A stretch of DNA of 64,000 bases, taken from contig CAVTHS010000014.1 of NCBI GenBank assembly GCA_963734535.1, positions 224,001 through 288,000 on the forward strand, given 5' to 3'. The notes beneath the pieces are model-generated. The model had not been told where the DNA came from, ran no database searches, and saw only the letters and a program-made list of their open reading frames with translations. The position numbers and the translations under genes are program-made. The first letter of the stretch is position 1. Each line of letters begins with the position of its first letter. Shown one piece after another: positions 1 to 64,000 of the stretch. Source of the stretch: an uncultured Chloroflexia bacterium. Lineage in GTDB: Bacteria > Chloroflexota > Limnocylindria > Limnocylindrales > CSP1-4.

Positions 1-2
1 GA

Positions 3-326
3 ACCAGCCGCGTCCACGAGACGATCTTCGAGGATCGCCTCGAGTGGCTCAGCGAGCTTGGCCGGATGGGCGCCCGGGTGGAGATCGCGGACTCACGCCA
101 TGCGTCCATCACGGGCCCCACGCGGCTGCACGGCGCGGAGGTCTCCATCTCCGACCTGCGGGCCGGCGCGTCCCTGATCCTCGGCGCGCTCGCCGCGGAC
201 GGGACCTCCATCATCCGCGGCGCCCACCACGTGCAGCGCGGCTATGAGAACATCGACCGCAAGTTCCACGATCTCGGCGCCCGTATCGAGCGCCTCCCCG
301 AACCGGTGAGCACCCCAACTCCATGA
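3..326 (+). CDS. murA: UDP-N-acetylglucosamine 1-carboxyvinyltransferase, C-terminal part (runs off the window)
   Basis: Frame reads [15 protein letters not shown]..., [20 protein letters not shown]....HVQRGYE, the characteristic MurA C-terminus; stop overlaps mreB start (ATGA). Confidence 0.93.
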
Positions 327-1321
327 AGATCGGCATCGACCTCGGCACGGCCAACGTCATCGTCTACGTCAAGGGCAAGGGAATCGTCATCCAGGAGCCA
401 TCCGTCGTCGCCGTCTCGGACGACAACCGCATCGTCGCGGTGGGGGAGGAGGCCCGCGAGATGATCGGCCGGACCCCCGGCAACATCTCCGCCATCCGGC
501 CGATGAAGGACGGCGTCATCGCCGACTACGTCATCACCGAGGCGATGCTCCGCTACTTCATCGGGCGCGCCCGGAAGGGCTCCTTCGGGCTGTCCCGGCC
601 GGAGGTGATGATCAGCGTCCCGGCCGGCGTCACGTCGGTCGAGAAGCGGGCGGTCCGCGACGCGGCCCTCAAGGCCGGCGCCCGCGAGGCCTACCTGATC
701 GAGGAGCCCCTGGCGGCGGCGATCGGGGCGAACGTCCCGATCAGCGGGCCCTCGGGGAACATGATCATCGACATCGGCGGCGGAACCAGCGAGATCGCGG
801 TGATCGCGCTCGGCGGAATCGTGGTCAGCAACAGCCTGCGGGTCGGGGGCAATCGCTTCGACGAGTCGATCGCGTCCTACATCCGCAAGAAGTACAACCT
901 GATGGTCGGCGACCGGACGGCCGAGGAGGTGAAGATCGCGATCGGGACCGCCCTGCCGCTCGAGCGCGAGCTCCAGATGGAGGTCCGCGGGCGCGACCTG
1001 ATCGCGGGGCTGCCGCGCACGATCCCGATCACGAGCTCCGAGGTCATGGAGGCGATCGAGCTGCCGCTCCAGCAGCTGGTCCAGGCGGTCCGCAGCGTCC
1101 TGGAGATGACGCCGCCCGAGCTGAGCTCCGACATCATCGACAAGGGGATGGTGATGTCCGGCGGCGGCTCGCTGCTGCGCAACATCGACCGGCTCCTCAC
1201 GCAGGTGACGGGCGTCCCGTGCCACGTGGCCGAGAACGCGCTGAACTGCGTCGCGCTCGGGACGGGCCTTGCCCTGGAGCACTTCGACTTCTTCAAGAAG
1301 TCGCTCGTCCAGCAGATCTGA
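323..1321 (+). CDS. mreB: Rod shape-determining protein MreB/Mbl
   Basis: [44 protein letters not shown] and GRDLIAGLP motifs. Confidence 0.97.
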
Positions 1322-1329
1322 TCTCGATC

Positions 1330-2076
1330 GTGGACACCCCGGCTCCGGCGGATTCCCGCGGATCCGCCCTGGACGTCGCGTTCCTGGATCTCCACTGCCA
1401 CACGAATGCATCCTTCGATTGCCTGTCCGATCCGGTCAAGACGACGCTGGCCGCGGCGCGACGGGGGATCACGCACCTCGCGATCACGGATCACGATCGG
1501 ATCGACGGTGCGCTCCGGGCCCGGGACGGGGCGCCGGACGGGCTGATCGTGATCGTTGGGGAGGAGGTCAAGACCGCCTCGGGCGACCTCATCTGCCTGT
1601 TCCTGCAGGCGGCCGTTCCCCCCGGCCTGCCGCCGGCAGAGACGATCGCGCTCGTCCGCGAGCAGGGCGGGCTGGTCGGGATCCCGCACCCGTTCGACCG
1701 GCACCGGAGCTCGATGGCGAACGTCGGCGAGGAGCTCGAGGCCCTCGCGGGGCTCGTGGACTGGGTCGAGGCCTACAACGCGCGGGTTGTCCTCCGCGAG
1801 GGGAACGAGCGCGCCCAGGCGTTCGCGCTCCGCACGGGCCTTCCAGGCGTGGCAGTGTCGGACGCTCACTCGCTCCTGGAGGTCGGGGTCGCCTCCACGC
1901 GCGTGCTCGGCGATCCGTCCACGCCGTCCGGGCTCCTTGCGGCCCTGGCCAGCGCCGAGGTGCAGCCAGGGCATGCCACCTACTTCGCGCGCGGCCTGAC
2001 GCCCCTCGCGAAGCTGGTCCAGCGGGCCCGCGGCAACGGCCGAATCCGGCGCGCCGCGCCCGGCGGGCGTCGATGA
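1330..2076 (+). CDS. PHP-domain metal-dependent phosphoesterase
   Basis: DLHCHT, AITDHD, GEEV, PHPFD, EAYNAR and SDAH motifs; probable GTG start at 1330. Confidence 0.88.
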   Translation: MDTPAPADSRGSALDVAFLDLHCHTNASFDCLSDPVKTTLAAARRGITHLAITDHDRIDGALRARDGAPDGLIVIVGEEVKTASGDLICLFLQAAVPPGLPPAETIALVREQGGLVGIPHPFDRHRSSMANVGEELEALAGLVDWVEAYNARVVLREGNERAQAFALRTGLPGVAVSDAHSLLEVGVASTRVLGDPSTPSGLLAALASAEVQPGHATYFARGLTPLAKLVQRARGNGRIRRAAPGGRR

Positions 2077-3203
2077 CGGCGCCCCTGCCGCCCGACTTGC
2101 GCGAGGCCGACGACGCCGCGTCCGACGGACATACTGGCGCCCTCGCGGACCCGGCCGAGGGTCGCGACGCCAGCGCCGACCAGCTGTCGCTCGGGCGGCG
2201 CCTCCGCCAGCCCCGGACCATCCTGAGCCTTGTCGTCCCGCTCGTCCTTCTCGTGCTCGTCTTCCGCGTCGCGCTCAACGTGGACGTCAACGAGCTCGTT
2301 GCGGCCGTCCGGGCCGCGAACCCCGGCTTCCTCCTGGCTGCGTTCCTCATCTTCTACGCCGGCTTCCCGCTGCGCGGCTTTCGCTGGGCGCTCCTCCTCC
2401 GCGGAGCCAGCTTCCGGTTGGGCACGCCGGACGCGACGCGGATCCTCTTCCTCTCGTGGCTCGTCAACTGCCTCGTGCCCGCCAAGCTCGGGGACGTCTA
2501 CCGCGCCTACCTCCTGAAGATCAACAGCACGGCCTCGCTCTCGCGGACCTTCGGGACGGTGTTCATCGAGCGGATCCTGGACCTCTTCGCGATCGCGGTC
2601 CTGGGCCTCGCAGCCGGCTACTGGAGCTTCCGGAACGGGCTGCCGCCGTCGATCCAGGTGGTCTTTGCCATCGGCGTGGGGGTCGTCGTGGTCCTGGCCC
2701 TGATGCTCCTCACGTTGCGCAACTTCGGGCGGCGAATCCTGGTCCGGCTGCCGATCCCGCGCCGCGCGCGCCTCCTCGAGCTCTACGATCGGTTCGAAGA
2801 GGGCGTGTTCGGGGCCGTCGGAATCCGGGCGCTCCCCGGCCTCGTCATGGTGACCGGGCTCATCTGGGCGACGGAGGCGCTGCGGCTCTATCTCGTGGTC
2901 CGGGCGCTCGGCTTCCAGAGCGTCGAGCTGGGCATCTCGGGGTCGTTCTTCGTCGCGCTGATCGGCTCGCTCCTCACGGCGGTCCCGCTGAGCCCGGCCG
3001 GCCTCGGGATCGTGGAGCTGGGAGTGGTGGGCGTCATGACCGCGGCGTACGGGATCCCGCTGACGCAGGCCACCACGATCGCGCTCGTCGACCGGACGAT
3101 CAGCGTCTTCTCGATCATCGTCTTCGGCGGGATCTTCTACGCGATCTCGCCGCTCCGGAAGGGCGGTGGCCACGTCGGCGAGGAGATGCCGGCCCGCGGT
3201 TGA
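2073..3203 (+). CDS. Lysylphosphatidylglycerol-synthase TM / flippase-like (UPF0104, AglD2-like) membrane protein
   Basis: RGFRW, NCLVPAKLGDVYRAY, ERILD and PLSPAGLGIVE motifs; multiple TM helices; ATG overlaps upstream stop. Confidence 0.85.
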   Translation: MTAPLPPDLREADDAASDGHTGALADPAEGRDASADQLSLGRRLRQPRTILSLVVPLVLLVLVFRVALNVDVNELVAAVRAANPGFLLAAFLIFYAGFPLRGFRWALLLRGASFRLGTPDATRILFLSWLVNCLVPAKLGDVYRAYLLKINSTASLSRTFGTVFIERILDLFAIAVLGLAAGYWSFRNGLPPSIQVVFAIGVGVVVVLALMLLTLRNFGRRILVRLPIPRRARLLELYDRFEEGVFGAVGIRALPGLVMVTGLIWATEALRLYLVVRALGFQSVELGISGSFFVALIGSLLTAVPLSPAGLGIVELGVVGVMTAAYGIPLTQATTIALVDRTISVFSIIVFGGIFYAISPLRKGGGHVGEEMPARG

Positions 3204-3319
3204 GCCCGCCGACCGGCGTTCGCCGGGAGTACGAACGGGTCATGGTTCCGGGACGCGCCACTTCCGATAGTGATCTCGACGCGGCACCCCCCGCGTGACC
3301 AGGGAGCGCTCAGCCCAAC

Positions 3320-3841
3320 ATGACCACGCAGACCGGTCGGCCCTTCAACGAATGGCTGCGAGCCCAGCTCAAGGCCAAGAAGATGTCACAGCGCCAGCTG
3401 GCGCAGGCGTCCGGCGTCGACCACTCCACGATCTCGCGCCTCGTCCGCGGCGATCGGACGCCGTCGCTCGGGACGGCCACGAAGCTCGCCCGCGGCCTGC
3501 GTGAGATCCGCGAGGATGCGGACGCGCCGCAGTACCTGGGCCTGGTCTCCGGCGGCACGACCATGAACCCAACCGCACGCATCGAGTACGCGCTGCGCGC
3601 CGACGAGGCGCTCGGCGAGGCGCAGGTGCGGCAGGTGATGGAGTACTACCTCGCGGTGCGGATGCGCAGGTACGCGCGCCCGGTGGCGCCCCCCGCTACC
3701 CGCCCGCTCTACCCGGCGCTCTCCGCCCGGCAGGGCGTCACGGCGCTCGCCTCCGCCGTCGGGGGTTCATCCACGTCTGACCGCGGGATGCTTGCCGCCC
3801 GACCATCGAGCCTTCTCACGCGGCGGCCCCCGAGCCGCTGA
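3320..3841 (+). CDS. XRE-family helix-turn-helix transcriptional regulator
   Basis: MSQRQLAQASGVDHSTISRLVRGDRTPS HTH; GGGAG RBS upstream. Confidence 0.88.
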   Translation: MTTQTGRPFNEWLRAQLKAKKMSQRQLAQASGVDHSTISRLVRGDRTPSLGTATKLARGLREIREDADAPQYLGLVSGGTTMNPTARIEYALRADEALGEAQVRQVMEYYLAVRMRRYARPVAPPATRPLYPALSARQGVTALASAVGGSSTSDRGMLAARPSSLLTRRPPSR

Positions 3842-3894
3842 ACCGACCATCCTCGCCCCCCGGGAGGTCCCTCCCCTTTCCGGGTCTCAGGCAA

Positions 3895-3927
3895 GCGAAC
3901 GCCGGCGTCTGGGACGCCGGCGTTCGC
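3895..3927. terminator. Perfect 15-bp-stem hairpin between convergent genes (probable bidirectional terminator)
   Basis: GCGAACGCCGGCGTC-TGG-GACGCCGGCGTTCGC. Confidence 0.65.
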
Positions 3928-3931
3928 ACGT

Positions 3932-5501
3932 TCACGGGGCGGCGCGCTCGTAGACGGAGATGGTCCTGCCCGGAGCAGGCGCGAACCGGTCCAGCAGCAC
4001 CGGCCCGACGACGCCGGCACGATCCAGCGCGGCCGCCTCCGCGGGCCCCCGGCATGCGACGCCGACGACCTTCTCGAACAAGTCGTCGCAGATGACCACC
4101 AGCCGGCGTGCGGCGGATCACCTCCACCGGCGTCACGCCCAGCAACCCGAGCGGATACGAATAGGCCGTGACCGGCTTGAAGGGCGGCACGTCCAGGAGC
4201 GCCGTCGGGATGTCGCGGATCTCCGCCGCGAGCCGGGCCGCGGCGTCGCGAGCCGCGGGCCAGTCCCCGTTGGCGGCCACGGCGGGCGGCTGCGTGCCCA
4301 GGTTCCAGGCGACCAGCGCCGTCACCCCGATGACGGCAAGCCCCCGCCCGGCGCGATCGCGCTTCCAGAGCGCCGCTGCACCGAGGCCGACCAGCACGAG
4401 GACGGCCGGATCCACGAACGCGTGGTAATGGTCCACGGGGAGCGGCGTCACGGTCGCCAGCGACGCCACGAACAGGGTGAGGAGCAGGGTTGAGGAGACC
4501 ACCCAGCCCATGAGCCACCGCGTGGCGGTCGCCTCCGCGCCGCGGGACGCGGCGACCCGCCAGACAACCAGCGAACCGGCTGCGACGACGGCGATCACGG
4601 CGGCAGCCGGCGCATCGGTCACCAGCCCGACGAGCGGCCAGGCGGCGATCCGCAGCGGCACGAAGAAGAGCCGAATGACGAGACCGGGGCCGGATGCGTC
4701 GCCGCCCGCGCGCAGGAAGTCGAGCGCCGCGCGGCTCTGGTCGAACCCCGACCCAAGCTCGTGGAGCAGGAGCGGGAGATAGCCGAGCGCGATCAGGCCG
4801 AGGCCGGCCAGGCCCCAGCGGGCGGTCGACCCCCGGCGACCGGGCTCCCGGCGCAGGTCGGCCAGCCACAGGGCGGCAAGCGCGGGGAGCGCCACGATCC
4901 CGAGGAGGTGCGCCTGCTGGACCACGGCCTGGGCTGCGCCCGCTGCAAGCCACCAGCGCGCGTTGCGCGTCGCCCAGGCGCGCCACCCGCAGGCGAGCGC
5001 GAGCGCGGCCGCGAGCGGCAGCAGGTTCGGGTTCCAGATGAAGGTCGAGCCGCCGACCGCCGTGGCCGACGTCGCGGCGAGCAGGCCGGCGAACAGCCCG
5101 GCGACCGGTCCGCCCATCGCGCGGCCGAGCCACCACACGACGCCGACCGCGGCGATCCCGGCCAGCGCGATCCACAGGACCACCGCGGTCGGGTCCGTGC
5201 CGCCGGCGGGGATCGCGGCCGGGGCGAGCAGGTAGTAGTAGAGCGCGCCGTGGTGGACATTGCCGATCGACGTCTGCGGGCCCAGCAGCGGCACCACGCC
5301 GTGCGTGACGAACGCCTGCAGCGTCGCCATGTCCACGCCCTGGTCGGAGTCCCACCCGCCGCGCTCCGCGATGCCCGGGATGCGAAGCAGGGCCGCCAGC
5401 AGGACGACACCGCCGAGCACGGCGAGATCGCGCGTCCGGGCAGGGAGTGCCATCAGACGGGCGCCCGCATCGCGCCAGCCCGCCGTGGCCTCCCGGGTCA
5501 C
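3932..5501 (-). CDS. GT-C fold glycosyltransferase (ArnT/PMT, GT39/83-like); frameshift near the C-terminus
   Basis: WDSDQG, PLLGP, YYYLLAP, STFIWNPN, many TM helices; true C-terminus (...TISVYERAAP*) is in another frame ending at 3932. Confidence 0.75.
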
Positions 5502-6397
5502 GTGGGCCCGGCCGCGCGGGACCTGGTCCCGCGCATCTCGAGCGCCTCCGCAGGCAGCTGCGGCGGCAGGCGGCCGGCGGCAAGGTCGTGGGCGCGCCCC
5601 ATGTTGATCGCGTCGTAGCCCTCGTCCATGCCGGGTGTCTCGAGGTAGTACGCCACGTGGGCCAGCGCGGGGTGGGTCAGGATCCGGGCCAGGCCGTCGG
5701 CGCCGATCTCACCGGCGGCGAGGTGCTGGTGTCGATCGCCGCGCGACCCGAACGGCACCCTCGAATCGTTGAGGTGGACCATCGAGAGGCGCTCGAGGCC
5801 GATCCTGGCGGCGATCGCGTCCACCAGGGCGTCGACGTCGTCCCCGGTGCCGATCGCCACGCCCGCGCCCCACAGGTGGGCCGTGTCCAGGCAGAGCCCG
5901 ACCCGGTCCGCCGCGATGCCCCGGGCGCCGATCGCGTCGAGGATCCGGGCCAGCTCGTCCACGCTCGTGCCCAGGCCGTCGCCGCTTCCCGCCGAGTTCT
6001 CGAGGACCAGCCTGGCAGCATCTGCACCCGCGGGTGCCTCCGCCAGGACGCGGGCGAGGCCGTCTGCCAGCCGCGCGATCCCGGCCTCGACGCCCGCGCC
6101 CCGGTGGGACCCGACATGGACGTTGACGAAGCGTGCTCCGTATGCCGGCGCCACCGCGAGCTCGCGCGACAGGACGCCGATCGACCGCTCGAAGAGGTCG
6201 CCGTCCGACCCGGCCAGGTTCACGAGGTAGGCAGCGTGGATCGCGAGCGGTCCGAGGCCCAGCTCCGAGATCCTCGCCCGGAACGCAGGCAGCTCGTCCG
6301 GGAGCGCGTCCCGGCGGCGCCATGCGGTCGGGTTGTCGGCGAAGAGCTGGAGCGTGTCGGCGCCGATCGCCGCCGCGCGCTCGGCCGCGCGGACCAT
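5498..6397 (-). CDS. nfo: Endonuclease IV (start probably further upstream, includes RRLGVHLP)
   Basis: IHAAYLVNLA, VHVGSH, LENSAG, CLDTAHLW, HLNDS, DRHQH and LETP motifs. Confidence 0.92.
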   Translation of the reverse strand: MVRAAERAAAIGADTLQLFADNPTAWRRRDALPDELPAFRARISELGLGPLAIHAAYLVNLAGSDGDLFERSIGVLSRELAVAPAYGARFVNVHVGSHRGAGVEAGIARLADGLARVLAEAPAGADAARLVLENSAGSGDGLGTSVDELARILDAIGARGIAADRVGLCLDTAHLWGAGVAIGTGDDVDALVDAIAARIGLERLSMVHLNDSRVPFGSRGDRHQHLAAGEIGADGLARILTHPALAHVAYYLETPGMDEGYDAINMGRAHDLAAGRLPPQLPAEALEMRGTRSRAAGPT

Positions 6398-6630
6398 CCC
6401 CGGCCCAAGGGGCAGATGGACACCCAGGCGGCGGCCCCCGGGGAGCTGCGGACGCGGAGCACTCGGCTCGGCAGCGGCCGTGTTCCGAGGGTCTGACAGG
6501 CATCCACGGGATCGTACAGGAGCCCGGACTGCCCGGGCAGCGCGCCGCCCGCGGTCGCCGCGCCCGGCTCCCGTGTTGTCTCCGCCGCTGTTGTGTCGCC
6601 CGCCCGCGAGCGCGCTCGCGGAGCGCCGCC

Positions 6631-7218
6631 TCAGCGGGCGCGGGGCGCCTTGCTCGACGTGTATTCGCCGGCCACGATCGGCTCGATCAGCCCGAAATCC
6701 CCGTCGCGGCGCCGATAGAGCACGTTCACGCGCTCGTTCTCCGCGTTCACGAAGACGAAGAACGCGTGTCCGAGCGACTCCATCTCCGCGATGGCGTCCT
6801 CCTCGAACATCGGCTGGATCGCGAAGCGCTTCGACTTGACCACCCGGCGCTCGCGTTCGCCATCAGCCGTCCCGTCCGCGATCTTCGAGAGGATTCCCTT
6901 CTCCTCCGGCCCGCGGGCCCGGACGCGCGGCTTCTCGCGGTGGTCCACGGCGCGCCGCTCCACCTTGTCGACGACCTCGTCGATCGCGGCCTCGTACGTC
7001 ACGGCGTCAGCCCGGCCGCGCAGCGGCTGGCCGTCGATCACCAGGGTCACCTCGGCGATCCGCGAGTCCTCGGTGCTCCTGTGGTGCTCGACCGAGATCT
7101 CGAGAATCGCGTCCGTCCGGTCATCGAGGAAGCGCTCCAGGCGCCGCATCTTCCGCTCGGCATACTGCCGCACGGCGTCCGGGACATCGAGGTTCTTGCC
7201 CTTGACGATCGTCCTCAC
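6631..7218 (-). CDS. hpf: Ribosome hibernation promoting factor, long form (HPF/YvyD)
   Basis: IVKGKNLDV..A...YAERK N-domain plus KRF...PM..EDAI..ME.LGH.FFVF.N...VNVLYRR.DG.FGLIEP C-domain; GGAGG RBS. Confidence 0.95.
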   Translation of the reverse strand: MRTIVKGKNLDVPDAVRQYAERKMRRLERFLDDRTDAILEISVEHHRSTEDSRIAEVTLVIDGQPLRGRADAVTYEAAIDEVVDKVERRAVDHREKPRVRARGPEEKGILSKIADGTADGERERRVVKSKRFAIQPMFEEDAIAEMESLGHAFFVFVNAENERVNVLYRRRDGDFGLIEPIVAGEYTSSKAPRAR

Positions 7219-7347
7219 GGTTGACCTCCAGGGTGGCGGCGGCCCGCGACGCGAGGCGCGACGAGAGCCACCGGCAGGCGTGGTCCGAGTATAGCCCCGG
7301 CTCCCGCGCCGCTCACCCGGCCGGTTCTCGATGCGCCGCCCGGCCGG

Positions 7348-8044
7348 TCACGCTTCCCGGGCCACGGTGCAGGCCGAGACGCCCGCCGGCGCCCTCCGCG
7401 AGGAGCGCGTTGGCGCACGCGACGAGCGTCGCGCCGGTGGTGGCGACATCGTCGATGAGCACGATCCAGCGTCCGGCCACGACCGTCCGCGACGCGTCCC
7501 GTACCCGAAACGCGTCCGCCACGTTCGCGGCGCGGTGCTCGCGCCCCAGCTCGAACTGCGGCACGGTCGCGCGGTCCCGGCCGAGCGCCACGACCGCCGG
7601 GATCCGCAGGTGAGCCGCGGCCGCGTCGGCGAGCAGGACTGCCTGGTCGTAGCCGCGTCGTCGTCGCCGCTCCTCGTGGATCGGGACCGGGACCAGCATG
7701 TCGCCGCCGGCCCCGGCCTCTGCCCAGCGGGCTGCGATCGCGGCACCGAGGGGCTCGGCCAGCCGGCGCTCGCCCGCGTACTTGAGCGCGTGGAGGGCGC
7801 TTCGCACGACCCCCGCGAACGGGGCGCACCACTCGAGCTGGAGCAGCGGCAGCGGGACGCTCGACGGAAGCCCGAGGGGCGCACCCGGCGGGATTCCACG
7901 CCTGGCGGCGAGGGCCGGCAGGCACTCGCCGCAGAGGGGCGCCCCTTCGACGCCGCATCCGGCACACACCGCCGGGAACGCCGCGTCGAGGACGCGTGCC
8001 GCGATCCGGGAGGGTGAGGCGAATCCGGGAGTGATCCTGGCCAT
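7348..8044 (-). CDS. comF: ComF family competence protein (zinc ribbon + PRTase-like); C-terminal frameshift
   Basis: CAGC...LCGEC, LKY, PVPIH..R..RRGYDQA and VLIDDVATTGATL; terminal TVAR found in the alternate frame ending at 7348. Confidence 0.88.
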
Positions 8045-8160
8045 CCGCGAAATGGTGATCGGCGACGCTTACCGCGGGAGCACCTGCCGATCCACCGACG
8101 TTGCACCTTGGCTCTTGCGGAGCCTCGCAGAGCGCCGGCCCCGCCTGCGCCAGACAACGC

Positions 8161-8571
8161 CTACGTCACGGGCTCCAGCATCACCACATCACCCGGCTGC
8201 GTCCCGGTCGCAGCTGCCAGCCCGGCGGGCAGCTCCAGGCAGCCGTCCGCGCCGCGCGCGTACCACACGAGGCCAAGCCACGGGCGAAGGTCGGCGCGGA
8301 CCGACACGACCCGGCGCGTGCCATCGGGAGCCGGCCGCGCGAGGAAGACCGCGTCGATCGGGAACCGCATGAAGAACATGTGGATGTTCGAGGTGCGGGT
8401 CAGCCACAGCCCGCCCCCCGGGTTCAGCGCGGGCCGGCCCATCAGGCCACGGAAGCGGGCCCAGAACGAATCGCCCAGCTCCAGGCTGCTCGCGAGCTCC
8501 GTGCCGCGGGTCAGGTTGCGGGCGCTGAGCAACGTCGAACCGGCATCCTGACCGCTGTCAGCGTTACGCAC
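8161..8571 (-). CDS. DUF192 family protein
   Basis: RFRGLMGR, IHMFFMRFPIDAVFL, LELPAG and GD motifs. Confidence 0.85.
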   Translation of the reverse strand: MRNADSGQDAGSTLLSARNLTRGTELASSLELGDSFWARFRGLMGRPALNPGGGLWLTRTSNIHMFFMRFPIDAVFLARPAPDGTRRVVSVRADLRPWLGLVWYARGADGCLELPAGLAAATGTQPGDVVMLEPVT

Positions 8572-8616
8572 GGGGACCGGGGCGCCCTCGCCCGGAGGAC
8601 CCGAGCGACGAGATGG

Positions 8617-9576
8617 TCAGCCGCCTGCCGCGCCGCCGGGCCCGCCGGGGCCCGCCAGGTTCTTGATGATCAGGATGATCGCCGGCCCCAGGATGACCAC
8701 GAACAGCGACGGGAAGATGCACCCGACAAGCGGGAAGAGCATCTTGATCGGTGCCTTGTTGGCCATCTCCTCGGCCCGCTGGCGGCGCTCGATCCGGAGC
8801 TGCTCGGACTGGACCTGGAGCACCTTGCTGATCGAGACGCCCAGCTGCTCGGCCTGGATGATGGCGCCGATGAAGTTGGTGAGCGGCGCCACGTCGGTCC
8901 GCGCGACGATGTCGCGGAGCGCGTCGCGGCGAGCCTTGCCCATCCGGACCTCGGCAAGCGCGCGACGGAACTCGTCGGTGAGCGGTCCGACGAGCTTCTC
9001 GACCACCTTGCCGAGCGCGGCGTCGAAGCCGAGGCCGGCCCGGACGCTGATCGTCAGCAGGTCCAGGGCGTCCGGGATCTGGAGGAGGATGGCGTGCTTG
9101 CGGGCGCTTACCCGCCGGCCCAGCCAGAACTCCGGGGCGATGTAGCCGAACGCGATCCCGGCCACGCCGGTGAGCAGACCGATCACCGGACCGGTGCCGA
9201 GAAGGAACGTGAACAGGAGGAAGAAGAGGATCGCGAAGACGATCGACGACACCGCCTTGATCCCCAGCCAGTCGGCAACACGGAGCTCGCCGGGGTTGCC
9301 GGCCATCGCAAGGCGCTTCTCGGTGGTCGCGCTGAACGACGCAGAGGTGAACCGGGAGACCGTGCCGGACATCCGTCCGACGAGCGGCTTGAGCGTCCGG
9401 TCGAGGAACGGCTGCTGGAGCTCGATCTCCTCCAGGTTCCTCGCCTGCATGGTCCCCAGCTGCGTCAGCCGGGCCTGGACCGGGTCGACGGAGGAGCCGC
9501 CGGCAAGCCCCAGGGCGATCAGGAGGATCGCGAAGGCCGCCGCGGCCGCGATGACGATCGGGAGCAGTGTGCCCAT
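8617..9576 (-). CDS. tadC: Tad pilus platform protein TadC (T2SS F family)
   Basis: PDALDLLTISVRAGLGFDAAL, QAEQLG, AEEMANKAPIKMLFPL. Confidence 0.93.
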   Translation of the reverse strand: MGTLLPIVIAAAAAFAILLIALGLAGGSSVDPVQARLTQLGTMQARNLEEIELQQPFLDRTLKPLVGRMSGTVSRFTSASFSATTEKRLAMAGNPGELRVADWLGIKAVSSIVFAILFFLLFTFLLGTGPVIGLLTGVAGIAFGYIAPEFWLGRRVSARKHAILLQIPDALDLLTISVRAGLGFDAALGKVVEKLVGPLTDEFRRALAEVRMGKARRDALRDIVARTDVAPLTNFIGAIIQAEQLGVSISKVLQVQSEQLRIERRQRAEEMANKAPIKMLFPLVGCIFPSLFVVILGPAIILIIKNLAGPGGPGGAAGG

Positions 9577-9580
9577 CGCC

Positions 9581-10594
9581 CTAGACCTCGATGTCCACGA
9601 TCTTACGGATGAACATGAAGCCGATGAACATCATCACCCCGCCGACGCTCATCAGGACGATGCCGGTCGGGATCCCCACGATGCTGACGGCCGGGTCGAA
9701 CATCGGCGCCATGAAGTTCGGCGCGATCAGGAACAGGACCGCGGTCAGGCCGATCGGCAGGAATGCCACCACGTAGCCGGAGATCCGCTGCTGGGCCGTG
9801 AGCGTGCGGATCTCGCCCTTGATCCGCACGCGCTCGCGGATCGTGTACGCGATGGAGTCGAGGATCTCCGCCAGGTTGCCGCCCACCTGGTACTGGATCG
9901 AGATCGCCGTCGCCATGAGATCCAGGTCCTCCGATTCGACGCGGCGGACCATGTTCTGGAGCGCCTTCTCGAAGGGGAGCCCCAGGTTGACCTCGCGGAT
10001 CACGCGCTGGAACTCGGTCGAGATCGGCGGCCGGGACTCGCGAACCACCAGCTCGATGGCCTGCAGGAACGACGACCCTGCCCGGAGGGCGTTGGCCAGG
10101 AGCGTGATCGTGTCCGGGAGCTGCTTGTTGAACGAGTTGAGCCGCCCTCCCTGGCGCCGCTTGACGAAGAAGCGCGGCAGGAAGAAGCCGATGACGGCCC
10201 CGACGAGGAGCACGATCGGGTTCTGGAGCCCCGGCGAGAAGAACCCGAAGATGAACATGATCACGGGGATCCCGACGATCGCGCCCGCCCAGATGAAGAG
10301 ATACTCGCTGACCTTGAGCTTGAGGTCCGCGCGGGCAAGCTCCCGGGCGATGTTCGCCCCGAAGTCGCGCTCCTCGACGATGCGATTGAGCTGGGCGATC
10401 GAGGCCGACTGCGCAATCAGGTCGCTGATGGGACCCTGGCCGGTGGACGGCGCCTTCGTCGTCTGCGGCTGTCCCGATGCGTAGCGCTCGAGGCGGGCCG
10501 TGACGCCGCTCCCGCGGCCGGACGTGGCGATGCCCACGGCGATGAGCAGGATCGCGAGCGCAGCAGCTGCGGCGACGAGAAGAGTCGGCTGCAC
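9581..10594 (-). CDS. tadB: Tad pilus platform protein TadB
   Basis: QLPDTITLLANALRAG, GGNLAEILD, IRER, TAQQRISG, RKIVDIEV. Confidence 0.93.
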   Translation of the reverse strand: MQPTLLVAAAAALAILLIAVGIATSGRGSGVTARLERYASGQPQTTKAPSTGQGPISDLIAQSASIAQLNRIVEERDFGANIARELARADLKLKVSEYLFIWAGAIVGIPVIMFIFGFFSPGLQNPIVLLVGAVIGFFLPRFFVKRRQGGRLNSFNKQLPDTITLLANALRAGSSFLQAIELVVRESRPPISTEFQRVIREVNLGLPFEKALQNMVRRVESEDLDLMATAISIQYQVGGNLAEILDSIAYTIRERVRIKGEIRTLTAQQRISGYVVAFLPIGLTAVLFLIAPNFMAPMFDPAVSIVGIPTGIVLMSVGGVMMFIGFMFIRKIVDIEV

Positions 10595-10617
10595 GATGGA
10601 GCCTCCCGGCCTGCGCC

Positions 10618-12042
10618 CTAGAAGACGAAGCCGAAGAGCCCGGGCGGCAGGTGAATCCCCTGCACCTCGAACTTCTCGACGAACTTGGGACGGATCCCCG
10701 TCGGCTTCAGGCGACCCTGGATCTTGCCCTCGACGACGCCCGTCTGCTCGAAGACGAAGACATCCTGCATCACGATCACGTCACCTTCCATCCCCTGGAC
10801 CTCGGTGATGTTCGTGATCCGCCGCGTTCCGTCCTTGAGCCGGGCCTGGTGCACGATGAGGTCGACGGCCGACGAAACCTGTTCGCGAATGGCACGCAGC
10901 GGGAGATCCACGCCGGCCATCAGGACCATCGTCTCCAGGCGCGACAGCATGTCGCGCGGGCTGTTGGCGTGGCCGGTGGACATCGAGCCGTCGTGGCCCG
11001 TGTTCATGGCCTGGAGCATGTCCAGGGCCTCGCCGGAGCGGCACTCTCCCACGATGATCCGGTCGGGCCGCATCCGGAGCGCGTTCCGGACCAGCTCGCG
11101 GATCGGGATCTGGCCCTTGCCCTCGATGTTCGGGGGGCGGGACTCCAGCGTGACCACGTGCTCCTGGCGAAGCTGCAGCTCGGCCGCGTCCTCGATCGTG
11201 ATGATCCGCTCGTCGTTCGGGATGAACGAGGAGAGCACGTTGAGCGTGGTGGTCTTGCCGGAGCCGGTCCCGCCGGAGACGAAGATGTTGAGTCGAGCCT
11301 CGACGCAGGCCTTGAGGAAGTCGAACATGTCCGGGGTTGCCGTGCCGAACCGGATCAGGTCGTCCACCGTGAACGGGGACGCGGCGAACTTCCGGATGGT
11401 GACGACCGGGCCAACCAGGGAGAGGGGAGGGATGATTGCGTTGACGCGGGATCCGTCGGTCAGCCGCGCATCGACCATCGGGCTCGACTCGTCCACGCGG
11501 CGGCCGATCGGGGCGATGATCCGGTCGATGATCCGCATGACGTGGTCGTCGTTCTGGAACACGACGTTCGTCAGCTCCAGCTTGCCGCTCCGCTCGATGT
11601 AGACCTGGCGCGGGCCGTTGACCATCACCTCGGTGATGGTCTCGTCGCGCAGGAGCGGCTCCAGCGGGCCAAGGCCGATGATCTCGTCGGTGATCTGCTC
11701 CAGCATCCGGACCCGCTCGGCGCGGGTGAGGGCCAGGCCCTCCTCGTCGATGACCTTGCCGAAGATCTCCTCGATCTGGCGCCGAACCTCGACCTGGTTG
11801 GAGAGGTCGAGCTTGGGGTCCAGGTCCTGGATGACCCGCGACTGGATCCGGAACTTGACGTCGCGGAAGGACTCGCGCACCGGCGCCGACGACATGAGGC
11901 GCTGGCTGCTGGGCGCGGCGGCCGGGGGCGCGGTGGGCTGCCCTCCACCCGGTCCCCCCGCGGGAGAGCCGGCGGGCGCGGCCGGCGTCACGGGTCCTGT
12001 TCCCCCGGGCCTCGCACTCTCGATTCGCTTCAGCAGGGACAT
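10618..12042 (-). CDS. cpaF: Tad pilus assembly ATPase CpaF/TadA
   Basis: GLGPLEPLL, Walker A GGTGSGKTT, IEDAAEL, NALRMRPDRIIVGE, MNTGHDGS. Confidence 0.97.
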   Translation of the reverse strand: MSLLKRIESARPGGTGPVTPAAPAGSPAGGPGGGQPTAPPAAAPSSQRLMSSAPVRESFRDVKFRIQSRVIQDLDPKLDLSNQVEVRRQIEEIFGKVIDEEGLALTRAERVRMLEQITDEIIGLGPLEPLLRDETITEVMVNGPRQVYIERSGKLELTNVVFQNDDHVMRIIDRIIAPIGRRVDESSPMVDARLTDGSRVNAIIPPLSLVGPVVTIRKFAASPFTVDDLIRFGTATPDMFDFLKACVEARLNIFVSGGTGSGKTTTLNVLSSFIPNDERIITIEDAAELQLRQEHVVTLESRPPNIEGKGQIPIRELVRNALRMRPDRIIVGECRSGEALDMLQAMNTGHDGSMSTGHANSPRDMLSRLETMVLMAGVDLPLRAIREQVSSAVDLIVHQARLKDGTRRITNITEVQGMEGDVIVMQDVFVFEQTGVVEGKIQGRLKPTGIRPKFVEKFEVQGIHLPPGLFGFVF

Positions 12043-12088
12043 TGTCCAACCACCCCTTCAGCCCCCGAGGGGACGAAATCCGGCGTTC

Positions 12089-13330
12089 CTAGCGCCATGC
12101 GAACAGCGACTTTCGCGGAGCCTGCTTGCGGGCCCCGTCGCGTACCTTCTCCGGCTCCCCGGTCAGCGTCCGGGCCAGGCGAAGGATGTCCTGCGAGACC
12201 TGCGCCTCGCGGTTGCTCAGGAAGAACGGTACTCCCCGGTTGAGCGCATACACAACACTCCGGCCGTCGCTGACGACCGTGTGGTCCACCTTGCGGCCGA
12301 TCGAGTGCTCCACGTCCGCGACGCGGATCCCCAGGGCGGAATCCGCCCGGTTGAGGACCAGCTGCACCTTGTCCGCCGGGTAGCCCAGCTGGTCGGAGAC
12401 CTCGAGGAAGAGCCGCAGGTTCTTGATGCTCGTGATCTCGAGCGTCAGGACGGTCAGGATGGTGTCGGCGATGTCGAGGATGGCCAGCGTGGCGTCGCTG
12501 AACGACGACGCACAATCGACGACCACGAGGTCGTAGCGGCCGCGGAGCACCTCGAGGACCCGCTTGGCAGCCGACGGCGTCACGGTCTCGGCCAGCTCCG
12601 GCGAGGGTGGGGCCAGGAGCACCTTGAGGCCCGACGAGTGGGTCATCAGGAAGGTGTCGAGCAATTCGGGCTCACCGCCCGCTTCGAGCTCGGGCACCAG
12701 GTCGGCGATCGACTTGTTCTTCGGGTTGAGGTTGAGCAGCACCCCGACGTCGCCGAACTGGAACGAGCCGTCGACCAGGGCGACCCGGCTGCCGGGCTCG
12801 GACGCGGCCGCGACCGCAACGTTCACGGCGATCGTGGTCCGGCCCACGCCGCCCTTCGGCGAGAACACGGCCACGATCCGTCCCGGCTCGTGGGCCGCTG
12901 CCGCTGCCCGGGCGACGAGCGCCGCCGGTGCGCCGTACCGCACCCGCTTCTCGTGCTCGCGGAGGTGGACCTGGCGAATCGACGCCGTCAGCTCGTCGGA
13001 GCTGAAGGGCTTGACCAGGAATTCGCGGGCCCCCGCCAGCATGGACCGCCGGAGATAGTCCGCCTCGCCCTGGACGGACATCATCACGATCGCGGTGGTG
13101 GGGACCTGCGCGGAGAGCAGCTCCGTCGCGGTGATCCCGTCCATGTCCGGCATGTTGATATCCATCAGGACCACATCGGGCTGGAGCGCGGCGGCCATCT
13201 GGAGCGCCTCTGCGCCGGACGCCGCGGCTCCCACGACCTCGACGTCCTTCTCGAAGCCAAGCAGCTTCGTCAGGTGGTCGCGCGTCTCCGGGATGTCGTC
13301 GACGATCAGGACGCGGATCTGGTCACTCAT
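12089..13330 (-). CDS. cpaE: CpaE/TadZ: receiver domain + MinD/ParA-like ATPase
   Basis: N-terminal LIVDD..VLMDINMPDMDG..LVKPF; C-terminal FSPKGGVGRTT, QFGDV, LNR; lies upstream of cpaF. Confidence 0.9.
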   Translation of the reverse strand: MSDQIRVLIVDDIPETRDHLTKLLGFEKDVEVVGAAASGAEALQMAAALQPDVVLMDINMPDMDGITATELLSAQVPTTAIVMMSVQGEADYLRRSMLAGAREFLVKPFSSDELTASIRQVHLREHEKRVRYGAPAALVARAAAAAHEPGRIVAVFSPKGGVGRTTIAVNVAVAAASEPGSRVALVDGSFQFGDVGVLLNLNPKNKSIADLVPELEAGGEPELLDTFLMTHSSGLKVLLAPPSPELAETVTPSAAKRVLEVLRGRYDLVVVDCASSFSDATLAILDIADTILTVLTLEITSIKNLRLFLEVSDQLGYPADKVQLVLNRADSALGIRVADVEHSIGRKVDHTVVSDGRSVVYALNRGVPFFLSNREAQVSQDILRLARTLTGEPEKVRDGARKQAPRKSLFAWR

Positions 13331-13449
13331 GCGATGGCCGGTGCGGTTCCTTCGGATGCTGTGGTTGGGTCACGGGTCGTTGTGGATCAGGGTCGGAGAT
13401 GAAGGGCGGTCCGATCGGGCCGCCGCTCATCCTGGCGAGCGCTGAACGA

Positions 13450-14344
13450 TCAGGGCTGTTCGGTGAGGATGATCTTCGGCGGAATGACGCCGTAGCTGTC
13501 GACGAGCTGGCGCAGCGTGATGCCCGTCGTCTTGACCGCCGGTGCGTCCTTGTCCTTCGGCGATCGGAGGACCAGGGACAGGTTGCCGTCCAGCTGGGTG
13601 AACCGGGCCAGCGACTCCGCCTGCTGGGCCGTCAGTGCCAGGATCACGATCTGCGCCTGGCCGTCGAGGCGGTCGTGGCTTCCGGTGTCGTCCCGGTCGT
13701 TCCCTGCGCCGCGCCCTGCTGGGCCACCGGCGGCGGCAGGATGGTGCCGACCACCTGCACGTTCTGCACCAGGACCTTGACGGTCGTGCTGTTGAGAAGG
13801 TGTTCACGGTGGCGAAATTGCGCACGGTGGACGGAGGCTCACCCTCCTTCGTGGGGGCCTTCTCCACGACGACCGGGTTCTTGGTTGGGTCGTTCATCGA
13901 GAGGACGACGTCCACGCGGTCGCCCGGCTTGATCAGCGTGCCGACGCCGGAGACCTGGTCCACCTGGACCGACACGCCGCCGAGCCCGGGATCAAGGAGC
14001 TGCGCCACGTCGACGAGGGACGCGGCGGCGCTGAACGTCGAGGTGGAGATGTAGCCCCCGGACGTCACGTCCGTGCGGACGATCTTGCCGATGACCGCCT
14101 CCGGCAGTGCGAACGAATCCGCCGGCTTGTCGGCGATCGGGACGTCCTTGGTTGCCACCATCGCTCCGGTGATGGTGGTGCCCAGCGGGATGTCCTGGGC
14201 CGCAACCACGATCTTGGCCGTGGTGGGCTCGGCGGGCGTGCCAGTGCCCGAGGTGCCGTTGTTGGTGAGGAGGATCACCCCCACGAAGGCGACCACGGCC
14301 AGGAACAGGCCGATCAGCAGGATGAGCCGGTTGCTCCGCTTCAA
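13450..14344 (-). CDS. cpaB: Flp pilus assembly protein CpaB/RcpC (frameshift near 13790)
   Basis: N-terminal TM, SAF-like VVAAQDIPLG, VSGVGTLIKPGDRVDV; C-terminal LALT.QQAE..LSLVLRS in a second frame; TTG start. Confidence 0.85.
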
Positions 14345-14508
14345 GGTTCTTCTCCCAGGTCTGCCGGGTGACAGGTGGCACCACTGTAGCATCGTGCAAA
14401 GGCGGCGCGACTATACGAAAGGCCTAGGACCACTAGGAGGAAATGGTCGGAAATCGCTCAGCGATGCCACCCGAAGGAGCGTCGGCTCGGGATCGGGCCG
14501 TCGAAGAG

Positions 14509-14551
14509 ACAGAGAAGGGCCGCCGGGTCAAACCCGACGGCCCCTATCTGT
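14509..14551 (-). terminator. Intrinsic terminator downstream of the major flp pilin
   Basis: Minus strand GGGGCCGTCGGGT-TTG-ACCCGGCGGCCC followed by a pyrimidine-rich TTCTCTGTCTCTT tail. Confidence 0.65.
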
Positions 14552-14563
14552 GCGTGCGTGGTG

Positions 14564-14749
14564 CTAGATCGAGCTGCCGACGGTGCTCAGGACCTTGCTG
14601 ACCTGGCCGCCGAGGAAGATGAGGGCGACGATCGCGAGGATCGCGATCAGGGCGAGGATCAGCGCGTACTCCGCGAGTCCCTGGCCCTCCTCATCGCGGA
14701 CGAAAAGCGAAGAGATGAGTGCATACAGACGAGTCATTGTGTTGTTCAC
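14564..14749 (-). CDS. flp: Flp family type IVb/IVc pilin 1 (probable major pilin)
   Basis: RDEEGQG|LAEYALILALIA Flp motif; strong AAGGAGGTGA RBS. Confidence 0.93.
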   Translation of the reverse strand: MNNTMTRLYALISSLFVRDEEGQGLAEYALILALIAILAIVALIFLGGQVSKVLSTVGSSI

Positions 14750-14872
14750 CTCCTTCCCTGACGAAGGTCCCCCGCCGAGGCGGGAGCCGCGGTCCCGAGG
14801 GACCGAAACGCGTCGGGGACGCGATCGTCGACGATAGGTATCGAACCCGGCGTCGCCTCAAAGCGCTCCCGA

Positions 14873-14901
14873 AGGCTAGATTTGGTCTCGTTGCCTGTCA
14901 A
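14873..14901 (-). promoter_or_regulatory. Sigma70-type promoter of flp pilin 1
   Basis: Minus strand TTGACA-17 nt-TAGCCT. Confidence 0.65.
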
Positions 14902-14956
14902 GGACCCCGATGGTCCGGTGGTGCGCCGCCGCGCCAATCGCGGCGACTCGTGGGGG

Positions 14957-15127
14957 TCAGAGAGAGTTCCCGAGCGTGCTCAGGGTCTTGCTGATCTGTC
15001 CGCCCATGAAAAGCAAAGCGACGATCGAAAGGATCGCGATCAGCGCGAGGATCAGCGCGTACTCGGCAAGGCCCTGGCCCTCGTCATCGAGGCGCAGCCA
15101 CGCCCAGATCGAGCTGATGAGTGGCAT
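14957..15127 (-). CDS. flp: Flp family pilin 2
   Basis: MPLISSIWAWLRLDDEGQG|LAEYALILALIAILSIVALLFMGGQISKTLSTLGNSL; GGGAG RBS. Confidence 0.9.
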   Translation of the reverse strand: MPLISSIWAWLRLDDEGQGLAEYALILALIAILSIVALLFMGGQISKTLSTLGNSL

Positions 15128-15282
15128 AGGCTCATCTCCCTGGATGATTGCGGCGCCCCACAATTCGGGGCGAACCAAGACTACCCGATCGGTTTGCGAG
15201 GATTCCACTGGCCAAAGGTCCCGATTGCCGTCGGTCACCATGGGCCTTTTGCCTCCGGGTCCGTCGCCGGGCGGCGGGCCGA

Positions 15283-15453
15283 CTAGATCGACTTGCCGAC
15301 GGTGCTCAGGACCTTGCTGACCTGGCCGCCGAGGAAGATGAGGGCGACGATCGCGAGGATCGCGATCAGGGCGAGGATCAGGGCGTACTCCGCGAGTCCC
15401 TGGCCCTCCTCGTCGGAATGGAGCCACGTGTAGATCGAGCTGATGAGTGCCAC
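15283..15453 (-). CDS. flp: Flp family pilin 3
   Basis: (V)ALISSIYTWLHSDEEGQG|LAEYALILALIA...; AAGGGAG RBS; mature part nearly identical to pilin 1. Confidence 0.9.
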   Translation of the reverse strand: MALISSIYTWLHSDEEGQGLAEYALILALIAILAIVALIFLGGQVSKVLSTVGKSI

Positions 15454-15596
15454 GGCTACGACTCCCTTGTGACCGCCTGGATGATTGCGCCCCTGATAGG
15501 TCGGGGCCAACGCGGAGTGTGCACTCCTGCGCAACGGCGGACCAATAGTCCATAAGTACTTACGGGTGGGCACACAGGCAGGGATCGTGGCTTCCC

Positions 15597-15758
15597 TCAG
15601 CCCGACTTGTCGATCTCCGTGCCGATGAGGCTCAGCGCCCAGGCGATCTGCGGCTCGAAGAAGAGCAGCGCGATGACCGCGATGATCACGACGAGGGCGA
15701 GGATCAGGGCATACTCCACGATCCCCTGGCCCGCGTTGGCAACCGGCGCCCGCTTCAT
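15597..15758 (-). CDS. Divergent Flp-like pilin 4 (53 aa, not in the ORF track)
   Basis: Manual translation MKRAPVANAGQG|IVEYALILALVVIIAVIALLFFEPQIAWALSLIGTEIDKSG*; ATG overlaps the kinase stop (ATGA). Confidence 0.85.
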   Translation of the reverse strand: MKRAPVANAGQGIVEYALILALVVIIAVIALLFFEPQIAWALSLIGTEIDKSG

Positions 15759-16951
15759 CCCTCGTCGGCGGCGGATGCCTCGTCGGCCGTCGGCGGGATC
15801 GGGACCACGACCTCGATGGTCTGCCCGTCGGCGGCCACGCCGACGCGGCCCCCCAGCGCCGTGGCGCGGTCCGTGATCTCGCGCCGGACCTCGGCCGGCA
15901 CGCCGCCCGCGGCGACGACGGCCGCGCGATCGGCGCGCCGCGTCTCGATCATCGTCACGAGCGCGGCCGGCACGTCGGCGGCGGGCGCGGGAAGCACCGG
16001 CTCCTCGTCGCGCGACGCGATGTGCGCCCGGACGGTGGTCGTCAGCTCGGTGGCGCCCCAGAACAGGGTGACCGTGACGCGCTCCGGGCGGGTCGCGGTG
16101 AGGGCCGTGACCGACTCGTCGACGATGCGGAAGACGGCGCTCTCCAGCTCCATCGGGAGCCGTCGCTCCGGGCCCAGCGAGTCGAACTCCACCGGGACCT
16201 GGGCGCGCCTGCTGCGGTCGCGAGCCACCCGTCGGAGCGTCGGGACGAGGCCCAGGTCGTCGAGCACCATCGGACGGACGTCGAAGATGAACGTCTTCGT
16301 CGTGTCGAGCGTGCGCTGGACCATGCCCACCAGCTCGTGAACCTCCGCGCGGGCAGCCGCCGGATCGCGGTCGATCAGCCGCTCCACGATCTGCGCCTGG
16401 AGGACGATGTTGGTCAGGCTCTGGGCGGGACCGTCGTGCATCGCACGCGAGATGTCGCGACGAAGGTCCTCGAGCGCCGACTGCAGGACGCGGTACATCG
16501 ATGCCGATGCGATCCCGGCTCCCGCGGCCGCGGGGGTGCCGGGCGTTCCGGGCGCCGCCGACCCGGCGGCCGCGGGCGCGACCCGCGCAGGTTCCAGGCC
16601 CGCGAGCGTGGCCACCTCGCCGCGCAGGTTCGCCAGGCCGTCGCGGTAGCGCATCAGGACCTTCTGCTTGCCCTGCAGGACCTCGATCTGGGCGTCCATG
16701 AGCGCGAATCGCTTGGTGAGCGTGACGAGCTGGGCGTTCTGTTCCGCGATCTCGGCCCGGTCCGCGCCCGGCGTGGCGATCAGGGCAGAGAGCTTCTCCG
16801 CGAGGTGGGCGCGCTTCTGCTCGTGGCGGCCGGACTCGCTGCGGGCCTGCCCGGCCAGGAGATCGATCTCGGAAAGCTCGCGCTCCAGGCCCGCGACCTC
16901 ACGGTCGAGAGCCGCCGCGAGGTCGGCAGGGGTGCGCGCGGGCTCCGTCAT
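15755..16951 (-). CDS. DegS-like cytoplasmic histidine kinase (HisKA_3) with a degenerate ATPase domain
   Basis: Coiled-coil N-terminus; RRDISRAMHDGPAQSLTN, FDVRPMVLDDLGLVPTL; N and G boxes not recognisable. Confidence 0.8.
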   Translation of the reverse strand: MTEPARTPADLAAALDREVAGLERELSEIDLLAGQARSESGRHEQKRAHLAEKLSALIATPGADRAEIAEQNAQLVTLTKRFALMDAQIEVLQGKQKVLMRYRDGLANLRGEVATLAGLEPARVAPAAAGSAAPGTPGTPAAAGAGIASASMYRVLQSALEDLRRDISRAMHDGPAQSLTNIVLQAQIVERLIDRDPAAARAEVHELVGMVQRTLDTTKTFIFDVRPMVLDDLGLVPTLRRVARDRSRRAQVPVEFDSLGPERRLPMELESAVFRIVDESVTALTATRPERVTVTLFWGATELTTTVRAHIASRDEEPVLPAPAADVPAALVTMIETRRADRAAVVAAGGVPAEVRREITDRATALGGRVGVAADGQTIEVVVPIPPTADEASAADEG

Positions 16952-16962
16952 CCGGTTGAGCG

Positions 16963-17700
16963 TCAGTCCTCCGGCATCCGGATCCAGCCCTGGCGCATGG
17001 CGTAGACCACGGCCTGGGTCCGGTCGTTGACGGAGAGCTTCCGAAGGATGGAGCTCATGTGGTTCTTGACCGTCTGCTCGCTGATCGAGAGCGCGTAGGC
17101 GACCTGCTTGTTGGTCATGCCCTGGGCGATGTTGTCAAGGATCTCCACCTCGCGCGGCGACAGCGGGGCGAAGATCGGGGCCGCCTCCTGGCCGTAGACG
17201 GCCAGCTCCCGGAACTCCTTGAGCACGCGGCTGGCCACGGCCGGCTTGGCGAAGACCTTGTCGTTGATCAGGAACTCGCCGTCGCTCACTCGCCGGATGA
17301 TCGTCACCAGGTCGTCCGGGCCGACGTTCTTGAGGATGAATGCCGCGGCCCCTGCGCGGATCGCCTGGAAGAGCGCCTCCTCGTCCTCGTCGGACGCGAG
17401 GATGATGATCCCGGTCGCGGGCAGGTCCCGCTTGATCCGCTGTGTCGCCTCGATCCCGCCGGGAGCCGGGAGCGAGAGGTCCATCAGGATGATCGCGGGA
17501 TCCGTCTCCAGGGCCGCGTCGTGGGCCGTGCGACCGTCCTCGGCCTCGCCCACGATCTCGAAGTCGGGCTCGCGCTCCAGGATCGCCCGCATGCCGACAC
17601 GGACCAGGGCGTGGTCGTCGACGATCAGGATGCGGATCCGTTCGCCCACCGCGCGCCGGTCGGGGCCGCCCCGCCGACGGTCGGGCCCACCATACGACAT
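16963..17700 (-). CDS. NarL/DegU-family response regulator (REC + LuxR HTH)
   Basis: LIVDDH, ILMDL, FILK; LSPREVEIL..IAQGMTNKQVA..L.ISEQTVKNHMSSILRKL. Confidence 0.95.
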   Translation of the reverse strand: MSYGGPDRRRGGPDRRAVGERIRILIVDDHALVRVGMRAILEREPDFEIVGEAEDGRTAHDAALETDPAIILMDLSLPAPGGIEATQRIKRDLPATGIIILASDEDEEALFQAIRAGAAAFILKNVGPDDLVTIIRRVSDGEFLINDKVFAKPAVASRVLKEFRELAVYGQEAAPIFAPLSPREVEILDNIAQGMTNKQVAYALSISEQTVKNHMSSILRKLSVNDRTQAVVYAMRQGWIRMPED

Positions 17701-17706
17701 GGACGC

Positions 17707-18781
17707 CTACCTCCTCACGATCCCGACGGGAATGGCGAGCCGGACCACGGTGCCCCCGGACGGGTGGGATCGTACCTCGAAGCGCGCGCCGATCAGCTCC
17801 GCCCGGTCGCGCATGAACTGCAGCCCGAAGCTGCGACGACCGCGGGCGCTCACGGCGTCGATGTCGAAGCCGCGCCCGTCGTCGGTCACCTCCAGCGTCC
17901 ACCCGTCGTCGTCGAGGCGGGTGCTCACTCGCACGACGCTTCGCCTCGGCGTGGCGGCGCACGTTCTGGAGGGCTTCCTGCATGACGCGGAGGACCACCA
18001 CCTGGCCCTCGTCGGAGAGCTGGCTGGCGGGCGCGGCAAGGTCCGTCTCGATCGTGGCGCCGGTGAGCGCACGCATCGTCGCGACGCCGTCCTCGATGGA
18101 TCCATCCAGCCCGAGCTCGGCCAGGAGCGGCGGGCGCAGCTGGGTGATGAAGGCGCGCACGTCGTCCAGCTGGCGGCGCAGGCGCTCCCGCAGGAAGCGA
18201 ATCTCCGCGCGCACGGTGCCCGGATCGGTGTCGAGGACCCGCTCGATGTAGTCGGCCTGGAAGATCGCGTTCACGAGCGCCTGCGCGGGGCCATCGTGGA
18301 CCTCCTGGGCCAGGCGGAGGCGCTCCGCCTCCCGGGCCTCGACCAGCCGCATCCGCAGGTCGTCGGGGAGGTCCGGCGCGGACGGGTCGCCCTGCAGCGT
18401 GGCATCGCCCCGTTCCAGGAAGAGCCACGTACGTTCCAGCCCGCGGACCGCAAGCTCCAGGCGCGAGAGCTCGGTCCCGCGCTCGCCCAGCTCGCTGGCC
18501 CCGAGGGCGACGGTCCGCCGAAGCCCGCCGGAATGGGTCGGTTCGCCGGTGGCCGTTCCATTGCCCGATGTTGCCCCGAGCGCGTCGAGCTCCTCGCGGT
18601 CCAGCTCGTCGTGCTCGGCGTGCCACGACGCGAGGTCCGCGTGGTACGCCTCGCGATACTGCTCGGTGAGGGCGCGCAGCGTGTTGGCGGCATAGCCAAG
18701 CGCGGACTTGGCCTCCGCGTAGACGCTGTCGAAGCGGCCCGTCCCGACATCCCCGGCCCCGATCTCGGCGCTCATCTCCAT
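17707..18781 (-). CDS. DegS-like cytoplasmic histidine kinase (HisKA_3 + HATPase); frameshift near 17940
   Basis: EAERLRLAQEVHDGPAQAL, LRPPLL.ELGL, QEALQNVRRHA; then VTDDGRGF, FGL..M.DRA...G, GGTVV in a second frame. Confidence 0.85.
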
Positions 18782-18798
18782 CGCAGTATACGGGCCGG

Positions 18799-20463
18799 TC
18801 ATGGGCACGCGACCCGGTAGACGGTGAAGTCCGCGGTTCCGGCTGGCGTGCCAGGCGCGGGCGGGAGCGCGACCTGGCGCCAGGCAGCGGGCGTCGGGGT
18901 CCGTCGCGAGGCGGGCCGGCCAGGTGCCGTGCGTCCCGTCCAGGACCACGTAGCGGGCATTGAACGTCCGGGCGATCTCCAGCACGCTCGAGACGGGCTC
19001 GTCCGGGAGCGCCAGGGCGTGGACGCGGTTCGCCTCGGCGACCCAGATCGGGTGGTTGGCGATCACCGGGACGTTCGGGTCCAGCGGATCGCCCAGGGCC
19101 GCGAAGCGGGCTGTCAGCGCCGCGTAGCGCGCCTCCGTCCCGGCGGCGTTGCTGCCGTACGAGGGAATCCCGAGGCCCAGGAAGAGGAGCGCACCCGCGC
19201 CGGCGAAGAGCGGGCCGAGCCACGCAACGGGCCGCGTCCACCCACGTCTCCGCCCGACCCATGCGAGTCCCGGCGTCGAGCACGGCAAGCCCGCTGACGA
19301 TCAGCAGGACGTGCGCCGGCGCCGCCGCGTGGAGGTACGTGCCCCACGTGGTCTGGACGGGGAAGACGAGCGTCGTGATCGCGAACGTCGCCACCGCGGA
19401 GACGACCAGCAGGCGGAGCGCCCGGCAGCGTGCGACCCACGGCAGTCCGGCGAGGCCGACCGCGGCCACGGGAATGCCCGGCAGCACGAGCACGCTCACG
19501 AGGTTGTGCCAGAAGCCGCCGACGCGATCATCCAGCCAGGCGGCCGGGCCTGCGGCCAGGTAGCCGGCCAGGGTCGCCGGCTCCTTCCAGGCGAAGATCT
19601 CGAAGCCGCTGATCGCCCACGCGTTGGTGATGGCCTGTCCCGGCAGCGGGCTGCCGAAGACGATCGCCTGCCGGACCAGCCAGGGCGCGACGACCGCGAT
19701 GGCCACGACGGCCGGCACCAGCACCAGCCGGGCGCGCATCGCCCGGCTCTCCCGGACCGTGCGCCCGTCCGGCCCCTGCCACCAGGCCAGCGCAGCCCAC
19801 GCGAGCGCGATCCAGATCGCCTCGTTCCGGGTCAGCGCGGCCAGGCCGAGCGCCAGCCCGAGTCCGACCAGGCGCGGATCGCGCACCCGGGCGCCGCGGG
19901 GCTCGCGGAGGAGGCGGGTCCCCAGGAGACAGGCGGCCAGCGCCGCGACCCCGAACGGGACCGTCGAGTCCAGCAGTGCCGACGGCAGCACGAGCGGCAG
20001 CACCACCGCGGACACGAGCCCGCTCCCGAGCCCGAGCGTGCGCGCCCGCTCGCCGGACAGCCCGCGCTCGGCCGCAAGATCCGCGCCGATCCGCCAGGCG
20101 AGGACGGGGATCACGGACCCGAGCAGGACCGGCACCGCCAGGGTTGCCGCATACGACGTCGAGCCGAGCAGCAGCATCGGGACCGCGGCGAGGAGCGTCG
20201 GGAGCGGCAGCCAGATCTCGAATGCCGGGCGGGGGAACGAAGAGTCCGAATGTCCCGGTTGCCGCGTCGCGCGCCGGCGTGACATAGCTCCAGAGCGCAT
20301 TGGAGGTGAGCCCGTTGCCGTCGACGAGGTTGCGGGCCGCGCCCCAGTAGTACGTGGCGTCCTCGGGGATCGGAAAGGGCACCTGCGCAGCCGCCCACGC
20401 GCGGACCAGCAGCGCGACGACGAACACGAGCCCGGCGCTCAGCCAGGCCTCCCGGCGGGTCAC
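18799..20463 (-). CDS. GT-C-like (GT39/ArnT-type) membrane glycosyltransferase, frameshifted
   Basis: PEDATYYWGAARNL, WLPLP, LAALTRNE, PWLVRQ..VFG; pieces spread over several frames; paralog of the next gene. Confidence 0.65.
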
Positions 20464-20470
20464 GACACGC

Positions 20471-22159
20471 TCAGGGCAGGCTGCTGGTGCCAGGCCCGGC
20501 GACGGCCGCGCCCGCGCACCGGGGATCGTCCGGCGCGACGCAGACCGGGTAGACGGCGACGTCGACCGCGCCGGGCGGGCGCGCGACACCGTCGGCCGAG
20601 GCAGCTGCGGGCCGGGAGGCCACCGGCGGCCCGATCCACGCGGGCCGGGCGGCGCCGTCGAGGATCGGCGCGACCGCGGAGACCGCGTCGGAGCGCTCCA
20701 GGATCAGCCACCGGACCTGGTAGGCGCGGGCGACCTGCTCGATCGTCGGGAGTGGATCGTTCACGAGGACGACGCCGCCCCGGCCGCTCCAGTAGCGCGT
20801 GCCCGACGCGTCGATCGACATCACGCGGTCCGTGATCGGTGCACCGGCCGCGTCCAGGGCGGCCGCGGCGAACTGGTGGTCGGCGACGCGGCTCGCCCAG
20901 ACCGCGTGCGTCGTCAGCGAGGCAACCGCTGCCGCGACCACGGCGAACGCCACCGCGGCGCCCGAGAAGAACCGCGTCGCCTGGTCCGCGTCCCAGCCCC
21001 GCCGGCGGGCCGCCACCCATCCGACCGACGCGGCGATTCCCTCCATCACGAGCACGTACGAGTGCGGCGCCAGCCCGATCGCCGAGTGGATGAACGTCCC
21101 GCCCGGCACGTGCACGGCGAACACCAGGGCATTGAAGGCGAACAGGATGCCGGCGTAGAGGAATGCCGGCGAGAAGTCCGGCGATCGCCGCCGAGCCCAG
21201 CCGCCGACCAGCATGAACGGGACCAGGATGACGCCCCCCACCAGCACGGCGTAGATGGTCACGGCCGCGACCAGGCCGCCGATCCGGCTCGCGATCAGCG
21301 GGCCCAGCCCCTGCCCAAGGAAGTGGTCCAGCGTGGCGGGGATCGTCAGGCTGTTCCACTCGGAGAACTGCGTGATCAGCAGCACCTTGCCGGTGGACGA
21401 GGACGGCGACAGGCTGCCGAACACCTCGAGCTGGCGGGCGAACCACGGCCCGGCGACCAGCAGGAACAGCCCCGCGCAGGCGACCCCGGCCCACATCGGG
21501 ATCGCCGGCCGCCTGGAGCCGCGGCTCCGCCAGGCTCGCCAGCGGTCGACGAGGAAGAGAAGCCCCAGCGTCACTCCGACCAGGATGCCGTCCGAACGGG
21601 CCAGGGTCGCCAGGCCGACGAGCGCGCCGGCAACGGCGAAGCTCCGGCCGTGACCCTTGAGACCGCGCCCTCCGGCCCAGAGCGCGCCGACCACCAGCGG
21701 CTGGTAGAGCCCGAAGTTGTCGGGCTGGGACATGAACGGGGCCGCGAGGACCGGGATCGCGGTCAGGAGGCCGGCTCCGATGGCCACCCGCTCGCTCGCC
21801 CCGGCGTCGCGCGCCAGCGCCCACGCCATCGGCGCCGAGAGCGCGCCGAGCAGGATGAAGGGCAGCGACGACGCCAGCGCCGTCGGCCCCAGGAGCCAGA
21901 TGAACGGGACCTGGACGATCGACGCCAGCGGCATCCAGTGCGCGTTGGCCGGGATGGGCAGGACCGGGTTGGCGGGGATCTTCCCCCCGACCTCCACGAA
22001 GATCCAGATGAAGTCGATGTTGAACCCGTGTCCCGCCGCCAGGCTCCGCGCGACGTCCACGTAGTAGTACGAGTCGGGGTACGCGGGATCCGGGAAATGC
22101 AGGAACAGGAGCGCCCGGACCGCGACGGCAAGCGCGAAGAGCAGGAATGGCTTCCGCAC
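20471..22159 (-). CDS. GT-C-like (GT39/ArnT-type) membrane glycosyltransferase
   Basis: YPDSYYYVDVARSL, HWMPL, LATLARSDG, PWFARQ..VFG; many TM helices. Confidence 0.75.
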   Translation of the reverse strand: MRKPFLLFALAVAVRALLFLHFPDPAYPDSYYYVDVARSLAAGHGFNIDFIWIFVEVGGKIPANPVLPIPANAHWMPLASIVQVPFIWLLGPTALASSLPFILLGALSAPMAWALARDAGASERVAIGAGLLTAIPVLAAPFMSQPDNFGLYQPLVVGALWAGGRGLKGHGRSFAVAGALVGLATLARSDGILVGVTLGLLFLVDRWRAWRSRGSRRPAIPMWAGVACAGLFLLVAGPWFARQLEVFGSLSPSSSTGKVLLITQFSEWNSLTIPATLDHFLGQGLGPLIASRIGGLVAAVTIYAVLVGGVILVPFMLVGGWARRRSPDFSPAFLYAGILFAFNALVFAVHVPGGTFIHSAIGLAPHSYVLVMEGIAASVGWVAARRRGWDADQATRFFSGAAVAFAVVAAAVASLTTHAVWASRVADHQFAAAALDAAGAPITDRVMSIDASGTRYWSGRGGVVLVNDPLPTIEQVARAYQVRWLILERSDAVSAVAPILDGAARPAWIGPPVASRPAAASADGVARPPGAVDVAVYPVCVAPDDPRCAGAAVAGPGTSSLP

Positions 22160-22211
22160 GATGGTGCACGGTAGCACCGGCCAAGCCCGGCAGGGGACCC
22201 GTACGGATGGG

Positions 22212-23273
22212 CTACGCAGCCGCTCCGACAGAAGGCGCTGCCTCGGGCAGTCCCACGCTCGCGCCGGCCGCTCGACGCTCCCGGACCGCGAGGGACGCGA
22301 CCATGATCCCGGCCGCATAGAACGGCAGTGGGTGCGTCGTCGCGATCGGCGAGATCGCCACGAGGACGAGGGCCAGCACCGGGGCGAGCGGCCCAATGGC
22401 CGGCAAGGCCAGCACGAGGGGGAGCGCGCCATAGGTGCCGACGTACGGCGCGAGCAGGATGCCAGACGCCACGGCCCAGGTCAGCCCGACGCGCGCCCCA
22501 CGACGTGCCAGGACAAGGAGGAGGGCCACGAGTGTCACCGCCGCGACCGGCGCCCATAGCGACGGTGCGAGCGCCGTGACTCCGTGGTTCCCTGCGAACG
22601 GCTCGGCATACTGCCCACCCGCCACGAGTGCCTCCGCCCACGCGAAATAGGCCGACGGGCCGGCAATCAGCAGTCCGGCCGCCGTTGCGGCGACGCCTGA
22701 TACAACGGTGCCCGCGAACACGGGCCTTCGGAACACGAGGAGCCAGAGGAGGACCGGCGCCAGCAGCGGCTTGGCGAAGACCGCAGTTGCGACGCCCAGC
22801 AGCACGCCGCTCCGGGGCGTGGACCGCGCAAAGACCGCCACGGCCATCGCCCCAACCAGCAGGACATTCGCGTTTCCGAGCATGACGTCGTGCAGGAACG
22901 GGAGCGAGAAGACCAGCCCGACGACCCCGAGGACTCGGTCCGGTGGCCGCCACCCGGGCGTCAGGGCGCGCACGGCGATCACGGCGAGGACGACCTTGAG
23001 GGCAGCGTAGGCCAGGCTCACGGGAAACGGGTCGAGGAGCGCCAGTGGCCGGCCGACGACCGCGGCCAGCGGTGGATAGAGGAACTTCGGGTCGGTATAC
23101 AGCAATTGGCCCGTCCCGAGGCGCGTGCCCGCATCCACCACGAGGTGCAGGTCAATTGCCCACCAGCTGGGTCCCCGGAGGGACTCGCCGATCCAGCCCG
23201 CCAGCTCGCCGAGGCCGAAGATCGCGAGGAAGGCGACGGTGCCGAACCACGCGAGGCGCATGCGAGCAGACAT
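22212..23273 (-). CDS. GT87/DUF2029-like membrane glycosyltransferase
   Basis: DL..., FLYPPL, LGNAN and K-P motifs typical of GT87. Confidence 0.72.
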   Translation of the reverse strand: MSARMRLAWFGTVAFLAIFGLGELAGWIGESLRGPSWWAIDLHLVVDAGTRLGTGQLLYTDPKFLYPPLAAVVGRPLALLDPFPVSLAYAALKVVLAVIAVRALTPGWRPPDRVLGVVGLVFSLPFLHDVMLGNANVLLVGAMAVAVFARSTPRSGVLLGVATAVFAKPLLAPVLLWLLVFRRPVFAGTVVSGVAATAAGLLIAGPSAYFAWAEALVAGGQYAEPFAGNHGVTALAPSLWAPVAAVTLVALLLVLARRGARVGLTWAVASGILLAPYVGTYGALPLVLALPAIGPLAPVLALVLVAISPIATTHPLPFYAAGIMVASLAVRERRAAGASVGLPEAAPSVGAAA

Positions 23274-23370
23274 ACGACCGACGGTACCTCCGTCCCACTT
23301 CCGTTGACGTGGCGCAACCGTACACTCCCGGGGTGCCCGGACGTCCCGGGTGGCGAGGTGCCGCAGCGCG

Positions 23371-24232
23371 ATGACGGGCGCCCTTCGTGCGATCGATCAC
23401 GCGCTGGACCGCGCAGGGGTGGTACTTGCGCGTTTCGCCCGGCCCGTGCGGGACGGCCTGGTCGTCGCCGGCCTTGCGCGGGCCGCGTACTACTTCTTCG
23501 TCCAGGGAATCCAACCCTGGACCTTCATTGGCGTCGACGCGCGCGCGTACTGGCAGGTGGACCTCGCGCATCCCTACGCCGGTTCCGGGGTCGGGGACGT
23601 CTCTACGTACCTCTATTCGCCGGCCTTCGCGCAGGTCATGTCGCCGCTCTCTGCGCTGCCCTTTCCGGTCTTCGACGTCCTCTGGACCGCCCTGCTCCTG
23701 GGTGTGTGCGCCTGGTTGATCCGGCCATGGCCGTGGGCGGCGCTGATCCTGTTCCTGCCGGTGAGCTACGAGCTGCTCGTCGGCAACGTGCACTTCCTGA
23801 TCGCGGCGGCGATCGTCCTCGGGTTCCGAGCACCCGCGACCTGGGTCTTCCCGATCCTGACGAAGGTGACGCCGGGCCTCGGCATCCTGTGGTTCGCGGT
23901 GCGGCGCGAGTGGCGGGCGCTCGCGATCGCCCTCGGCTGCACCGCCGCGATCGTGGCTGTCTCCTTCGCTCTCGCGCCATCGGCCTGGGCGGACTGGTTC
24001 ACGTTCCTCGCGGCGTCGCCGGGGCGGAGCCAGCTGCTGGTCCCGCGCACGGTGATCGCCGCGATCCTCGTCGCCTTCGGGGCCGTCACCGGCCGGCGCT
24101 GGCTCGTCCCCGTCGCTGTCTGGCTTGCGCTGCCGATCGTCTGGGTGAACTCGTGGGTCATCCTGCTGGCAACGATCCGGCTGCGTGGCAAGGTCCGGCA
24201 CGAAGCACCGACGCCGGGCGACACGAGCATGA
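23371..24232 (+). CDS. GT87/DUF2029-like membrane glycosyltransferase (3' end approximate)
   Basis: DARAYW, YLYSPAFAQ, GNVH, LTKVTPG.G..WF.VRREWR. Confidence 0.72.
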
Positions 24233-25301
24233 CCCTCCAGTCTCGGGCGCTCGTCCATGGCCCCCCGTCCCGCCCTGATTCGGGCTCGCATTCCTCACGG
24301 TCCTTGTCGGCGCCTTCGCGATCGTGCGGGCCGCGCAGAACGTGTGGGCCGTGGACGCACATCGGAACCTCGCGGCCGCGGTCGCACTTCAGAACGGCAC
24401 CTTCGGGTCCGTCCCGGACTACCTCTACTCACCGCTCGCGGCCGCCCTGACGGTCCCTGCCCTTGCGCTGCCAACGGACGTTGCTGTCGTCGCGTGGCTC
24501 GCCATCAAGATCGTGTTGCTCGCTGTCGGCACCGCCATCGCGACCCGCGGCCTCGACCGCGTGGACAGGTGGCTCCTGGGCGTCGCGTCGTCGGCTTCCT
24601 GCCCATCCTCTACGACCTCGAGCTCGGCAACGTCACGGTGCTCGTGCTCGTTGCCGTGGCCGCAATCGCATGGACGCCGGACCGAATGGCGACTGGCATC
24701 CCGCTGGGCCTGATCCTGGCGACCGCCCCGAAGCCGCAGCTCATCCCGGTCCTCGTCTGGCTCGTCGTGGCGCATCGACAGGCGCTGATCGGTGCGGTCG
24801 CAACGGCGACTTTGGTCACGCTGGTCGGGCTCGCGCTCACCGGACTGGGAGCGTACGGGGCCTGGGTCGATGCGCTCCGGGCGCCCGCCTACCTCAACAG
24901 TGGCGAGGTGATCAACCTGGCGCTCTGGTCCCTGCCTCCTCTCGTCGCACTTCCTTGTGTGGTCGCGGCCATCGCCGCCTTCGTCGTCGCGCTTCGACGC
25001 GGCTACTGGCCCGGCCTCGTCGCTGCGATATGCCTTGGGCTCCTCGTGGCGCCATACACGCTGATCTACGCGGCAGGTCTGCTTCCCGTTGTGGCTCCGG
25101 CAGCTGGCACGGGCGTCGCCCCGCGCTGCCCTCGGGTTGGCGATCACTGCGCCCGTGGCCCTCGTGATCGCATTCCCCGCGTGGGTCGGCCTGGTGCTCG
25201 CGTTCGCGGTGCTCATGCCCGCGGCGGCGTGGCCGTCGCGGAGTGTCGCGATTCCGACGTCTCGGCCAAGTGAACGTGCACGCCCAACTGCGCCGCGATG
25301 A
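24229..25301 (+). CDS. GT87-like membrane glycosyltransferase, frameshifted
   Basis: VDAHRN, YLYSPLAA, DLELGNV, KPQL, PYTLIY spread over three frames. Confidence 0.62.
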
Positions 25302-26092
25302 GTACGTCGCCCCGACCCCGGCGCGGCTACCCTGCGGACATCGTCACTCGGTATCGCACCTCCCGTTGGCTGGGCCCGCTGGCTGTTGGACTGCTCGGGG
25401 CGGCCGGAATCGTCTTCGTGTGGGCGCTTCTCGGCCCCTTCGGGCGAGCGAACCTGGATTGGGATCGCGCCCATTACCTGGCCGCCACGGCTCGATGGCT
25501 CGACACGGGAACCCCTTACCTGGCCTCGGAGGTGGCAGCTCCGTTCGACTATCAACCCGACACGTTCCTGCACCCACCGGTCGCCCTGATCCTGTTCCTG
25601 CCGTTCAGGTCGCTTCCGGCGCTTGTCTGGTACGTGATCCCCATCGCCATCGTCACGGTCCTTGTCGTCAAGTGGCGCCCCGCGCGGTGGACCTGGCCGA
25701 TCATGGCCGCCTGCCTGGCGTGGCCCAGGACATCGGGCATGCTCATCGTCGGCAACACGGATCTCTGGGTCGCGGCGTTCGTGGCGCTCGGCCTGTCCTG
25801 GGGCTGGGGCTGGGCACTGGTCGCGCTGAAGCCCTCGTTCGCGCCGTTGGCCCTGCTCGGCGTGCGTCAACGTGCCTTCTGGATCGCGGTCGCGGTCGTC
25901 GGTGCGGTCTCGATCCCGTTCGGTCGACTCTGGCTCGACTGGTTCAGCGTCGTCGTGCACGCGCCCGGCGGCATCCTGTACTCCATCCTGGGGTTGCCCC
26001 TCGTCCTCCTGCCCGCGGTCGCCTACGCGGGACGGACCCGCGACGGTGCGCTGGAACGGTTGGCAGCCCGGACCCTCGGCGTCGGCTCGTAG
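25298..26092 (+). CDS. GT87-like membrane protein
   Basis: D..HYL.A..RWL, FLHPP, GNTD and LKPS motifs; hydrophobic. Confidence 0.65.
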   Translation: MSTSPRPRRGYPADIVTRYRTSRWLGPLAVGLLGAAGIVFVWALLGPFGRANLDWDRAHYLAATARWLDTGTPYLASEVAAPFDYQPDTFLHPPVALILFLPFRSLPALVWYVIPIAIVTVLVVKWRPARWTWPIMAACLAWPRTSGMLIVGNTDLWVAAFVALGLSWGWGWALVALKPSFAPLALLGVRQRAFWIAVAVVGAVSIPFGRLWLDWFSVVVHAPGGILYSILGLPLVLLPAVAYAGRTRDGALERLAARTLGVGS

Positions 26093-26102
26093 ACTGACGT
26101 CC

Positions 26103-26905
26103 GTGACAGTCCGAGTCGCTCACGATCGTTCTCCCCGCATACAACGAGGAGGCACGACTTGGGCCTGCGCTGGACGAGCTGTTCGGCTATCTCGGTCGGC
26201 ACGGCACAAAGGGCCGCGACGGGGCGCCCGGCGCTGCCGGGCTGCCGGCGCGACGATCCGGGTCCTCGTCGTCGACGACGGAAGCACGGACGACACGGCG
26301 GCCCTGGTGCGGGCGCGGCCGGAGGCGGCACGAGCGGGAGCGCCGGCCACCCCCACCTGGAACTGCTCTCGATGCCCCACGGCGGGAAGGGCGCTGCAGT
26401 CCGGGCCGGCATGCTGGCCGCGGACGACGGACCTCGTGCTCTTCGCGGACGCGGACATGGCTACCCCGCCGGACCAGATCCCGCTGCTGGTCGCCGCCCT
26501 CGTGGACCACGACCTCGCGCTGGGCAGCCGGATCCAGCCGGACGGCTCCGACATGCGGGCGAGCCAGCCAGCATACCGCCGCCTGTTGGGCAGGGCGTTC
26601 CACGTCCTCGCCTCGGCCTGGGCCGTCGGCCCGGTGCAGGACACGCAGTGCGGCTTCAAGGGTTTCACCCGCGAGGCGGCCCACGATCTGTTCGCCCGCC
26701 AGGCGATCACGAGCATCGTGTTCGACGTCGAGGTGATCTACCTCGCCCGCCGACGCGGCTACCGGATCGCCGTCGTGCCGATCCGCTGGGCGGACAGGCG
26801 GGGCTCGCGGATGCACCCGGGGCCTGGCCTTGCCGCTCCGGGTTGCCTGGGACCTGTTCCGGGTCGCGGCTGATCCATCGGCACGTGCCCCGCCGGCCGG
26901 CGTGA
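26103..26905 (+). CDS. GT2 polyprenyl-phosphate glycosyltransferase (DPG/DPM-synthase-like), frameshifted
   Basis: IVLPAYNE, VDDGSTD, GKGAAVRAG, FADAD, DTQCGFK, FDVE; TAGACT -10 box 7 nt before GTG. Confidence 0.8.
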
Positions 26906-27970
26906 ACGGACGGCGGCACCGGTCGTGGCCCTGCGAGAAACGGGGCCACGACGCCAGCAACCGCGACCAGGCCCAGCGTCTCCGCCGGGAGCCATCCGAG
27001 GAGAGGCAGTGCATAGCCCCACCAGTGGCCGCGGTTGGCGACATATGCGGCCGGGATGAGGAGCGCGACCAGGTAGTGCGGATGGAAGAACGGCGCGAAG
27101 AGGAGGCTGCTGGCCAGCGCGACGACCACCGTGAGTTCCGGGTCGCGTCGCCGGGCCGCCACCGTGACCGCGATCACCGCGCCGGCGATCCTCGCCAGCA
27201 TGACAACCGTTGCCCAGGACCCCGGGAAGCCCAACGCGACAAGCGGCGATCCCAGCGAGAAGTTGTGCGGGCCGGAGCTGACGTTGCCCAGTCCGCGGAG
27301 GATCATCAGGTAGTCGATCCATCCGGCGATGCCGACGAATGGCAGCGTCGCGATGGCAATGACGACGCCGGACGCGACTGCACCGGCAATCGAGCGGAAA
27401 CGGCCCGTCAGGATCCACGCGACTCCGACGATGCCGAATGGCTGGCGGACCGTCAGCGCGATCGCGAGTGCGACGCCGGCCCATCGAGTCCCGTTCCAGC
27501 GCCAGATGGCTGCCCCGACGGTAAACAGCACCACGCTGAGGTTCCCCAGGTTGAGGTCGTACAGGACAGGAAACGACGCGCTCGCGATGAACCACACGAC
27601 GAGGCGGACGTCCCGCCGCACTGGCAGGATCGAACACCCCAGCCCCAACAGGAGGACCCTTCCCACGAACCAGGCAAGCGGCGCGGCGCCCACCGGAAGA
27701 CCGGCCATCGGAATCAAGGCTATTGCGAGGGGTGGGGCGTAGAGGTACAGGCCGCCATAGGCGCCCGAGTTGTAGGCTTCGGCAACCCCGGGCGGGTAGA
27801 GCGCCGCACCGGCGGCGAGCCGCCGGGCGGCCGAATCGTATGCAAGGTAGTCGTAGGCGAATCCGGCGCTGCCGATGAACAGGAACGCCGAGGTGATGAG
27901 CACGGCCACTCCGGGGCTGCCATCAGCCACGGGAGCAGCCGCGTCAGCGCGACCGCGACTGGCGGGCCAT
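26707..27970 (-). CDS. GT87-like membrane glycosyltransferase (ends approximate)
   Basis: YDYLAY..AA.RL, YLYAPP, DLNLGNL, HPHY motifs. Confidence 0.7.
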
Positions 27971-28111
27971 GGGGAGCGATGATACGGTGTCGCCTTGGAC
28001 TGATCCGTTGCGACGCGTGAACAGTGATCGTGATGCGCCAGCCGCCGGCCGGTTCGTAGCTTCCGTCCTGAATCCCCCGACCTTCGCGACGTCGCTCGCC
28101 GCCCGGGGCCA

Positions 28112-28868
28112 ATGACACGCTCCATCGCCGTCGTAATCCCGGCGTTCGACGAGGAGGCGCGCCTCGGAGAGACACTGCGCGCCTGGCGGCATTCGGCCGT
28201 TCGCGGACCTGTCCCTGGCTGCGATCGTCGCCGACGACGGATCCTGGGACGGCACCGTCAACCTGGCAGAGCGAACCGCGCGCGAGGAGGCTCTGTCCCT
28301 GACCGTCCTGCGCCTCTCGCATTCCGGCAAGGCGGGCGCGGTGCGGGCCGGGATGCTTCACGCCGCGGGATCGACCGAGGTCGAGTACCTGCTGATGCTC
28401 GACGCGGACAACGAGATCGCGATCGACCACCTCGCGAACGTGACATGGTCCGACGACCCGTCGACGATCTACATCGGTCGACGAGTCGGATCGGTCGGCG
28501 ATCGCCCGGGTTCGCGGCCGCCGCCGATGCGGCGCCTGATGTCGTGGGGAATGCGGACGATGTCGCGCCTGTTGCTCGGCCTCCGGTTCACGGATTCGCA
28601 GTGCGGCTTCAAGCTCTTCCCACGGGACCTGGTCGGTGGCCTGTTCGGCCAGCAACGGTCACGCGGCTGGGTCTTCGATGCCGAGATCCTCGTGATCGCA
28701 GCGCGCTCTGGCATTCCGGTGGTCGAAGTGCCGGTCGTTTGGAGCCCGCGTGGCGTCAGTCGCGTTCGCGCAAGTGCAGCCATCGGGAGTGCCGTCCAGT
28801 TGTTGGCCATTGCGGGCCGGAAGGCGTCCGGTGCCTATCGGCCAGTCCGGCGTGCTTCCGGCCCGTGA
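28112..28868 (+). CDS. GT2 polyprenyl-phosphate glycosyltransferase, frameshifted
   Basis: VVIPAFDE, DDGS, GKAGAVRAG, LDAD, DSQCGFK, WVFDAE. Confidence 0.8.
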
Positions 28869-28940
28869 ACGAGCACGGACGTCGGGCCGGCCTGGTCGCG
28901 TTTGTCAAGCGCCACGGCCGCCGGTGCTATCCTCCCGATC

Positions 28941-30194
28941 GTGACCCACGCAACTATCTCGGAGCCAGACGCTCCGTGTCCGGGGGCGCCAGCCGAGCCG
29001 ATCACGCTGATCGCTCCGGGCGCCCGAACCCGAACCCTCGCAGAACCGGCCGCTCGTCCGTCACTCCGGGCCGTCCACCGGCCCTTCGATGCCATCGCGC
29101 CGGCCACGTGGGACGCCCTGGTCAGCGCGACGCCGTGGGCCACGCCGTTCTCGCGATGGGGCGTCCAGCGCGCGTGGTGGGACGCGTACGGCGCGAACGC
29201 GCACGACCAGACCCTGGTCGTCGTGGACGACGCGGCGCCCGCCGAGGCCGAACCCCTGGCGATCGTCCCGCTCATGCACCGCCACGAGGTGGAGCCGGAC
29301 GACGCGATCCTCCGCACCCGGATGCGCGGGGCCGGGCACGCCGCCCCGCTGACGACCGTCGCGCCGGATCGCAAGGCCATCTTCTTCGGGGCCAGCTACC
29401 ACGCCGACTACGCGACGGTCCTGGCGCAGCCCGCGGACCTGCCCGCGGTCGCCCGCGCGGTCGCGGACGCCCTGGCTGCGGGCGCGACTCCGGGTGACGA
29501 ACACCCGGAACCCTGGGACGTCATCGACCTGCGACGGCTGCGCTGCGGCGACCCGGCGGCCGACGAGCTGGCGGTTGCATTCGGTTCGCACCTTGCCTCG
29601 GAGGGCTGGACGGTGGTCCGCGAGCGCGAGGAGGTGTGCCCCATCCTCGACCTCGCGCCCGGACTGGACTTCGAGGGCTACCTGGGCACGCTCGGCAAGA
29701 AGGAGCGTCACGAGGTCCGGCGCAAGATCCGGCGCGCCGAGGCCACCGGCGAGGTGCGCCTGGAGCGATCGACCGACCCGGTCGGCGACCTGGACGCGTT
29801 CGTGGACCTGCACCAGAAGAAGTGGGGCGCGGACGGGCTCTTCCCGCCGACGCCGGGAGGCGCCCAGAGCCGCGCCTTCTTCCGCGGCCTGTTCGAGCAC
29901 TGCGGCCCGGACGGCCTGATCGCGCTGCACTTCCTGACCGTCGGCGGCCGCCGGATCGCGGCCGGCGTCTGGTTCGACGACGGCGAGACGCTCTTCTTCT
30001 ACAACGCCGGCGTGGACCCGGACGCGCGCGACCTGTCGCCGGGCGTGCTCCTGGTCGCGCGATCGATCGAGATGGCGCTCCAGGCGGGCCGGTCGCGATT
30101 CGACTTCCTGCGCGGCGACGAGCCCTACAAGTACGGCTGGGGCGCCACGGACGTGCCAATCCAGCGCCTGCTCGTCGTGCGAACCGCTTCCTGA
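28941..30194 (+). CDS. GNAT-family (CelD/BcsL-like, Acetyltransf_6) acyltransferase
   Basis: TPF, ADY, YL..L.KK.R.E.RRK.RR, FYNAG, SPGVLL, FDFLRGDEPYKY. Confidence 0.85.
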   Translation: MTHATISEPDAPCPGAPAEPITLIAPGARTRTLAEPAARPSLRAVHRPFDAIAPATWDALVSATPWATPFSRWGVQRAWWDAYGANAHDQTLVVVDDAAPAEAEPLAIVPLMHRHEVEPDDAILRTRMRGAGHAAPLTTVAPDRKAIFFGASYHADYATVLAQPADLPAVARAVADALAAGATPGDEHPEPWDVIDLRRLRCGDPAADELAVAFGSHLASEGWTVVREREEVCPILDLAPGLDFEGYLGTLGKKERHEVRRKIRRAEATGEVRLERSTDPVGDLDAFVDLHQKKWGADGLFPPTPGGAQSRAFFRGLFEHCGPDGLIALHFLTVGGRRIAAGVWFDDGETLFFYNAGVDPDARDLSPGVLLVARSIEMALQAGRSRFDFLRGDEPYKYGWGATDVPIQRLLVVRTAS

Positions 30195-30195
30195 G

Positions 30196-31407
30196 ATGGG
30201 CGCCCCGCTCCCCGACGAACCCTGCGTCGACCTGCCCGCCCGGCCACCGCTGCCGGGCGGCCGGCCCCTGCGCGTCGTCGAGGTGATGGCCACCGGCACG
30301 AACGGCGGCGCCCAGGAGCACGTCTACTCGCTGCTCTCGCGGATGGACCGCACCCGCTACGAGCCCAGCGTCGTCTCGCTCTCGCCGGGGAGCGCGGTCC
30401 GGGCGATCCAGCGACTGGGAGTCCCGGTCATGGTCTTCGACGAGCCGGACGACGCGATCGCGGTCGGCGCGCTCGCGACCCACCTCTCCGACGTCGGCGC
30501 CGAGATCGTGCACAACCACATGTACCGGGCCGAGCTGGTGGGGACGCGCGCGGCGATCGCCCTGGGCGAGGCCGGCCACCGCCGGCCGTGGGTCATCGGC
30601 ACCGTCCACTCCAGCCGGATCCGCGCGGCCGACGACCGCGAGGTCCTGCGCAACCTCACCCCGCGCATGAACCACCTGGTCGCCGTGAGCCGGGCGATCG
30701 TCCACAAGATCGCCGAGGAGCGACCGAGCGCCGTTCCGGTCTCCCTGGTCCACAACGGCGTGGACCTGGCCCGCTACGACCGGACCGAGGCGTGCTGCAC
30801 GCTCCCCGAGGAATACGGGTTGGAGCCCGGCGCCCAGATCGTGGGCGTCGTCGGGCGCCTGGAGCCGGAGAAGGGCCACCCCACCCTGATCGACGCGTGG
30901 CCCCTCGTCCTCCGGGCGGTCCCCGGTGCCTACCTGTTGATCGTCGGTGAGGGCAGCCGGCGCGAGGCGCTCGAGGACCAGGTGGCGGAGCTCGGGATCG
31001 GCTCGCGGGTCATCTTCACCGGTCGCCGCGACGACGTCCCCGCGGTGACCGCCGCGCTGGACGTCGCCGTGCTGCCCTCCTACCGCGAGGCGCAGGGCCT
31101 CACGATCCTCGAGGCGATGGCGCTCTCGCGCCCGGTCGTCGCGTCCAACGTCGGCGGGATCCCCGAGATGGTGGAGGACGGGCGGACCGGCCTCCTCGTG
31201 CCGCCCCACGATCCCGAGGCGCTGGCGGCCGCGATCACGCGGCTCCTCCTGGACCACCCCTTCGCCGACATGCTTGCCCGGGCAGGCCACGACCTGGTCC
31301 ACGAGCGCTTCTGCGTGGAGCTGATGGTGCGGGCGATCGAGGACCTCTACGACGAGGGCGCGGCGGCGATCCGAGAGCCGGTGCTCGAGGCGGTCGCCGC
31401 GGGCTGA
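30196..31407 (+). CDS. GT4 (GT-B) glycosyltransferase
   Basis: GGAQ, HNGVD, VGRLEPEKGH, EAQGLTILEAMA..PVVASNVGGIPE. Confidence 0.92.
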   Translation: MGAPLPDEPCVDLPARPPLPGGRPLRVVEVMATGTNGGAQEHVYSLLSRMDRTRYEPSVVSLSPGSAVRAIQRLGVPVMVFDEPDDAIAVGALATHLSDVGAEIVHNHMYRAELVGTRAAIALGEAGHRRPWVIGTVHSSRIRAADDREVLRNLTPRMNHLVAVSRAIVHKIAEERPSAVPVSLVHNGVDLARYDRTEACCTLPEEYGLEPGAQIVGVVGRLEPEKGHPTLIDAWPLVLRAVPGAYLLIVGEGSRREALEDQVAELGIGSRVIFTGRRDDVPAVTAALDVAVLPSYREAQGLTILEAMALSRPVVASNVGGIPEMVEDGRTGLLVPPHDPEALAAAITRLLLDHPFADMLARAGHDLVHERFCVELMVRAIEDLYDEGAAAIREPVLEAVAAG

Positions 31408-31496
31408 TCCGGAGCGCTGCCCGGCCGTCTCGGGACCGACTCGGTCAGGACGATCGGGTGGTCGGCGGCCGGCCTCGCCCGCGTAGACTTCGGGCC

Positions 31497-32290
31497 ATGG
31501 AGCGCACCGCGGCGCCGCGCAGGACGGCCCGACCGGCGCGCGCCCGCTGGCTCTCGCTCGGCCTGTTCGCGCTGGCGGTCGTCGGGGCCCTTGCCGGGGC
31601 TCTATGTGCTTCTGGCTTCACCTGACGACCGATCCGCTCACCGACGTCCACGCCTACTACGAGGCGGCCGCGCGCCTGAACGCCGGGCCAGCCGCTCTAT
31701 CCGCCCGGCCAGGACGTGGACGCCCCCGCGCGTACCTCTACCCACCGCTCCTCGCGATCCTGTTCCGCCCGCTCGCACTCCTTCCGTTCGATGCCGCGGC
31801 TGCGATCTGGGAGGTCGTCGTCGTCGCGAGCTTCGTGGCGACGGTCTGGCGTATCGGGCTCCGGCGCCGCGAGACGTGGCTCGCGCTCGGCATCCTCGCG
31901 CTCCCGATCGCGTGGTGTCTCGCGATCGGCCAGGCGCAGGTCCTGTTGACGCTGCTTCACGGCGATCGGCAGCCCCGTGGTCGATCGCCCTCGCCGCCAA
32001 CATCAAGCTCTTTCCCGCGGCGATCGCGCTCTACTGGGTCGGACGGCGCGACTGGCGAAGTCTCGGCGCCTTCGTCACGACGTTGGGCGGCCTCGCGCTC
32101 CTCCAGCTGGTCCTCGCGCCCCAGGCGACCGTGGACTACGTAACGGCAGATCACCCTGAAGCAGGTCGGAGCCGTCACCAACCTGTCGCCGTACGCCGTC
32201 TCGCCGTTGCTTTGGGGTGCGCTCGTCTTCGTCGGAGTGGGCATCGTCCTCCGGCTGGCATCGACTCGGTGGTCGGAGCGGATCAACGCG
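31497..32290 (+). CDS. GT87-like membrane glycosyltransferase, frameshifted and probably truncated
   Basis: DVHAYYEAAARLN, YLYPPL, GQAQ, NIKLFP across frames; TAGACT -10 box before ATG. Confidence 0.6.
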
Positions 32291-32299
32291 GGCTGGTCG

Positions 32300-32830
32300 C
32301 CGCATCGCTGTGCTCCTCTGGCGCTTGGCCGGCCGTATCGGAGTTGGACGACCCACGAGACCGGGCGTGGCTCGTCGTCCTCTTCGGCCTCAGCACGCCA
32401 CGTGGTGGATCGGCGATGCGGGGCGGCGTCTGGCATACGGGCCAACTATTCGCGTCGGTCCTGATGTTCACCGCGCTTGCTCGAGGCGCACGGGCGACGC
32501 CGCACGCTGCTCCTGGGCCTCCTGGGCGAAGCCGGATTCCAAAGCCGGCCGACGCTCGCGCGGCCTTTCCGTACTGGGCATGGCGAGTCTGCCGGACGGC
32601 AGCCGGACACAACTCAGGCGACGCTCTCCAGCGACTTGGCACTGCTGGGTGTCGGCGCTGCTCCGGCGCTCCTGTTCGCGCTGTGGTACAACGCCTCCCG
32701 CTTCGGCACCCGCTGATCCGGCTAGCGCTGGCGCGCTCCACCGGGCCGGGGGTGGCCCGCGGCGGTGATCCTGAGCGTAGTTGCCACGCCACGGCTTCTC
32801 GTCTACATGTTCATGACCTTCGTCGCCGTC
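32300..32830 (+). pseudogene. Internal fragment of another GT-C-like membrane protein
   Basis: GGVWHTGQ, SRPT and LFALWYNASRFG then a stop; resembles the gene at 63259-64000 (YNLARWG). Confidence 0.45.
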
Positions 32831-32938
32831 CTCACGTCCCCTGACAGGCGCCGCCGATAGCCTCCGCGGGGTGTTCTTGTGTCCGTTCCCAGACCGGTGA
32901 CGGCCGATCATGATCACGCTTGCTGTAAGGTCGAAGTC

Positions 32939-34627
32939 ATGCTTCGACGCCTCGGCCGCACCGATATGGTCGCCTTGGCGACCCTCTGTCTGGCCGGGGT
33001 CGGCATTCCGCTCTGGCTTTCCGCTGCTGCCGGAGCCATCGGCCTCCCGGGCAACGACGACTGGGTCTACATGCGGGCCGCCGGCAGCCTGTTCCGCACG
33101 GGCAACGTCGACTTGCCGGGGCACACGGCAGCCTTCGTCGGGCAGCTCGTGATCGTCCAGCCGTTCCTGTGGCTGTCGGGGGGAAACCCCTGGGCGTTCA
33201 CCGCATTCGGGCTGACCGCAACGTTGATTGGTGTTGTGTCCACATACCTCCTCGCCCGACGCTTTGTCCTGACGGTCTCGGCGGTCCTGGTCGTCCTGCT
33301 CGTGGAGGTCTTCCCCGGGTTTGCCCGCGAATCGGCCAGCTTCATGACCGATGTCCCCGCCTACGCGCTCACCATGCTCAGCCTGCTCCTGGGGATCAGG
33401 TGGCTTCAGGGCGATGGCAGAAGAGCGACCTTCGTGGCGGCTCTCGCGGTCGGTGTTCTTGCCTTCAGCATCCGTGAGTTTGCGATCGCGGCGCCCGTTG
33501 CGATCCTGGTCGCCGCCTGGACCCGGAACCGTGCTGACGAGCGAATTTGGCTCGCGGGCCTGTCGGCGATCGTCGCCGTCGGGGTGGCAGCGGTCGTCCG
33601 CATTGCGGCCCTGATGCCAGGCCATGGCGCGGTGGTGACACCCCACCCAGGACAGTTGGGCCTGCTAGGCCCGGCCTTCACGACCCTCGGTGCGGTCCTC
33701 CTGCCCGCGGCCGCGCTCGCGATGGGTCGACGGATCGCGACCTTCAGCCCGGCACAGACCATCCTCGGCGCCGGGCTCGTTTGCCTCTTGGTCGCGCCGC
33801 TATCCGGCACGCTCGTCGGGAACCTCTGGATGCCAAATGGTGCGGCGGGTGATGATCTCCTCACTGGCACCCGGGGTGCCGTGATTGGCGCGGTCGCGTG
33901 GGCGCTCTCGAGCCAGCTCGCCTTCTTCGCGGCAATGCTCGCCGCGGCGCTGGCCATCCGTTGGGGCCACCGCAGCCTCGCTGGAGCCATTTCGTTGTCG
34001 ACAGCCACCGAACGGGCGATCCGCATCGCCCGGAGCCGTGAGGGGCCCATCGTGCTCTTCCTCGGCGCTTACGCTGGAGAACTCGCTGTCTTCACCTCGT
34101 TGAGTTACCCGCTCGATCGATATCTCTACCCGCTGGTCCCGGCAGCCGCAATTCTCCTGCTGCGGGGCAGCGCGCGGCCTTCCTGGTTCGGTCGAAACCA
34201 AGCCATTTCCCACGCTGCCTTCGCGTGGCTCGCCGCCTCGGCGTTCGTCATCGCTAGCAACTCATTCGCCTACGACGCGGCCCGATATCGGGAAGGCGAG
34301 GCGACCGTAGCCCTAGGCTATGACGCGCGCACGATTGACGCTGGTTACGAATGGGTCGGCTATCACGCGACCGGGGTTGGCAACTCGGTTTCTCCCGAGT
34401 ACGGCCTGAAGTGGTACGACGACATGCTGTTGCCATCCCGCCCCTGCGCCGTTCTCTCGAACAGCCCAGTGGACCTCCCCGGTTTCAGACTGATTAGGGT
34501 CAACCGATCGGCGTACCTGCGGTATCTCTTCTTCGGTCCGGCGGAGCCGCTCTACCTCTACGGCTCCCTTGCCGCTGGATGTCCGCCGGCTCCTGCTCCC
34601 GTCGCATGGGCGACGCCGCCGCCCTAG
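32939..34627 (+). CDS. GT-C-like (GT39-type) membrane glycosyltransferase
   Basis: NDDWVY, SFMTDVP, IRE, DRYL and IDAGYEW motifs; many TM helices. Confidence 0.72.
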   Translation: MLRRLGRTDMVALATLCLAGVGIPLWLSAAAGAIGLPGNDDWVYMRAAGSLFRTGNVDLPGHTAAFVGQLVIVQPFLWLSGGNPWAFTAFGLTATLIGVVSTYLLARRFVLTVSAVLVVLLVEVFPGFARESASFMTDVPAYALTMLSLLLGIRWLQGDGRRATFVAALAVGVLAFSIREFAIAAPVAILVAAWTRNRADERIWLAGLSAIVAVGVAAVVRIAALMPGHGAVVTPHPGQLGLLGPAFTTLGAVLLPAAALAMGRRIATFSPAQTILGAGLVCLLVAPLSGTLVGNLWMPNGAAGDDLLTGTRGAVIGAVAWALSSQLAFFAAMLAAALAIRWGHRSLAGAISLSTATERAIRIARSREGPIVLFLGAYAGELAVFTSLSYPLDRYLYPLVPAAAILLLRGSARPSWFGRNQAISHAAFAWLAASAFVIASNSFAYDAARYREGEATVALGYDARTIDAGYEWVGYHATGVGNSVSPEYGLKWYDDMLLPSRPCAVLSNSPVDLPGFRLIRVNRSAYLRYLFFGPAEPLYLYGSLAAGCPPAPAPVAWATPPP

Positions 34628-35790
34628 TGTCCTGAGTCACAAGTACTCTATATGATAGAGGCATCTCTCATGGCCGCACGAACCGGGAGGATGCCGATGC
34701 CCAGGGGACGCCCCCTCGAGGAGCTCACCGTGACGGCGGAGGAACAGGCGACGTTGACCGGCTGGACTCGCCGGCCGACGACGGCTCAGGCGCTGGCCCA
34801 CCGGGCACGCATCGTGCTCGGGGCCGCCGAGGGCCGCTCGAACAAGGACATCGCCGCGACGCTGCGGATCACCGAGCCGACGGTCGGCAAGTGGCGGCGG
34901 CGAGTTCCTCGCCGGGCGCCTCGACGGCCTGCTCGACGAGCCGCGCCCAGGGGCACCGCGGACGATCGGCGACGCCGACGTCGAGCGGGTCATCGCGCTC
35001 ACCCTCGAGTCGGCGCCGCGCGATGCGACCCACTGGAGCACCCGCTCGATGGCCGTCGCGACCGGCTACAGCCAGAGCTCGATCAGCCGGATCTGGCGGG
35101 CCTTCGCCCTCGCGCCACACCGGAGCGAGACGTTCAAGCGAGCACGTTCGATGCGCGCTCTTCATCGAGAAGGTCCGCGACGATCGTCGCGGCTTCCTCG
35201 CGCCGCCCGCGCGGGCGCTCGTCCTCTCGGTCGACGAGAAGACGCCAGATCGAGGCGCGTCGACAGGACGGCGCCGGCCTGCTGCGTCCCGGGCCAGGTC
35301 GAGCGCCACACCCGCGGACTACGAGCGCCTGACGACGAGCCTGGTGTCGCCGCCCTCGACGTGGCGCCGGTCGTCCAGGAGCTCGGCGAGTGCCAGACCG
35401 ACGCCACCGGGCGGACAGTTCCGGCGGCCGTCGCTCGACGCATCGAGACGGCGTTCCTGGATCGCCCGACCTCGGCCAGGTCCACGTCATGCCTGTGCTG
35501 GTTGGACGATGGTCTGGCGGCAGCGCGCGCTGACGTCCGCACTCGTGGCCGCGCGCTGGCTGGTGAGCCGGGCCTCGCTACTGGCACCGGACCATTACAC
35601 GCCAATGGCGCTTCCTGGCTCACGGAGCTGGGAGCGAGTCGAGTCGGGTACCTTCGCGCTGCTCGCCGAAAGGCAGCGTCCGCCGCGGCGCCCATGACGC
35701 AGCGCCGGCTCGATCTCGGCGCCGCGATCGGTCGCCTACCTCTGGACAATCCTGCGGACCTCACGAGAATTCGCCGAGGCACCCTCGCCG
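34624..35790 (+). mobile_element. IS630-family insertion sequence, degraded or frameshifted transposase
   Basis: Begins at CTAG/TGTCCTGAGTCA; RARIVL, TVGKWRRR, LLDEPRPGAPR, THWSTRSMA, RIWRAF.LAPHRSETFK, VLSVDEK motifs; right end not recognisable. Confidence 0.85.
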
Positions 35791-36125
35791 GTCATCTGTG
35801 GCCCCGTACACGAGCGCCGTACGCAGCCACGATCCTGCTGCTGGCCGTGAAGCCGGCCTTGCGTCTGCACCTCGGCGACGCACGTCCTAGCGTTGAGCGC
35901 AAGGACGACGCTCGTCCCGGTGCTCGCCGTCGCCGCACGGGGTGAGGGCGGCTTGGCCGCACGTCTCCCGCCGACACGAGAGTGGACCGACCGCATGCCG
36001 CCATGACGCCGATGACGATTGGCCGGATGAGCGCCGCGCCCGGCCCGTGCAGCCCTCGCGGCTGTCCCGCCGTGCGTTGACGGCGGGAGCCCTCTGCCAT
36101 TCCGCACCGCTAGGATTGCGTATCC

Positions 36126-36859
36126 ATGCCAGAGCCCCTCACCCCAGAGCCCCTCGTCGCCGTCGTCATCCCTGCCCTCAACGAGGCGGGGAAGATCGGG
36201 CGCGTCCTGGACAAGATTCCCGCGCGACGGGCGCTTCGAGGCGATCGTCGTGGACGACGGCTCCACGGACGGGACCGGCGACGAGGCGCGGGCGCACGGC
36301 GCCGCGGTCGTCGTCCGCCACGAGGTTCGGGGCGGCGTGGGGGCCGCGATCCGCGACGGCTGGAAGGCCGGCCTTGCGCGCAACCGCCCGTACCTGGCGC
36401 TGGTCTCCGGCGACGACCAGCACGAGCCCGGAGGAGCTGGCCGGCGCGCTCGATCGCCTGATCGCCGGCAAGGCGGACTACGTCCAGGGCTCGCGCTGGG
36501 TGCGCGGCGGCCACGTCGTCGGGGCCACCGGCGGGCGCGGGTTCGGGACCCGGGTCTACTCGATCGCGTTCAGCGTGCTCGCGTTCCACCGCGTCACGGA
36601 CGCGACGAACGGGTTCCGCGTCTTCCGCTCGGAGCTCCTGCGCGACCCCTCGATCGACCTGGACCAGGCCTGGCTGGACAGCTACGACCTGGAGCCATAC
36701 GTGCTCTACAAGGCGATCCGGGGGCACCATCGGGTCATCGAATACCCGGTGACCGTCCGGTATCACGCCGCGGAGGGATACACGAAGATGCGGGGGATCC
36801 GCGACTGGTGGCGGCTGTTCCGGCCTGCCTTCCTTCTTCGATTCGGGGTGAAGCGATGA
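36126..36859 (+). CDS. GT2 polyprenyl-phosphate glycosyltransferase, frameshifted
   Basis: VVIPALNE, VDDGSTD, GDDQH, VQGSRW, DATNGFR. Confidence 0.82.
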
Positions 36860-37839
36860 CGTTCGAGGTCGACCGCGCCTTCGCGGGGCGACGCGTGCTG
36901 GTGACCGGGGGGGCCGGATTCGTGGGCGGGGCGGTGGTTCGCCGGCTCGTGGAGCAGGGCGCCCGCGTGACGGTCCTCGACGACCTCTTCACCGGGCGCG
37001 CCGACACGTTGCCCTCGTCCGCCCAGTTCGTCGAAGGTTCGGTGACGGACGCGCCGCTGGTGCGGGACCTGGTCGCCGGGGCCTCGGTCGTCTTCCACAT
37101 GGCCGCCCGGAACATCATCGCGAGCACGCAGAACCCGCGCGACGACTTCGAGACCAACATCGGCGGGACGCTCAACGTCCTGCTGGCGGCGCGCGACTCG
37201 CGGCCGGACCGGGTCGTCTACACGTCGTCGGCGTCGGTCTACGGCAACCCGCGCTCGATCCCGATCAACGAGGACGACCGGCTGGTCATGCTCTCCCCGT
37301 ACGCGGTCAGCAAGCTGGGCGGCGAGAACTACTGCAACGCGTTCCACGAGAGCTACGGGCTCTCGGTGGCGGTGGTCCGCTACTCCAACGTGTTCGGCGA
37401 AGGCCAGCGGCCGGACAACCCGTACTGCGGCGTGGTCAGCAAGTTCTTCGCCTCGGCGATGGCCGGCGAGCCGCTGTCCGTCCACGGCGACGGCGAGCAG
37501 ACGCGCGACTACACGTACGTCGACGACGCGGTGGCGGCCACGCTCCTCGCCGCGATCCACCCGCGCGCCGAGGGCGAGGTCTTCAACATCGGCACGGGCA
37601 TCGAGACGTCCGTCAACGCGCTGGCGGCCGGCGTCCTGGCGGCTGTCGGCCGGGACGTGGAGATCCGCCACGTCGACCGGCGGGACATCGACAACATCCG
37701 CCGCCGCGTGGTGAACATCGAGAAGATCCGCCGGATGCTGCGCTGGTCGCCCCAGGTCACGCTGGCGCGGGGTCTCGCGGACACGGCCGAGTGGCTCGCC
37801 CGCGAGGGCGAGCGCGCGGGGCTGGGCACGCCCGGGTGA
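36856..37839 (+). CDS. NAD-dependent epimerase/dehydratase (extended SDR)
   Basis: VTGGAGFVG, SSASVYG, YAVSK, RYSNVFG, GDGEQTRDY. Confidence 0.92.
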   Translation: MTFEVDRAFAGRRVLVTGGAGFVGGAVVRRLVEQGARVTVLDDLFTGRADTLPSSAQFVEGSVTDAPLVRDLVAGASVVFHMAARNIIASTQNPRDDFETNIGGTLNVLLAARDSRPDRVVYTSSASVYGNPRSIPINEDDRLVMLSPYAVSKLGGENYCNAFHESYGLSVAVVRYSNVFGEGQRPDNPYCGVVSKFFASAMAGEPLSVHGDGEQTRDYTYVDDAVAATLLAAIHPRAEGEVFNIGTGIETSVNALAAGVLAAVGRDVEIRHVDRRDIDNIRRRVVNIEKIRRMLRWSPQVTLARGLADTAEWLAREGERAGLGTPG

Positions 37840-38554
37840 ATCGCGATCCGGGTCGCGGGAGGCCGAGGCGCTCTCGAACGAGCCATCGGAACTGGAGCTC
37901 CCTGGCGTTCCTGACGAGATCTACCGCAGGCGGTTCCCGGAGCGCGAGCACCGGGAGAAGGTGGCGCTGTGGCGGGTGCTGGCGCCGTACCTGGACCGTC
38001 TCTTCCCGCCCGGCCCGATCCTCGACGTTGCCTGCGACCGGGGCTACTTCGTCGGCAACGTCTCGCGGACGGAACGCTGGGCGACGGACCTTCGGGACAC
38101 CTCCGCGGACCTTCCACGCGACGTCCGATTCGTGCAGGCCAACGGCCTGGGCCTGGCGGACGTCCTGCCCGGCGCGTACTTCGCCGGGGTCTTCATGAGC
38201 AACTACCTCGAGCACCTGGCGACGAGCAACGAGGTTGTCCGCCAGCTGGAGGTCGCTCGCTCCCTGCTGCGGCCGAACGGACGCGTCGTCGTGCTCCAGC
38301 CGAACGTCCGGCTCGTCGGCGGGGCGTACTGGGACTTCATCGACCACCACGTCGCGCTCACCGAGCGCAGCCTCGTGGAGGCGGCCGAGCTCGCCGGCCT
38401 CCGAACCATCGAGGTTCGCACGCGGTTCCTGCCGTATTCGACGAAGAGCCGCCTGCCGAAGCACCCCGCCCTCGTGCGGGCGTACCTCGCGTTCCCGCCC
38501 GCGTGGCGCCTCCTGGGCAAGCAGACCCTCTACGTCGGCGAGCGTCCCCGTTGA
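37836..38554 (+). CDS. Class I SAM-dependent methyltransferase (N-terminal frameshift)
   Basis: ILDVACDRG, SNYLEHL, LRPNG, YWDFIDH. Confidence 0.8.
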
Positions 38555-39656
38555 CCGTCGGCGAATCCTCGGCCGGTGGCCTCCGACTTCGAAGCCTGAT
38601 CGTCCTTGGGATCGTCTCGAGCTGCATCGCGATCGCGCTCCTGGTCGCCGCGGTGGATCCGTCCCGGACGCTCGCGGTCATCCAGCGCGCCCAACCCGGA
38701 CCGCTCGTCCTTGCCGTCGGCATCCTGGCGGTCCAGACGATCGTCCGGGCGGCCCGCTGGCGGCTGTTGCTCGGAAGGGGCGGCGATGGGGCACGACTGC
38801 CGTTCGGCCTGGTCCTCCGAGCGCTGCTCATCGGCTACCTGGGGAACGCGGCTCTGCCGCGCGGATCGGTGAGGCGGCGCGGGCCGGCGTGGTCGCCCGC
38901 GCTTCCAGTCGCGCCTTCGGCGCGGTCCTGGGCTCGGTCCTTCTCGAGCGGCTGATCGACCTCGTCGCGCTGGCCGTGCTGGTGCTGTCCGCCTCGGTGT
39001 TCGCCCCGGTGCCGGTGCTGGTCATCGACGTCGCGGCGGTGGTCGTCGCGATCGGGCTCGGCGCCGGGCTGATCCTGGCGGTCGCCGGGCGGCGACTGGG
39101 GAGGGCTGGCTCGGGGAACCCGGTCGGGCTGCGCCAACGCGCGGTGGCATTCGGTCGTCACATGCTGGCCGGCGCGCTCCACCCGGGGCGCGTCGTGATC
39201 CTCACCGCCGGTGCGCTCAGCCTCGTGGGATGGCTGCTCGACGCCGCGCTCTACCTCGCGGCGGCGGCGTCGCTTGGGATCGCGCTTCCTGCGGGCACGG
39301 CGGTGATCGTCGCTGCTTCGGGGGCGCTGGCGACGGCATTGCCCGCGGCCCCCGGGTACGTGGGGACCTACGATCTGGCGGCCGCGGCAGTCGGCGCAGG
39401 CCTTGGCCTGGATCCCGCGAAGGCGGTGGCCCTCGCGGCGGTGGTGCACGCGATGGTCCTTGTCCCCATCGCGTTGGCGGGGGCCGCCGCGCTCGTCGGC
39501 GAGACGGTCAATGGGCGGTCGGTGCGGTTCTTCGGTCCACGTCGGATCGCCGACGATCGCGGCTGCCGGCAGACGGGCTCGGGAACCGTGAGCTCGATCG
39601 TCCAGGACGACCTCCAACGTCGAGGCTGCCGCGACGGGCCATGGAGGTCGTCGTAG
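38551..39656 (+). CDS. Lysylphosphatidylglycerol-synthase TM / flippase-like protein, frameshifted
   Basis: RAARW, N..LP.RIGEAAR, LERLID, PAAPGYVGTY. Confidence 0.75.
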
Positions 39657-39706
39657 ACGGGTAACGTGGAGCCGCCCGGCCACCGGGGGGCGGTGACCGA
39701 TCGGCC

Positions 39707-41194
39707 ATGGAGGATCTCGTGACCCGCGACCGTCTCTGGACGCTCCTGGCGATCCTGCTCCCGGTCCTCGGCGCCACGATTGCCCCGCTCTCGACGGTTG
39801 ACCTCGCCTACCAGGTTCGGGTGGGCGACCTGATGCGGGCTTCGGGTTCCGTGTTGAGCACGGATCCGCTCACGTTCACGGCGGCCGGGCAGCCGTGGCT
39901 CAACCAGCAGTGGGGCGCGGGCGTCCTCCTCTCGCTCGGCTACTCCGCCGGCGGATGGGCCGGGCTCGCGCTGCTCCGGGCGCTCCTGGTGGGATTGGCG
40001 GTCGGGCTGGTCTTCTGGACCGCCCGACGATGGCTTTCCGCGCGCCCGGCGGCACTGCTGGCCCTTGGGGCTTCGTCGTCGGGATCGGCGCGCTCGCATT
40101 GCGCGCGCAGCTCTTCGGGATCGTCTGCTTCGTCCTCGTGGTCGCGCTCCTCGCGAATCGCCGGGCGCGACCGCGCCTGGCGTTCGCCGTGCCGCTCGTG
40201 GTCCTCGCCTGGGCGAACCTCCATGGGAGCTTCTTCCTGGGTGTGGGCGCCGCGGCGCTGGCTTTCCTCGCCGACGTGCGGGCGCCTGCGCCGCTGATGC
40301 GCCGGAGCCTGGTCGATCCTCGCGCTCACGGCCGCCGCGAGCGTCGTCACGCCGTTCGGCGCGGGCTCCTGGTCCTATGCCGTTGGGCTCTCGACGAACG
40401 GGGACGTGGCGCGCCTCGTGTCCGAGTGGCAGCGGACCAGCCCGCTTTCATTCGCGGGGGGCCTCTTCTACCTGACCGTCCTGGTCGCCGTCCTGGTCCT
40501 CGCCGCCGCCCGGCGTCGCGAACGGTGGTTGCCAGCGGTGCCCGGCCTGCTCTGGCTTGGCGGGCTGTTCGTGGTCGGTGCGTGGGCGGAGCGCGGGATC
40601 GTCTGGTGGGCGTTCGGGGCGCCGGTGGTGCTGGCGCCCGCTCTCGCGCGGCTCCGGGGCCCCGGCGTCGAGGCGGGGCCACCCAGGGCGGCGCGGCCCG
40701 AACCCGCGGCGCTGCGGCGCCTCAACCTCGGGATCGCGCTGGCCCTCGTCGCGCTCGTCGTCCTGCTCCAACCGATCTGGCGGCCGTCGGCGACGCTCGC
40801 CGGTCCGGACGGGCTGCTGACCGACGCGCCGGTCGGGCTGGCCGCCGCGTTGCGCGCCAGCGGCACCCCATCCGACCGCGCGGTGGTTCCCCAGCGCTGG
40901 GCATCGTGGCTCGAGTGGGCAGCGCCCGGCATCCCGGTGATGGTGGATAGCCGGATCGAGGTCGTGCCGCCGTCCGCCTGGACGGACTACCTGGCCATCG
41001 CCGCGGGGGGGCCGGGCACGCTCGAGACGCTCGGCCGTATCCGGGCGTCGCTCGTGGTCGTCGACCGCCGCGAGCAGGGGGCGCTGCTGCGCACGCTCGA
41101 GGCCTCGGACTCCGGTTGGCGCCTGGTCGCAGAGGACGCGGACGGTGCTGTCTTCCGGCCCTCGATCACGAGCGATCGCCCGAGCGGCGGTTGA
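39707..41194 (+). CDS. Polytopic membrane protein, GT-C-like, frameshifted
   Basis: DLAYQVRVG, DPLTFT, WLNQQW, WANLHGSF, EW..TSP and VDSR motifs over three frames. Confidence 0.6.
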
Positions 41195-41282
41195 TCGTGG
41201 TGCCGCGTCGCCACTCGGGCATGCCGCGGCGCCGGACGATCAGGGGATATCGCGCCACGAGGGGACTGGTACCCTCGCGGCC

Positions 41283-42484
41283 ATGACCAATGCATCGCTG
41301 GACGTCGTCGTTCTGGGCGGTGGAGGACATGTCGGGCTGCCGCTGAGCCTCGCCCTCGCGGACAGCGGGCTGCGGGTGGGCATCCACGACATCAACCAGG
41401 CCACGCTCGACGGGATCGGTGCCGGGAGGATGCCGTTCCGCGAGGAAGGAGCGGCCGACCTCCTGGCGCGGGTCCTCGCGACGGGCCGGCTTGCGCTGTC
41501 GGCGGATCCCTCGATGGTGGGCGACGCGGACTGCGTGATCGTGGTGATCGGCACGCCGGTCGACGAGTTCCTGGGCCCATCGATGACGGTCTTCGAACGC
41601 GCGGTGGACCAGATCGCGGGCCACCTCCGCGACGGCGCGCTCGTGATCCTTCGGAGCACGGTCTACCCGGGCACCACCGAGTACGTCTCCCAGGCGCTGG
41701 CCGAGCGCGGGCGCCGCGTCGACGTCGCGTTCTGCCCGGAGCGGATCGCCGAGGGCCACGCCCTGGAGGAGTTCCGGACGCTGCCCCAGATCGTGGGCGC
41801 CGACGACCCCGCGGTCGGCGATCGCGCCGAGGCGATCTTCCGGCAGGCTCACCGGACCAGATCGTCCGGACGTCCTCGAAGGAAGCCGAGCTGGCGAAGC
41901 TCCTCACGAACACGTGGCGCTACATGAAGTTCGCCATCGCGAACCAGTTCTTCATGGTGGCCCACCAGGCCGGGGTGGACTACGCGGCGGTCCTGAACGC
42001 CATCCGGCAGGACTACCCGCGGGCCGCCGACCTGCCGGGTCCCGGCTTCGCCGCCGGGCCGTGCCTCTTCAAGGACACGATGCAGCTCGCCGCCTTCACC
42101 AGCGACCACTTCCCGATGGGCCAGGCCGCGATGCAGGTGAACGAGGGGATGCCCGCCTACATCGTCGGCACGCTGGAGCAGCGCCTCGGCCCGCTCCGCG
42201 GACGGACGGTCGGGATCCTGGGGATGGCATTCAAGGCGGAGTCCGACGATCCGCGCGCCTCGCTCAGCTACAAGCTCCGCAAGCTGCTCGCCTGGGCGGG
42301 CGCCCGGGTGCTCGCGACGGATCCGTACGTGCGCGACGACCGGCTGGTCCCGCTCGAGACGGTCCTCGCGGAGAGCGAGATCCTCGTCATCGGCGCGCCG
42401 CACCGCGCCTATCGCGACCTGGAGCTGGGGGACCGCGAGGTCGTCGACGTCTGGAACGCGCTCGGGCGCGGCATCCGGATCTGA
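41283..42484 (+). CDS. Nucleotide-sugar dehydrogenase (UDP-Glc/GDP-Man/UDP-ManNAc DH family), frameshifted
   Basis: GGGGHVGLP, LRSTVYPG, FCPER, ELAKL, GPGFAAGPCLFKD, GMAFKAESDD.R. Confidence 0.9.
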
Positions 42485-42490
42485 CGGCCG

Positions 42491-43513
42491 ATGCGCATCC
42501 TCGTCACCGGCGCCGCCGGGTTCATCTGCGGCTACCTGGTTCCGGAGCTGCTGGAGGCGGGCCACGAGGTCGTGGGCCTGGACAACTTCAGCAAGTACGG
42601 CCCCGCCCGGCGGAGCTACGACGATCACCCGCGCTACCGCCTGGTGGAGGGCGACGCGAAGGACGTCGACCTCCTGCGGGACCTGGTCCGGGGCTGCGAC
42701 CAGGTGGTGGCCGCCGCCGCGATGATCGGCGGGATCAGCTACTTCCACGAGTTCGCCTACGACCTGCTCGCCGAGAACGAGCGGATCCTCGCCTCGACCT
42801 TCGACGCAGCCATCGAGGCGCACCGACGCGGGGAGCTGAAGCGGGTCGTCGTGCTCAGCTCGTCGATGGTGTACGAGTCTGCGGACGTCTTCCCCACGCC
42901 GGAGGGCGCGCAGGCGAGCTCGCCGCCGCCGGTCTCCACGTACGGATTCCAGAAGCTCGCCTCCGAGTACTTCGCGAAGGGCGCCTGGGAGCAGTACCGG
43001 CTCCCGTACACGATCCTGCGGCCGTTCAACTGCGTGGGGATCGGCGAGCGCCGCGCGGTCCGCGACACGGAGGTGATGAGCGGGAACGTGAAGCTCGCGC
43101 TGAGCCATGTCGTCCCGGACCTGGTCCTCAAGGTGCTGCGCGGCCAGGACCCGCTCCACATCCTTGGCGAAGGCGACCAGGTTCGCTGCTACACGTATGG
43201 CGGCGACCTGGCGCACGGAATCCGCCTGGCCATGGAGTCGGGCGCGGCGATCAACGAGGACTTCAACCTGTCCACGCCTGTCAGCACGACCGTGCTGGAG
43301 CTTGCCGAGGAGATCTGGCGGAAGCTCAATGGCGAGGATCGCCCGTTCCGGTACGTCGCCGATCCGCCGTTCGAGCATGACGTGCAGCACCGCGTTCCGG
43401 ACGTTCGCAAGGCTCGCGAGGTGCTCGGCTTCGAGGCCGCCACCTCGCTCTCCGGGATGCTCGACGAGGTGATCCCCTGGCTCCGCGCCGAGGACGCCGA
43501 CGGTGCCCTCTGA
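42491..43513 (+). CDS. NAD-dependent epimerase / UDP-glucuronate decarboxylase-like
   Basis: VTGAAGFI, SSSMVY, YGFQK, RPFN, QVRCYTY. Confidence 0.9.
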   Translation: MRILVTGAAGFICGYLVPELLEAGHEVVGLDNFSKYGPARRSYDDHPRYRLVEGDAKDVDLLRDLVRGCDQVVAAAAMIGGISYFHEFAYDLLAENERILASTFDAAIEAHRRGELKRVVVLSSSMVYESADVFPTPEGAQASSPPPVSTYGFQKLASEYFAKGAWEQYRLPYTILRPFNCVGIGERRAVRDTEVMSGNVKLALSHVVPDLVLKVLRGQDPLHILGEGDQVRCYTYGGDLAHGIRLAMESGAAINEDFNLSTPVSTTVLELAEEIWRKLNGEDRPFRYVADPPFEHDVQHRVPDVRKAREVLGFEAATSLSGMLDEVIPWLRAEDADGAL

Positions 43514-43517
43514 GCCG

Positions 43518-44275
43518 ATGATCGAGCAGGCCGAGGCGGTGTCTCGCCGCCGCGCCCGAGCTGACGGTCGTCATGCCTGTCTGGAACGAGGGCGAGCGGG
43601 TGGTGCCGACGATCCGGGGGTTCGTCGCGGCGGTCCACACCCCGTTCGAGCTCCTGGTCGTCCACGACATGCCCGAGGACACGACGGTGCCGGTCGTGGA
43701 GCGCCTTGCGGCTGAGATCCCGGGGCTCCGTGCGCACCGGAACGAGCTCGGTCGAGGCGTCCTGAACGCGATGAAGGCCGGAATCGCGGCCGCTCAGGCT
43801 CCCGTACGTCCTCATCACGATGGCAGACGGCTCCGACGACTATGCGAACGTCGATCGCATGGTCGGGCTGGCCCGCGGCGGAGCCGACGTCGTCGCGGCC
43901 AGCCGGTACATGCGCGGCGGGCGGCAGCTGGGCGGGCCGCGGCTGAAGCGGATGCTCTCCCGAACGGCCGGCCTCACGCTCCACTGGTTCGCCGGCGTCC
44001 CGATCCACGACGCCACGAACAACTTCAAGCTCTACAGCCGGCGCTTCCTCGACGCGACATTGATCGAGAGCGAGGCCGGGTTCGAGCTGGCCCTCGAGCT
44101 CTCCGTCAAGGCGACGCTCCAGGGCCGCAGCCTCGCCGAGGTCCCCACCACGTGGCGGGACCGGACCGGCGGGGAGAGCCGCTTCCGGCTCCGGAAGTGG
44201 CTCCCGCACTACCTCAGGTGGTACCGCGCCGCGTTCCGCGGGAGGCTCGGCCGACCTCGCTCAACCCATGCCTGA
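43518..44275 (+). CDS. GT2 polyprenyl-phosphate glycosyltransferase, frameshifted
   Basis: VVMPVWNE, MADGSDD, ASRYM.GG, DATNNFK, R..GES. Confidence 0.82.
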
Positions 44276-44297
44276 GGCGCGGTAGCGAACGAGATGA

Positions 44298-46757
44298 ATG
44301 AAGCGATCGAGTCGAACGCGCCTGTCTCCGCGGCCGCGGCTCCAGGCACGTCCATCGCGCCCGGGGATGTCCCGGTGGGTCGTCCAGACTGCCTCGTCGG
44401 GCTCGCTCGTCAGGTTCGCGACACCGCTGATCGCGCTCGCGATCGCGCTCTCCTCGTTCCTCCTGTTCGCGATCGAGCTGATCGTTGGAAGGCTCGTCCT
44501 CCCGGTCTTCGGTGGCGCACCGGCGTCATGGGCGACGGTGCTCGTCTTCTTCCAGGGAGTCCTGCTACTCGGCTATCTGTACGGACATCTGTCTGCCAGC
44601 AGGCTGGAGCCGCGACGCGCCGCCGCGCTCCACGTGGCGCTGGTAGTCGTCGCACTCGCGGCTCTTGCGCTGGCACCGGCCCAGCTGAGCGCCGTCCACG
44701 ATCCGACCATGCATCCGATCGCGGATTTGCTCAAGACGCTCGTGCTGGTCGTTGGGCTACCGGCGTTCCTGCTCACCACGACCACACCGCTCCTCTCGTC
44801 CTGGTATGCGCGTCTGGGCGGCGCGCGCCCTGACCCGTACTGGCTCTACGCGGCGAGCAACGGCGCCTCGTTTGCAGCGCTCCTGCTCTACCCGCTGGTC
44901 ATCCAACCGGCGCTCGGTCTCACCGACCAGCGATCCAGCTGGTCGACCGGCTTCGTGGTGCTCGGCGGGGTTCTTGTCATCGTCGCGATCATCGCCCAGC
45001 TGGGGATGACCCGGGCCGGTCGAGGGGGCGTAGCGCGGCCGCGCCACCAAGCGGGCACAGCCGAGGCACTTCCCCGAGAGGCTGAGCCGACGGACTCGAC
45101 CGGGCTGCCCGAGGTTCGATCCTCGGGTGGGGCGCTTGAAGGCATCGGAGCCGTGCGCCGGGTGCGCTGGCTCATGCTTGCTGCCATCCCGTCGGGCCTG
45201 CTCGCCGCCGTCACGAACCTGGTCGCCACAGACCTCGTGAGCGCGCCACTCCTGTGGGTCGGCCCGCTCGCCATCTACCTGCTTACGTTCGTGCTCGTCT
45301 TTTCGCCGCGCCTCCGCGTCGTGGTCCCGGCGGCGGTCGGGTTGGCCCCTGTCGCAGTGACCCTGCTCTGGGTCCCGCTCGGCTCGGCGGGCATCTGGCC
45401 CGTTGCCCCGCTCGTCGTCATCGCGTACGTCGGCTTCGCCGTCGTGGCGACCGCGCTTCACGGACGGCTCGCCGACGACCGACCGGAAGCCCGCCATCTC
45501 ACCGACTTCTACCTGGTACTGGCCGCGGGCGGCGTGATCGGTGGCGCCTTCGTCGGAATCCTCGCCCCGGTCGCCTTCTCGGGGATCTGGGAGTTCCCGA
45601 TCCTGCTGATCGCCACGCTTGTTGCGCTGGCGTGGTCGATTCCGGCGTCCGCTTCGAGGACCGAAGGGTCGGTTCCCGACGGTTCTTCCGAGCGGGCGGG
45701 TCGGGCGCCCCGCCGGCTTCGACTCCGACCGTTCGTGTCCGGTGCCCACCTTCGACTGATCCCCTACGGCATTGTGGCCACTCTGCTGGCTCTCGCGATC
45801 GCACCCGTCAGCGGGATCGGCCTCGAGGTGGCCCTCCGGTGGCTCGCGGTCGGAGGCCTCCTGCTCCTGGTCGGGGGCCAGCCACGCTTCTTCGCGCTGG
45901 CGACAGGGCTCGTGCTTGTGCTCGCCACCTTTGTTCTTCCGGGCCCGGTGCGCTTCCAGGAACGTTCGTTCTTCGGGGTGACCCGTGTGCTCGTGGCTCC
46001 GGATGGGCGATCCATCCAGCTGATGCACGGCAATACGCTCCACGGCCTGCAGGCGACGAATCCCGCGCTCCGCCGCGAACCGACGGCCTACTACGTGCGA
46101 ACGGGTCCCGCCGGCGATGTCTTCACGGTTATGCGCGAGCGTGCCGCGGGGCTCGGGCGTCCGATGATCGTGGGCATCGCGGGGCTCGGCGCAGGCGGGT
46201 TGGCGACGTACGCGGAGCTGGGTGACCAGTTCTCGTTCTACGAGATCGACCCCGTGGTCGTCCGGGTTGCCACCGATCCGGCGATGTTCACCTTCCTCGC
46301 GGACACGCCGACGCCGGCGTCGATCGTGCTCGGGGACGCGCGCCTCTCGCTTCGCGCCGTGCCCGACGGCACGCACGACATGCTCGTGATGGACGCATTC
46401 TCATCCGACTCGCCGCCCGCTCATCTCCTGACAGTTGAAGCGATGCGCGAGGCGATGCGCACGCTCGCACCGGGCGGCCTGTTGGTCGTCCACGTGTCGA
46501 ATCGCTACTACGACCTTGCGCCGGCGGTCGCGGGGGCGGCGAAAGCACTCGGGCTCACCTCGCTGCAACGCGCGTACACGCCGTCGACCGCCGATGTCGA
46601 ACGCCTGCTTGCCACCCCGTCCATCTGGGTTGTCGTGGGTCGAACACAAGCCGACGTCGCGCCCCTAACGTCTCGTGGCTGGACCCCGATTGATCCGGCA
46701 TCTCCCCTGACTGACGACAACGCGGACCTTCTGCGTCTGCTCTTCCTCTGGCGTTAG
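44298..46757 (+). CDS. Membrane protein fused to a spermidine-synthase-like SAM-dependent domain
   Basis: N-terminal multi-TM (LPVFGG, DPYWLYAASNG); C-terminal LMHGNTLHG, GLGAG, YEIDP, GDAR, DAFSSD, HVSNR. Confidence 0.85.
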   Translation: MKRSSRTRLSPRPRLQARPSRPGMSRWVVQTASSGSLVRFATPLIALAIALSSFLLFAIELIVGRLVLPVFGGAPASWATVLVFFQGVLLLGYLYGHLSASRLEPRRAAALHVALVVVALAALALAPAQLSAVHDPTMHPIADLLKTLVLVVGLPAFLLTTTTPLLSSWYARLGGARPDPYWLYAASNGASFAALLLYPLVIQPALGLTDQRSSWSTGFVVLGGVLVIVAIIAQLGMTRAGRGGVARPRHQAGTAEALPREAEPTDSTGLPEVRSSGGALEGIGAVRRVRWLMLAAIPSGLLAAVTNLVATDLVSAPLLWVGPLAIYLLTFVLVFSPRLRVVVPAAVGLAPVAVTLLWVPLGSAGIWPVAPLVVIAYVGFAVVATALHGRLADDRPEARHLTDFYLVLAAGGVIGGAFVGILAPVAFSGIWEFPILLIATLVALAWSIPASASRTEGSVPDGSSERAGRAPRRLRLRPFVSGAHLRLIPYGIVATLLALAIAPVSGIGLEVALRWLAVGGLLLLVGGQPRFFALATGLVLVLATFVLPGPVRFQERSFFGVTRVLVAPDGRSIQLMHGNTLHGLQATNPALRREPTAYYVRTGPAGDVFTVMRERAAGLGRPMIVGIAGLGAGGLATYAELGDQFSFYEIDPVVVRVATDPAMFTFLADTPTPASIVLGDARLSLRAVPDGTHDMLVMDAFSSDSPPAHLLTVEAMREAMRTLAPGGLLVVHVSNRYYDLAPAVAGAAKALGLTSLQRAYTPSTADVERLLATPSIWVVVGRTQADVAPLTSRGWTPIDPASPLTDDNADLLRLLFLWR

Positions 46758-48028
46758 CCAGGCCGGAACGCTCCGCCCGAGAGGGCCTGGTGGTGCTGCA
46801 CCGGACGCGCCCACAGGAGAAGGGCGACGCCTGCCGTCGCCGCCAGGATCACGAGCGATCCTGCGATCCCGACCGGGCCACCGAGGGGAATGAACGAACC
46901 CGGGACTGCCGACGGCGGGATCGCGGCGACAAGGTTGGCCGTCGTCGCCACCGCGAGCACAGCCCAAGCCGCCGCGCGGGCTCGACCTGACATCGCGGCC
47001 GCCAGGAAGATCACGGCCCCGTACGAGTAGCGCTCGTGCATCGTCGTCAGGAGACAGAACGCGACGAGCACCGATGCCGCCAGTCCGAGGAGCAGCCCGT
47101 CGCGCGTCGGCCGCCGCAGAACGGCAAGGAACACCGCCAATTCGCCGAGCGCGGCCAGCGCGTACCCGATCAGGCGTGGCGTCAGCGGGCCGATGAGCCG
47201 TCCCGTGTCGGCAAGGAAGTCCCCGCCCGTGGCCGGTTCCTGGACCAGCCACCAGGCATTCCAGGCTCGGAGCGAGAGCACCGCAAATGGTCCGTTCTGA
47301 TAGCCACCGAGATTGTCCAGGTAGCGCGACGGACCGCCGTCGGCGAGGAAGGGGAGCCACACGACGGCCGCCACGCCGCCCGTGACGATCCCAAGGACCG
47401 CGGCCCGGCGCCACCCGTAGCGTCCGAGCGCGTAGGCGGCAAACGGAACAAGAAACGGGAGTGCCTGCGGCTTCGCCATGACCGCCAGTCCAAGGATCAC
47501 CGCGGCCGGGATCGGGCGGTCGGCGAGCACGAGGATCACCGCCAGCAGCCCCAGCAACACGTAGATCGATTCGAACTGCCCCCACCAGGCGCTCACGTAC
47601 CAGGTGAGCGGCAGGAACGCGACGGCCAGCGCCGCGCCGATCGCCCAGCGCGGCCGCGCGCGGAGCAGGTATGCGACCCCGAGCGCGAGCCCGATGTCCG
47701 CGACCGCCGCAGGGAGCTTGATCGCGATCCGCGCCGCGAGGTCACCTGCATCCGTGGCGGTGCCGAAGGCAGGCACGAGATGCGCCAGCGCCCAGAAGAT
47801 GTAGACCATGACCGGCGGGAACGAGAGATCGAGCCGGTACGCGTCCCCGAGCGGGAGCCCCGTCGCGAGCTGATGAACCCACCCGACGAACTGGTCCGTG
47901 TCCGCGCGCAGCCCCACCGCCGGAAGAAGCGCGAGCCGGAGGACGGCCGCGGCGACGAGCCCGACGGTGAGCCAGGCACGCTCGCGGCGGGACCACGCGC
48001 CACTGCTCGCCGGAAGGCCCGCATCCAT
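46754..48028 (-). CDS. GT-C-like membrane glycosyltransferase (ALG6/PMT-related)
   Basis: D...F..W, FPP, IKLP...D, SAWWGQFES, KPQ, TMHERY. Confidence 0.72.
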   Translation of the reverse strand: MDAGLPASSGAWSRRERAWLTVGLVAAAVLRLALLPAVGLRADTDQFVGWVHQLATGLPLGDAYRLDLSFPPVMVYIFWALAHLVPAFGTATDAGDLAARIAIKLPAAVADIGLALGVAYLLRARPRWAIGAALAVAFLPLTWYVSAWWGQFESIYVLLGLLAVILVLADRPIPAAVILGLAVMAKPQALPFLVPFAAYALGRYGWRRAAVLGIVTGGVAAVVWLPFLADGGPSRYLDNLGGYQNGPFAVLSLRAWNAWWLVQEPATGGDFLADTGRLIGPLTPRLIGYALAALGELAVFLAVLRRPTRDGLLLGLAASVLVAFCLLTTMHERYSYGAVIFLAAAMSGRARAAAWAVLAVATTANLVAAIPPSAVPGSFIPLGGPVGIAGSLVILAATAGVALLLWARPVQHHQALSGGAFRPG

Positions 48029-48148
48029 CGCTGCAACAATGGGGTGTGGCGCGCCGGGCGGCAAGCCGCGCGGACGTGCCCGCGGCGCCGTCGACGCCGC
48101 TGTTATCTCCGCGGACGGCGCGGCGCCGTGGACGCCGCACAGCCCGCG

Positions 48149-49225
48149 CTACAGCCTCGACGTCGCCCAGTAGCGCTCCGCGGCGCCCGAACGGCCGTTG
48201 AGCCCGGCAACCTTCGCGCCGTACCCGCGGACCGCGTCCGCCATCGCGCCGGCGCTCCCGAAGAGGCGGTCCAGCTGGCTCTCGTAGAGCCGGATCCCCA
48301 TGATCTTGCGGTCGAGCATGTCCGAGATGTCGGCATACTCGGGCGTGATGGCGATGTCGGAGGGAACGCCTGCCAGGGCGCCGGCAGGCAGGTCCTCGAT
48401 CCGCCGGAAGTCGTCCCACCACGCGTACGGGAAGTCCTCGTACCAGGTGACGATCCCGGCGTACTCCGGCCCCGGCATCACCCAGCGACGGCCGAGCTCC
48501 AGGAGCGCCACGCCCACCTCGCGCACGAGCTGGTGGTCCACGTGATCGCCCACGCCAAGGGGCAGGTAGACCTTCTGCGGCTCGAGGCGCGCGATCTCGC
48601 GCACCAGGAGGTCGATCGGCGCCCGGTCGTCCGCTCGCGGCATCGCGAGAAGCTGGGCGTCGCCGTCGTAGCCACGGAAGACCGCGTCCGGGAGATCCAG
48701 GAAGACGATGGACGCCTCGGCGAAATAGGCGAAGCGCTCGTCCTCCAGGCGTCGAGCGGCCATCAGGTCGCCGCCGGCCTTCGCCTCGACAAGCGTGTCG
48801 GTAAGCACGGCCCCCTGCTGCGAGACGTCGTCCATGAGCGCCTGCCCGGCGAGCGGCCGGTTGTGGACGTCCGCCCGGCGGTACCACGACGAGCGCTGCC
48901 AGAAGCGCTTTGCGGCCGCGTCGGCGTCGGCCTGGGTCGCCTCCATGCGGTCCGCGGTGGCGAGGTACGGCGCATCGACCGCGGGGTCGAGCGGCCGGTC
49001 CGCCCGCACGTTGGAGCGGTTGAACGCCTCGGTCACCGGCCAGATCGCCTTGCTCCCGAAGCCCAGCGCCTCGCGCTGGTACGGCGTCAGCGTGCTCGTC
49101 GCGCCGTTGCCCGAGAAGACCGTGATGATCGTGACGTTCTGCCCGAGCTCGCGAAGGCTTGCGATCAGCCCGCCGCAGGAGAGCGCGACGTCGTCGGGAT
49201 GCGGTGCGACGAAGACGTGGGTCAT
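48149..49225 (-). CDS. PIG-L/LmbE family deacetylase
   Basis: APHPDD..LSCGG, R..ED, DAVFR, HVDH, YEDFPY, YESQ, ERYW. Confidence 0.88.
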   Translation of the reverse strand: MTHVFVAPHPDDVALSCGGLIASLRELGQNVTIITVFSGNGATSTLTPYQREALGFGSKAIWPVTEAFNRSNVRADRPLDPAVDAPYLATADRMEATQADADAAAKRFWQRSSWYRRADVHNRPLAGQALMDDVSQQGAVLTDTLVEAKAGGDLMAARRLEDERFAYFAEASIVFLDLPDAVFRGYDGDAQLLAMPRADDRAPIDLLVREIARLEPQKVYLPLGVGDHVDHQLVREVGVALLELGRRWVMPGPEYAGIVTWYEDFPYAWWDDFRRIEDLPAGALAGVPSDIAITPEYADISDMLDRKIMGIRLYESQLDRLFGSAGAMADAVRGYGAKVAGLNGRSGAAERYWATSRL

Positions 49226-49366
49226 GGCCGGGGAGTATACCGACCGGTCCGCGGTCGCGGCCGCCGCCGAGCGTGGGCCGCGCGGCAGCTCGCTCGCACC
49301 GTCCAGCCGCCCGCCCGCGGCACGCTCTCCGTCCGCTCGCGCGCGCGCCGCCGCGCGCCGTCCGAT

Positions 49367-50033
49367 CTATCTCGTCCAGCCGCCCGCGCCGAGGAGCGGC
49401 ACGAAGACGCAGGGGCCGTGGTTCGTCGTCACCAGGTCGGCGCCGTGCCGCTCGACGAGGATCAGCTCCTGCTCCCACCGACCACCGACCGGGAGCACCA
49501 GCCGTCCGCCGTCGGCGAGCTGCCTGGTGAGCGCATCGGGCACGGCGGGTGCCGCCGCCGCCACGATGATCCGCGCCCACGGCGCCTCTCGTGGCGCTCC
49601 GAGGCTGCCGTCGCCGACCCGGATCTCGACGCGTTCACCGAAGCCGAGTGCCTCGAGCCGCCCGCGTGCCGCCTCGGCGAGCTCCGGGAGCCGCTCGACG
49701 CCGAGCACGTCACAGCCCATGGCCGCGAGCACCGCGGCCTGGTAGCCCGATCCCGTCCCGATCTCGAGCACACGGCCGCCCGGCGGCGGATCGAGCAGCT
49801 GGCTCATCATCGCGACCATCCAGGGCTGGCTGATCGTCTGGCCCGCCCCGATCGAGACTGCCTGGTCCGCGTACGCGAGGCCGGCACTCCCCGCGGGGAC
49901 GAACCGTTCGCGTGGCACGCCAGCCAATCGCGGACAGGACCCGCTCGTTCACGATGCCGCGCGCCCGGAGCTGCCCGCCGATCATCGCGGCGCGAGCCGC
50001 ATCGAACGTGCGCGGGTCAACCGGCCGATCCAC
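49367..50033 (-). CDS. pcm: Protein-L-isoaspartate O-methyltransferase (N-terminal frameshift)
   Basis: QLRARGI, VPRERFVP, AYAD, GQTISQP, VLEIGTGSGYQAA, GDGSLG, FVPL. Confidence 0.92.
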
Positions 50034-50074
50034 GACCCGAGGATACGACGAGGGTTCGCGCGACGGCACGCGTT

Positions 50075-50430
50075 ACCAACCGGACCGGCCACCCGGTTGG
50101 TGTTGCACTGCCGGCAACAAACCGCCGGCAAGGCGCTCGTGGCGGACGGTCGCGGACCCCTGGAGACCCTGCCAGCGTGAATTCGGGGCGTTCGAAGGGC
50201 TCGTCCACCTCGGATGGTGCCCGGCGTGCAACAGAACGCCTGTCTGCCCCGCCGATCTCCGCGCCGGCTGACGTCGAGCCTGCCGTAACGCCGGTTTGTT
50301 GAATCCAGTGCAACGGCCACCGTGAGCCCTCGCATCGGGCCTGCTCGCCGGGCGCAACGGCCGCCGTGAGCCCCGCGTTCGAACAGAGAGATCGGCGGGA
50401 CCGCCGGGCGCAACGGCCGCCGAACAGGCG
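50075..50430. repeat. Structured intergenic region with long-range inverted repeats and three short direct repeats
   Basis: 50102-50124 vs 50292-50314 (19/23 complementary); GCAACGGCC(A/G)CCG at 50310, 50354, 50410; hairpin at 50075-50101. Confidence 0.55.
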
Positions 50431-50577
50431 CTCACCCCGGGGCGCCGGGCCGGGCCACCCGCCAACGGAGGCAGCCGGCCCCGGTGGCATCAGATCGGCC
50501 GCGACGATGCCTCCGGCCTGGCTACGTGCTCGGCGAAGGCGGCAGCGACGCGCTCGCCTCTGCGCCTCGGCTTGCTA

Positions 50578-51216
50578 CTAGCTGGGCGAAGGCGCCGGGG
50601 ACGCGCTCGGTTTCGGCGACGCGCTCGGCTTGGGCGTCGCGGACGCGGCGGCGGACGGGCCTGCGGAGGCGCTCGGTGCGGCGGACGCCTGGGGGCTCGC
50701 GGCGGGCGACGCGGATGCGCTCGGCGCCACCGACGCGGCAGGCGCCACCGACGCGACCGGCCTCGGCGTCGGGATCGGCGTCAGGACGCCGCCCTTGCCC
50801 AGCACCACCGCATTCAGGAGGATCAGCACGAAGACGGCGATGACGCCGATCACGAAGATCCCCGACGCACGGTCGTCGACGTGCACCGCGATGTCGGACG
50901 CGGTCTGGGCTCGTGCCGGCGTGGCGGGCCCCCCGCCGCGAGGGCCACGGCCCGGTGCGCGGCTGGTGGCGCTTGCTCGCCCGGCGCGCGCGGTGGTCGA
51001 CGCGACCGCGGCGGCTCCGGTGACCTCTTCGGGCTCCGTGAACGCGGCATCCTCGCCGTCGGTCTCGTCGTCGAGCGCCGAGTCCGCGCCGTTCTCGTCG
51101 TCGAGCGCCGAGTCCGCGCCGTTCTCGTCGTCCGGCTGGGCGCCGTCGTCGAGCGCCTCGTCGTCGGGCGTCCCCTCCGGGAGCGCGCCGTGCGCGCGGT
51201 CGTCCGGCTCGGTCAT
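50578..51216 (-). CDS. Single-pass membrane protein with acidic N-terminus and Ser/Pro/Ala-rich C-terminal tail
   Basis: Asp/Glu-rich N-terminus, one TM (IFVIGVIAVFVLILLNAVVL), repeated SASP/ASVAP units. Confidence 0.6.
   Translation of the reverse strand: MTEPDDRAHGALPEGTPDDEALDDGAQPDDENGADSALDDENGADSALDDETDGEDAAFTEPEEVTGAAAVASTTARAGRASATSRAPGRGPRGGGPATPARAQTASDIAVHVDDRASGIFVIGVIAVFVLILLNAVVLGKGGVLTPIPTPRPVASVAPAASVAPSASASPAASPQASAAPSASAGPSAAASATPKPSASPKPSASPAPSPS
51063..51132. repeat. 30-bp in-frame tandem repeat, ~2.3 copies (DDENGADSAL)
   Basis: TCTCGTCGTCGAGCGCCGAGTCCGCGCCGT repeated exactly. Confidence 0.9.
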
Positions 51217-51421
51217 CGTGCTGCGTCACTCCATCCATGGGCGCCGCCGGGCGGCGGCGAACGCCGGGCACCGCGGATCCCGCGAGCCGGCGCCGGGGGT
51301 TGAGTGTACCGGAGCCCGGCCCGTGTGCGTGCGGAGTCGTCGGCGAGGAGTCGCCAGGCCGTCATCCACGCTCGAGACGCCCCCGAACGCACCCACGCGA
51401 GGCCGCGCCCCCGGCTCCCGA

Positions 51422-53470
51422 TCAAGCCTCGCGCAGTGGCCGGCTGGCGAGCCCGGCAAGCCCGGCCGCCAGCGTGATCACGCCGAAGACCACGAGCACC
51501 GGCCCCACCCCAGCGGCGTCGCCCAGGAGGCCGCTGGCCGCCATCGCGAACGTCATGGCCCCGAAGACCGCGGAGAACCGGAAGCCGATCACCCGCCCGA
51601 TCATGTCGCCGGGTGTCCGTTCCTGGAAGAGCGTCTGGGTCGGGATGATGAAGACCATGTTCGAGATGCCCATCGCGAACGCCAGGCCAAGCGCGAGCGG
51701 CAGGTTGTTGGTCAGGCCCAGGCCGACCACCGCGAGGCCGTACACGGCGTAGCCGCCGATCACCATCCGGCCCTTCGCGATCCGCGAACCCAGCAGGCCG
51801 ATCACGAACCCGCCGAGCAGGTTGCCGACGCCGATCGCCGTCTCGATGAAGGCGTAGGCGGCGGTCCAGTCGAGCGACCCGAGTCGCAGGACCACCTTCG
51901 CGTAGAGCGGCGTGAGCGCGATCGTCGCGCCGACCGTCAGCTGCCCCGCGACCGCCTGCAGCGTGTTGGCGAAGAGGACGGGCTCGCGACGAAGGAATCG
52001 CCAGCCGGCGGACAGGTCGGCGCGGATCCCGGCCAGCCCGGGGACGGGGTCGGCCGACCCAGCCGAGCGGACCACCGGCGGGATCACCACCACCATCACC
52101 AGGAGGGCCGACGCGACATACGACACGGAGTCGAGCCAGAACGCCAGCGGCAGCGCGCTCCCGAGGAACGCCACGAACAGCCCCGCGAAGGGATAGCCGA
52201 TGACGTCGGCCAGGGTCTCGTTGAGCCATGTCGCGGCGTTCGCCGACACGAGCTCATCCTCGTGCACGACCCTCGGCAGGACGGCCGTCCGGGCCGGCCG
52301 GAAGAAGATCGAGACGGTCGTCAGGAGGAAGACCAGCGGGTAGGCCAGCACGACGCTCACGCCGACGCCCGCGGGAATGAGCACGACGATCCCCGCGCGA
52401 ATGAGGTCGCTCGCGATCAGGACGTGCTTCTGGTTCCAGCGGTCGACCAGGACGCCCGCGAGCGGTCCGAAGAGGAGGTTCGGCAGCGTCGCCGCAACGA
52501 ACGTCAGGGCGCCCGCGATCGCCGAGTTCGTGGTCCCGTAGACAAGCGCCGCCAGCGCCACCTGGTGGATCCGGTCGCCGAAGAGGCTGATCACCTGCCC
52601 CGTCTGCAGCGCGGAGAAGGATCCGTTGACTGCGAGCCGAACGTACGGGTGATGGCGCGCCCGGATCGCGACCGTCCGGAGGACGCCGGGCAGGAGCGGT
52701 GCCGTGACGCCGCCCGACGACATCGGCGCCGGTGTTGCCAGCCCCGCGCCCGAGCCGCCCAGGATCATCGGCCGCTCCAGCGCAGCGATGCCAACCAGGC
52801 TCGCCGCGAGGCCGGTCCCTGCGCGCACGCCGCCCGTCTGCTCGGAGCCGGGCGATCCGGCCAGGACCACCGGCTGGCTCGGGTCGGCGCTTCGGAGCGT
52901 GCGGCCGTCCGACCCGACCTCGTCCGCGTGACGCACCATGCCCGCGAACAGGAAGAACCCGAGTCCGACGTCGAGGATCACGTCGCCGATCGAGAGAACA
53001 TTGCGCAGGAACGGCAGCGGAACCGGGATCACGTCGCCCAGCGGGCCCGCCGACCACATGAAGGCGGCGTCCAGGCTCGCCGGCAGGATCACGTGGATGG
53101 GCGAGAGGACGTCCGCCCGGCCGAACCCGGCCGCGACGAGGCTCGGTTCCCAGATTGGCATGAAGCCGCCGTTCACCAGGATCGCCGTGGCGTTGAGCCC
53201 GATCCCGACGAGCGCCAGGCTCATGCCCGGCCTCGCCCGGTTCGCCCACAGCCCGATGGCAAGGACGCCATAGGCGGCGGCAAGAAGCGGAACCCGCAGC
53301 GTCTCGGCGATGGCGACGTCCCGGCCCAGCGCCGCCTCGGTACCCAGGCGAAGGGCGAGCGCGCCGAAGATCACGAGCGGCCAGCGGAGGCGGATCGAGA
53401 TGAGGTTGTCGATGCGGCCGCCGACCGCGAACCCCGCGACCAGCCCGATGATCAGCCCCGCGATCAGCAC
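51422..53470 (-). CDS. DUF5317 domain fused to an MFS transporter (DHA3/macrolide-efflux-like)
   Basis: N-terminal GG..DNL..IRLRW, N..AILVNGGFMP, LGDVI, SIGDV; C-terminal GQVISLFGD, AGVLVDRWN, SDLIRA, FFRPA, GRV. Confidence 0.8.
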   Translation of the reverse strand: MLIAGLIIGLVAGFAVGGRIDNLISIRLRWPLVIFGALALRLGTEAALGRDVAIAETLRVPLLAAAYGVLAIGLWANRARPGMSLALVGIGLNATAILVNGGFMPIWEPSLVAAGFGRADVLSPIHVILPASLDAAFMWSAGPLGDVIPVPLPFLRNVLSIGDVILDVGLGFFLFAGMVRHADEVGSDGRTLRSADPSQPVVLAGSPGSEQTGGVRAGTGLAASLVGIAALERPMILGGSGAGLATPAPMSSGGVTAPLLPGVLRTVAIRARHHPYVRLAVNGSFSALQTGQVISLFGDRIHQVALAALVYGTTNSAIAGALTFVAATLPNLLFGPLAGVLVDRWNQKHVLIASDLIRAGIVVLIPAGVGVSVVLAYPLVFLLTTVSIFFRPARTAVLPRVVHEDELVSANAATWLNETLADVIGYPFAGLFVAFLGSALPLAFWLDSVSYVASALLVMVVVIPPVVRSAGSADPVPGLAGIRADLSAGWRFLRREPVLFANTLQAVAGQLTVGATIALTPLYAKVVLRLGSLDWTAAYAFIETAIGVGNLLGGFVIGLLGSRIAKGRMVIGGYAVYGLAVVGLGLTNNLPLALGLAFAMGISNMVFIIPTQTLFQERTPGDMIGRVIGFRFSAVFGAMTFAMAASGLLGDAAGVGPVLVVFGVITLAAGLAGLASRPLREA

Positions 53471-54885
53471 GGCTGGGCGGGGGTCAGGAAGCGTCCGTGG
53501 GTGGGCCGCCCGGCGCAGCCGGCGGAATCATCCGCGCCGCGGCCTGGGCGAGGAGCGGGACAGGTCGCGACTCGGTCGGGCGCCCGGGCGTCTGCCACGT
53601 CCTTGGCCCACGACGTGCGCACGAACGCGTCGACCATCACCGGATCGAACTGGACGCCCGCGTACTTGCGCAGCTCCGCGAGTGCCTGCTCGCGCGACAA
53701 CGGCCGCATCCGATACGGGCGCGCCGACGTCATCGCCTCGAACGCGTCGGCCACGTGGAGCACGCGCGCCAGCTTGGGGATCTCGTCGCCCATGAGCCGA
53801 TCCGGGTACCCGGAGCCGTTGTACCACTCGTGGTGGTGCCGGATGATCGGCAGCTCCGGGGCCAGCTTCCCGACGTGGGCAATGATGTTGGCCCCGATCA
53901 CCGGGTGCCGGTTCATGAGCGCCCGCTCGTCCCGCGTCAGCTTGTCCTGCTTGAGCAGCACGCTGTCCGGCACCCCGATCTTGCCGATGTCGTGCAGCAG
54001 CCCGCCCCACTCGAGGGCCTGGATCTCGTCGTCCTTCAACCGCATCACGTGCCCCATGTCCACCGAGATCAGCTGCACGCGCTCGCTGTGACCGGACGTG
54101 AAGGTATCCCTCGCATCGACTGCCTGCGCGAGTGCCCCGATGGTCTGCGTGAACATCTCCTGCACTTCGACGACTTGACGAAGTGCGACTCGCATGATGT
54201 AGATGGGCAGGACGCGAAGAAGAGAGTTGCCCACCATCCGACCTCGAGAGGCGATAGATCTGCGTCATCAGCCAAGCCAGGGGAGCGAGTGCAACCCTGT
54301 CGCGAAGAACGTCGGTCGATCCCCGAGCAAGACCGTTCTGGTCGATTGCTGCGTTCGAAGGGCGACCGTTATTGATGTGAAGCTCACGTTGAGCGCAAAG
54401 AACACAGACGCAGCCCGGCGAGCGTCGATACGAAGTCGCCGGCCGGAGCGGTTGATCCCGACGCCCGAGTTCCGTCAGGACGATCTGACGCCCGAACGTC
54501 CCGCTGCGATCGCAGGAACAACAAGTCCCGCGTGGTTGGCAAGGGTTCCGTACCACGGGACCCGACCCGAGTCTCCCGATACTCCTTGTCCCGATGGCGC
54601 GACGATCGCAGCCTGCGGCCTGGTCCTCCCAGACTCATCGCGGCGACGATTGGCGCGATCGACGTGTTGATGAGCGTAGCCCCGCGCCATCGGACTGGCA
54701 GAGCCGAGGCTAGGAGGGTCAGCCCCGTCCAGAAGACGATCCCGGCGAGGACGTCGATTGTCTCGGAGCCAAACAGGTCCAGCCGAATCTGCTATCTGAC
54801 AGGAATCACGACGACTCGTGACGACTAGCACAAGGTGCGCCGACCGTCACGAGCTCGCAATGTAGATGCTGAGGCTCTTAGGCAT
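53464..54885 (-). CDS. HD-GYP domain protein with an N-terminal multi-TM sensor region (TM part heavily frameshifted)
   Basis: DARD.FTSGHSERV, LLHDIGK, HP..G, HHHEWYNGSGYP, VADAFEAMTSARPYR, QFDP; upstream fragments MPKSLSIYI, GIVFWTGLTLLASALPV, PWYGTLANHAG; GAAGGGA RBS before ATG 54885. Confidence 0.82.
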
Positions 54886-54963
54886 CCGATCCCTTCAGGC
54901 GACCGTCGGCTGTCCTTGGACTGTAGACGTACCCGGACGAGCCGGAAGGTGAGACAGAAGTAC

Positions 54964-55053
54964 CTAGAACCCCTTCAGTGATGCTCCCCCAGCAATAACG
55001 GCCGCGCCGATAGGCCGACGGTACCGCGAGGAGGGCGCAGTCCGAGTCTTCAT
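54964..55053 (-). CDS. Small peptide (29 aa), candidate signalling precursor
   Basis: MKTRTAPSSRYRRPIGAAVIAGGASLKGF*; GGGAG upstream; co-oriented directly 5' of the HD-GYP gene. Confidence 0.6.
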   Translation of the reverse strand: MKTRTAPSSRYRRPIGAAVIAGGASLKGF

Positions 55054-55267
55054 CACTGGAGACCTAGCTCCCGTCCCCTGCCGTCAGAAGCCCTTGGAAC
55101 CGAACTCGGGACCCATCGTGTGCCCTCCAATGGGTTTCCGTGCCCCCGCGAAATCACGAAAACCGACCTAACAGATTGGTCGGTCGGTTGCACTAGTCGC
55201 TCCACCTCCCCCCTAAGTGCCCATTTCGGGAGGAGGTATCAGCGCGTCCGCTTGTTCACTTTGCTTC

Positions 55268-55285
55268 CTAGTACCGCGGTACTAG
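55268..55285. promoter_or_regulatory. Perfect 18-bp palindrome upstream of the peptide gene
   Basis: CTAGTACCGCGGTACTAG is self-complementary. Confidence 0.5.
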
Positions 55286-55344
55286 TCGGCGAACCGGACT
55301 TTAGGCTGCTGCGCGAGCAACGGTCAATACCGAACCCTCCCTAT

Positions 55345-58300
55345 CTAGCCCAAGAGATCCTCAAGGTGAGGCGGATCAAGGCCGAGGTCCCGCTGACCCA
55401 GTGAGTAGTGTCCGTACTGTTCGGCCGCGGCAGCGTAGGCGCCGACCAAGGTATAGAGCCGTATCACGGTCTTCTCGACCTCGTCGAGTTGCGGGTCAAT
55501 CTCAATGGCCCGCTGAGCGAGGCGCATCGCACGATCGATCTGACCAGTGTCTGCATCGTGCGTCGACCGCGCGCTCCACGATCTCGAGGTATCTCGCGTG
55601 CATCGATGCTCTCGGATCGGGGCCGCCCATTCTTCGTAGGTGAAGTCGAGGGCGAATCGTCCCGAGTAGATCTGTGACACGCGATCGGCCTGGGCCGGGG
55701 TCGCGAGAGCGCCGATCGACGCTGCAATACGTCGATACTCATGGCTTCTGCTCGTAACTAGGTCGGAGTCTAGCCACAGCACATCGGGGTCGTGATGCAG
55801 ATACCCGGGGCTCAAGTCCTCCGACGTAGTCGGGCTCGAATACGCGACGGAGGAAGTAGACGGTCTGGTGCAGTGAGTTGGCGGCCTGCTCCGGATCCTG
55901 ATCCGGCCACAGCGCGTCAAGTACCTGGTCCCGCGTTGCCGACATCTTTGGCTGAGCTAACAGGAAGCAAAGGAGCGCAAGAGCCTTCCGGCGGATCGTC
56001 GTCCCCGGTATCTCCATCGAACCAACCCAGATAACCAATCCGGCCGAGATCGTCGACATAGACCAAGTCGGCAACTCGACGGGCGAGCGACTTACCGAAG
56101 TCTGGATGACGGAGTTGTCCCTTGGACTCCTTCGAAGCCAGCCGGAGTAGGCGAACGTCCTCTTTGGTCCCGATTACCTCCAGGAGGCGGGCGGCTTGCC
56201 ATCGCTCTCGGCCTCCTGGAGCTGCAACGAGAATGCGAATTGGCGATTCGCCAGCGACGCGGGCGTGACTCAGCCTCTGCAGCGGACGACGTCGATCGCA
56301 GCGTCGGACAGGTCGGCGATCCTCCGGAGCACTGCCTCTGCCCGAACGCTCAAGAGCGCGCGATCGCGGAGCCCGATGGCGCTGACGATCGCCGACGCTT
56401 CGTCCGGCGTGGCAGATAGTCCACGCAACAGCGATGCGTCGATAAGGCGACCCAGCGCGCTGCTTGCCGCCGGGCTAACGTTTCGAGCGCTAGTCGAGAC
56501 GCGGGATCAACCGTTCCGAATGCGAGAACTCGCGAATTCAGTGCGCCAGCAGACGCTGGACGTGGAAGGCGGGGTATCCCGTCAGGACTCCGCAGGCATT
56601 CGGCGGATATGTGAGCCCGCGTCGCCTCGCCCACCTCACCAGGTCTTCCAGCCGCGAGAGCTGTCTCCGGTGAGAAGCTGGAAGCACTCCAGGGAGGCAT
56701 CTGGAGCACCCAGAAGGTCGGCCTCCGCAGCAGTCTGAGAGGCGCGCGTCCGGATCGTCGTAGGCTCCAATGATCTCGGCGCCCTCGACGAGGCTCTCAA
56801 ATCGCGTCCCGGCTCTCGCTGCCTCGAGCGAGTGTCACGTCCAGCTTCGCCTCCGCCTCGACCCAATCGCCGTCGTGGGCAAGGGCCCAAGCCTACAGTG
56901 TCTGCACCGACGATATTTCCGTTCCCGCGGAGGAGCGGCTAAGCGCATCCACGGCGCCAGCCGCCCGCGTCGCGGGTTGCGTGCACGTCGCCTCGAGCAC
57001 GCAACATCCACGCGGCATTCAAGAGCGAGATGCCTTGGTAGTGCCAGTAGCCCCGCCGCTCGAATCGGGTTGCGAGGTCCGCGATAGGCATGGATCGACA
57101 CCGCCGAGGTCTCCGTCGACGGGAATGATTCGAGCCAAGTCATGGCATCCGCGAGGGTGGCGATCGCTCGCCGGTTCTTCCGACAGAGATCGCGCCGCCC
57201 AGCGAACGGCGCGTTCGTAGGTCGCCTACCCCATAAGACGCGTTCATCATTGACCCCATCGCGATAGCAACGGTCATGCGACCGGTCGCTTCCTCCGACG
57301 ACACGATCGATGGCACCTGCGGCAGCCGCGGCTGCTCCGGCCGGATCACCGGCACGGAGTCGTCCTGATGCCACTATCACGTCGTGCCAGGCGCCGAGGG
57401 TGGCGGGGTCGAGATGGGAGGCGAGCTGCTCGGCGTCCTTGTAGGCGCCGGAGCCGAGGATGACGGGGACTGCCGCCGAGAGGACTCGGACGGCGTCGTC
57501 GGCCAGGTCGGCGGCGGCGAAGTGGTACGCCGCGACCGACCACGAGGCAGGCTCCGCGGCGCGCGCGATGCGGGCGTGGATCTGGCGGACCGCGATCGCC
57601 CCGACGGCGTCGTGCAGCCGGCCCTCCAGGAACGTCCGGACGAGCGGGTGGAAGAGGCGTCCGGCCTGCCCGGTTCGGCCGCGTCGCGACAGGAGACCCG
57701 CACCCTCGGCGGCGTCGAGGAAGCCGCGAGCGGCCTCCGGGGTGACCTCGGCGGCCGCGGACGCGAGCTCCGGCGTGACGACGGCCAGCAGGCAGCTCCG
57801 CTCGACGAAATCCTGGGCGGCACGTGGCATGCGCCCGACGACCTCCTCGGCAAGGTAGTCGTGCAGGTCGCCCTGCCGACCGGACAGGCCGCGGATGACG
57901 GTCCGAACCTCGTCGCGCGGCCGCCCGCGGACCACGGACTCGACGAGCCGCAGCGTGGCCGCCCATCCCTCGGTGGTGCGGGCGAGGTCGTCGAGGAGGT
58001 CGCGCTCGAGCGGGTCGTGGTAGGTGTCCCGGAAGAGGCGCTCCGTCTCGTCGCGGTCGAATCGCAGGTCGTCGGTGCCGATCTCGGCCGCTTCGCCGAT
58101 TGCGCGGAGGCGGGCGAGGGGGAGCGTTGGCCGCGTCCGCGAGGCGATGACGACCGCCAGCCGGTCGGGACCGCGGACCACGAGCTCACGGACGATCTCG
58201 CGGATCTCCGGGACGTCGTCCACCTGCTGGTAGTCGTCGAGGACCAGCGCCGTGCCGACCACCGCCCAGGCACGAAGCTCCGCCAGGAGTGTCCTGACGA

Positions 58301-58832
58301 TCGCGCTCCGGTTGTCGAGGGTCGCCGCGAGCTCGCGCAGGAGGCCTGCCGTGTTCGGGGCGAACTCCGGATCGATCTCGCGACCGGCGGCGACGATGTG
58401 ATGGATGAACACGGCCCAGTCGCGGTCGTGCTCGTCCAGGCGATACCAGAGCGTGCGCACGCGGGTACGCCGGCTCCAGTCCGCGAGGAGCGTGGTCTTC
58501 CCATAGCCCGGCTCGGCGATGACGAGGGCGAGCCGGGACCGCGTCTTCGCGTGCAGCCAGTCGATCAGCCGGTCGCGCCGGAGCGTCTCCTCCGGGAGCA
58601 TGGGCGGCTGGATCTTGCCGATCTGGACCGGATAGCCGAAGACTTCCACGTCGTCCTGCTGGGCAGCGCTCGGAGTCCGATGCGAGACGGGACCCGGCCC
58701 AACCGGGACGAGGCGTGTCGGGACCGTCTGCGGATCACGGGCGAGCGGGTGTGCCGACCACCGACCGCCCACCTGGGCGTGGGCGGGGGTCAGGGAAGCC
58801 GGGCCGGGAGCCGGGGAAGCCATCGCGGCCAT
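55345..58832 (-). CDS. MalT-like STAND ATPase with C-terminal winged helix + BTAD (SARP-type) regulator; distal half heavily frameshifted
   Basis: KIQPP..LRRDRL, AEPGYGKTT, WYRLD..DRD, LVLDDY, DLRF, TEGW, DYLAEEV, HPL; C-terminal fragments RRKALALLCFLL, RDQVLDALWPD..P..A.NSLHQTVYFLRR, YEEW, IDPQLDE. Confidence 0.78.
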
Positions 58833-58926
58833 CGTGCCGCGAAGTCCTCACCGGCGGCTTATCTGGACCGTCGCCGGGCCTCTCCCGCCCCTGGGGCGGT
58901 TCGCGCTCGCGCGCGGCGTATGCGTC

Positions 58927-59133
58927 TCAGGCGCCCTCGTACTCGAAGCCGATCTTGAGATCGACGCGGTACTCGACGATCTCCCCGTTCTCGACCGCGG
59001 CGGTCGACTTGACGACCTCGACCGTCCGGATGTTCCGGACGGTCCGAGAGGCGGTCGCCACGGCCTGCCGCGCGGCGTCGCTCCACGATTTCGGGCTCGT
59101 CCCGACCATCTCCCGGATGATGATCACGCCCAT
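58927..59133 (-). CDS. Dodecin (flavin-binding)
   Basis: EMVGTSPKSWSDAA..AV..AS.TVRNI, EYRVDLKIGF. Confidence 0.9.
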   Translation of the reverse strand: MGVIIIREMVGTSPKSWSDAARQAVATASRTVRNIRTVEVVKSTAAVENGEIVEYRVDLKIGFEYEGA

Positions 59134-59255
59134 TCGTGCCCTCCGTGCCCCAATCGCTGCGGTGCGCGGGGTCCCGCGACCGAGGACGGAAGTCTATGCG
59201 CGCCGGCTACGGCGGTGCGCCCCGCGTGCGACGGGCACCGGGTCAACGGAGCCGC

Positions 59256-60614
59256 TTACGGGGCCGCGCCCGCGTAGCGCTCGCCGGCATAGCTGACGAA
59301 GCGCGTCTGGCTCTTCTTGAACCAGAGGTCAACCTCGCCGGTGGGGCCGTTGCGGTGCTTGGCAAGCCGGAGCTTGACGACCTCGCCGTCCGCATCCTGG
59401 TCCTCGCCCCGCTCCTTCTCGCGCCACAGGAACACGACCAGGTCTGCGTCCTGCTCGATTGCGCCCGACTCGCGGAGGTCGGAGAGCCGGGGCTCCTTCG
59501 ACTCGCGCATCTCGGGCTGGCGCGACAGCTGCGAGAGCGCGACGACGGGAACGCGAAGCTCGCGGGCGAGCGCCTTCAACCCGCGGCTGATCTCCGAGAC
59601 TTCCTGGACGCGGTTCGAATCGCGCGCGGTGGATGACGCCTGCATGAGCTGGAGGTAGTCCACGATCACGAGGTCGAGGCCGACCTCCGCCTGCAGCCGC
59701 CGGGCCTTCGTGCGCAGCTCCATGGTGCTGATGTTCGGCGTGTCGTCGATGTAGATCGGCGCTTCGGACAGGCCGGTCATGGCCTTGGAGACGCCCACGA
59801 AGTCCATCTCGTCGAGGAAGCCCGTGCGCAGACGCTGGCTGTCGATGTTCCCGACCGAGCTGAGAAGCCGGAGAACGAGCTGCTCCTTGCTCATCTCCAG
59901 GCTGAAGATCCCCACGCTCTTGCGGGGCGTGTTGCTGATCGCGGCGAACTCCGCGATGTTCAGGGCGAGGCTGGTCTTGCCCACGGATGGGCGAGCGGCG
60001 ATCACGACGAGGTCCGACGGCTGCAGGCCGGTGGTGAGCGTGTCGAGGTCCGCGAAGCCCGTCCGGATGCCGCTGATCTCGCCGCGGTGGGTGTGCAGGT
60101 AGTCGAGCCGGTCGAACGCCTCGTGGAGGAGCGTCCGGAGCGGGCTGAACCCGGCGGCAACGCGGCGCTCCGAGACGGCGAAGAGCTCCGACTCGGCGCG
60201 GTCGATCGCTTCCTGGACTTCCGGCCCGTCCTCGTAGCCGATCCCGGCGATCTTTCCGGCCGCCGCGATCAGGTTTCGCAGCACGGACTTGCGTTCGACG
60301 ATCCGGGCGTACTGGGCGGCGAAGACGGCGGTGGGGGTCTGCTCGGAGAGCGACGAGAGGTACGCACGGCCGCCGATCTGCTCGAGGTCCCCGGCTCGCT
60401 CGAGCGCCTCGGCGACCGTGATGATGTCGATCGGCTCACGGCGCTCCCAGAGCTCCACCATCGACGCGTAGATGCGGCCGTGGGCCTGGCGGTAGAAATC
60501 GTCCGGGTGGACGATGTCGGCGACCTCGATGATCGCGTCGCGATCGATGAGGAGCGCTCCGAGGACGGACTGCTCGGCTTCGATGCTCTGGGGTGGAAGG
60601 CGGTCGAGGGACAC
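59256..60614 (-). CDS. dnaB: Replicative DNA helicase
   Basis: PPQSIEAEQSVLG, AARPSVGKT, FSLEMS, VDYLQLM, LSQLSR, SDLRESGAIEQDAD, KHRNGPTG. Confidence 0.98.
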   Translation of the reverse strand: MSLDRLPPQSIEAEQSVLGALLIDRDAIIEVADIVHPDDFYRQAHGRIYASMVELWERREPIDIITVAEALERAGDLEQIGGRAYLSSLSEQTPTAVFAAQYARIVERKSVLRNLIAAAGKIAGIGYEDGPEVQEAIDRAESELFAVSERRVAAGFSPLRTLLHEAFDRLDYLHTHRGEISGIRTGFADLDTLTTGLQPSDLVVIAARPSVGKTSLALNIAEFAAISNTPRKSVGIFSLEMSKEQLVLRLLSSVGNIDSQRLRTGFLDEMDFVGVSKAMTGLSEAPIYIDDTPNISTMELRTKARRLQAEVGLDLVIVDYLQLMQASSTARDSNRVQEVSEISRGLKALARELRVPVVALSQLSRQPEMRESKEPRLSDLRESGAIEQDADLVVFLWREKERGEDQDADGEVVKLRLAKHRNGPTGEVDLWFKKSQTRFVSYAGERYAGAAP

Positions 60615-60853
60615 GCGGACTCCGACGCTAGGGGCAGGAACCGGTCAATCGTGGCGGACGGACGGTGCTGACGCCACGGGGATGTCCACGAAGTGGCGGT
60701 GATATCCCCATTCAGCCGGGGCGGGTGGCGGGAAGCGTGGAAAGGGTGTGGACGGCTTCTCCAGGGTGAGTCGAACCGCCTGCGTGCGTCAGGCAGCTGG
60801 CCGTGCGGGCGGTAGTCGGGCGCCGGGCGGCAGCCCGCCGGCGAGTCAGTCTG

Positions 60854-61504
60854 TCAGTCGAGGCGGCGGATCACCCCGATGAGCTTGCCCTGGATTCGGA
60901 CGGCCTCGTAGTACTGCGGCGGATATGCGGGATTCGCAGGCTGGAGCCGGACGCGGCCGTCCTCCTTGAAGAACCGCTTGAGCGTGACCGCGTTCTCCTC
61001 GACCTGGGCGACGACGATGTCCCCGTTCCGGGCCGTCTGCTGGGGACGGATCACGACGTAGTCCCCGTCCGCGATCAGCGCCTCGATCATCGAATCCCCG
61101 CGGACCCGAAGCAGGTAGGCGTCCCCGGAAGGGGCGAGCATCTCGGGCACCGCCTGGTAGTCGCCGACCACCTGGTAGGCCTCGATAGGACCGCCCGCGG
61201 CGATCTCGCCGATCACCGGCAGCATGTGCGCCTCACGGGCAGCGGACTGGGGAGTCAGCTCCGTGGAGAGCCCGAGCGCGATGGCCGCCTTCGGCGTGAA
61301 GCGAAGCATCCGGCTCTGGGCAGCACCGCGCTCCAGGTACCCGTCCTCCTCGAGCGCCTTGAGGTGGTGATGGACGGCCGAGGTGGACGCAAGGCCGACG
61401 GCGCGCGCGATCTCGCGGACAGATGGGGGAACGCCAGTCGACCGGATCATCGCGGCAATGTAGTCGAGGATCTTCCGCTTCCGTTCCGCGTCGTGCTTGG
61501 TCAC
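60854..61504 (-). CDS. lexA: SOS repressor LexA
   Basis: PPSVREI...VGL.STS.VH.HL..L, IAAG cleavage site, VRGDSM, TLKRF. Confidence 0.96.
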   Translation of the reverse strand: MTKHDAERKRKILDYIAAMIRSTGVPPSVREIARAVGLASTSAVHHHLKALEEDGYLERGAAQSRMLRFTPKAAIALGLSTELTPQSAAREAHMLPVIGEIAAGGPIEAYQVVGDYQAVPEMLAPSGDAYLLRVRGDSMIEALIADGDYVVIRPQQTARNGDIVVAQVEENAVTLKRFFKEDGRVRLQPANPAYPPQYYEAVRIQGKLIGVIRRLD

Positions 61505-61531
61505 GCGAGCTCCTTTTCGACCATCGGGGGC

Positions 61532-61560
61532 ATCCTACCGAACGCCCGTTCGATTGTCAA
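61532..61560 (-). promoter_or_regulatory. lexA promoter with a LexA (Cheo-type) box in the spacer
   Basis: TTGACA (61560-61555)-17 nt-TAGGAT (61537-61532); CGAAC-GCCC-GTTCG at 61539-61552. Confidence 0.88.
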
Positions 61561-61703
61561 GGCGCTTCGCACCGACGCGTGGTCGAGCCACGCCATCCGG
61601 GCCCGGCGCCCCACTCGGCCGCGGGCCCATACCATTCGGCACTGGCGACGGCCGGTGGTTGCGCCGATGATCCGGTTCTCTCCGCACGTCCAGGGAGACT
61701 GCC

Positions 61704-62129
61704 ATGACACGCGTCCTCGTGGTCCATCACGATGTCGACCTCTCCGACCAGGAGGTGGATGCCCTTCGGCGTCGCGGCTACAACACACAGCAGTGCATGG
61801 GTCCGATCGGGGGGAGCTGCCCCATCCTCTCGGGCCATGCGTGCGAGCTGGCCGCCGGCGCGGACGTCCTTGTCTACGACGCGTTCATGACCGGCGAGCC
61901 CGACGGCGCGCGCCGCCTGGTGGAGGGGATGCGCGAGCTGCACCCAGATTTGCCGATCGTGCTCGTGGCGAACAGCTTCGAGCCGGACTGGGTGGAGACG
62001 GCCGGGGAGCACCGCGTGACGCCCCTGGTGGGACATCCGACGGGGGACCGGCTGGCGACGGCGATCGAGGAGGCGATCTTGCTCGCGCGCCCCGCTCCGG
62101 AGGGCTCGGCTCCGTCCGACTCGGCCTGA
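61704..62129 (+). CDS. Atypical receiver-like domain protein with a three-Cys motif
   Basis: RVLVV..D, ADVLVYD, P.LPIVLV; insertion CMGP...SCPIL...AC; GGGAG RBS. Confidence 0.6.
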   Translation: MTRVLVVHHDVDLSDQEVDALRRRGYNTQQCMGPIGGSCPILSGHACELAAGADVLVYDAFMTGEPDGARRLVEGMRELHPDLPIVLVANSFEPDWVETAGEHRVTPLVGHPTGDRLATAIEEAILLARPAPEGSAPSDSA

Positions 62130-62247
62130 CCGAGGTCTCAGACACGCACGTGGGCCGGTCCCTCGCGACTGGTAGACTTCCCGTCCCGGCCGCTCGCGCG
62201 CGTCGCGTGACGACGACGCCGGGTTCGCGGAGTGCGGCGACACCAGG

Positions 62248-62790
62248 ATGGCACGGATCGATCGGCGTTCGGCCGGGCGCGTGAGGAGAACGGGGCGGCC
62301 GGAGCGTCCGCGACGGGGCGCGATGGTGGGTCGGTCCCTGACGGCGCTCGCCCTGCTTCCACTCGCCAGCCGCCTGCCGTCCTACGGGCGCCTCACCCTC
62401 GACCTCCTCGCCGACGAGCGGGTCTCGGTTGCCCGCAAGGCGATCCTGGCCGGCGTCATCGTCTACGCGGTCTCGCCGCTGGACCTCATCCCCGACCGCG
62501 TCCCGGTCCTGGGCGCGATCGACGACCTGGTCGTCGGGGTGCTCGGCGTCGAGCTCTTCCTGGCAGGCCTCTCGACCGAGCTGATCGACGAGAAGCTCGA
62601 CCGCCTGGGGATCCCGCGAGCCGCCTTCGACGAGGACCGCGCCCGGGTCCGGCGCACCATCCCCCGCCCCGTCCGCCGCATCGTCAACCGTCTCCCCGCC
62701 ACGATGGAGAGCGCCGGTCGCGTCACCCGCGACCTGGAGCTCGGCCGACACGTGCGCGGCTGGCTCACCAAGGAGGGTTCCCCCGCGTGA
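62248..62790 (+). CDS. YkvA/DUF1232 family protein
   Basis: Y.VSPLDLIPD.VPVLG.IDD motif. Confidence 0.85.
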   Translation: MARIDRRSAGRVRRTGRPERPRRGAMVGRSLTALALLPLASRLPSYGRLTLDLLADERVSVARKAILAGVIVYAVSPLDLIPDRVPVLGAIDDLVVGVLGVELFLAGLSTELIDEKLDRLGIPRAAFDEDRARVRRTIPRPVRRIVNRLPATMESAGRVTRDLELGRHVRGWLTKEGSPA

Positions 62791-63233
62791 AGGTCATCCT
62801 GACCACCGACGTCGCCAAGCTCGGAAAGAGCGGCGAGCTCAAGGACGTGGCCGAGGGCTACGCTCGCAACTACCTGATCAAGTCCAACCTGGCGGTCCCG
62901 GCCGCCGGCGGCGCCTACCGCGCGTGGCAGCACGACATCGCGAGCCGCGAGGACAAGCGGAAGCGCGAGCGCGAGGAGGCCGAGATCGCGGCGAACCGGA
63001 TCGGCTCGACGACGCTCACCATGGGCGTCAAGGTCGGCGAGGGCGGCAAGCTGTACGGCTCGATCACGACCCAGGACATCGCCGACGCGCTCGGCCGCCG
63101 CGGGATCGTCGTGGACAAGCACAAGGTTGACCTGGACCAGCCGCTCAAGTCGCTGGGCACCTACAAGGTCGCGATCAAGGTTCACGCCGGGATGACGCCC
63201 GAGGTCACGGTCATCGTCGAGCCCAAGGGCTGA
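62787..63233 (+). CDS. rplI: 50S ribosomal protein L9
   Basis: (M)KVIL..DV.KLGK.G..KDVA.GYARNYL, GKLYGSIT, PLKSLG; AAGGAGG RBS. Confidence 0.97.
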   Translation: MKVILTTDVAKLGKSGELKDVAEGYARNYLIKSNLAVPAAGGAYRAWQHDIASREDKRKREREEAEIAANRIGSTTLTMGVKVGEGGKLYGSITTQDIADALGRRGIVVDKHKVDLDQPLKSLGTYKVAIKVHAGMTPEVTVIVEPKG

Positions 63234-63258
63234 CGCCGGGCCGCGGCCCCGGAACCTC

Positions 63259-64000
63259 CTAGAACCCGACGAACCCGTTCCGAATGGCCACGATGCCGTA
63301 GAGGTTGACGAGGACCGCGGCGGTGCCCGCCACGATCGGTCGCCAGCTGCGCCGCGCCCGCCCCGTGAAGGCGAGCGCGAGGACCGCGAACAGGGGAACC
63401 TGGACGTCGAGGCTGAACCGGTAGCCCCACTGGGTGGTCCCGACGTTGCCGTGCGTCACGATCGGGATCAGCGCCAGGCCGATCCCGACGCACGCCCATC
63501 GCACGCGCGGGTCGCGCCACGGAGCGTGCGCAAGCCACAGGTAGAGCGGCGTGGTGAGGAAGAGGGAGAGCCCCCACCAGGACGGTCGAAGCCACGGGAA
63601 CTCCTCCTGGAAGTCGAAGCTCCGCAGGAAGATCGCGTAGAGATGCCGGGGCACGTAGAAGATCGACAGGATCCCGTGGTCCCGGTAGATCGGGTCGTCG
63701 AGGACGCCCGGGATCAGCACGTAGCCCATGTCGATCGGCGTTCCCCAGCGCGCCAGGTTGTACAGCGCGTAGAGCCCGACCGGGAAAGCCAGGCCCACCG
63801 CAAACGCCATCGCGGGGCGGAGAACGCGGCGCACGTCCCCCCTGGTGAACGGCAACGGGAGGCCGACCACCAGGGCCAGGAAGAACGGCGCGGTCAGCCC
63901 GACCGGAAGCCGTGAGATCGTCGCGCAGCCCAGGAGGAGGCCGACGAGGATCGGGGCGCGCCGGTGGGTCGCAACGAGCAGGGCGGCCGCGCTGAAGAGG
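63259..64000 (-). CDS. Polytopic membrane protein, GT-C-like (N-terminus outside the window)
   Basis: SRLP, YNLARWG.P...GY, QWGYRFSLD; hydrophobic. Confidence 0.6.
   Translation of the reverse strand, partial: LFSAAALLVATHRRAPILVGLLLGCATISRLPVGLTAPFFLALVVGLPLPFTRGDVRRVLRPAMAFAVGLAFPVGLYALYNLARWGTPIDMGYVLIPGVLDDPIYRDHGILSIFYVPRHLYAIFLRSFDFQEEFPWLRPSWWGLSLFLTTPLYLWLAHAPWRDPRVRWACVGIGLALIPIVTHGNVGTTQWGYRFSLDVQVPLFAVLALAFTGRARRSWRPIVAGTAAVLVNLYGIVAIRNGFVGF

What the first reader, a model, noticed from the sequence alone, without database searches (positions are those of the whole stretch)
51422..58832. Candidate undescribed peptide-signalling module: STAND/BTAD regulator, micro-peptide, membrane HD-GYP, DUF5317-MFS
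Seen: four co-oriented minus-strand units. They are a MalT-like ATPase-wHTH-BTAD regulator, a 29-codon ORF with an RBS, a multi-TM HD-GYP protein, and a DUF5317-MFS fusion whose start overlaps the HD-GYP stop. Established: HD-GYP domains hydrolyse cyclic dinucleotides, and Gram-positive quorum cassettes such as agrBDCA pair a small precursor with a membrane processing enzyme and a membrane receptor. Inference: the peptide is the precursor, DUF5317 processes it, the MFS domain transports it, and the TM region of the HD-GYP protein senses it. The output would be c-di-GMP breakdown rather than a kinase cascade. I know of no characterised system with this architecture.
Basis: partly seen in the sequence, partly recalled or inferred. 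Interest (0 to 1): 0.9.

Follow-up and report, generated by a model that had tools for sequence, protein, structure and literature searches.

The report
Riboswitch-gated c-di-GMP breakdown operon with micropeptide
A gene cluster conserved in soil Chloroflexota puts an enzyme that destroys the messenger c-di-GMP under an RNA switch that senses c-di-GMP, alongside a tiny conserved peptide and an unstudied membrane protein; the copy in this assembly is full of frameshifts that are probably assembly errors.

Summary
The four co-oriented units exist, but two are not intact here. About 16 frameshifts and 1 stop break the regulator between 57263 and 55558. About 12-14 frameshifts and 1 stop break the HD-GYP sensor half between 54855 and 54215. 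Flanking genes have none.

It is present at this locus in all 16 genus relatives fetched.

- The 29-codon ORF is conserved with a coding signature across the genus, the class and distant Chloroflexota.
- DUF5317 co-occurs with HD-GYP genes widely.

The assigned roles are not shown:
- DUF5317 has no AgrB-like residues and no fold match in the PDB.
- Distant modules keep the peptide and DUF5317 but carry cytoplasmic PAS or GAF HD-GYPs. This weakens the idea that the HD-GYP membrane domain senses the peptide.

Best reading: a riboswitch-gated c-di-GMP feedback operon (leader ORF, small membrane peptide, membrane HD-GYP, DUF5317-MFS) beside a STAND/SARP-type activator. The peptide most likely partners DUF5317. 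The co-fold gave weak support (0.51, best control 0.00).

No description was found in print. Interest is moderate to high.

The parts
55345..58832 (-). STAND ATPase / TPR-like sensor / wHTH / BTAD regulator. Intact homologues are 1147-1189 aa. Here it is in frame only to about 57300. After that there are about 16 frameshifts and 1 stop.
   Evidence: The MalT NCBIfam hit (178.9 bits, below cut-off 537) and the BTAD hit (54.2 bits) are on the intact L029 homologue.
55298..55327 (-). Promoter-like site TTGACC-N18-TAAAGT. It is conserved in the genus alignment.
   Evidence: 1 found against 0.1 expected in shuffles; alignment.
55268..55285 (-). 18-bp perfect palindrome CTAGTACCGCGGTACTAG between the -10 element and the aptamer. 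Relatives carry an imperfect version. It could be an operator or a 5' stem-loop.
   Evidence: Read. Not tested further.
55173..55258 (-). c-di-GMP-II riboswitch aptamer (RF01786).
   Evidence: 61.4 bits against gathering score 53.5, E about 1e-13; same locus in 16 of 16 relatives; 90% of cells paired, 7 of 13 pairs with compensatory change.
55157..55189 (-). Hairpin AACCGACC...GGUCGGUU followed by UUCGUG. Its 5' arm is the conserved 3' part of the aptamer. It is the candidate expression platform.
   Evidence: It fails the terminator scan's criteria, which found 0 sites.
55084..55116 (-). 10-codon leader ORF MGPEFGSKGF with a strong SD (GGAGGG, 6-nt spacer).
   Evidence: found in 23 of 26 loci, always 8-10 codons, ending K-(G/S/P/A) followed by F, W, C or L; weak coding signature; no covarying RNA structure.
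54964..55053 (-). 29-codon small ORF. The family consensus is MKxRLLRLL...LAGGASLKGF. The middle is frame-disrupted in this window.
53464..54885 (-). Membrane HD-GYP phosphodiesterase gene. Intact homologues are 502-514 aa. The sensor half, 54215-54885, is broken. The catalytic ORF 53464-54237 is intact with HD and GYP motifs.
51422..53470 (-). DUF5317-MFS (DHA3/MFS_3-like) fusion, intact, 682 aa.

Best explanation
This is a c-di-GMP homeostasis module conserved across a class of Chloroflexota. Named homologues are labelled Chloroflexota or Candidatus Limnocylindrales.

Proposed mechanism:
1. A sigma-70-like promoter drives a long leader. The adjacent STAND/TPR/wHTH-BTAD regulator probably activates it.
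2. The leader holds a c-di-GMP-II aptamer. The aptamer's 3' strand doubles as the 5' arm of a downstream hairpin.
3. Bound c-di-GMP should keep that hairpin from forming and let expression proceed, which makes it an ON switch.
4. The transcript then encodes a 10-codon leader ORF and a 29-aa peptide. The peptide has a basic N-terminus, one hydrophobic helix, an A-G-G-A motif and a 5-residue tail.
5. After these come a membrane HD-GYP phosphodiesterase and a DUF5317-MFS fusion.
6. High c-di-GMP would therefore induce its own breakdown.

The small peptide is a real translated gene. Most likely it is a single-pass membrane partner of DUF5317. Together with the MFS domain it would give the module an unknown membrane-level input or output.

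Shown: the riboswitch, the gene order, the conservation of the peptide and the co-occurrence.
Inferred: the ON logic, the feedback loop, activation by the regulator and peptide-DUF5317 binding.

The roughly 30 one-base indels that break the regulator and the HD-GYP sensor half in this window are most likely local consensus errors. They sit where co-occurring strains differ strongly. They are probably not real decay (about 70:30).
For: Riboswitch:
- RF01786 scores 61.4 bits against 53.5.
- It is the top-scoring copy, at this locus, in all 16 genus relatives.
- It passes the cut-off in 9 of 13 loci from other genera and a second family, and a related c-di-GMP-II-GAG hit occurs in 1 of 7 distant loci.
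- Covariation is clear: 90% of cells paired against 29-41% when partners are slid, 35 compensatory cells, 0 of 500 shuffles as high.

Synteny:
- The order regulator / HD-GYP / DUF5317-MFS holds in 16 of 16 genus loci.
- It holds in 11 of 13 further loci.
- Distant genomes keep regulator, DUF5317 and HD-GYP together in other orders.

Small ORF:
- 16 ungapped 29-codon sequences show 1193 synonymous against 1181 non-synonymous codon differences. The synonymous share is 10% and 4% in the other two frames.
- In the last 10 codons, 4, 2 and 9 sites vary at codon positions 1, 2 and 3.
- Distant homologues have strong SD sequences.
- A strict peptide filter hits 11 of 30 DUF5317 loci. The G000 background rate is 0.0061 per strand-kb, which is about 0.6 expected.

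Peptide-DUF5317 co-fold:
- Weak support: ipSAE 0.51, best of 3 controls 0.00.
- In the tool's calibration the mark was reached by 58 of 80 solved complexes and 2 of 110 mismatched pairs.
- Scores of 0.60 or under came from only 7 of those 80 solved complexes and from both mismatches that passed.

HD-GYP: the HD and GYP motifs are present.

Artefact reading of the frameshifts:
- There are 0 events in DUF5317-MFS and DnaB.
- Only 6 ORF-poor segments of 1.2 kb or more exist in the whole 3.2-Mb genome.
- Run X1 holds near-identical contigs over the flanks with 0-1 gaps, but shows 36 gaps in 992 nt over 54130-55129.
- The single bases at 55346, 56245 and 56281 are absent from contigs of all 4 runs laid. 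The base at 56448 is absent from all 3 runs that cover it.
- The same two segments are frameshift-rich (5 or more events) in 11 of the 16 genus loci aligned, this window among them. The ATPase and catalytic parts of those loci are nearly clean.
- These segments are the fastest-evolving parts of the intact proteins: sensor 34-75% identity against ATPase 80-93%.
- The closest relative, G023, has contig ends at both borders.
Against: - The hairpin after the aptamer has only four U's and a long loop. The terminator scan found 0 sites. The ON logic is therefore inferred from strand sharing alone.
- P1 of the aptamer is weak in this window.
- Nothing shows that the regulator acts on this promoter.
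- The co-fold support is weak by the tool's own calibration, and a hydrophobic helix may dock on any membrane protein.
- DUF5317 has no fold match (0 hits at E <= 0.001), so its role is unknown.
- Two identical tandem peptide genes in L091 and a hairpin after the peptide gene in L093 look more like a highly expressed precursor than a stoichiometric subunit.
- Against the artefact reading: the rest of the genome is clean.
- Three of the window-specific extra bases are not in homopolymers.
- The source reads could not be examined, because no run holds more than 18% of the sampled words.
Confidence: 0.55

Rival explanations
1. Peptide signalling module. The 29-aa product is a precursor. DUF5317 processes it and the fused MFS exports it. 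The released C-terminal piece (SLKGF type) is then sensed, either by the HD-GYP membrane domain or, after re-uptake, by the TPR-like sensor of the adjacent STAND regulator. The signal tunes c-di-GMP turnover.
For: - The peptide family is conserved with DUF5317 across the phylum.
- The peptide has the shape of a short precursor: basic N-terminus, hydrophobic core, small-residue motif and a short conserved tail.
- L091 carries two identical tandem copies. In L093 a hairpin follows the peptide gene.
- DUF5317 is fused to, or adjacent to, an MFS exporter-type domain.
- The adjacent regulator has a fast-evolving TPR-like sensor.
- Some distant loci add an approximately 95-aa ORF weakly like RiPP-type NHLP/Os1348 proteins. 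It scores 28.5 bits, below the cut-off of 40.
Against: - DUF5317 has no invariant His or Cys, no AgrB hit and no protease-like fold match.
- Pro follows A-x-G-A in many members. From recalled knowledge, this disfavours signal peptidase I cleavage there.
- The tail is almost invariant within the genus. No specificity groups are seen, although the putative receptors vary.
- Distant modules have cytoplasmic PAS or GAF HD-GYPs.
- No importer was looked for, and nothing shows secretion.
Confidence: 0.17
2. The locus is genuinely dead in this strain. The regulator and the HD-GYP sensor half are real pseudogenes, and only the riboswitch, the catalytic fragment and DUF5317-MFS persist.
For: - About 30 frame-breaking events lie within 3 kb, while the rest of the genome is clean.
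- Several of the extra bases are not in homopolymers.
- GC falls to 61-66% over the region against 70-76% in the flanks.
- Regulators are also broken in several related assemblies, including G007, which has only 2 contigs (6 events).
Against: - After frame correction the products stay 80% identical (HD-GYP against L036) and 52% identical (regulator against L032). Only one in-frame stop occurs in each, and there are no large deletions.
- The peptide ORF stays open through two compensating shifts.
- Independent contigs lack the extra bases.
- The GC dip is shared by loci with intact genes, such as L026-L030 and L032.
- The same localised pattern in 11 of the 16 genus loci aligned is easier to explain by a shared assembly problem at strain-variable segments.
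Confidence: 0.25
3. The two small ORFs are only cis-acting leader ORFs. Their translation, not their products, tunes expression of the downstream genes. They might protect the long leader from premature termination or couple ribosome loading.
For: - The 10-codon ORF has a strong SD and fixed length, but only a weak coding signature: synonymous share 0.23 against 0.13 and 0.37 in the other frames.
- It ends 16-47 nt before the 29-codon ORF, whose own SD is weak in this genus.
- Both lie in a riboswitch-controlled leader.
Against: - The 29-codon ORF shows clear purifying selection on the peptide.
- It keeps a membrane-helix pattern across the phylum.
- It occurs with strong SDs next to DUF5317 in loci where no riboswitch was found.

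This rival therefore fits the 10-codon ORF but not the 29-codon one.
Confidence: 0.12

Closest known systems
c-di-GMP-II riboswitch-controlled genes (Rfam RF01786; class II riboswitch of Lee et al. 2010, recalled and not read here)
   Same: The aptamer passes Rfam's gathering score with covarying helices. It lies in the 5' leader of genes that include a c-di-GMP-metabolising enzyme.
   Different: The leader also carries two conserved small ORFs. The operon pairs the phosphodiesterase with DUF5317-MFS. The expression platform is not a clear intrinsic terminator. No paper linking this riboswitch to such an operon was found (search listings only).
Staphylococcal agrBDCA quorum-sensing cassette (recalled)
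   Same: A small precursor-like ORF lies beside polytopic membrane proteins and a regulator. The most variable segments flank a small ORF.
   Different: - There is no AgrB-family hit and no invariant His or Cys in DUF5317.
- There is no histidine kinase or response regulator. The output enzyme is an HD-GYP.
- The peptide tail is conserved rather than forming specificity groups.
RRNPP / Rgg-SHP peptide systems of Bacillota (recalled; search listing only)
   Same: A short, basic-then-hydrophobic peptide gene lies next to a cytoplasmic regulator with a TPR-type sensor and a DNA-binding domain.
   Different: - The regulator is a roughly 1150-aa STAND ATPase with a C-terminal wHTH-BTAD.
- No Opp-type importer or Eep/PptAB equivalents were identified.
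- Secretion is untested.
MalT / AfsR-type STAND and SARP regulators
   Same: The N-terminal 380 residues of the intact homologue match MalT (NF003420, 178.9 bits, below its equivalog cut-off of 537). Trans_reg_C plus BTAD match SARPs. A TPR_MalT hit occurs in the distant homologue L089.
   Different: The domain order is ATPase, then sensor, then wHTH-BTAD at the C-terminus. From recall, AfsR-type proteins carry the SARP module at the N-terminus and MalT ends in a LuxR-type HTH.
Small membrane-protein partners of larger membrane proteins (KdpF, MgrB-PhoQ, AcrZ; recalled)
   Same: It is a peptide of about 30 aa with a single helix. It is encoded in the same operon as its putative polytopic partner. 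The co-fold with DUF5317 gives weak support (0.51, best control 0.00).
   Different: There is no sequence relation. The partner (DUF5317) and its function are unknown. Some loci carry tandem copies.

Membership tests
c-di-GMP-II riboswitch (RF01786) | Covariance-model score at or above Rfam's gathering score. | tested here: met
   61.4 bits against 53.5 over the full model, positions 1-84.
c-di-GMP-II riboswitch (RF01786) | Helices kept through compensatory change in relatives. | tested here: met
   27 sequences: 90% of cells paired, 7 of 13 pairs with changes on both sides, 0 of 500 shuffles as high, slid controls 29-41% paired. The structure was taken from the Rfam alignment of this window's own sequence. 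By the tool's own caveat, this favours it over the slid versions.
c-di-GMP-II riboswitch (RF01786) | Binds c-di-GMP and changes expression. | not testable with these tools
   Needs in-line probing and reporter assays.
HD-GYP phosphodiesterase | HD_5/HD domain with HD and GYP motifs. | tested here: met
   HD_5 scores 131.6 bits. LLHDIGK and HHEWYNGSGYPD are read in the 257-aa ORF.
HD-GYP phosphodiesterase | Intact full-length gene with its N-terminal sensor domain. | tested here: not met
   12-14 frameshifts and 1 stop lie between 54855 and 54215, compared with the intact 502- and 514-aa homologues.
agr-type quorum sensing | AgrB-family processing peptidase with catalytic His and Cys. | tested here: not met
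   No AgrB hit in Pfam. The invariant residues of DUF5317 are G, R, N, M, P, D and S only. There is no fold match in the PDB at E <= 0.001.
agr-type quorum sensing | Membrane histidine-kinase receptor plus response regulator. | tested here: not met
   The Pfam scans of the ORFs and fragments between 51422 and 58832 gave no kinase or receiver domain. Those found were ATPase, wHTH, BTAD, HD-GYP, DUF5317 and MFS.
RRNPP-type peptide system | Cytoplasmic TPR receptor-regulator next to a secreted peptide gene. | tested here: inconclusive
   TPR hits are strong in the distant homologue L089 (TPR_12 80.3 bits, TPR_MalT 56.5 bits). They are sub-threshold in the genus homologue L029 (TPR_14 21.2 bits, below 23.5). 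Secretion and binding are untested.
SARP / STAND (MalT-like) regulators | P-loop STAND ATPase plus wHTH (Trans_reg_C) plus BTAD. | tested here: met
   On intact L029: MalT model 178.9 bits (below the equivalog cut-off of 537, so it is similar but not an equivalog), Trans_reg_C 27.0 bits, BTAD 54.2 bits. In the window these hits lie on separate fragments.
DUF5317 (PF17248) | Pfam score above the gathering cut-off. | tested here: met
   80.3 bits against 25, residues 26-174.
MFS (MFS_3 / DHA3-like) | Pfam score above the gathering cut-off. | tested here: met
   MFS_3 scores 89.4 bits against 27 and MFS_1 scores 62 bits against 33.4. One source (JGI) names homologues 'DHA3 family macrolide efflux protein-like'.

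The most novel reading that the evidence does not exclude
The 29-aa peptide family and DUF5317 form a previously unrecognised peptide-based input to c-di-GMP signalling in Chloroflexota and possibly beyond. The peptide would be cut or presented by DUF5317 and moved by the MFS domain. Its conserved tail, (S/G)-x-(K/R/N)-G-aromatic, is echoed at the end of the riboswitch-controlled 10-codon ORF. That tail would be the ligand of the fast-evolving TPR-like sensor of the STAND/SARP regulator or of the HD-GYP sensor domain. Peptide and c-di-GMP signals would then be integrated at one promoter and leader. A second bold possibility is that the frameshift clusters recurring in the two sensor-coding segments of 11 of the 16 genus loci aligned (this window among them) reflect real, targeted hypervariation and not assembly error.
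Probability: 0.15. Interest if true: 0.85.

Novelty: new variant of a known kind. Interest (0 to 1): 0.62.

Why it matters
Riboswitch control of c-di-GMP enzymes is already known. This module adds three things that were found in no paper of the searched library.
- An unannotated micropeptide family with no hit in Pfam or NCBIfam.
- Its tight genomic link to DUF5317, a membrane family with no published function. DUF5317 was found in 91 of 301 sampled genomes of the phylum, and also in Thermus and Thermotoga control genomes.
- A STAND/SARP-type regulator that travels with both.

This gives DUF5317 a concrete, testable context: c-di-GMP turnover at the membrane. It also gives c-di-GMP research a candidate small-protein or peptide input in a poorly studied soil phylum.

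The case is also a practical warning. In long-read MAGs, fast-evolving sensor segments can carry dense local frameshifts while the neighbouring genes are clean.

Tried and rejected
- Pfam and NCBIfam gave no family for the small peptides.
- The ESM Atlas holds unnamed clusters of 46-47 aa (60-102 members) like the L089 peptide. It also gave a 0.85 lead to DUF7503, which was not followed.
- Foldseek of the DUF5317 model (pLDDT 90.4) against the PDB gave 16 matches at E <= 10 and none at E <= 0.001, with best TMq 0.38. A protease-like or PilZ-like reading of the conserved SxGD, D and NGGxMP residues was considered. It was dropped for lack of any fold or motif match.
- RNAalifold's own consensus on the aptamer alignment did not recover the Rfam fold. 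I therefore counted pairs for the Rfam structure instead.
- The segment that holds the 10-codon ORF shows no covarying structure. The covariation term is -0.64 and 1 pair has changes on both sides.
- A long-range pairing of the 5' leader with the end of the 10-codon ORF, seen in one MFE fold, was checked by eye. It was rejected because it is not kept.
- The whole-leader fold is no more stable than shuffles (z = -1.09).
- The terminator scan found 0 sites.
- Sequencing runs: no RNA holder was listed, and no run holds more than 18% of the sampled words. Expression and the source reads therefore could not be examined.
- Insertion bias as a mark of sequencing error was considered. It was dropped because the regulator has 12 gains and 4 losses, while the HD-GYP half has 5 gains and 7 losses.
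- The fused HD-GYP-DUF5317(-MFS) proteins P0115 and P0124 were not used as evidence. A frameshift in an assembly could create them.
- Papers: DUF5317 gave 0 papers. The terms c-di-GMP-II, HD-GYP and riboswitch together gave 7 papers, seen as search listing and abstract starts only, none describing this operon. HD-GYP with small ORF, signal peptide and quorum terms gave listings only. Os1348, PF14407 and PF17248 gave 3 papers, listing only. Limnocylindria with c-di-GMP gave 0. No paper was read in full, and supplements were not seen.

Full report
**1. What is in the window**

The window is G000:C14:224001-288000. G000 is a 14-contig, 3.2-Mb MAG, 89.9% complete, with 7.1% contamination and about 70% GC.

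On the minus strand, downstream of dnaB (59256-60614), ORF listing and Pfam give these units:
- A 665-aa ORF at 56835-58832 with sub-threshold AAA hits.
- Two short fragments in other frames. One carries Trans_reg_C (55739-56074) and the other BTAD (55345-55920).
- A 30-codon ORF at 54964-55056.
- A 257-aa HD-GYP ORF at 53464-54237.
- A 682-aa DUF5317-MFS fusion at 51422-53470.

The regulator and the 'multi-TM' HD-GYP, however, are not open reading frames as assembled.

**2. Intact versions in relatives**

The order regulator / HD-GYP / DUF5317-MFS is kept in 16 of 16 loci fetched from genus relatives. dnaB lies upstream in 15 of these, and the sixteenth locus starts at a contig end.

Intact regulators are 1147-1189 aa. 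Their domain order is ATPase, a TPR-like middle, then wHTH and BTAD at the C-terminus. Intact HD-GYP proteins are 502-514 aa, with an N-terminal membrane domain of about 230 aa that has no Pfam family.

**3. Frameshifts**

I aligned the intact proteins to the window with a frameshift-aware dynamic programme.
- The regulator needs 16 frameshifts and 1 stop between 57263 and 55558.
- The HD-GYP gene needs 12-14 frameshifts and 1 stop between 54855 and 54215.
- DUF5317-MFS and DnaB need none.
- The method gives 0 events between intact regulators that are only 34-37% identical in the middle domain. It therefore does not invent shifts.

Genome-wide, only 6 segments of 1.2 kb or more lack a 220-codon ORF. 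This region is the second longest of them.

Contigs of four public runs were laid on 53300-58900.
- Run X1 is near-identical in the flanks, with 0-1 gaps.
- Over 54130-55129 it differs by 42 letters and 36 gaps in 992 nt.
- The single bases at 55346, 56245 and 56281 are missing from contigs of all 4 runs. The base at 56448 is missing from all 3 runs that cover it.

The closest relative, G023, is 95-96% identical in the flanks. It has contig ends at both borders and only 76% identity inside.

The same two segments carry 5 or more events in 11 of the 16 genus loci aligned, this window among them. Regulator residues 96-540 carry 3 events in all, and HD-GYP residues 236-427 carry 1. In intact proteins these segments evolve fastest.

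I read this as consensus error where co-occurring strains differ, at about 70%. Real decay is not excluded, for three reasons:
- The rest of the genome is clean.
- Three window-specific extra bases are not in homopolymers.
- The source reads could not be found.

The GC dip to about 60-66% over the regulator's 3' end, the leader and the HD-GYP 5' half is shared by all relatives, including loci with intact genes.

**4. The missed element**

The 460-bp spacer between regulator and HD-GYP contains a c-di-GMP-II riboswitch at 55173-55258. It scores 61.4 bits against a gathering score of 53.5.
- It is the best-scoring copy in each of the 16 relatives and lies at the same place.
- It passes the cut-off in 9 of 13 fused-form loci from other genera and a second family.
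- The aptamer core is also recognisable in L081 and L088.
- One distant locus of 7 has the related c-di-GMP-II-GAG form upstream of the peptide genes.
- On 27 sequences the Rfam helices are 90% paired, with compensatory change in 7 of 13 pairs. Slid controls are 29-41% paired.

Upstream lies a promoter-like site, TTGACC-N18-TAAAGT, and an 18-bp palindrome.

The aptamer's conserved 3' strand (CAACCGACC) is also the 5' arm of a conserved hairpin followed by UUUUCGUG. This suggests that ligand binding prevents the hairpin, giving an ON switch. The scan does not call the hairpin a terminator, so the logic is inferred.

**5. The small ORFs**

The 29-codon ORF is conserved as MK(T/H/S)RLLRLL...LAGGASL(K/N/R)G(F/L) in the genus. 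In this window its middle is frame-shifted but the ORF stays open.

Sixteen ungapped sequences show 1193 synonymous against 1181 non-synonymous codon differences. In the other two frames the counts are 241 against 2196 and 99 against 2325. In the last ten codons the variable sites at positions 1, 2 and 3 number 4, 2 and 9.

Homologues occur in other genera and in a second family, as ...AIAGGASFKGW. With strong SDs they occur in 7 of 7 distant loci:
- Directly upstream of DUF5317 in L089, L090, L094 and L095.
- Upstream of HD-GYP / DUF5317 in L091 (two identical tandem copies) and L092.
- Upstream of HD-GYP / MFS / DUF5317 in L093.

A strict filter (basic start, a run of at least 15 hydrophobic or small residues, A-x-G-A, short tail) hits 11 of 30 stand-alone DUF5317 loci. 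About 0.6 hits are expected from the G000 background rate.

A second conserved ORF of 8-10 codons has a strong SD. It precedes the 29-codon ORF in 23 of 26 loci and also ends in K-(G/S)-aromatic. Its coding signature is weak and no RNA structure explains it. It looks like a regulatory leader ORF.

**6. DUF5317 and the wider module**

- DUF5317 was found in 91 of 301 sampled genomes of the phylum (this tally includes the unpublished genome G266). It was also found in Thermus and Thermotoga control genomes.
- HD-GYP lies within 1.5 kb in 15 of 30 stand-alone loci, a separate MFS in 5 and a wHTH gene in 6.
- The regulator, DUF5317 and HD-GYP stay together in distant genomes. There the HD-GYP carries PAS or GAF domains in place of a membrane domain.
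- The fused DUF5317-MFS form is abundant: 800 proteins at E <= 1e-5 among the 8000 candidates scored. Named examples are labelled Chloroflexota and Candidatus Limnocylindrales.
- The invariant residues of DUF5317 are G, R, N, NGGxMP, D, P and SxGD, with no His or Cys.
- Its AlphaFold model (pLDDT 90.4) has no PDB match at E <= 0.001.
- Co-folding the peptide with DUF5317 gave weak support: 0.51 against a best control of 0.00. By the tool's calibration a pass at this level is more often wrong than right unless the pairing was likely beforehand.

**7. Reading**

The best-supported account is a riboswitch-gated feedback operon for c-di-GMP breakdown. It has two conserved membrane accessories, the 29-aa peptide and DUF5317(-MFS), and an adjacent STAND/SARP activator.

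The AgrB analogy fails on residues and fold. The 'TM-HD-GYP receptor' is not general. No secretion evidence exists.

No description of DUF5317, of this peptide family or of this operon was found in the searched library (listings only).

Noticed in passing
L024, L027, L029, L033 (dnaB region); window 59256-60614: In several relatives the DnaB match is split. Residues 1-383 are followed about 1.2 kb later by residues 381-452, inside a single ORF of about 900 aa. This looks like an intein. The window's dnaB (452 aa) has no such insert.
   Followed up: no
window 55268-55285 (-): A perfect 18-bp palindrome, CTAGTACCGCGGTACTAG, lies between the -10 element and the riboswitch. Relatives carry an imperfect version. 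It may be an operator or a 5' stem-loop.
   Followed up: no
G000:C3:330900-330984 and C3:335031-335116 (outside the window); genus relatives: Genomes of this genus hold many full-length c-di-GMP-II-like matches below the cut-off, up to 26 per genome. The two in G000 precede ORFs with signal-peptide-like N-termini.
   Followed up: partly
G000: C2:150207-155692, C8:29657-31673, C6:140707-142345, C6:143342-144834, C3:388054-389287: These are the other segments of 1.2 kb or more without a 220-codon ORF. The longest may be an rRNA operon. The others might be further broken or strain-variable loci.
   Followed up: no
L089:7502-7795, L090:7510-7785 (oriented), L095:7510-7797: In three distant loci an ORF of 91-97 aa sits between DUF5317 and a PAS or GAF HD-GYP. 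It resembles RiPP-type NHLP/Os1348 and Frankia_peptide families below their cut-offs (28.5 bits against 40, and 19.7 against 48).
   Followed up: partly
window ~53586-53589; HD-GYP C-terminal tail: The last roughly 40 codons of the window's HD-GYP ORF are in a different frame from the conserved tail (...VPLLAQAAxRM...) of most relatives. Contigs of runs X2 and X3 lack one base at 53586. In the conserved frame the stop would lie about 13 nt before the DUF5317 start and would not overlap it.
   Followed up: partly
P0115 (993 aa), P0124 (528 aa): Database proteins carry HD-GYP and DUF5317 (and MFS) in one chain. They could be true fusions or frameshift read-throughs.
   Followed up: no
L087 2765-2845 (-): One fused-form locus has the gene order HD-GYP, then MFS-DUF5317. 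It carries a c-di-GMP-I-GGC riboswitch hit (61.1 bits against 59) just downstream of the DUF5317 gene and no class II aptamer upstream.
   Followed up: no

What the first reader, a model, noticed from the sequence alone, without database searches (positions are those of the whole stretch)
52930..53470. DUF5317 domain carries a signal-peptidase-II-like Asn/Asp/Asp motif set and is fused to an MFS exporter
Seen: GLNATAILVNGGFMP, then GPLGDVIPVP...NVLSIGDVIL, with the two Asp 17 residues apart and the second at the start of a TM helix. Established: LspA has two catalytic Asp roughly 18-19 residues apart (VxDF...FNxAD) plus conserved upstream Asn. Inference: DUF5317 is an LspA-like intramembrane aspartic peptidase. 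Fusion to an MFS would give a one-chain processor/exporter, analogous to peptidase-containing ABC transporters.
Basis: inference. Interest (0 to 1): 0.75.

Follow-up and report, generated by a model that had tools for sequence, protein, structure and literature searches.

The report
Two-aspartate membrane domain fused to exporter
An uncharacterised five-helix membrane domain with two never-changing outward-facing aspartates is fused to an efflux-type transporter at the end of a c-di-GMP-riboswitch operon that also encodes two tiny peptides, which makes it a testable but unproven candidate for a new peptide-cutting membrane enzyme and not a lipoprotein signal peptidase.

Summary
Window 51422..53470 (-) encodes a 682-aa protein with DUF5317 (residues 26-174) fused to an MFS_3 transporter. 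N93, N100, D146 and D163 are invariant in 61 homologues. D163 opens the last helix of the domain.

The domain is not an LspA family member. It gives no Pfam A8 match, no PDB sequence hit, and no LspA row in three fold searches. It has five helices, not four, and the genome keeps a canonical LspA elsewhere. Even so, the best profile-profile alignment to LspA is exactly the two-aspartate segment. That signal is weak (probability 7%) but scores above the reversed and shuffled controls.

Context supports peptide handling. The gene ends an operon made of a c-di-GMP-II riboswitch, a 10-aa peptide, a 29-aa signal-peptide-like peptide (invariant AGGAS, tail LKGF) and a membrane HD-GYP. Stand-alone DUF5317 genes in two phyla also sit beside c-di-GMP enzymes, similar mini-peptides or MFS_3 genes.

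Best reading (0.35): an outward-facing aspartyl peptidase for the mini-peptide. The main rival (0.30) is a non-catalytic peptide receptor. Earlier notes of this scan reached similar readings on other genomes.

The parts
52931..53470 (-). DUF5317 domain, residues 1-180 of the 682-aa protein. It has five transmembrane helices (2-15, 31-49, 59-76, 83-99, 161-179) and a four-stranded sheet (104-107, 126-129, 146-150, 157-160). The GTG start overlaps the stop of the HD-GYP gene.
   Evidence: Pfam PF17248, E 2e-22. AF2 pLDDT 94.6 with DSSP elements. GTGCTGA overlap read.
53171..53194 (-). Codons of invariant N93 (53192-53194) and N100 (53171-53173), in the outer half and at the outer end of helix 4. 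They are followed by the invariant M104-P105.
   Evidence: Invariant in 61 of 61 sequences and 76 of 76 / 74 of 76.
52982..53035 (-). The Asp-hairpin-Asp segment. D146 (53033-53035) opens strand 146-150. D163 (52982-52984) lies in S-x-G-D at the start of helix 5.
   Evidence: Invariant. hhalign puts them on the two catalytic Asp of LspA. Secondary structure.
52619..52930 (-). Gly/Ala/Ser/Pro-rich linker, residues 181-284, predicted disordered and without a membrane-spanning stretch.
   Evidence: pLDDT below 50 for residues 185-260. No 19-residue window reaches Kyte-Doolittle 1.5 between 182 and 317.
51422..52618 (-). MFS_3 (EntS-like, DHA3-type) transporter domain, residues 285-682, plus the stop codon.
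   Evidence: Pfam PF05977 E 2.5e-25 and PF07690 E 6e-17. Twelve long helices in the model. Public names of homologues are 'MFS family permease' and 'DHA3 family macrolide efflux protein-like'.
53464..54237 (-). Catalytic part of the HD-GYP c-di-GMP phosphodiesterase gene (HD_5). This is the longest ATG-started ORF.
   Evidence: Pfam HD_5 E 3e-38 and HD E 4e-19.
54238..54963 (-). 5' part of the HD-GYP gene, which encodes a multi-helix membrane domain in relatives. In the window it is broken into different reading frames.
   Evidence: tblastn of a relative's 514-aa protein finds residues 25-88 in one frame and 106-463 in another. MPKSLSIYIASS stops after 12 codons. Contigs of four runs lack single bases here.
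54964..55056 (-). Peptide B, 29 aa from the ATG at 55053 (30 aa from the GTG). It looks like a signal peptide: a basic N-end, a hydrophobic core, the invariant AGGAS motif and the tail LKGF. The window's copy carries a 1-nt deletion plus a 1-nt insertion that scramble 10 core residues.
   Evidence: ORF found. Relatives' consensus is MKxRLLRLLxxxxxLxAxxLAGGASLKGF. DNA alignment.
55084..55116 (-). Peptide A, 10 aa (MGPEFGSKGF), preceded by GGAGGG. Its tail matches that of peptide B.
   Evidence: A 9-10-codon ORF lies at the same place in 18 of 19 relatives' loci.
55173..55258 (-). c-di-GMP-II riboswitch aptamer. It is followed by a GACCGACC...GGTCGGTTTT hairpin, read by eye and not called by the terminator scan.
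   Evidence: Rfam RF01786, 61.4 bits (gathering score 53.5), E 5e-12. Present in 19 of 20 relatives' loci. Sequence; scan.
55298..55327 (-). Promoter-like site TTGACC-18-TAAAGT, about 40 nt before the aptamer.
   Evidence: It is a consensus match only: 1 site found against 0.3 expected.

Best explanation
SHOWN. The protein is a two-module membrane protein. Its N-terminal DUF5317 domain has five helices. Because a helix-free, disordered linker joins helix 5 to an N-in MFS domain, the domain must lie N-out/C-in. That places invariant D146, D163, N100 and M104-P105 at the outer face of the membrane and N93 in the outer half of helix 4. The gene is the last in an operon that reads: c-di-GMP-II riboswitch, 10-aa peptide A, 29-aa signal-peptide-like peptide B, membrane HD-GYP, DUF5317-MFS.

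INFERRED. Peptide B inserts N-in/C-out, so its invariant small-residue motif AGGAS sits at the outer leaflet, level with the Asp pair. DUF5317 docks the peptide and uses the two Asp to cut at or beside AGGA|S. This would be the chemistry of LspA, reached in a different fold and without shared ancestry being shown. Cutting frees the short tail (SLKGF) outside the cell.

The MFS module would export the leaderless twin peptide A (...SKGF) or clear the hydrophobic remnant. The membrane domain of the HD-GYP would sense the product and change c-di-GMP, and the riboswitch would feed that back onto the operon.

This is not an LspA family member and does not process lipoproteins.
For: (1) Invariant residues. 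N93, N100, M104, D146, G162 and D163 are invariant in 61 of 61 sequences down to about 25% identity. D146 and D163 are each D in 75 of 76 sequences. Such conservation is typical of catalytic or ligand-binding residues.

(2) Geometry. AF2 gives pLDDT 94.6. D146 opens strand 146-150 and D163 follows the partner strand 157-160 at the start of helix 5. In a hairpin this puts the two Asp side by side; that is inference, because no coordinates were available.

(3) Topology. There is no membrane-spanning stretch in residues 182-317 and the linker has pLDDT below 50.

(4) Likeness to LspA. hhalign's best local alignment to an LspA profile of 33 sequences is the dyad segment, Asp on Asp twice. It scores 24.3, against 15.1 for reversed profiles and 8.9-18.8 for 40 shuffles.

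(5) Operon. The riboswitch scores 61.4 bits and is present in 19 of 20 relatives' loci. A peptide B with GGAS plus a 4-residue tail is found in 17 of 19 relatives, and AGGAS is invariant in 11 of 11 aligned copies.

(6) Mini-peptides beyond this lineage. Signal-peptide-like mini-ORFs ending in [AGS]-G-A-[PSG] plus a short tail lie directly upstream of stand-alone DUF5317 in 11 of 30 loci of the phylum. Eight were found by a regex that hit nothing in any other frame or strand, and three by eye. Similar mini-ORFs lie upstream of the HD-GYP/DUF5317 pair in 6 of 6 Gaiellales-type loci inspected.

(7) Link to c-di-GMP enzymes. An HD-GYP gene lies beside DUF5317 in 20 of 20 same-genus loci and 14 of 30 stand-alone loci, and in 12 of 13 Actinomycetota-type loci. 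A GGDEF-EAL gene sits upstream in L078 and a GGDEF-HD-GYP gene in L103.

(8) Link to MFS_3. An MFS-like gene ends at the DUF5317 start in 5 of 30 loci. Pfam confirmed MFS_3 for L070, E 9e-37.

(9) Complex prediction for the DUF5317 domain and peptide B of relative L086 gave weak support. The score was 0.59 and the best of 3 controls 0.00. The mark was reached by 58 of 80 solved complexes and 2 of 110 mismatched pairs, but at 0.60 or under by only 7 of those 80 and by both mismatches. The runs agree in at least 94% of contacts, and the partner's pLDDT is at least 74.
Against: No peptidase relationship reaches significance. hhalign probability is 3.5-7%, and 36% when only the C-terminal pieces are compared. 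Pfam Peptidase_A8 is not hit. The PDB profile search returned 0 hits at E up to 10.

Cleavage has not been shown. The small-residue motif [AGS]-G-A also fits ordinary signal peptidase I. Invariant Asp and Asn could instead bind a cation or the Lys of the peptide tail.

The complex score is in the weak band and does not separate a substrate from a subunit.

The column-shuffle control destroys helix periodicity. The fairer reversed control (15.1) is a single value.

In the window itself, peptide B's hydrophobic core and the 5' part of the HD-GYP gene are frame-broken, so this copy of the circuit may be decaying or mis-assembled.

The Asp-Asp distance could not be measured.
Confidence: 0.35

Rival explanations
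1. DUF5317 is a non-catalytic receptor or partner. It binds the mini-peptide in the membrane as a small subunit or ligand, in the way small membrane proteins modulate sensors. It passes that state to the neighbouring c-di-GMP enzyme, and here also to the fused transporter. The Asp and Asn residues would form a polar binding site, for example for the Lys/Arg and the C-terminus of the tail.
For: The gene neighbour varies in catalytic type (HD-GYP, GGDEF-HD-GYP, GGDEF-EAL) but always belongs to c-di-GMP turnover. That pattern fits a sensory input module. The complex prediction gives weak support for binding (0.59 against 0.00 for the best control, with the same caveats as above). No protease fold was found. 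Conserved cytoplasmic motifs (G17-G18, R29, N77-R78-x-x-P81-G82) could contact a partner.
Against: Strict invariance of two acidic and two amide residues over two phyla is more usual for chemistry than for a docking surface. The local alignment to the LspA dyad would then be coincidence. The recurrent MFS_3 link is not explained.
Confidence: 0.3
2. DUF5317 does something unrelated to peptides. It could be an outward-facing cation or proton site, or a small-molecule or lipid-directed enzyme, that works with MFS_3 exporters. The mini-ORFs would be independent small membrane proteins or leader ORFs.
For: Asp/Asn clusters in membranes often bind cations (general knowledge, not tested here). MFS_3 adjacency or fusion recurs in two gene orders. 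The mini-ORF was seen in only 11 of 30 stand-alone loci. The fold has no known relative.
Against: The mini-peptide, DUF5317 and c-di-GMP enzyme recur together in two phyla. The peptide motif lies at the membrane level of the Asp pair. The short flanks (1.5 kb) probably hide further mini-ORFs.
Confidence: 0.2
3. One reading: a one-chain processor/exporter like a peptidase-containing ABC transporter. DUF5317 would remove a leader from a cargo peptide, which the MFS then exports.
For: The fusion is conserved: 117 of the 120 best homologues and 28 of 30 genomes of the class. Peptides are encoded in the operon. The full-length model has pTM 0.79 despite a 76-residue disordered linker, which hints that the two modules are placed against each other.
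Against: Topology does not fit. The Asp pair faces outwards while an exporter takes its cargo from the cytoplasm or inner leaflet, so cutting cannot come before export as it does in PCATs. No C39 or other peptidase domain is found. Peptide A has no leader, and peptide B is almost nothing but a signal peptide.
Confidence: 0.05
4. DUF5317 is a true, very diverged LspA (Peptidase A8) paralogue that cleaves lipoprotein signal peptides.
For: There are two Asp 17 apart with the second at the start of the last helix, and the best hhalign alignment covers that segment.
Against: The genome has a canonical LspA (PF01252, E 9.9e-33), as do 60 of 61 genomes of the phylum sample. DUF5317 lacks the GNxxDR and FNxAD motifs. 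The helix number and the position of the sheet differ (against PMC6952399). The operon peptides have no lipobox Cys.
Confidence: 0.03

Closest known systems
LspA, lipoprotein signal peptidase II (MEROPS A8, Pfam PF01252)
   Same: Both have two conserved Asp 17-18 residues apart near the outer membrane surface, with the second Asp at the start of the last transmembrane helix followed by x-x-[IL]-x-x-G. In both cases a signal-peptide-like partner has small residues at the end of its hydrophobic core. The profile-profile best alignment falls on this segment.
   Different: There is no significant sequence or fold relation. DUF5317 has five helices, not four, and its sheet lies between helices 4 and 5, not as a beta-cradle after helix 1. 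It has no GNxxDR or FNxAD motif. Its candidate substrate has no lipobox cysteine. The genome keeps its own LspA.
Peptidase-containing ABC transporters (PCAT; C39 peptidase fused to an exporter)
   Same: In both, one chain joins a putative peptide-processing module to an exporter, and the gene sits next to small peptide genes.
   Different: The exporter here is MFS_3, not ABC. There is no C39 domain. The putative active site faces outwards, so the order of cutting and export cannot be the same.
Peptide-signal maturation by dedicated membrane proteins (AgrB-AgrD; Eep/PptAB pheromones cut from signal peptides; Phr and RRNPP peptides) - recalled, no call
   Same: In these systems a tiny precursor is matured at the membrane into a short extracellular peptide, and the genes cluster with a sensor or regulator.
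   Different: The families and chemistry are different. Here the output is c-di-GMP turnover and a riboswitch, not a two-component or RRNPP regulator. No product has been observed.
c-di-GMP-II riboswitch operons (Rfam RF01786)
   Same: The aptamer scores above the gathering threshold and lies directly upstream of the operon.
   Different: The controlled genes are two micro-ORFs, an HD-GYP gene and a DUF5317-MFS gene. No paper in the searched library connects these.
MFS_3 / EntS-like, DHA3-type efflux transporters (Pfam PF05977)
   Same: The C-terminal 400 residues match MFS_3 and MFS_1 and are modelled with 12 helices.
   Different: This protein carries an N-terminal DUF5317 domain. Public records name these proteins only as MFS permeases.

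Membership tests
LspA / Peptidase_A8 (PF01252) | Match to the family profile | tested here: not met
   hmmscan at E up to 0.1 lists only MFS_3, DUF5317 and MFS_1. The same genome's real LspA scores E 9.9e-33. hhalign against an LspA profile gives probability 3.5-7%.
LspA / Peptidase_A8 (PF01252) | Four transmembrane helices with a beta-cradle after helix 1 (PMC6952399, passages read) | tested here: not met
   DSSP of the pLDDT-94.6 model shows five transmembrane helices and a four-stranded sheet between helices 4 and 5.
LspA / Peptidase_A8 (PF01252) | Overall fold superposes on solved LspA structures | tested here: inconclusive
LspA / Peptidase_A8 (PF01252) | Two conserved Asp about 18 apart at the outer membrane face, the second at the start of the last helix | tested here: met
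   D146 and D163 are invariant, 17 apart, at a strand start and a helix start. The outward position follows from the linker and MFS topology. Catalytic activity could not be tested.
LspA / Peptidase_A8 (PF01252) | Other conserved LspA residues (Asn-x-x-Asp-Arg in helix 3; Phe-Asn-x-Ala-Asp) | tested here: not met
   In the hhalign alignment, LspA's GNLxDR and FNvAD face non-conserved or different DUF5317 columns, where S-x-G-D stands in place of N-x-A-D.
LspA / Peptidase_A8 (PF01252) | Substrate with a lipobox ending in Cys | tested here: not met
   The operon peptides end ...LAGGASLKGF and have no Cys at the motif. AGGAS is invariant in 11 of 11 aligned copies.
DUF5317 (PF17248) | Match to the family profile above the curated cut-off | tested here: met
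   80.3 bits against a cut-off of 25, covering positions 2-150 of 151. On the DNA the score is 83.5 bits.
MFS_3 (PF05977) / MFS_1 | Profile match and twelve-helix architecture | tested here: met
   89.4 bits (cut-off 27) for MFS_3 and 62 bits (cut-off 33.4) for MFS_1. The model shows twelve long helices in residues 283-681.
GxGD aspartyl proteases (presenilin/SPP A22, prepilin peptidase A24) | YD/GxGD motifs on two helices and the family fold | tested here: inconclusive
Peptidase-containing ABC transporter (PCAT) | C39 peptidase domain and ABC transporter domains | tested here: not met
   Neither is found by Pfam at E up to 0.1.
c-di-GMP-II riboswitch (RF01786) | Covariance-model score above the gathering threshold | tested here: met
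   61.4 bits against 53.5, full model 1-84. Found in 19 of 20 relatives' loci.

The most novel reading that the evidence does not exclude
DUF5317 founds a new family of outward-facing membrane aspartyl peptidases with a fold of its own. Its substrates are 25-45-residue 'signal peptide plus tail' mini-proteins, and the released tails (here ...SLKGF) act as autocrine or quorum signals. Membrane c-di-GMP enzymes read those signals. In this class, a c-di-GMP-II riboswitch and a fused MFS exporter for the leaderless twin peptide close the loop. That would be a peptide layer on second-messenger control spanning at least Chloroflexota and Actinomycetota.
Probability: 0.2. Interest if true: 0.85.

Novelty: new variant of a known kind. 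Interest (0 to 1): 0.62.

Why it matters
No paper in the searched library mentions DUF5317. Public records label these 680-aa proteins simply as MFS permeases.

If the two invariant aspartates are catalytic, this would be a fourth, structurally distinct kind of membrane aspartyl peptidase, after A8, A22 and A24. It comes with an obvious candidate substrate encoded next to it, so the idea can be tested directly with two point mutants and a 29-residue peptide.

The module also links micro-ORF peptides to c-di-GMP turnover and to a c-di-GMP riboswitch. Such a link is not described in the library searched, and the module is widespread in soil Chloroflexota and Gaiellales-type Actinomycetota.

If DUF5317 is instead a non-catalytic receptor, it would still be a new input domain for c-di-GMP enzymes.

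Tried and rejected
1. PDB sequence search with the DUF5317 profile found 0 hits at E up to 10.

2. Foldseek against the PDB gave no match at E <= 0.001. There were 66 weak rows and none was LspA.

4. The ESM Atlas look-up of residues 1-190, skipping PF17248, gave no usable hit, and no structure search was possible.

5. The search for related loci with alignment A1 failed because no stretch was conserved enough. It was replaced by the genome search and by a single-protein query.

6. The c-di-GMP riboswitch was looked for at 20 DUF5317 loci outside the window's class and none was found at the gathering threshold. The riboswitch link therefore looks specific to this class. Flanks were 1.5-3 kb only.

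7. The model coordinates are not exposed, so the Asp-Asp distance, the PAE and a pairwise superposition on LspA could not be computed.

8. Literature searches for DUF5317 (0 papers) and for HD-GYP + c-di-GMP-II riboswitch + peptide (4 papers, 3 listed, none relevant by title or abstract) led nowhere.

10. RNA-library contigs (run X15) cover 54691-55234 and parts of the HD-GYP gene. Being contigs, they show neither strand, level nor transcript ends, and no contig of X15 lay on 53400-53527.

The supplementary figures of PMC6952399 on LspA substrate docking could refine the comparison.
Full report
THE OBSERVATION

Window 51422..53470 (minus strand) is one 682-codon ORF. Pfam finds DUF5317 (PF17248) at residues 26-174 (E 2e-22), MFS_3 at 284-676 (E 2.5e-25) and MFS_1.

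The two aspartates are D146 and D163, 17 residues apart. The GTG start overlaps the stop codon of the preceding gene (GTGCTGA). It also matches the start of the homologues, including a 100%-identical public protein of 682 aa.

CONSERVATION

A whole-library phmmer search with residues 1-195 found 1619 proteins at E <= 0.001. A word-indexed search added stand-alone proteins of about 185 aa at 30-40% identity.

In an alignment of 61 sequences, G17, G82, N93, N100, M104, D146, G162 and D163 are invariant. G13, G18, R29, N77, G89, P105, G115, P153, S160 and G169 are at least 90% conserved.

In a separate set of 76 sequences (43 N-terminal domains of longer proteins, 32 stand-alone proteins and the query), D146 is D in 75 (one gap) and D163 is D in 75 (one T).

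STRUCTURE AND TOPOLOGY

AF2 with this alignment gives pLDDT 94.6 and pTM 0.87. The model has helices at 2-15, 31-49, 59-76, 83-99 and 161-179. A four-stranded sheet (104-107, 126-129, 146-150, 157-160) lies between helices 4 and 5. D146 opens the third strand. D163 sits just after the fourth strand, at the start of helix 5. In a hairpin this places the two residues next to each other, but that is inference because coordinates are not exposed.

The full-length model has pLDDT 79.7 and pTM 0.79. Residues 185-260 are disordered, and 12 long helices follow for the MFS part. No 19-residue window between residues 182 and 317 reaches membrane-helix hydropathy. Because MFS transporters start in the cytoplasm (established knowledge), helix 5 must run from outside to inside. 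The Asp pair, N100 and M104-P105 therefore lie at the outer face. Basic residues in loops 16-30 and 77-82 agree with this topology.

IS IT LspA-LIKE?

As a family member, no.
- Pfam A8 is not hit.
- The genome has a canonical LspA on another contig (E 9.9e-33; motifs GNLADR, VVDF, NVAD). So do 60 of 61 genomes sampled in the phylum.
- A PDB profile search returned nothing.
- LspA has four helices, a beta-cradle, and its dyad (Asp118/Asp136 in S. aureus) near the outer surface (PMC6952399, passages read). DUF5317 has five helices and places its sheet elsewhere.

As a local resemblance, yes, but weakly.
- hhalign of the DUF5317 profile against a profile of 33 LspA sequences from the phylum gives probability 3.5-7%.
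- Its best local alignment is exactly DUF5317 140-184 on LspA 131-176. D146 falls on the VVDF aspartate and D163 on the NVAD aspartate.
- The score of 24.3 exceeds the reversed-profile control (15.1) and all 40 column shuffles (8.9-18.8).

I read this as convergence on, or a very remote remnant of, an Asp-loop-Asp-helix device. It is not evidence of membership.

CONTEXT IN THE WINDOW

An earlier-findings look-up gave leads, which I tested here.

Upstream on the same strand lies an HD-GYP gene (HD_5, E 3e-38). Further upstream is a c-di-GMP-II riboswitch at 55173-55258 (61.4 bits, gathering score 53.5), preceded by a promoter-like site.

Between the riboswitch and the HD-GYP gene are two micro-ORFs:
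- Peptide A is MGPEFGSKGF (55084-55116).
- Peptide B is 29 aa, ending AGGASLKGF (54964-55056).

In 20 loci fetched from relatives, the riboswitch is present in 19. A 9-10-codon peptide A is present in 18 of those 19. A peptide B with GGAS plus a four-residue tail is present in 17 of 19.

The consensus of peptide B is MKxRLLRLLxxxxxLxAxxLAGGASLKGF, and AGGAS is invariant in 11 of 11 aligned copies. Peptide B is in effect a signal peptide with a five-residue tail, and the tails of A and B match.

The window's own peptide B has a 1-nt deletion and a 1-nt insertion that scramble ten residues of its hydrophobic core. The 5' third of the HD-GYP gene, which encodes a membrane domain in relatives, is split between reading frames. 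Contigs of four public runs lack single bases at 54797, 54812, 54834 and 54889. Three of the four also differ at 55016 and 55035. These breaks are therefore peculiar to this assembly or strain.

CONTEXT ELSEWHERE

DUF5317 occurs in 92 of 301 sampled genomes of the phylum. The fusion to MFS (open frames of 612-753 aa) is seen in 28 of 30 genomes of the two families of the window's class. Elsewhere the protein stands alone.

An HD-GYP gene lies beside DUF5317 in 20 of 20 same-genus loci and within 1.5 kb in 14 of 30 stand-alone loci. It also lies directly upstream in 12 of 13 loci recovered from Gaiellales-type Actinomycetota and allied MAGs. One such gene is a GGDEF-HD-GYP. One Chloroflexota locus has a GGDEF-EAL gene instead.

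In 5 of 30 stand-alone loci an MFS-like gene ends right at the DUF5317 start. Pfam confirmed MFS_3 for L070. The MFS link thus exists both as a fusion and as adjacent genes in the opposite order.

Signal-peptide-like mini-ORFs ending in [AGS]-G-A-[PSG] plus a short tail precede DUF5317 in 11 of 30 stand-alone loci. Eight were found by a regex that hit nothing in any other frame or strand, and three by eye. Similar mini-ORFs precede the HD-GYP/DUF5317 pair in 6 of 6 Actinomycetota-type loci inspected, and one locus has three in tandem.

No riboswitch was found at 20 loci outside the class.

BINDING TEST

A complex prediction for the DUF5317 domain and the intact peptide B of relative L086 gave weak support.
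- The score was 0.59 and the best of 3 controls was 0.00.
- The mark was reached by 58 of 80 solved complexes and 2 of 110 mismatched pairs.
- At 0.60 or under, it was reached by only 7 of those 80 and by both mismatches.
- The runs agree in at least 94% of contacts, and the partner's pLDDT is at least 74.

It raises my odds of a physical peptide-DUF5317 pairing a little. It cannot tell a substrate from a subunit.

MECHANISM

Best reading (0.35). Peptide B inserts N-in/C-out, which brings AGGAS to the level of the outward-facing Asp pair. DUF5317 cuts there, freeing the tail. The MFS module exports the leaderless twin peptide A or clears the remnant. The membrane HD-GYP reads the product, and the riboswitch feeds c-di-GMP back onto the operon.

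What is shown: the anatomy, the conservation, the topology argument and the gene linkage. What is inferred: the docking, the cleavage, the roles of the MFS module and the HD-GYP, and the feedback loop.

Main rival (0.30): DUF5317 is a non-catalytic receptor or partner for the mini-peptide that gives input to c-di-GMP enzymes.

Other rivals:
- A cation-binding or otherwise unrelated enzymatic function tied to MFS_3 (0.20).
- A true LspA paralogue (0.03).

NOVELTY AND SCORE

No paper in the searched library mentions DUF5317, and public names call these proteins MFS permeases.

Earlier notes of this scan reached similar readings on other genomes. I reproduced the riboswitch, the twin peptides, the linkage and the verdict of an LspA-like motif in a different fold independently on this window.

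The finding is a well-defined, testable candidate for a new membrane aspartyl peptidase family or a new sensory input domain. The catalytic claim rests on inference only. Interest is 0.62.

Noticed in passing
window 55173-55258 (-): A c-di-GMP-II riboswitch (RF01786, 61.4 bits) heads the operon, preceded by a promoter-like site at 55298-55327. It is followed by a hairpin GACCGACC-9 nt-GGTCGGTTTT that the terminator scan did not call. The aptamer is present in 19 of 20 relatives' loci and in none of 20 DUF5317 loci outside the class.
   Followed up: yes
window 55084-55116 (-) and 54964-55056 (-): Two micro-ORFs with matching tails: MGPEFGSKGF and ...AGGASLKGF. The tails change together in more distant relatives; for example, both end KGW in L098-L100. 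Peptide A has its own GGAGGG ribosome-binding site. Whether it is a product, an exported signal or a regulatory leader ORF is open.
   Followed up: partly
window 54130-55130: This assembly differs by many single-base indels from related contigs in four public runs. The affected places include 54797, 54812, 54834 and 54889 in all four runs, and 55016 and 55035 in three. One 992-nt contig of the best holder shows 42 other letters and 36 gaps here, while its flanking contigs are near-identical to the window. The indels break peptide B's hydrophobic core and the 5' membrane domain of the HD-GYP gene. They could be assembly error or strain-specific decay.
   Followed up: partly
window 55345-56074 (-) and 56835-58832 (-): Upstream, in the same orientation, lie a SARP-type regulator and a 665-aa protein. 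The regulator is split over two overlapping frames: Trans_reg_C (E 1.5e-7) and BTAD (E 7e-6). The 665-aa protein has weak AAA_16/AAA_22 matches below the Pfam cut-offs. Together they resemble one large STAND-type regulator, again with a frame break.
   Followed up: partly
L107 (Actinomycetota-type MAG), upstream of its HD-GYP gene: Three tandem mini-ORFs of the same signal-peptide-like type, ending ...SGAGMRWW or ...SGAGLRWGELSAILNWF, precede the GGDEF/HD-GYP and DUF5317 genes. The peptide gene is therefore multiplied in some lineages.
   Followed up: no
P0243 (993 aa): One public protein carries HD_5, HD, DUF5317 and MFS_3 in a single chain. This is either a natural three-way fusion or a read-through of the overlapping stop and start.
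   Followed up: no
window 55120-55255, run X15: In a metatranscriptome library, the summed contig depth over the riboswitch leader is 100-340. It is about 13 over the peptide region and 0-20 over the HD-GYP gene. This is compatible with abundant short leader transcripts. But the data are contigs, other organisms' riboswitches may add to the depth, and DNA carry-over is not excluded.
   Followed up: no
window 50578-51216 (-): The gene downstream of DUF5317-MFS encodes a 212-aa Ala/Ser/Pro-rich protein with one hydrophobic stretch, acidic repeats and no Pfam match.
   Followed up: no
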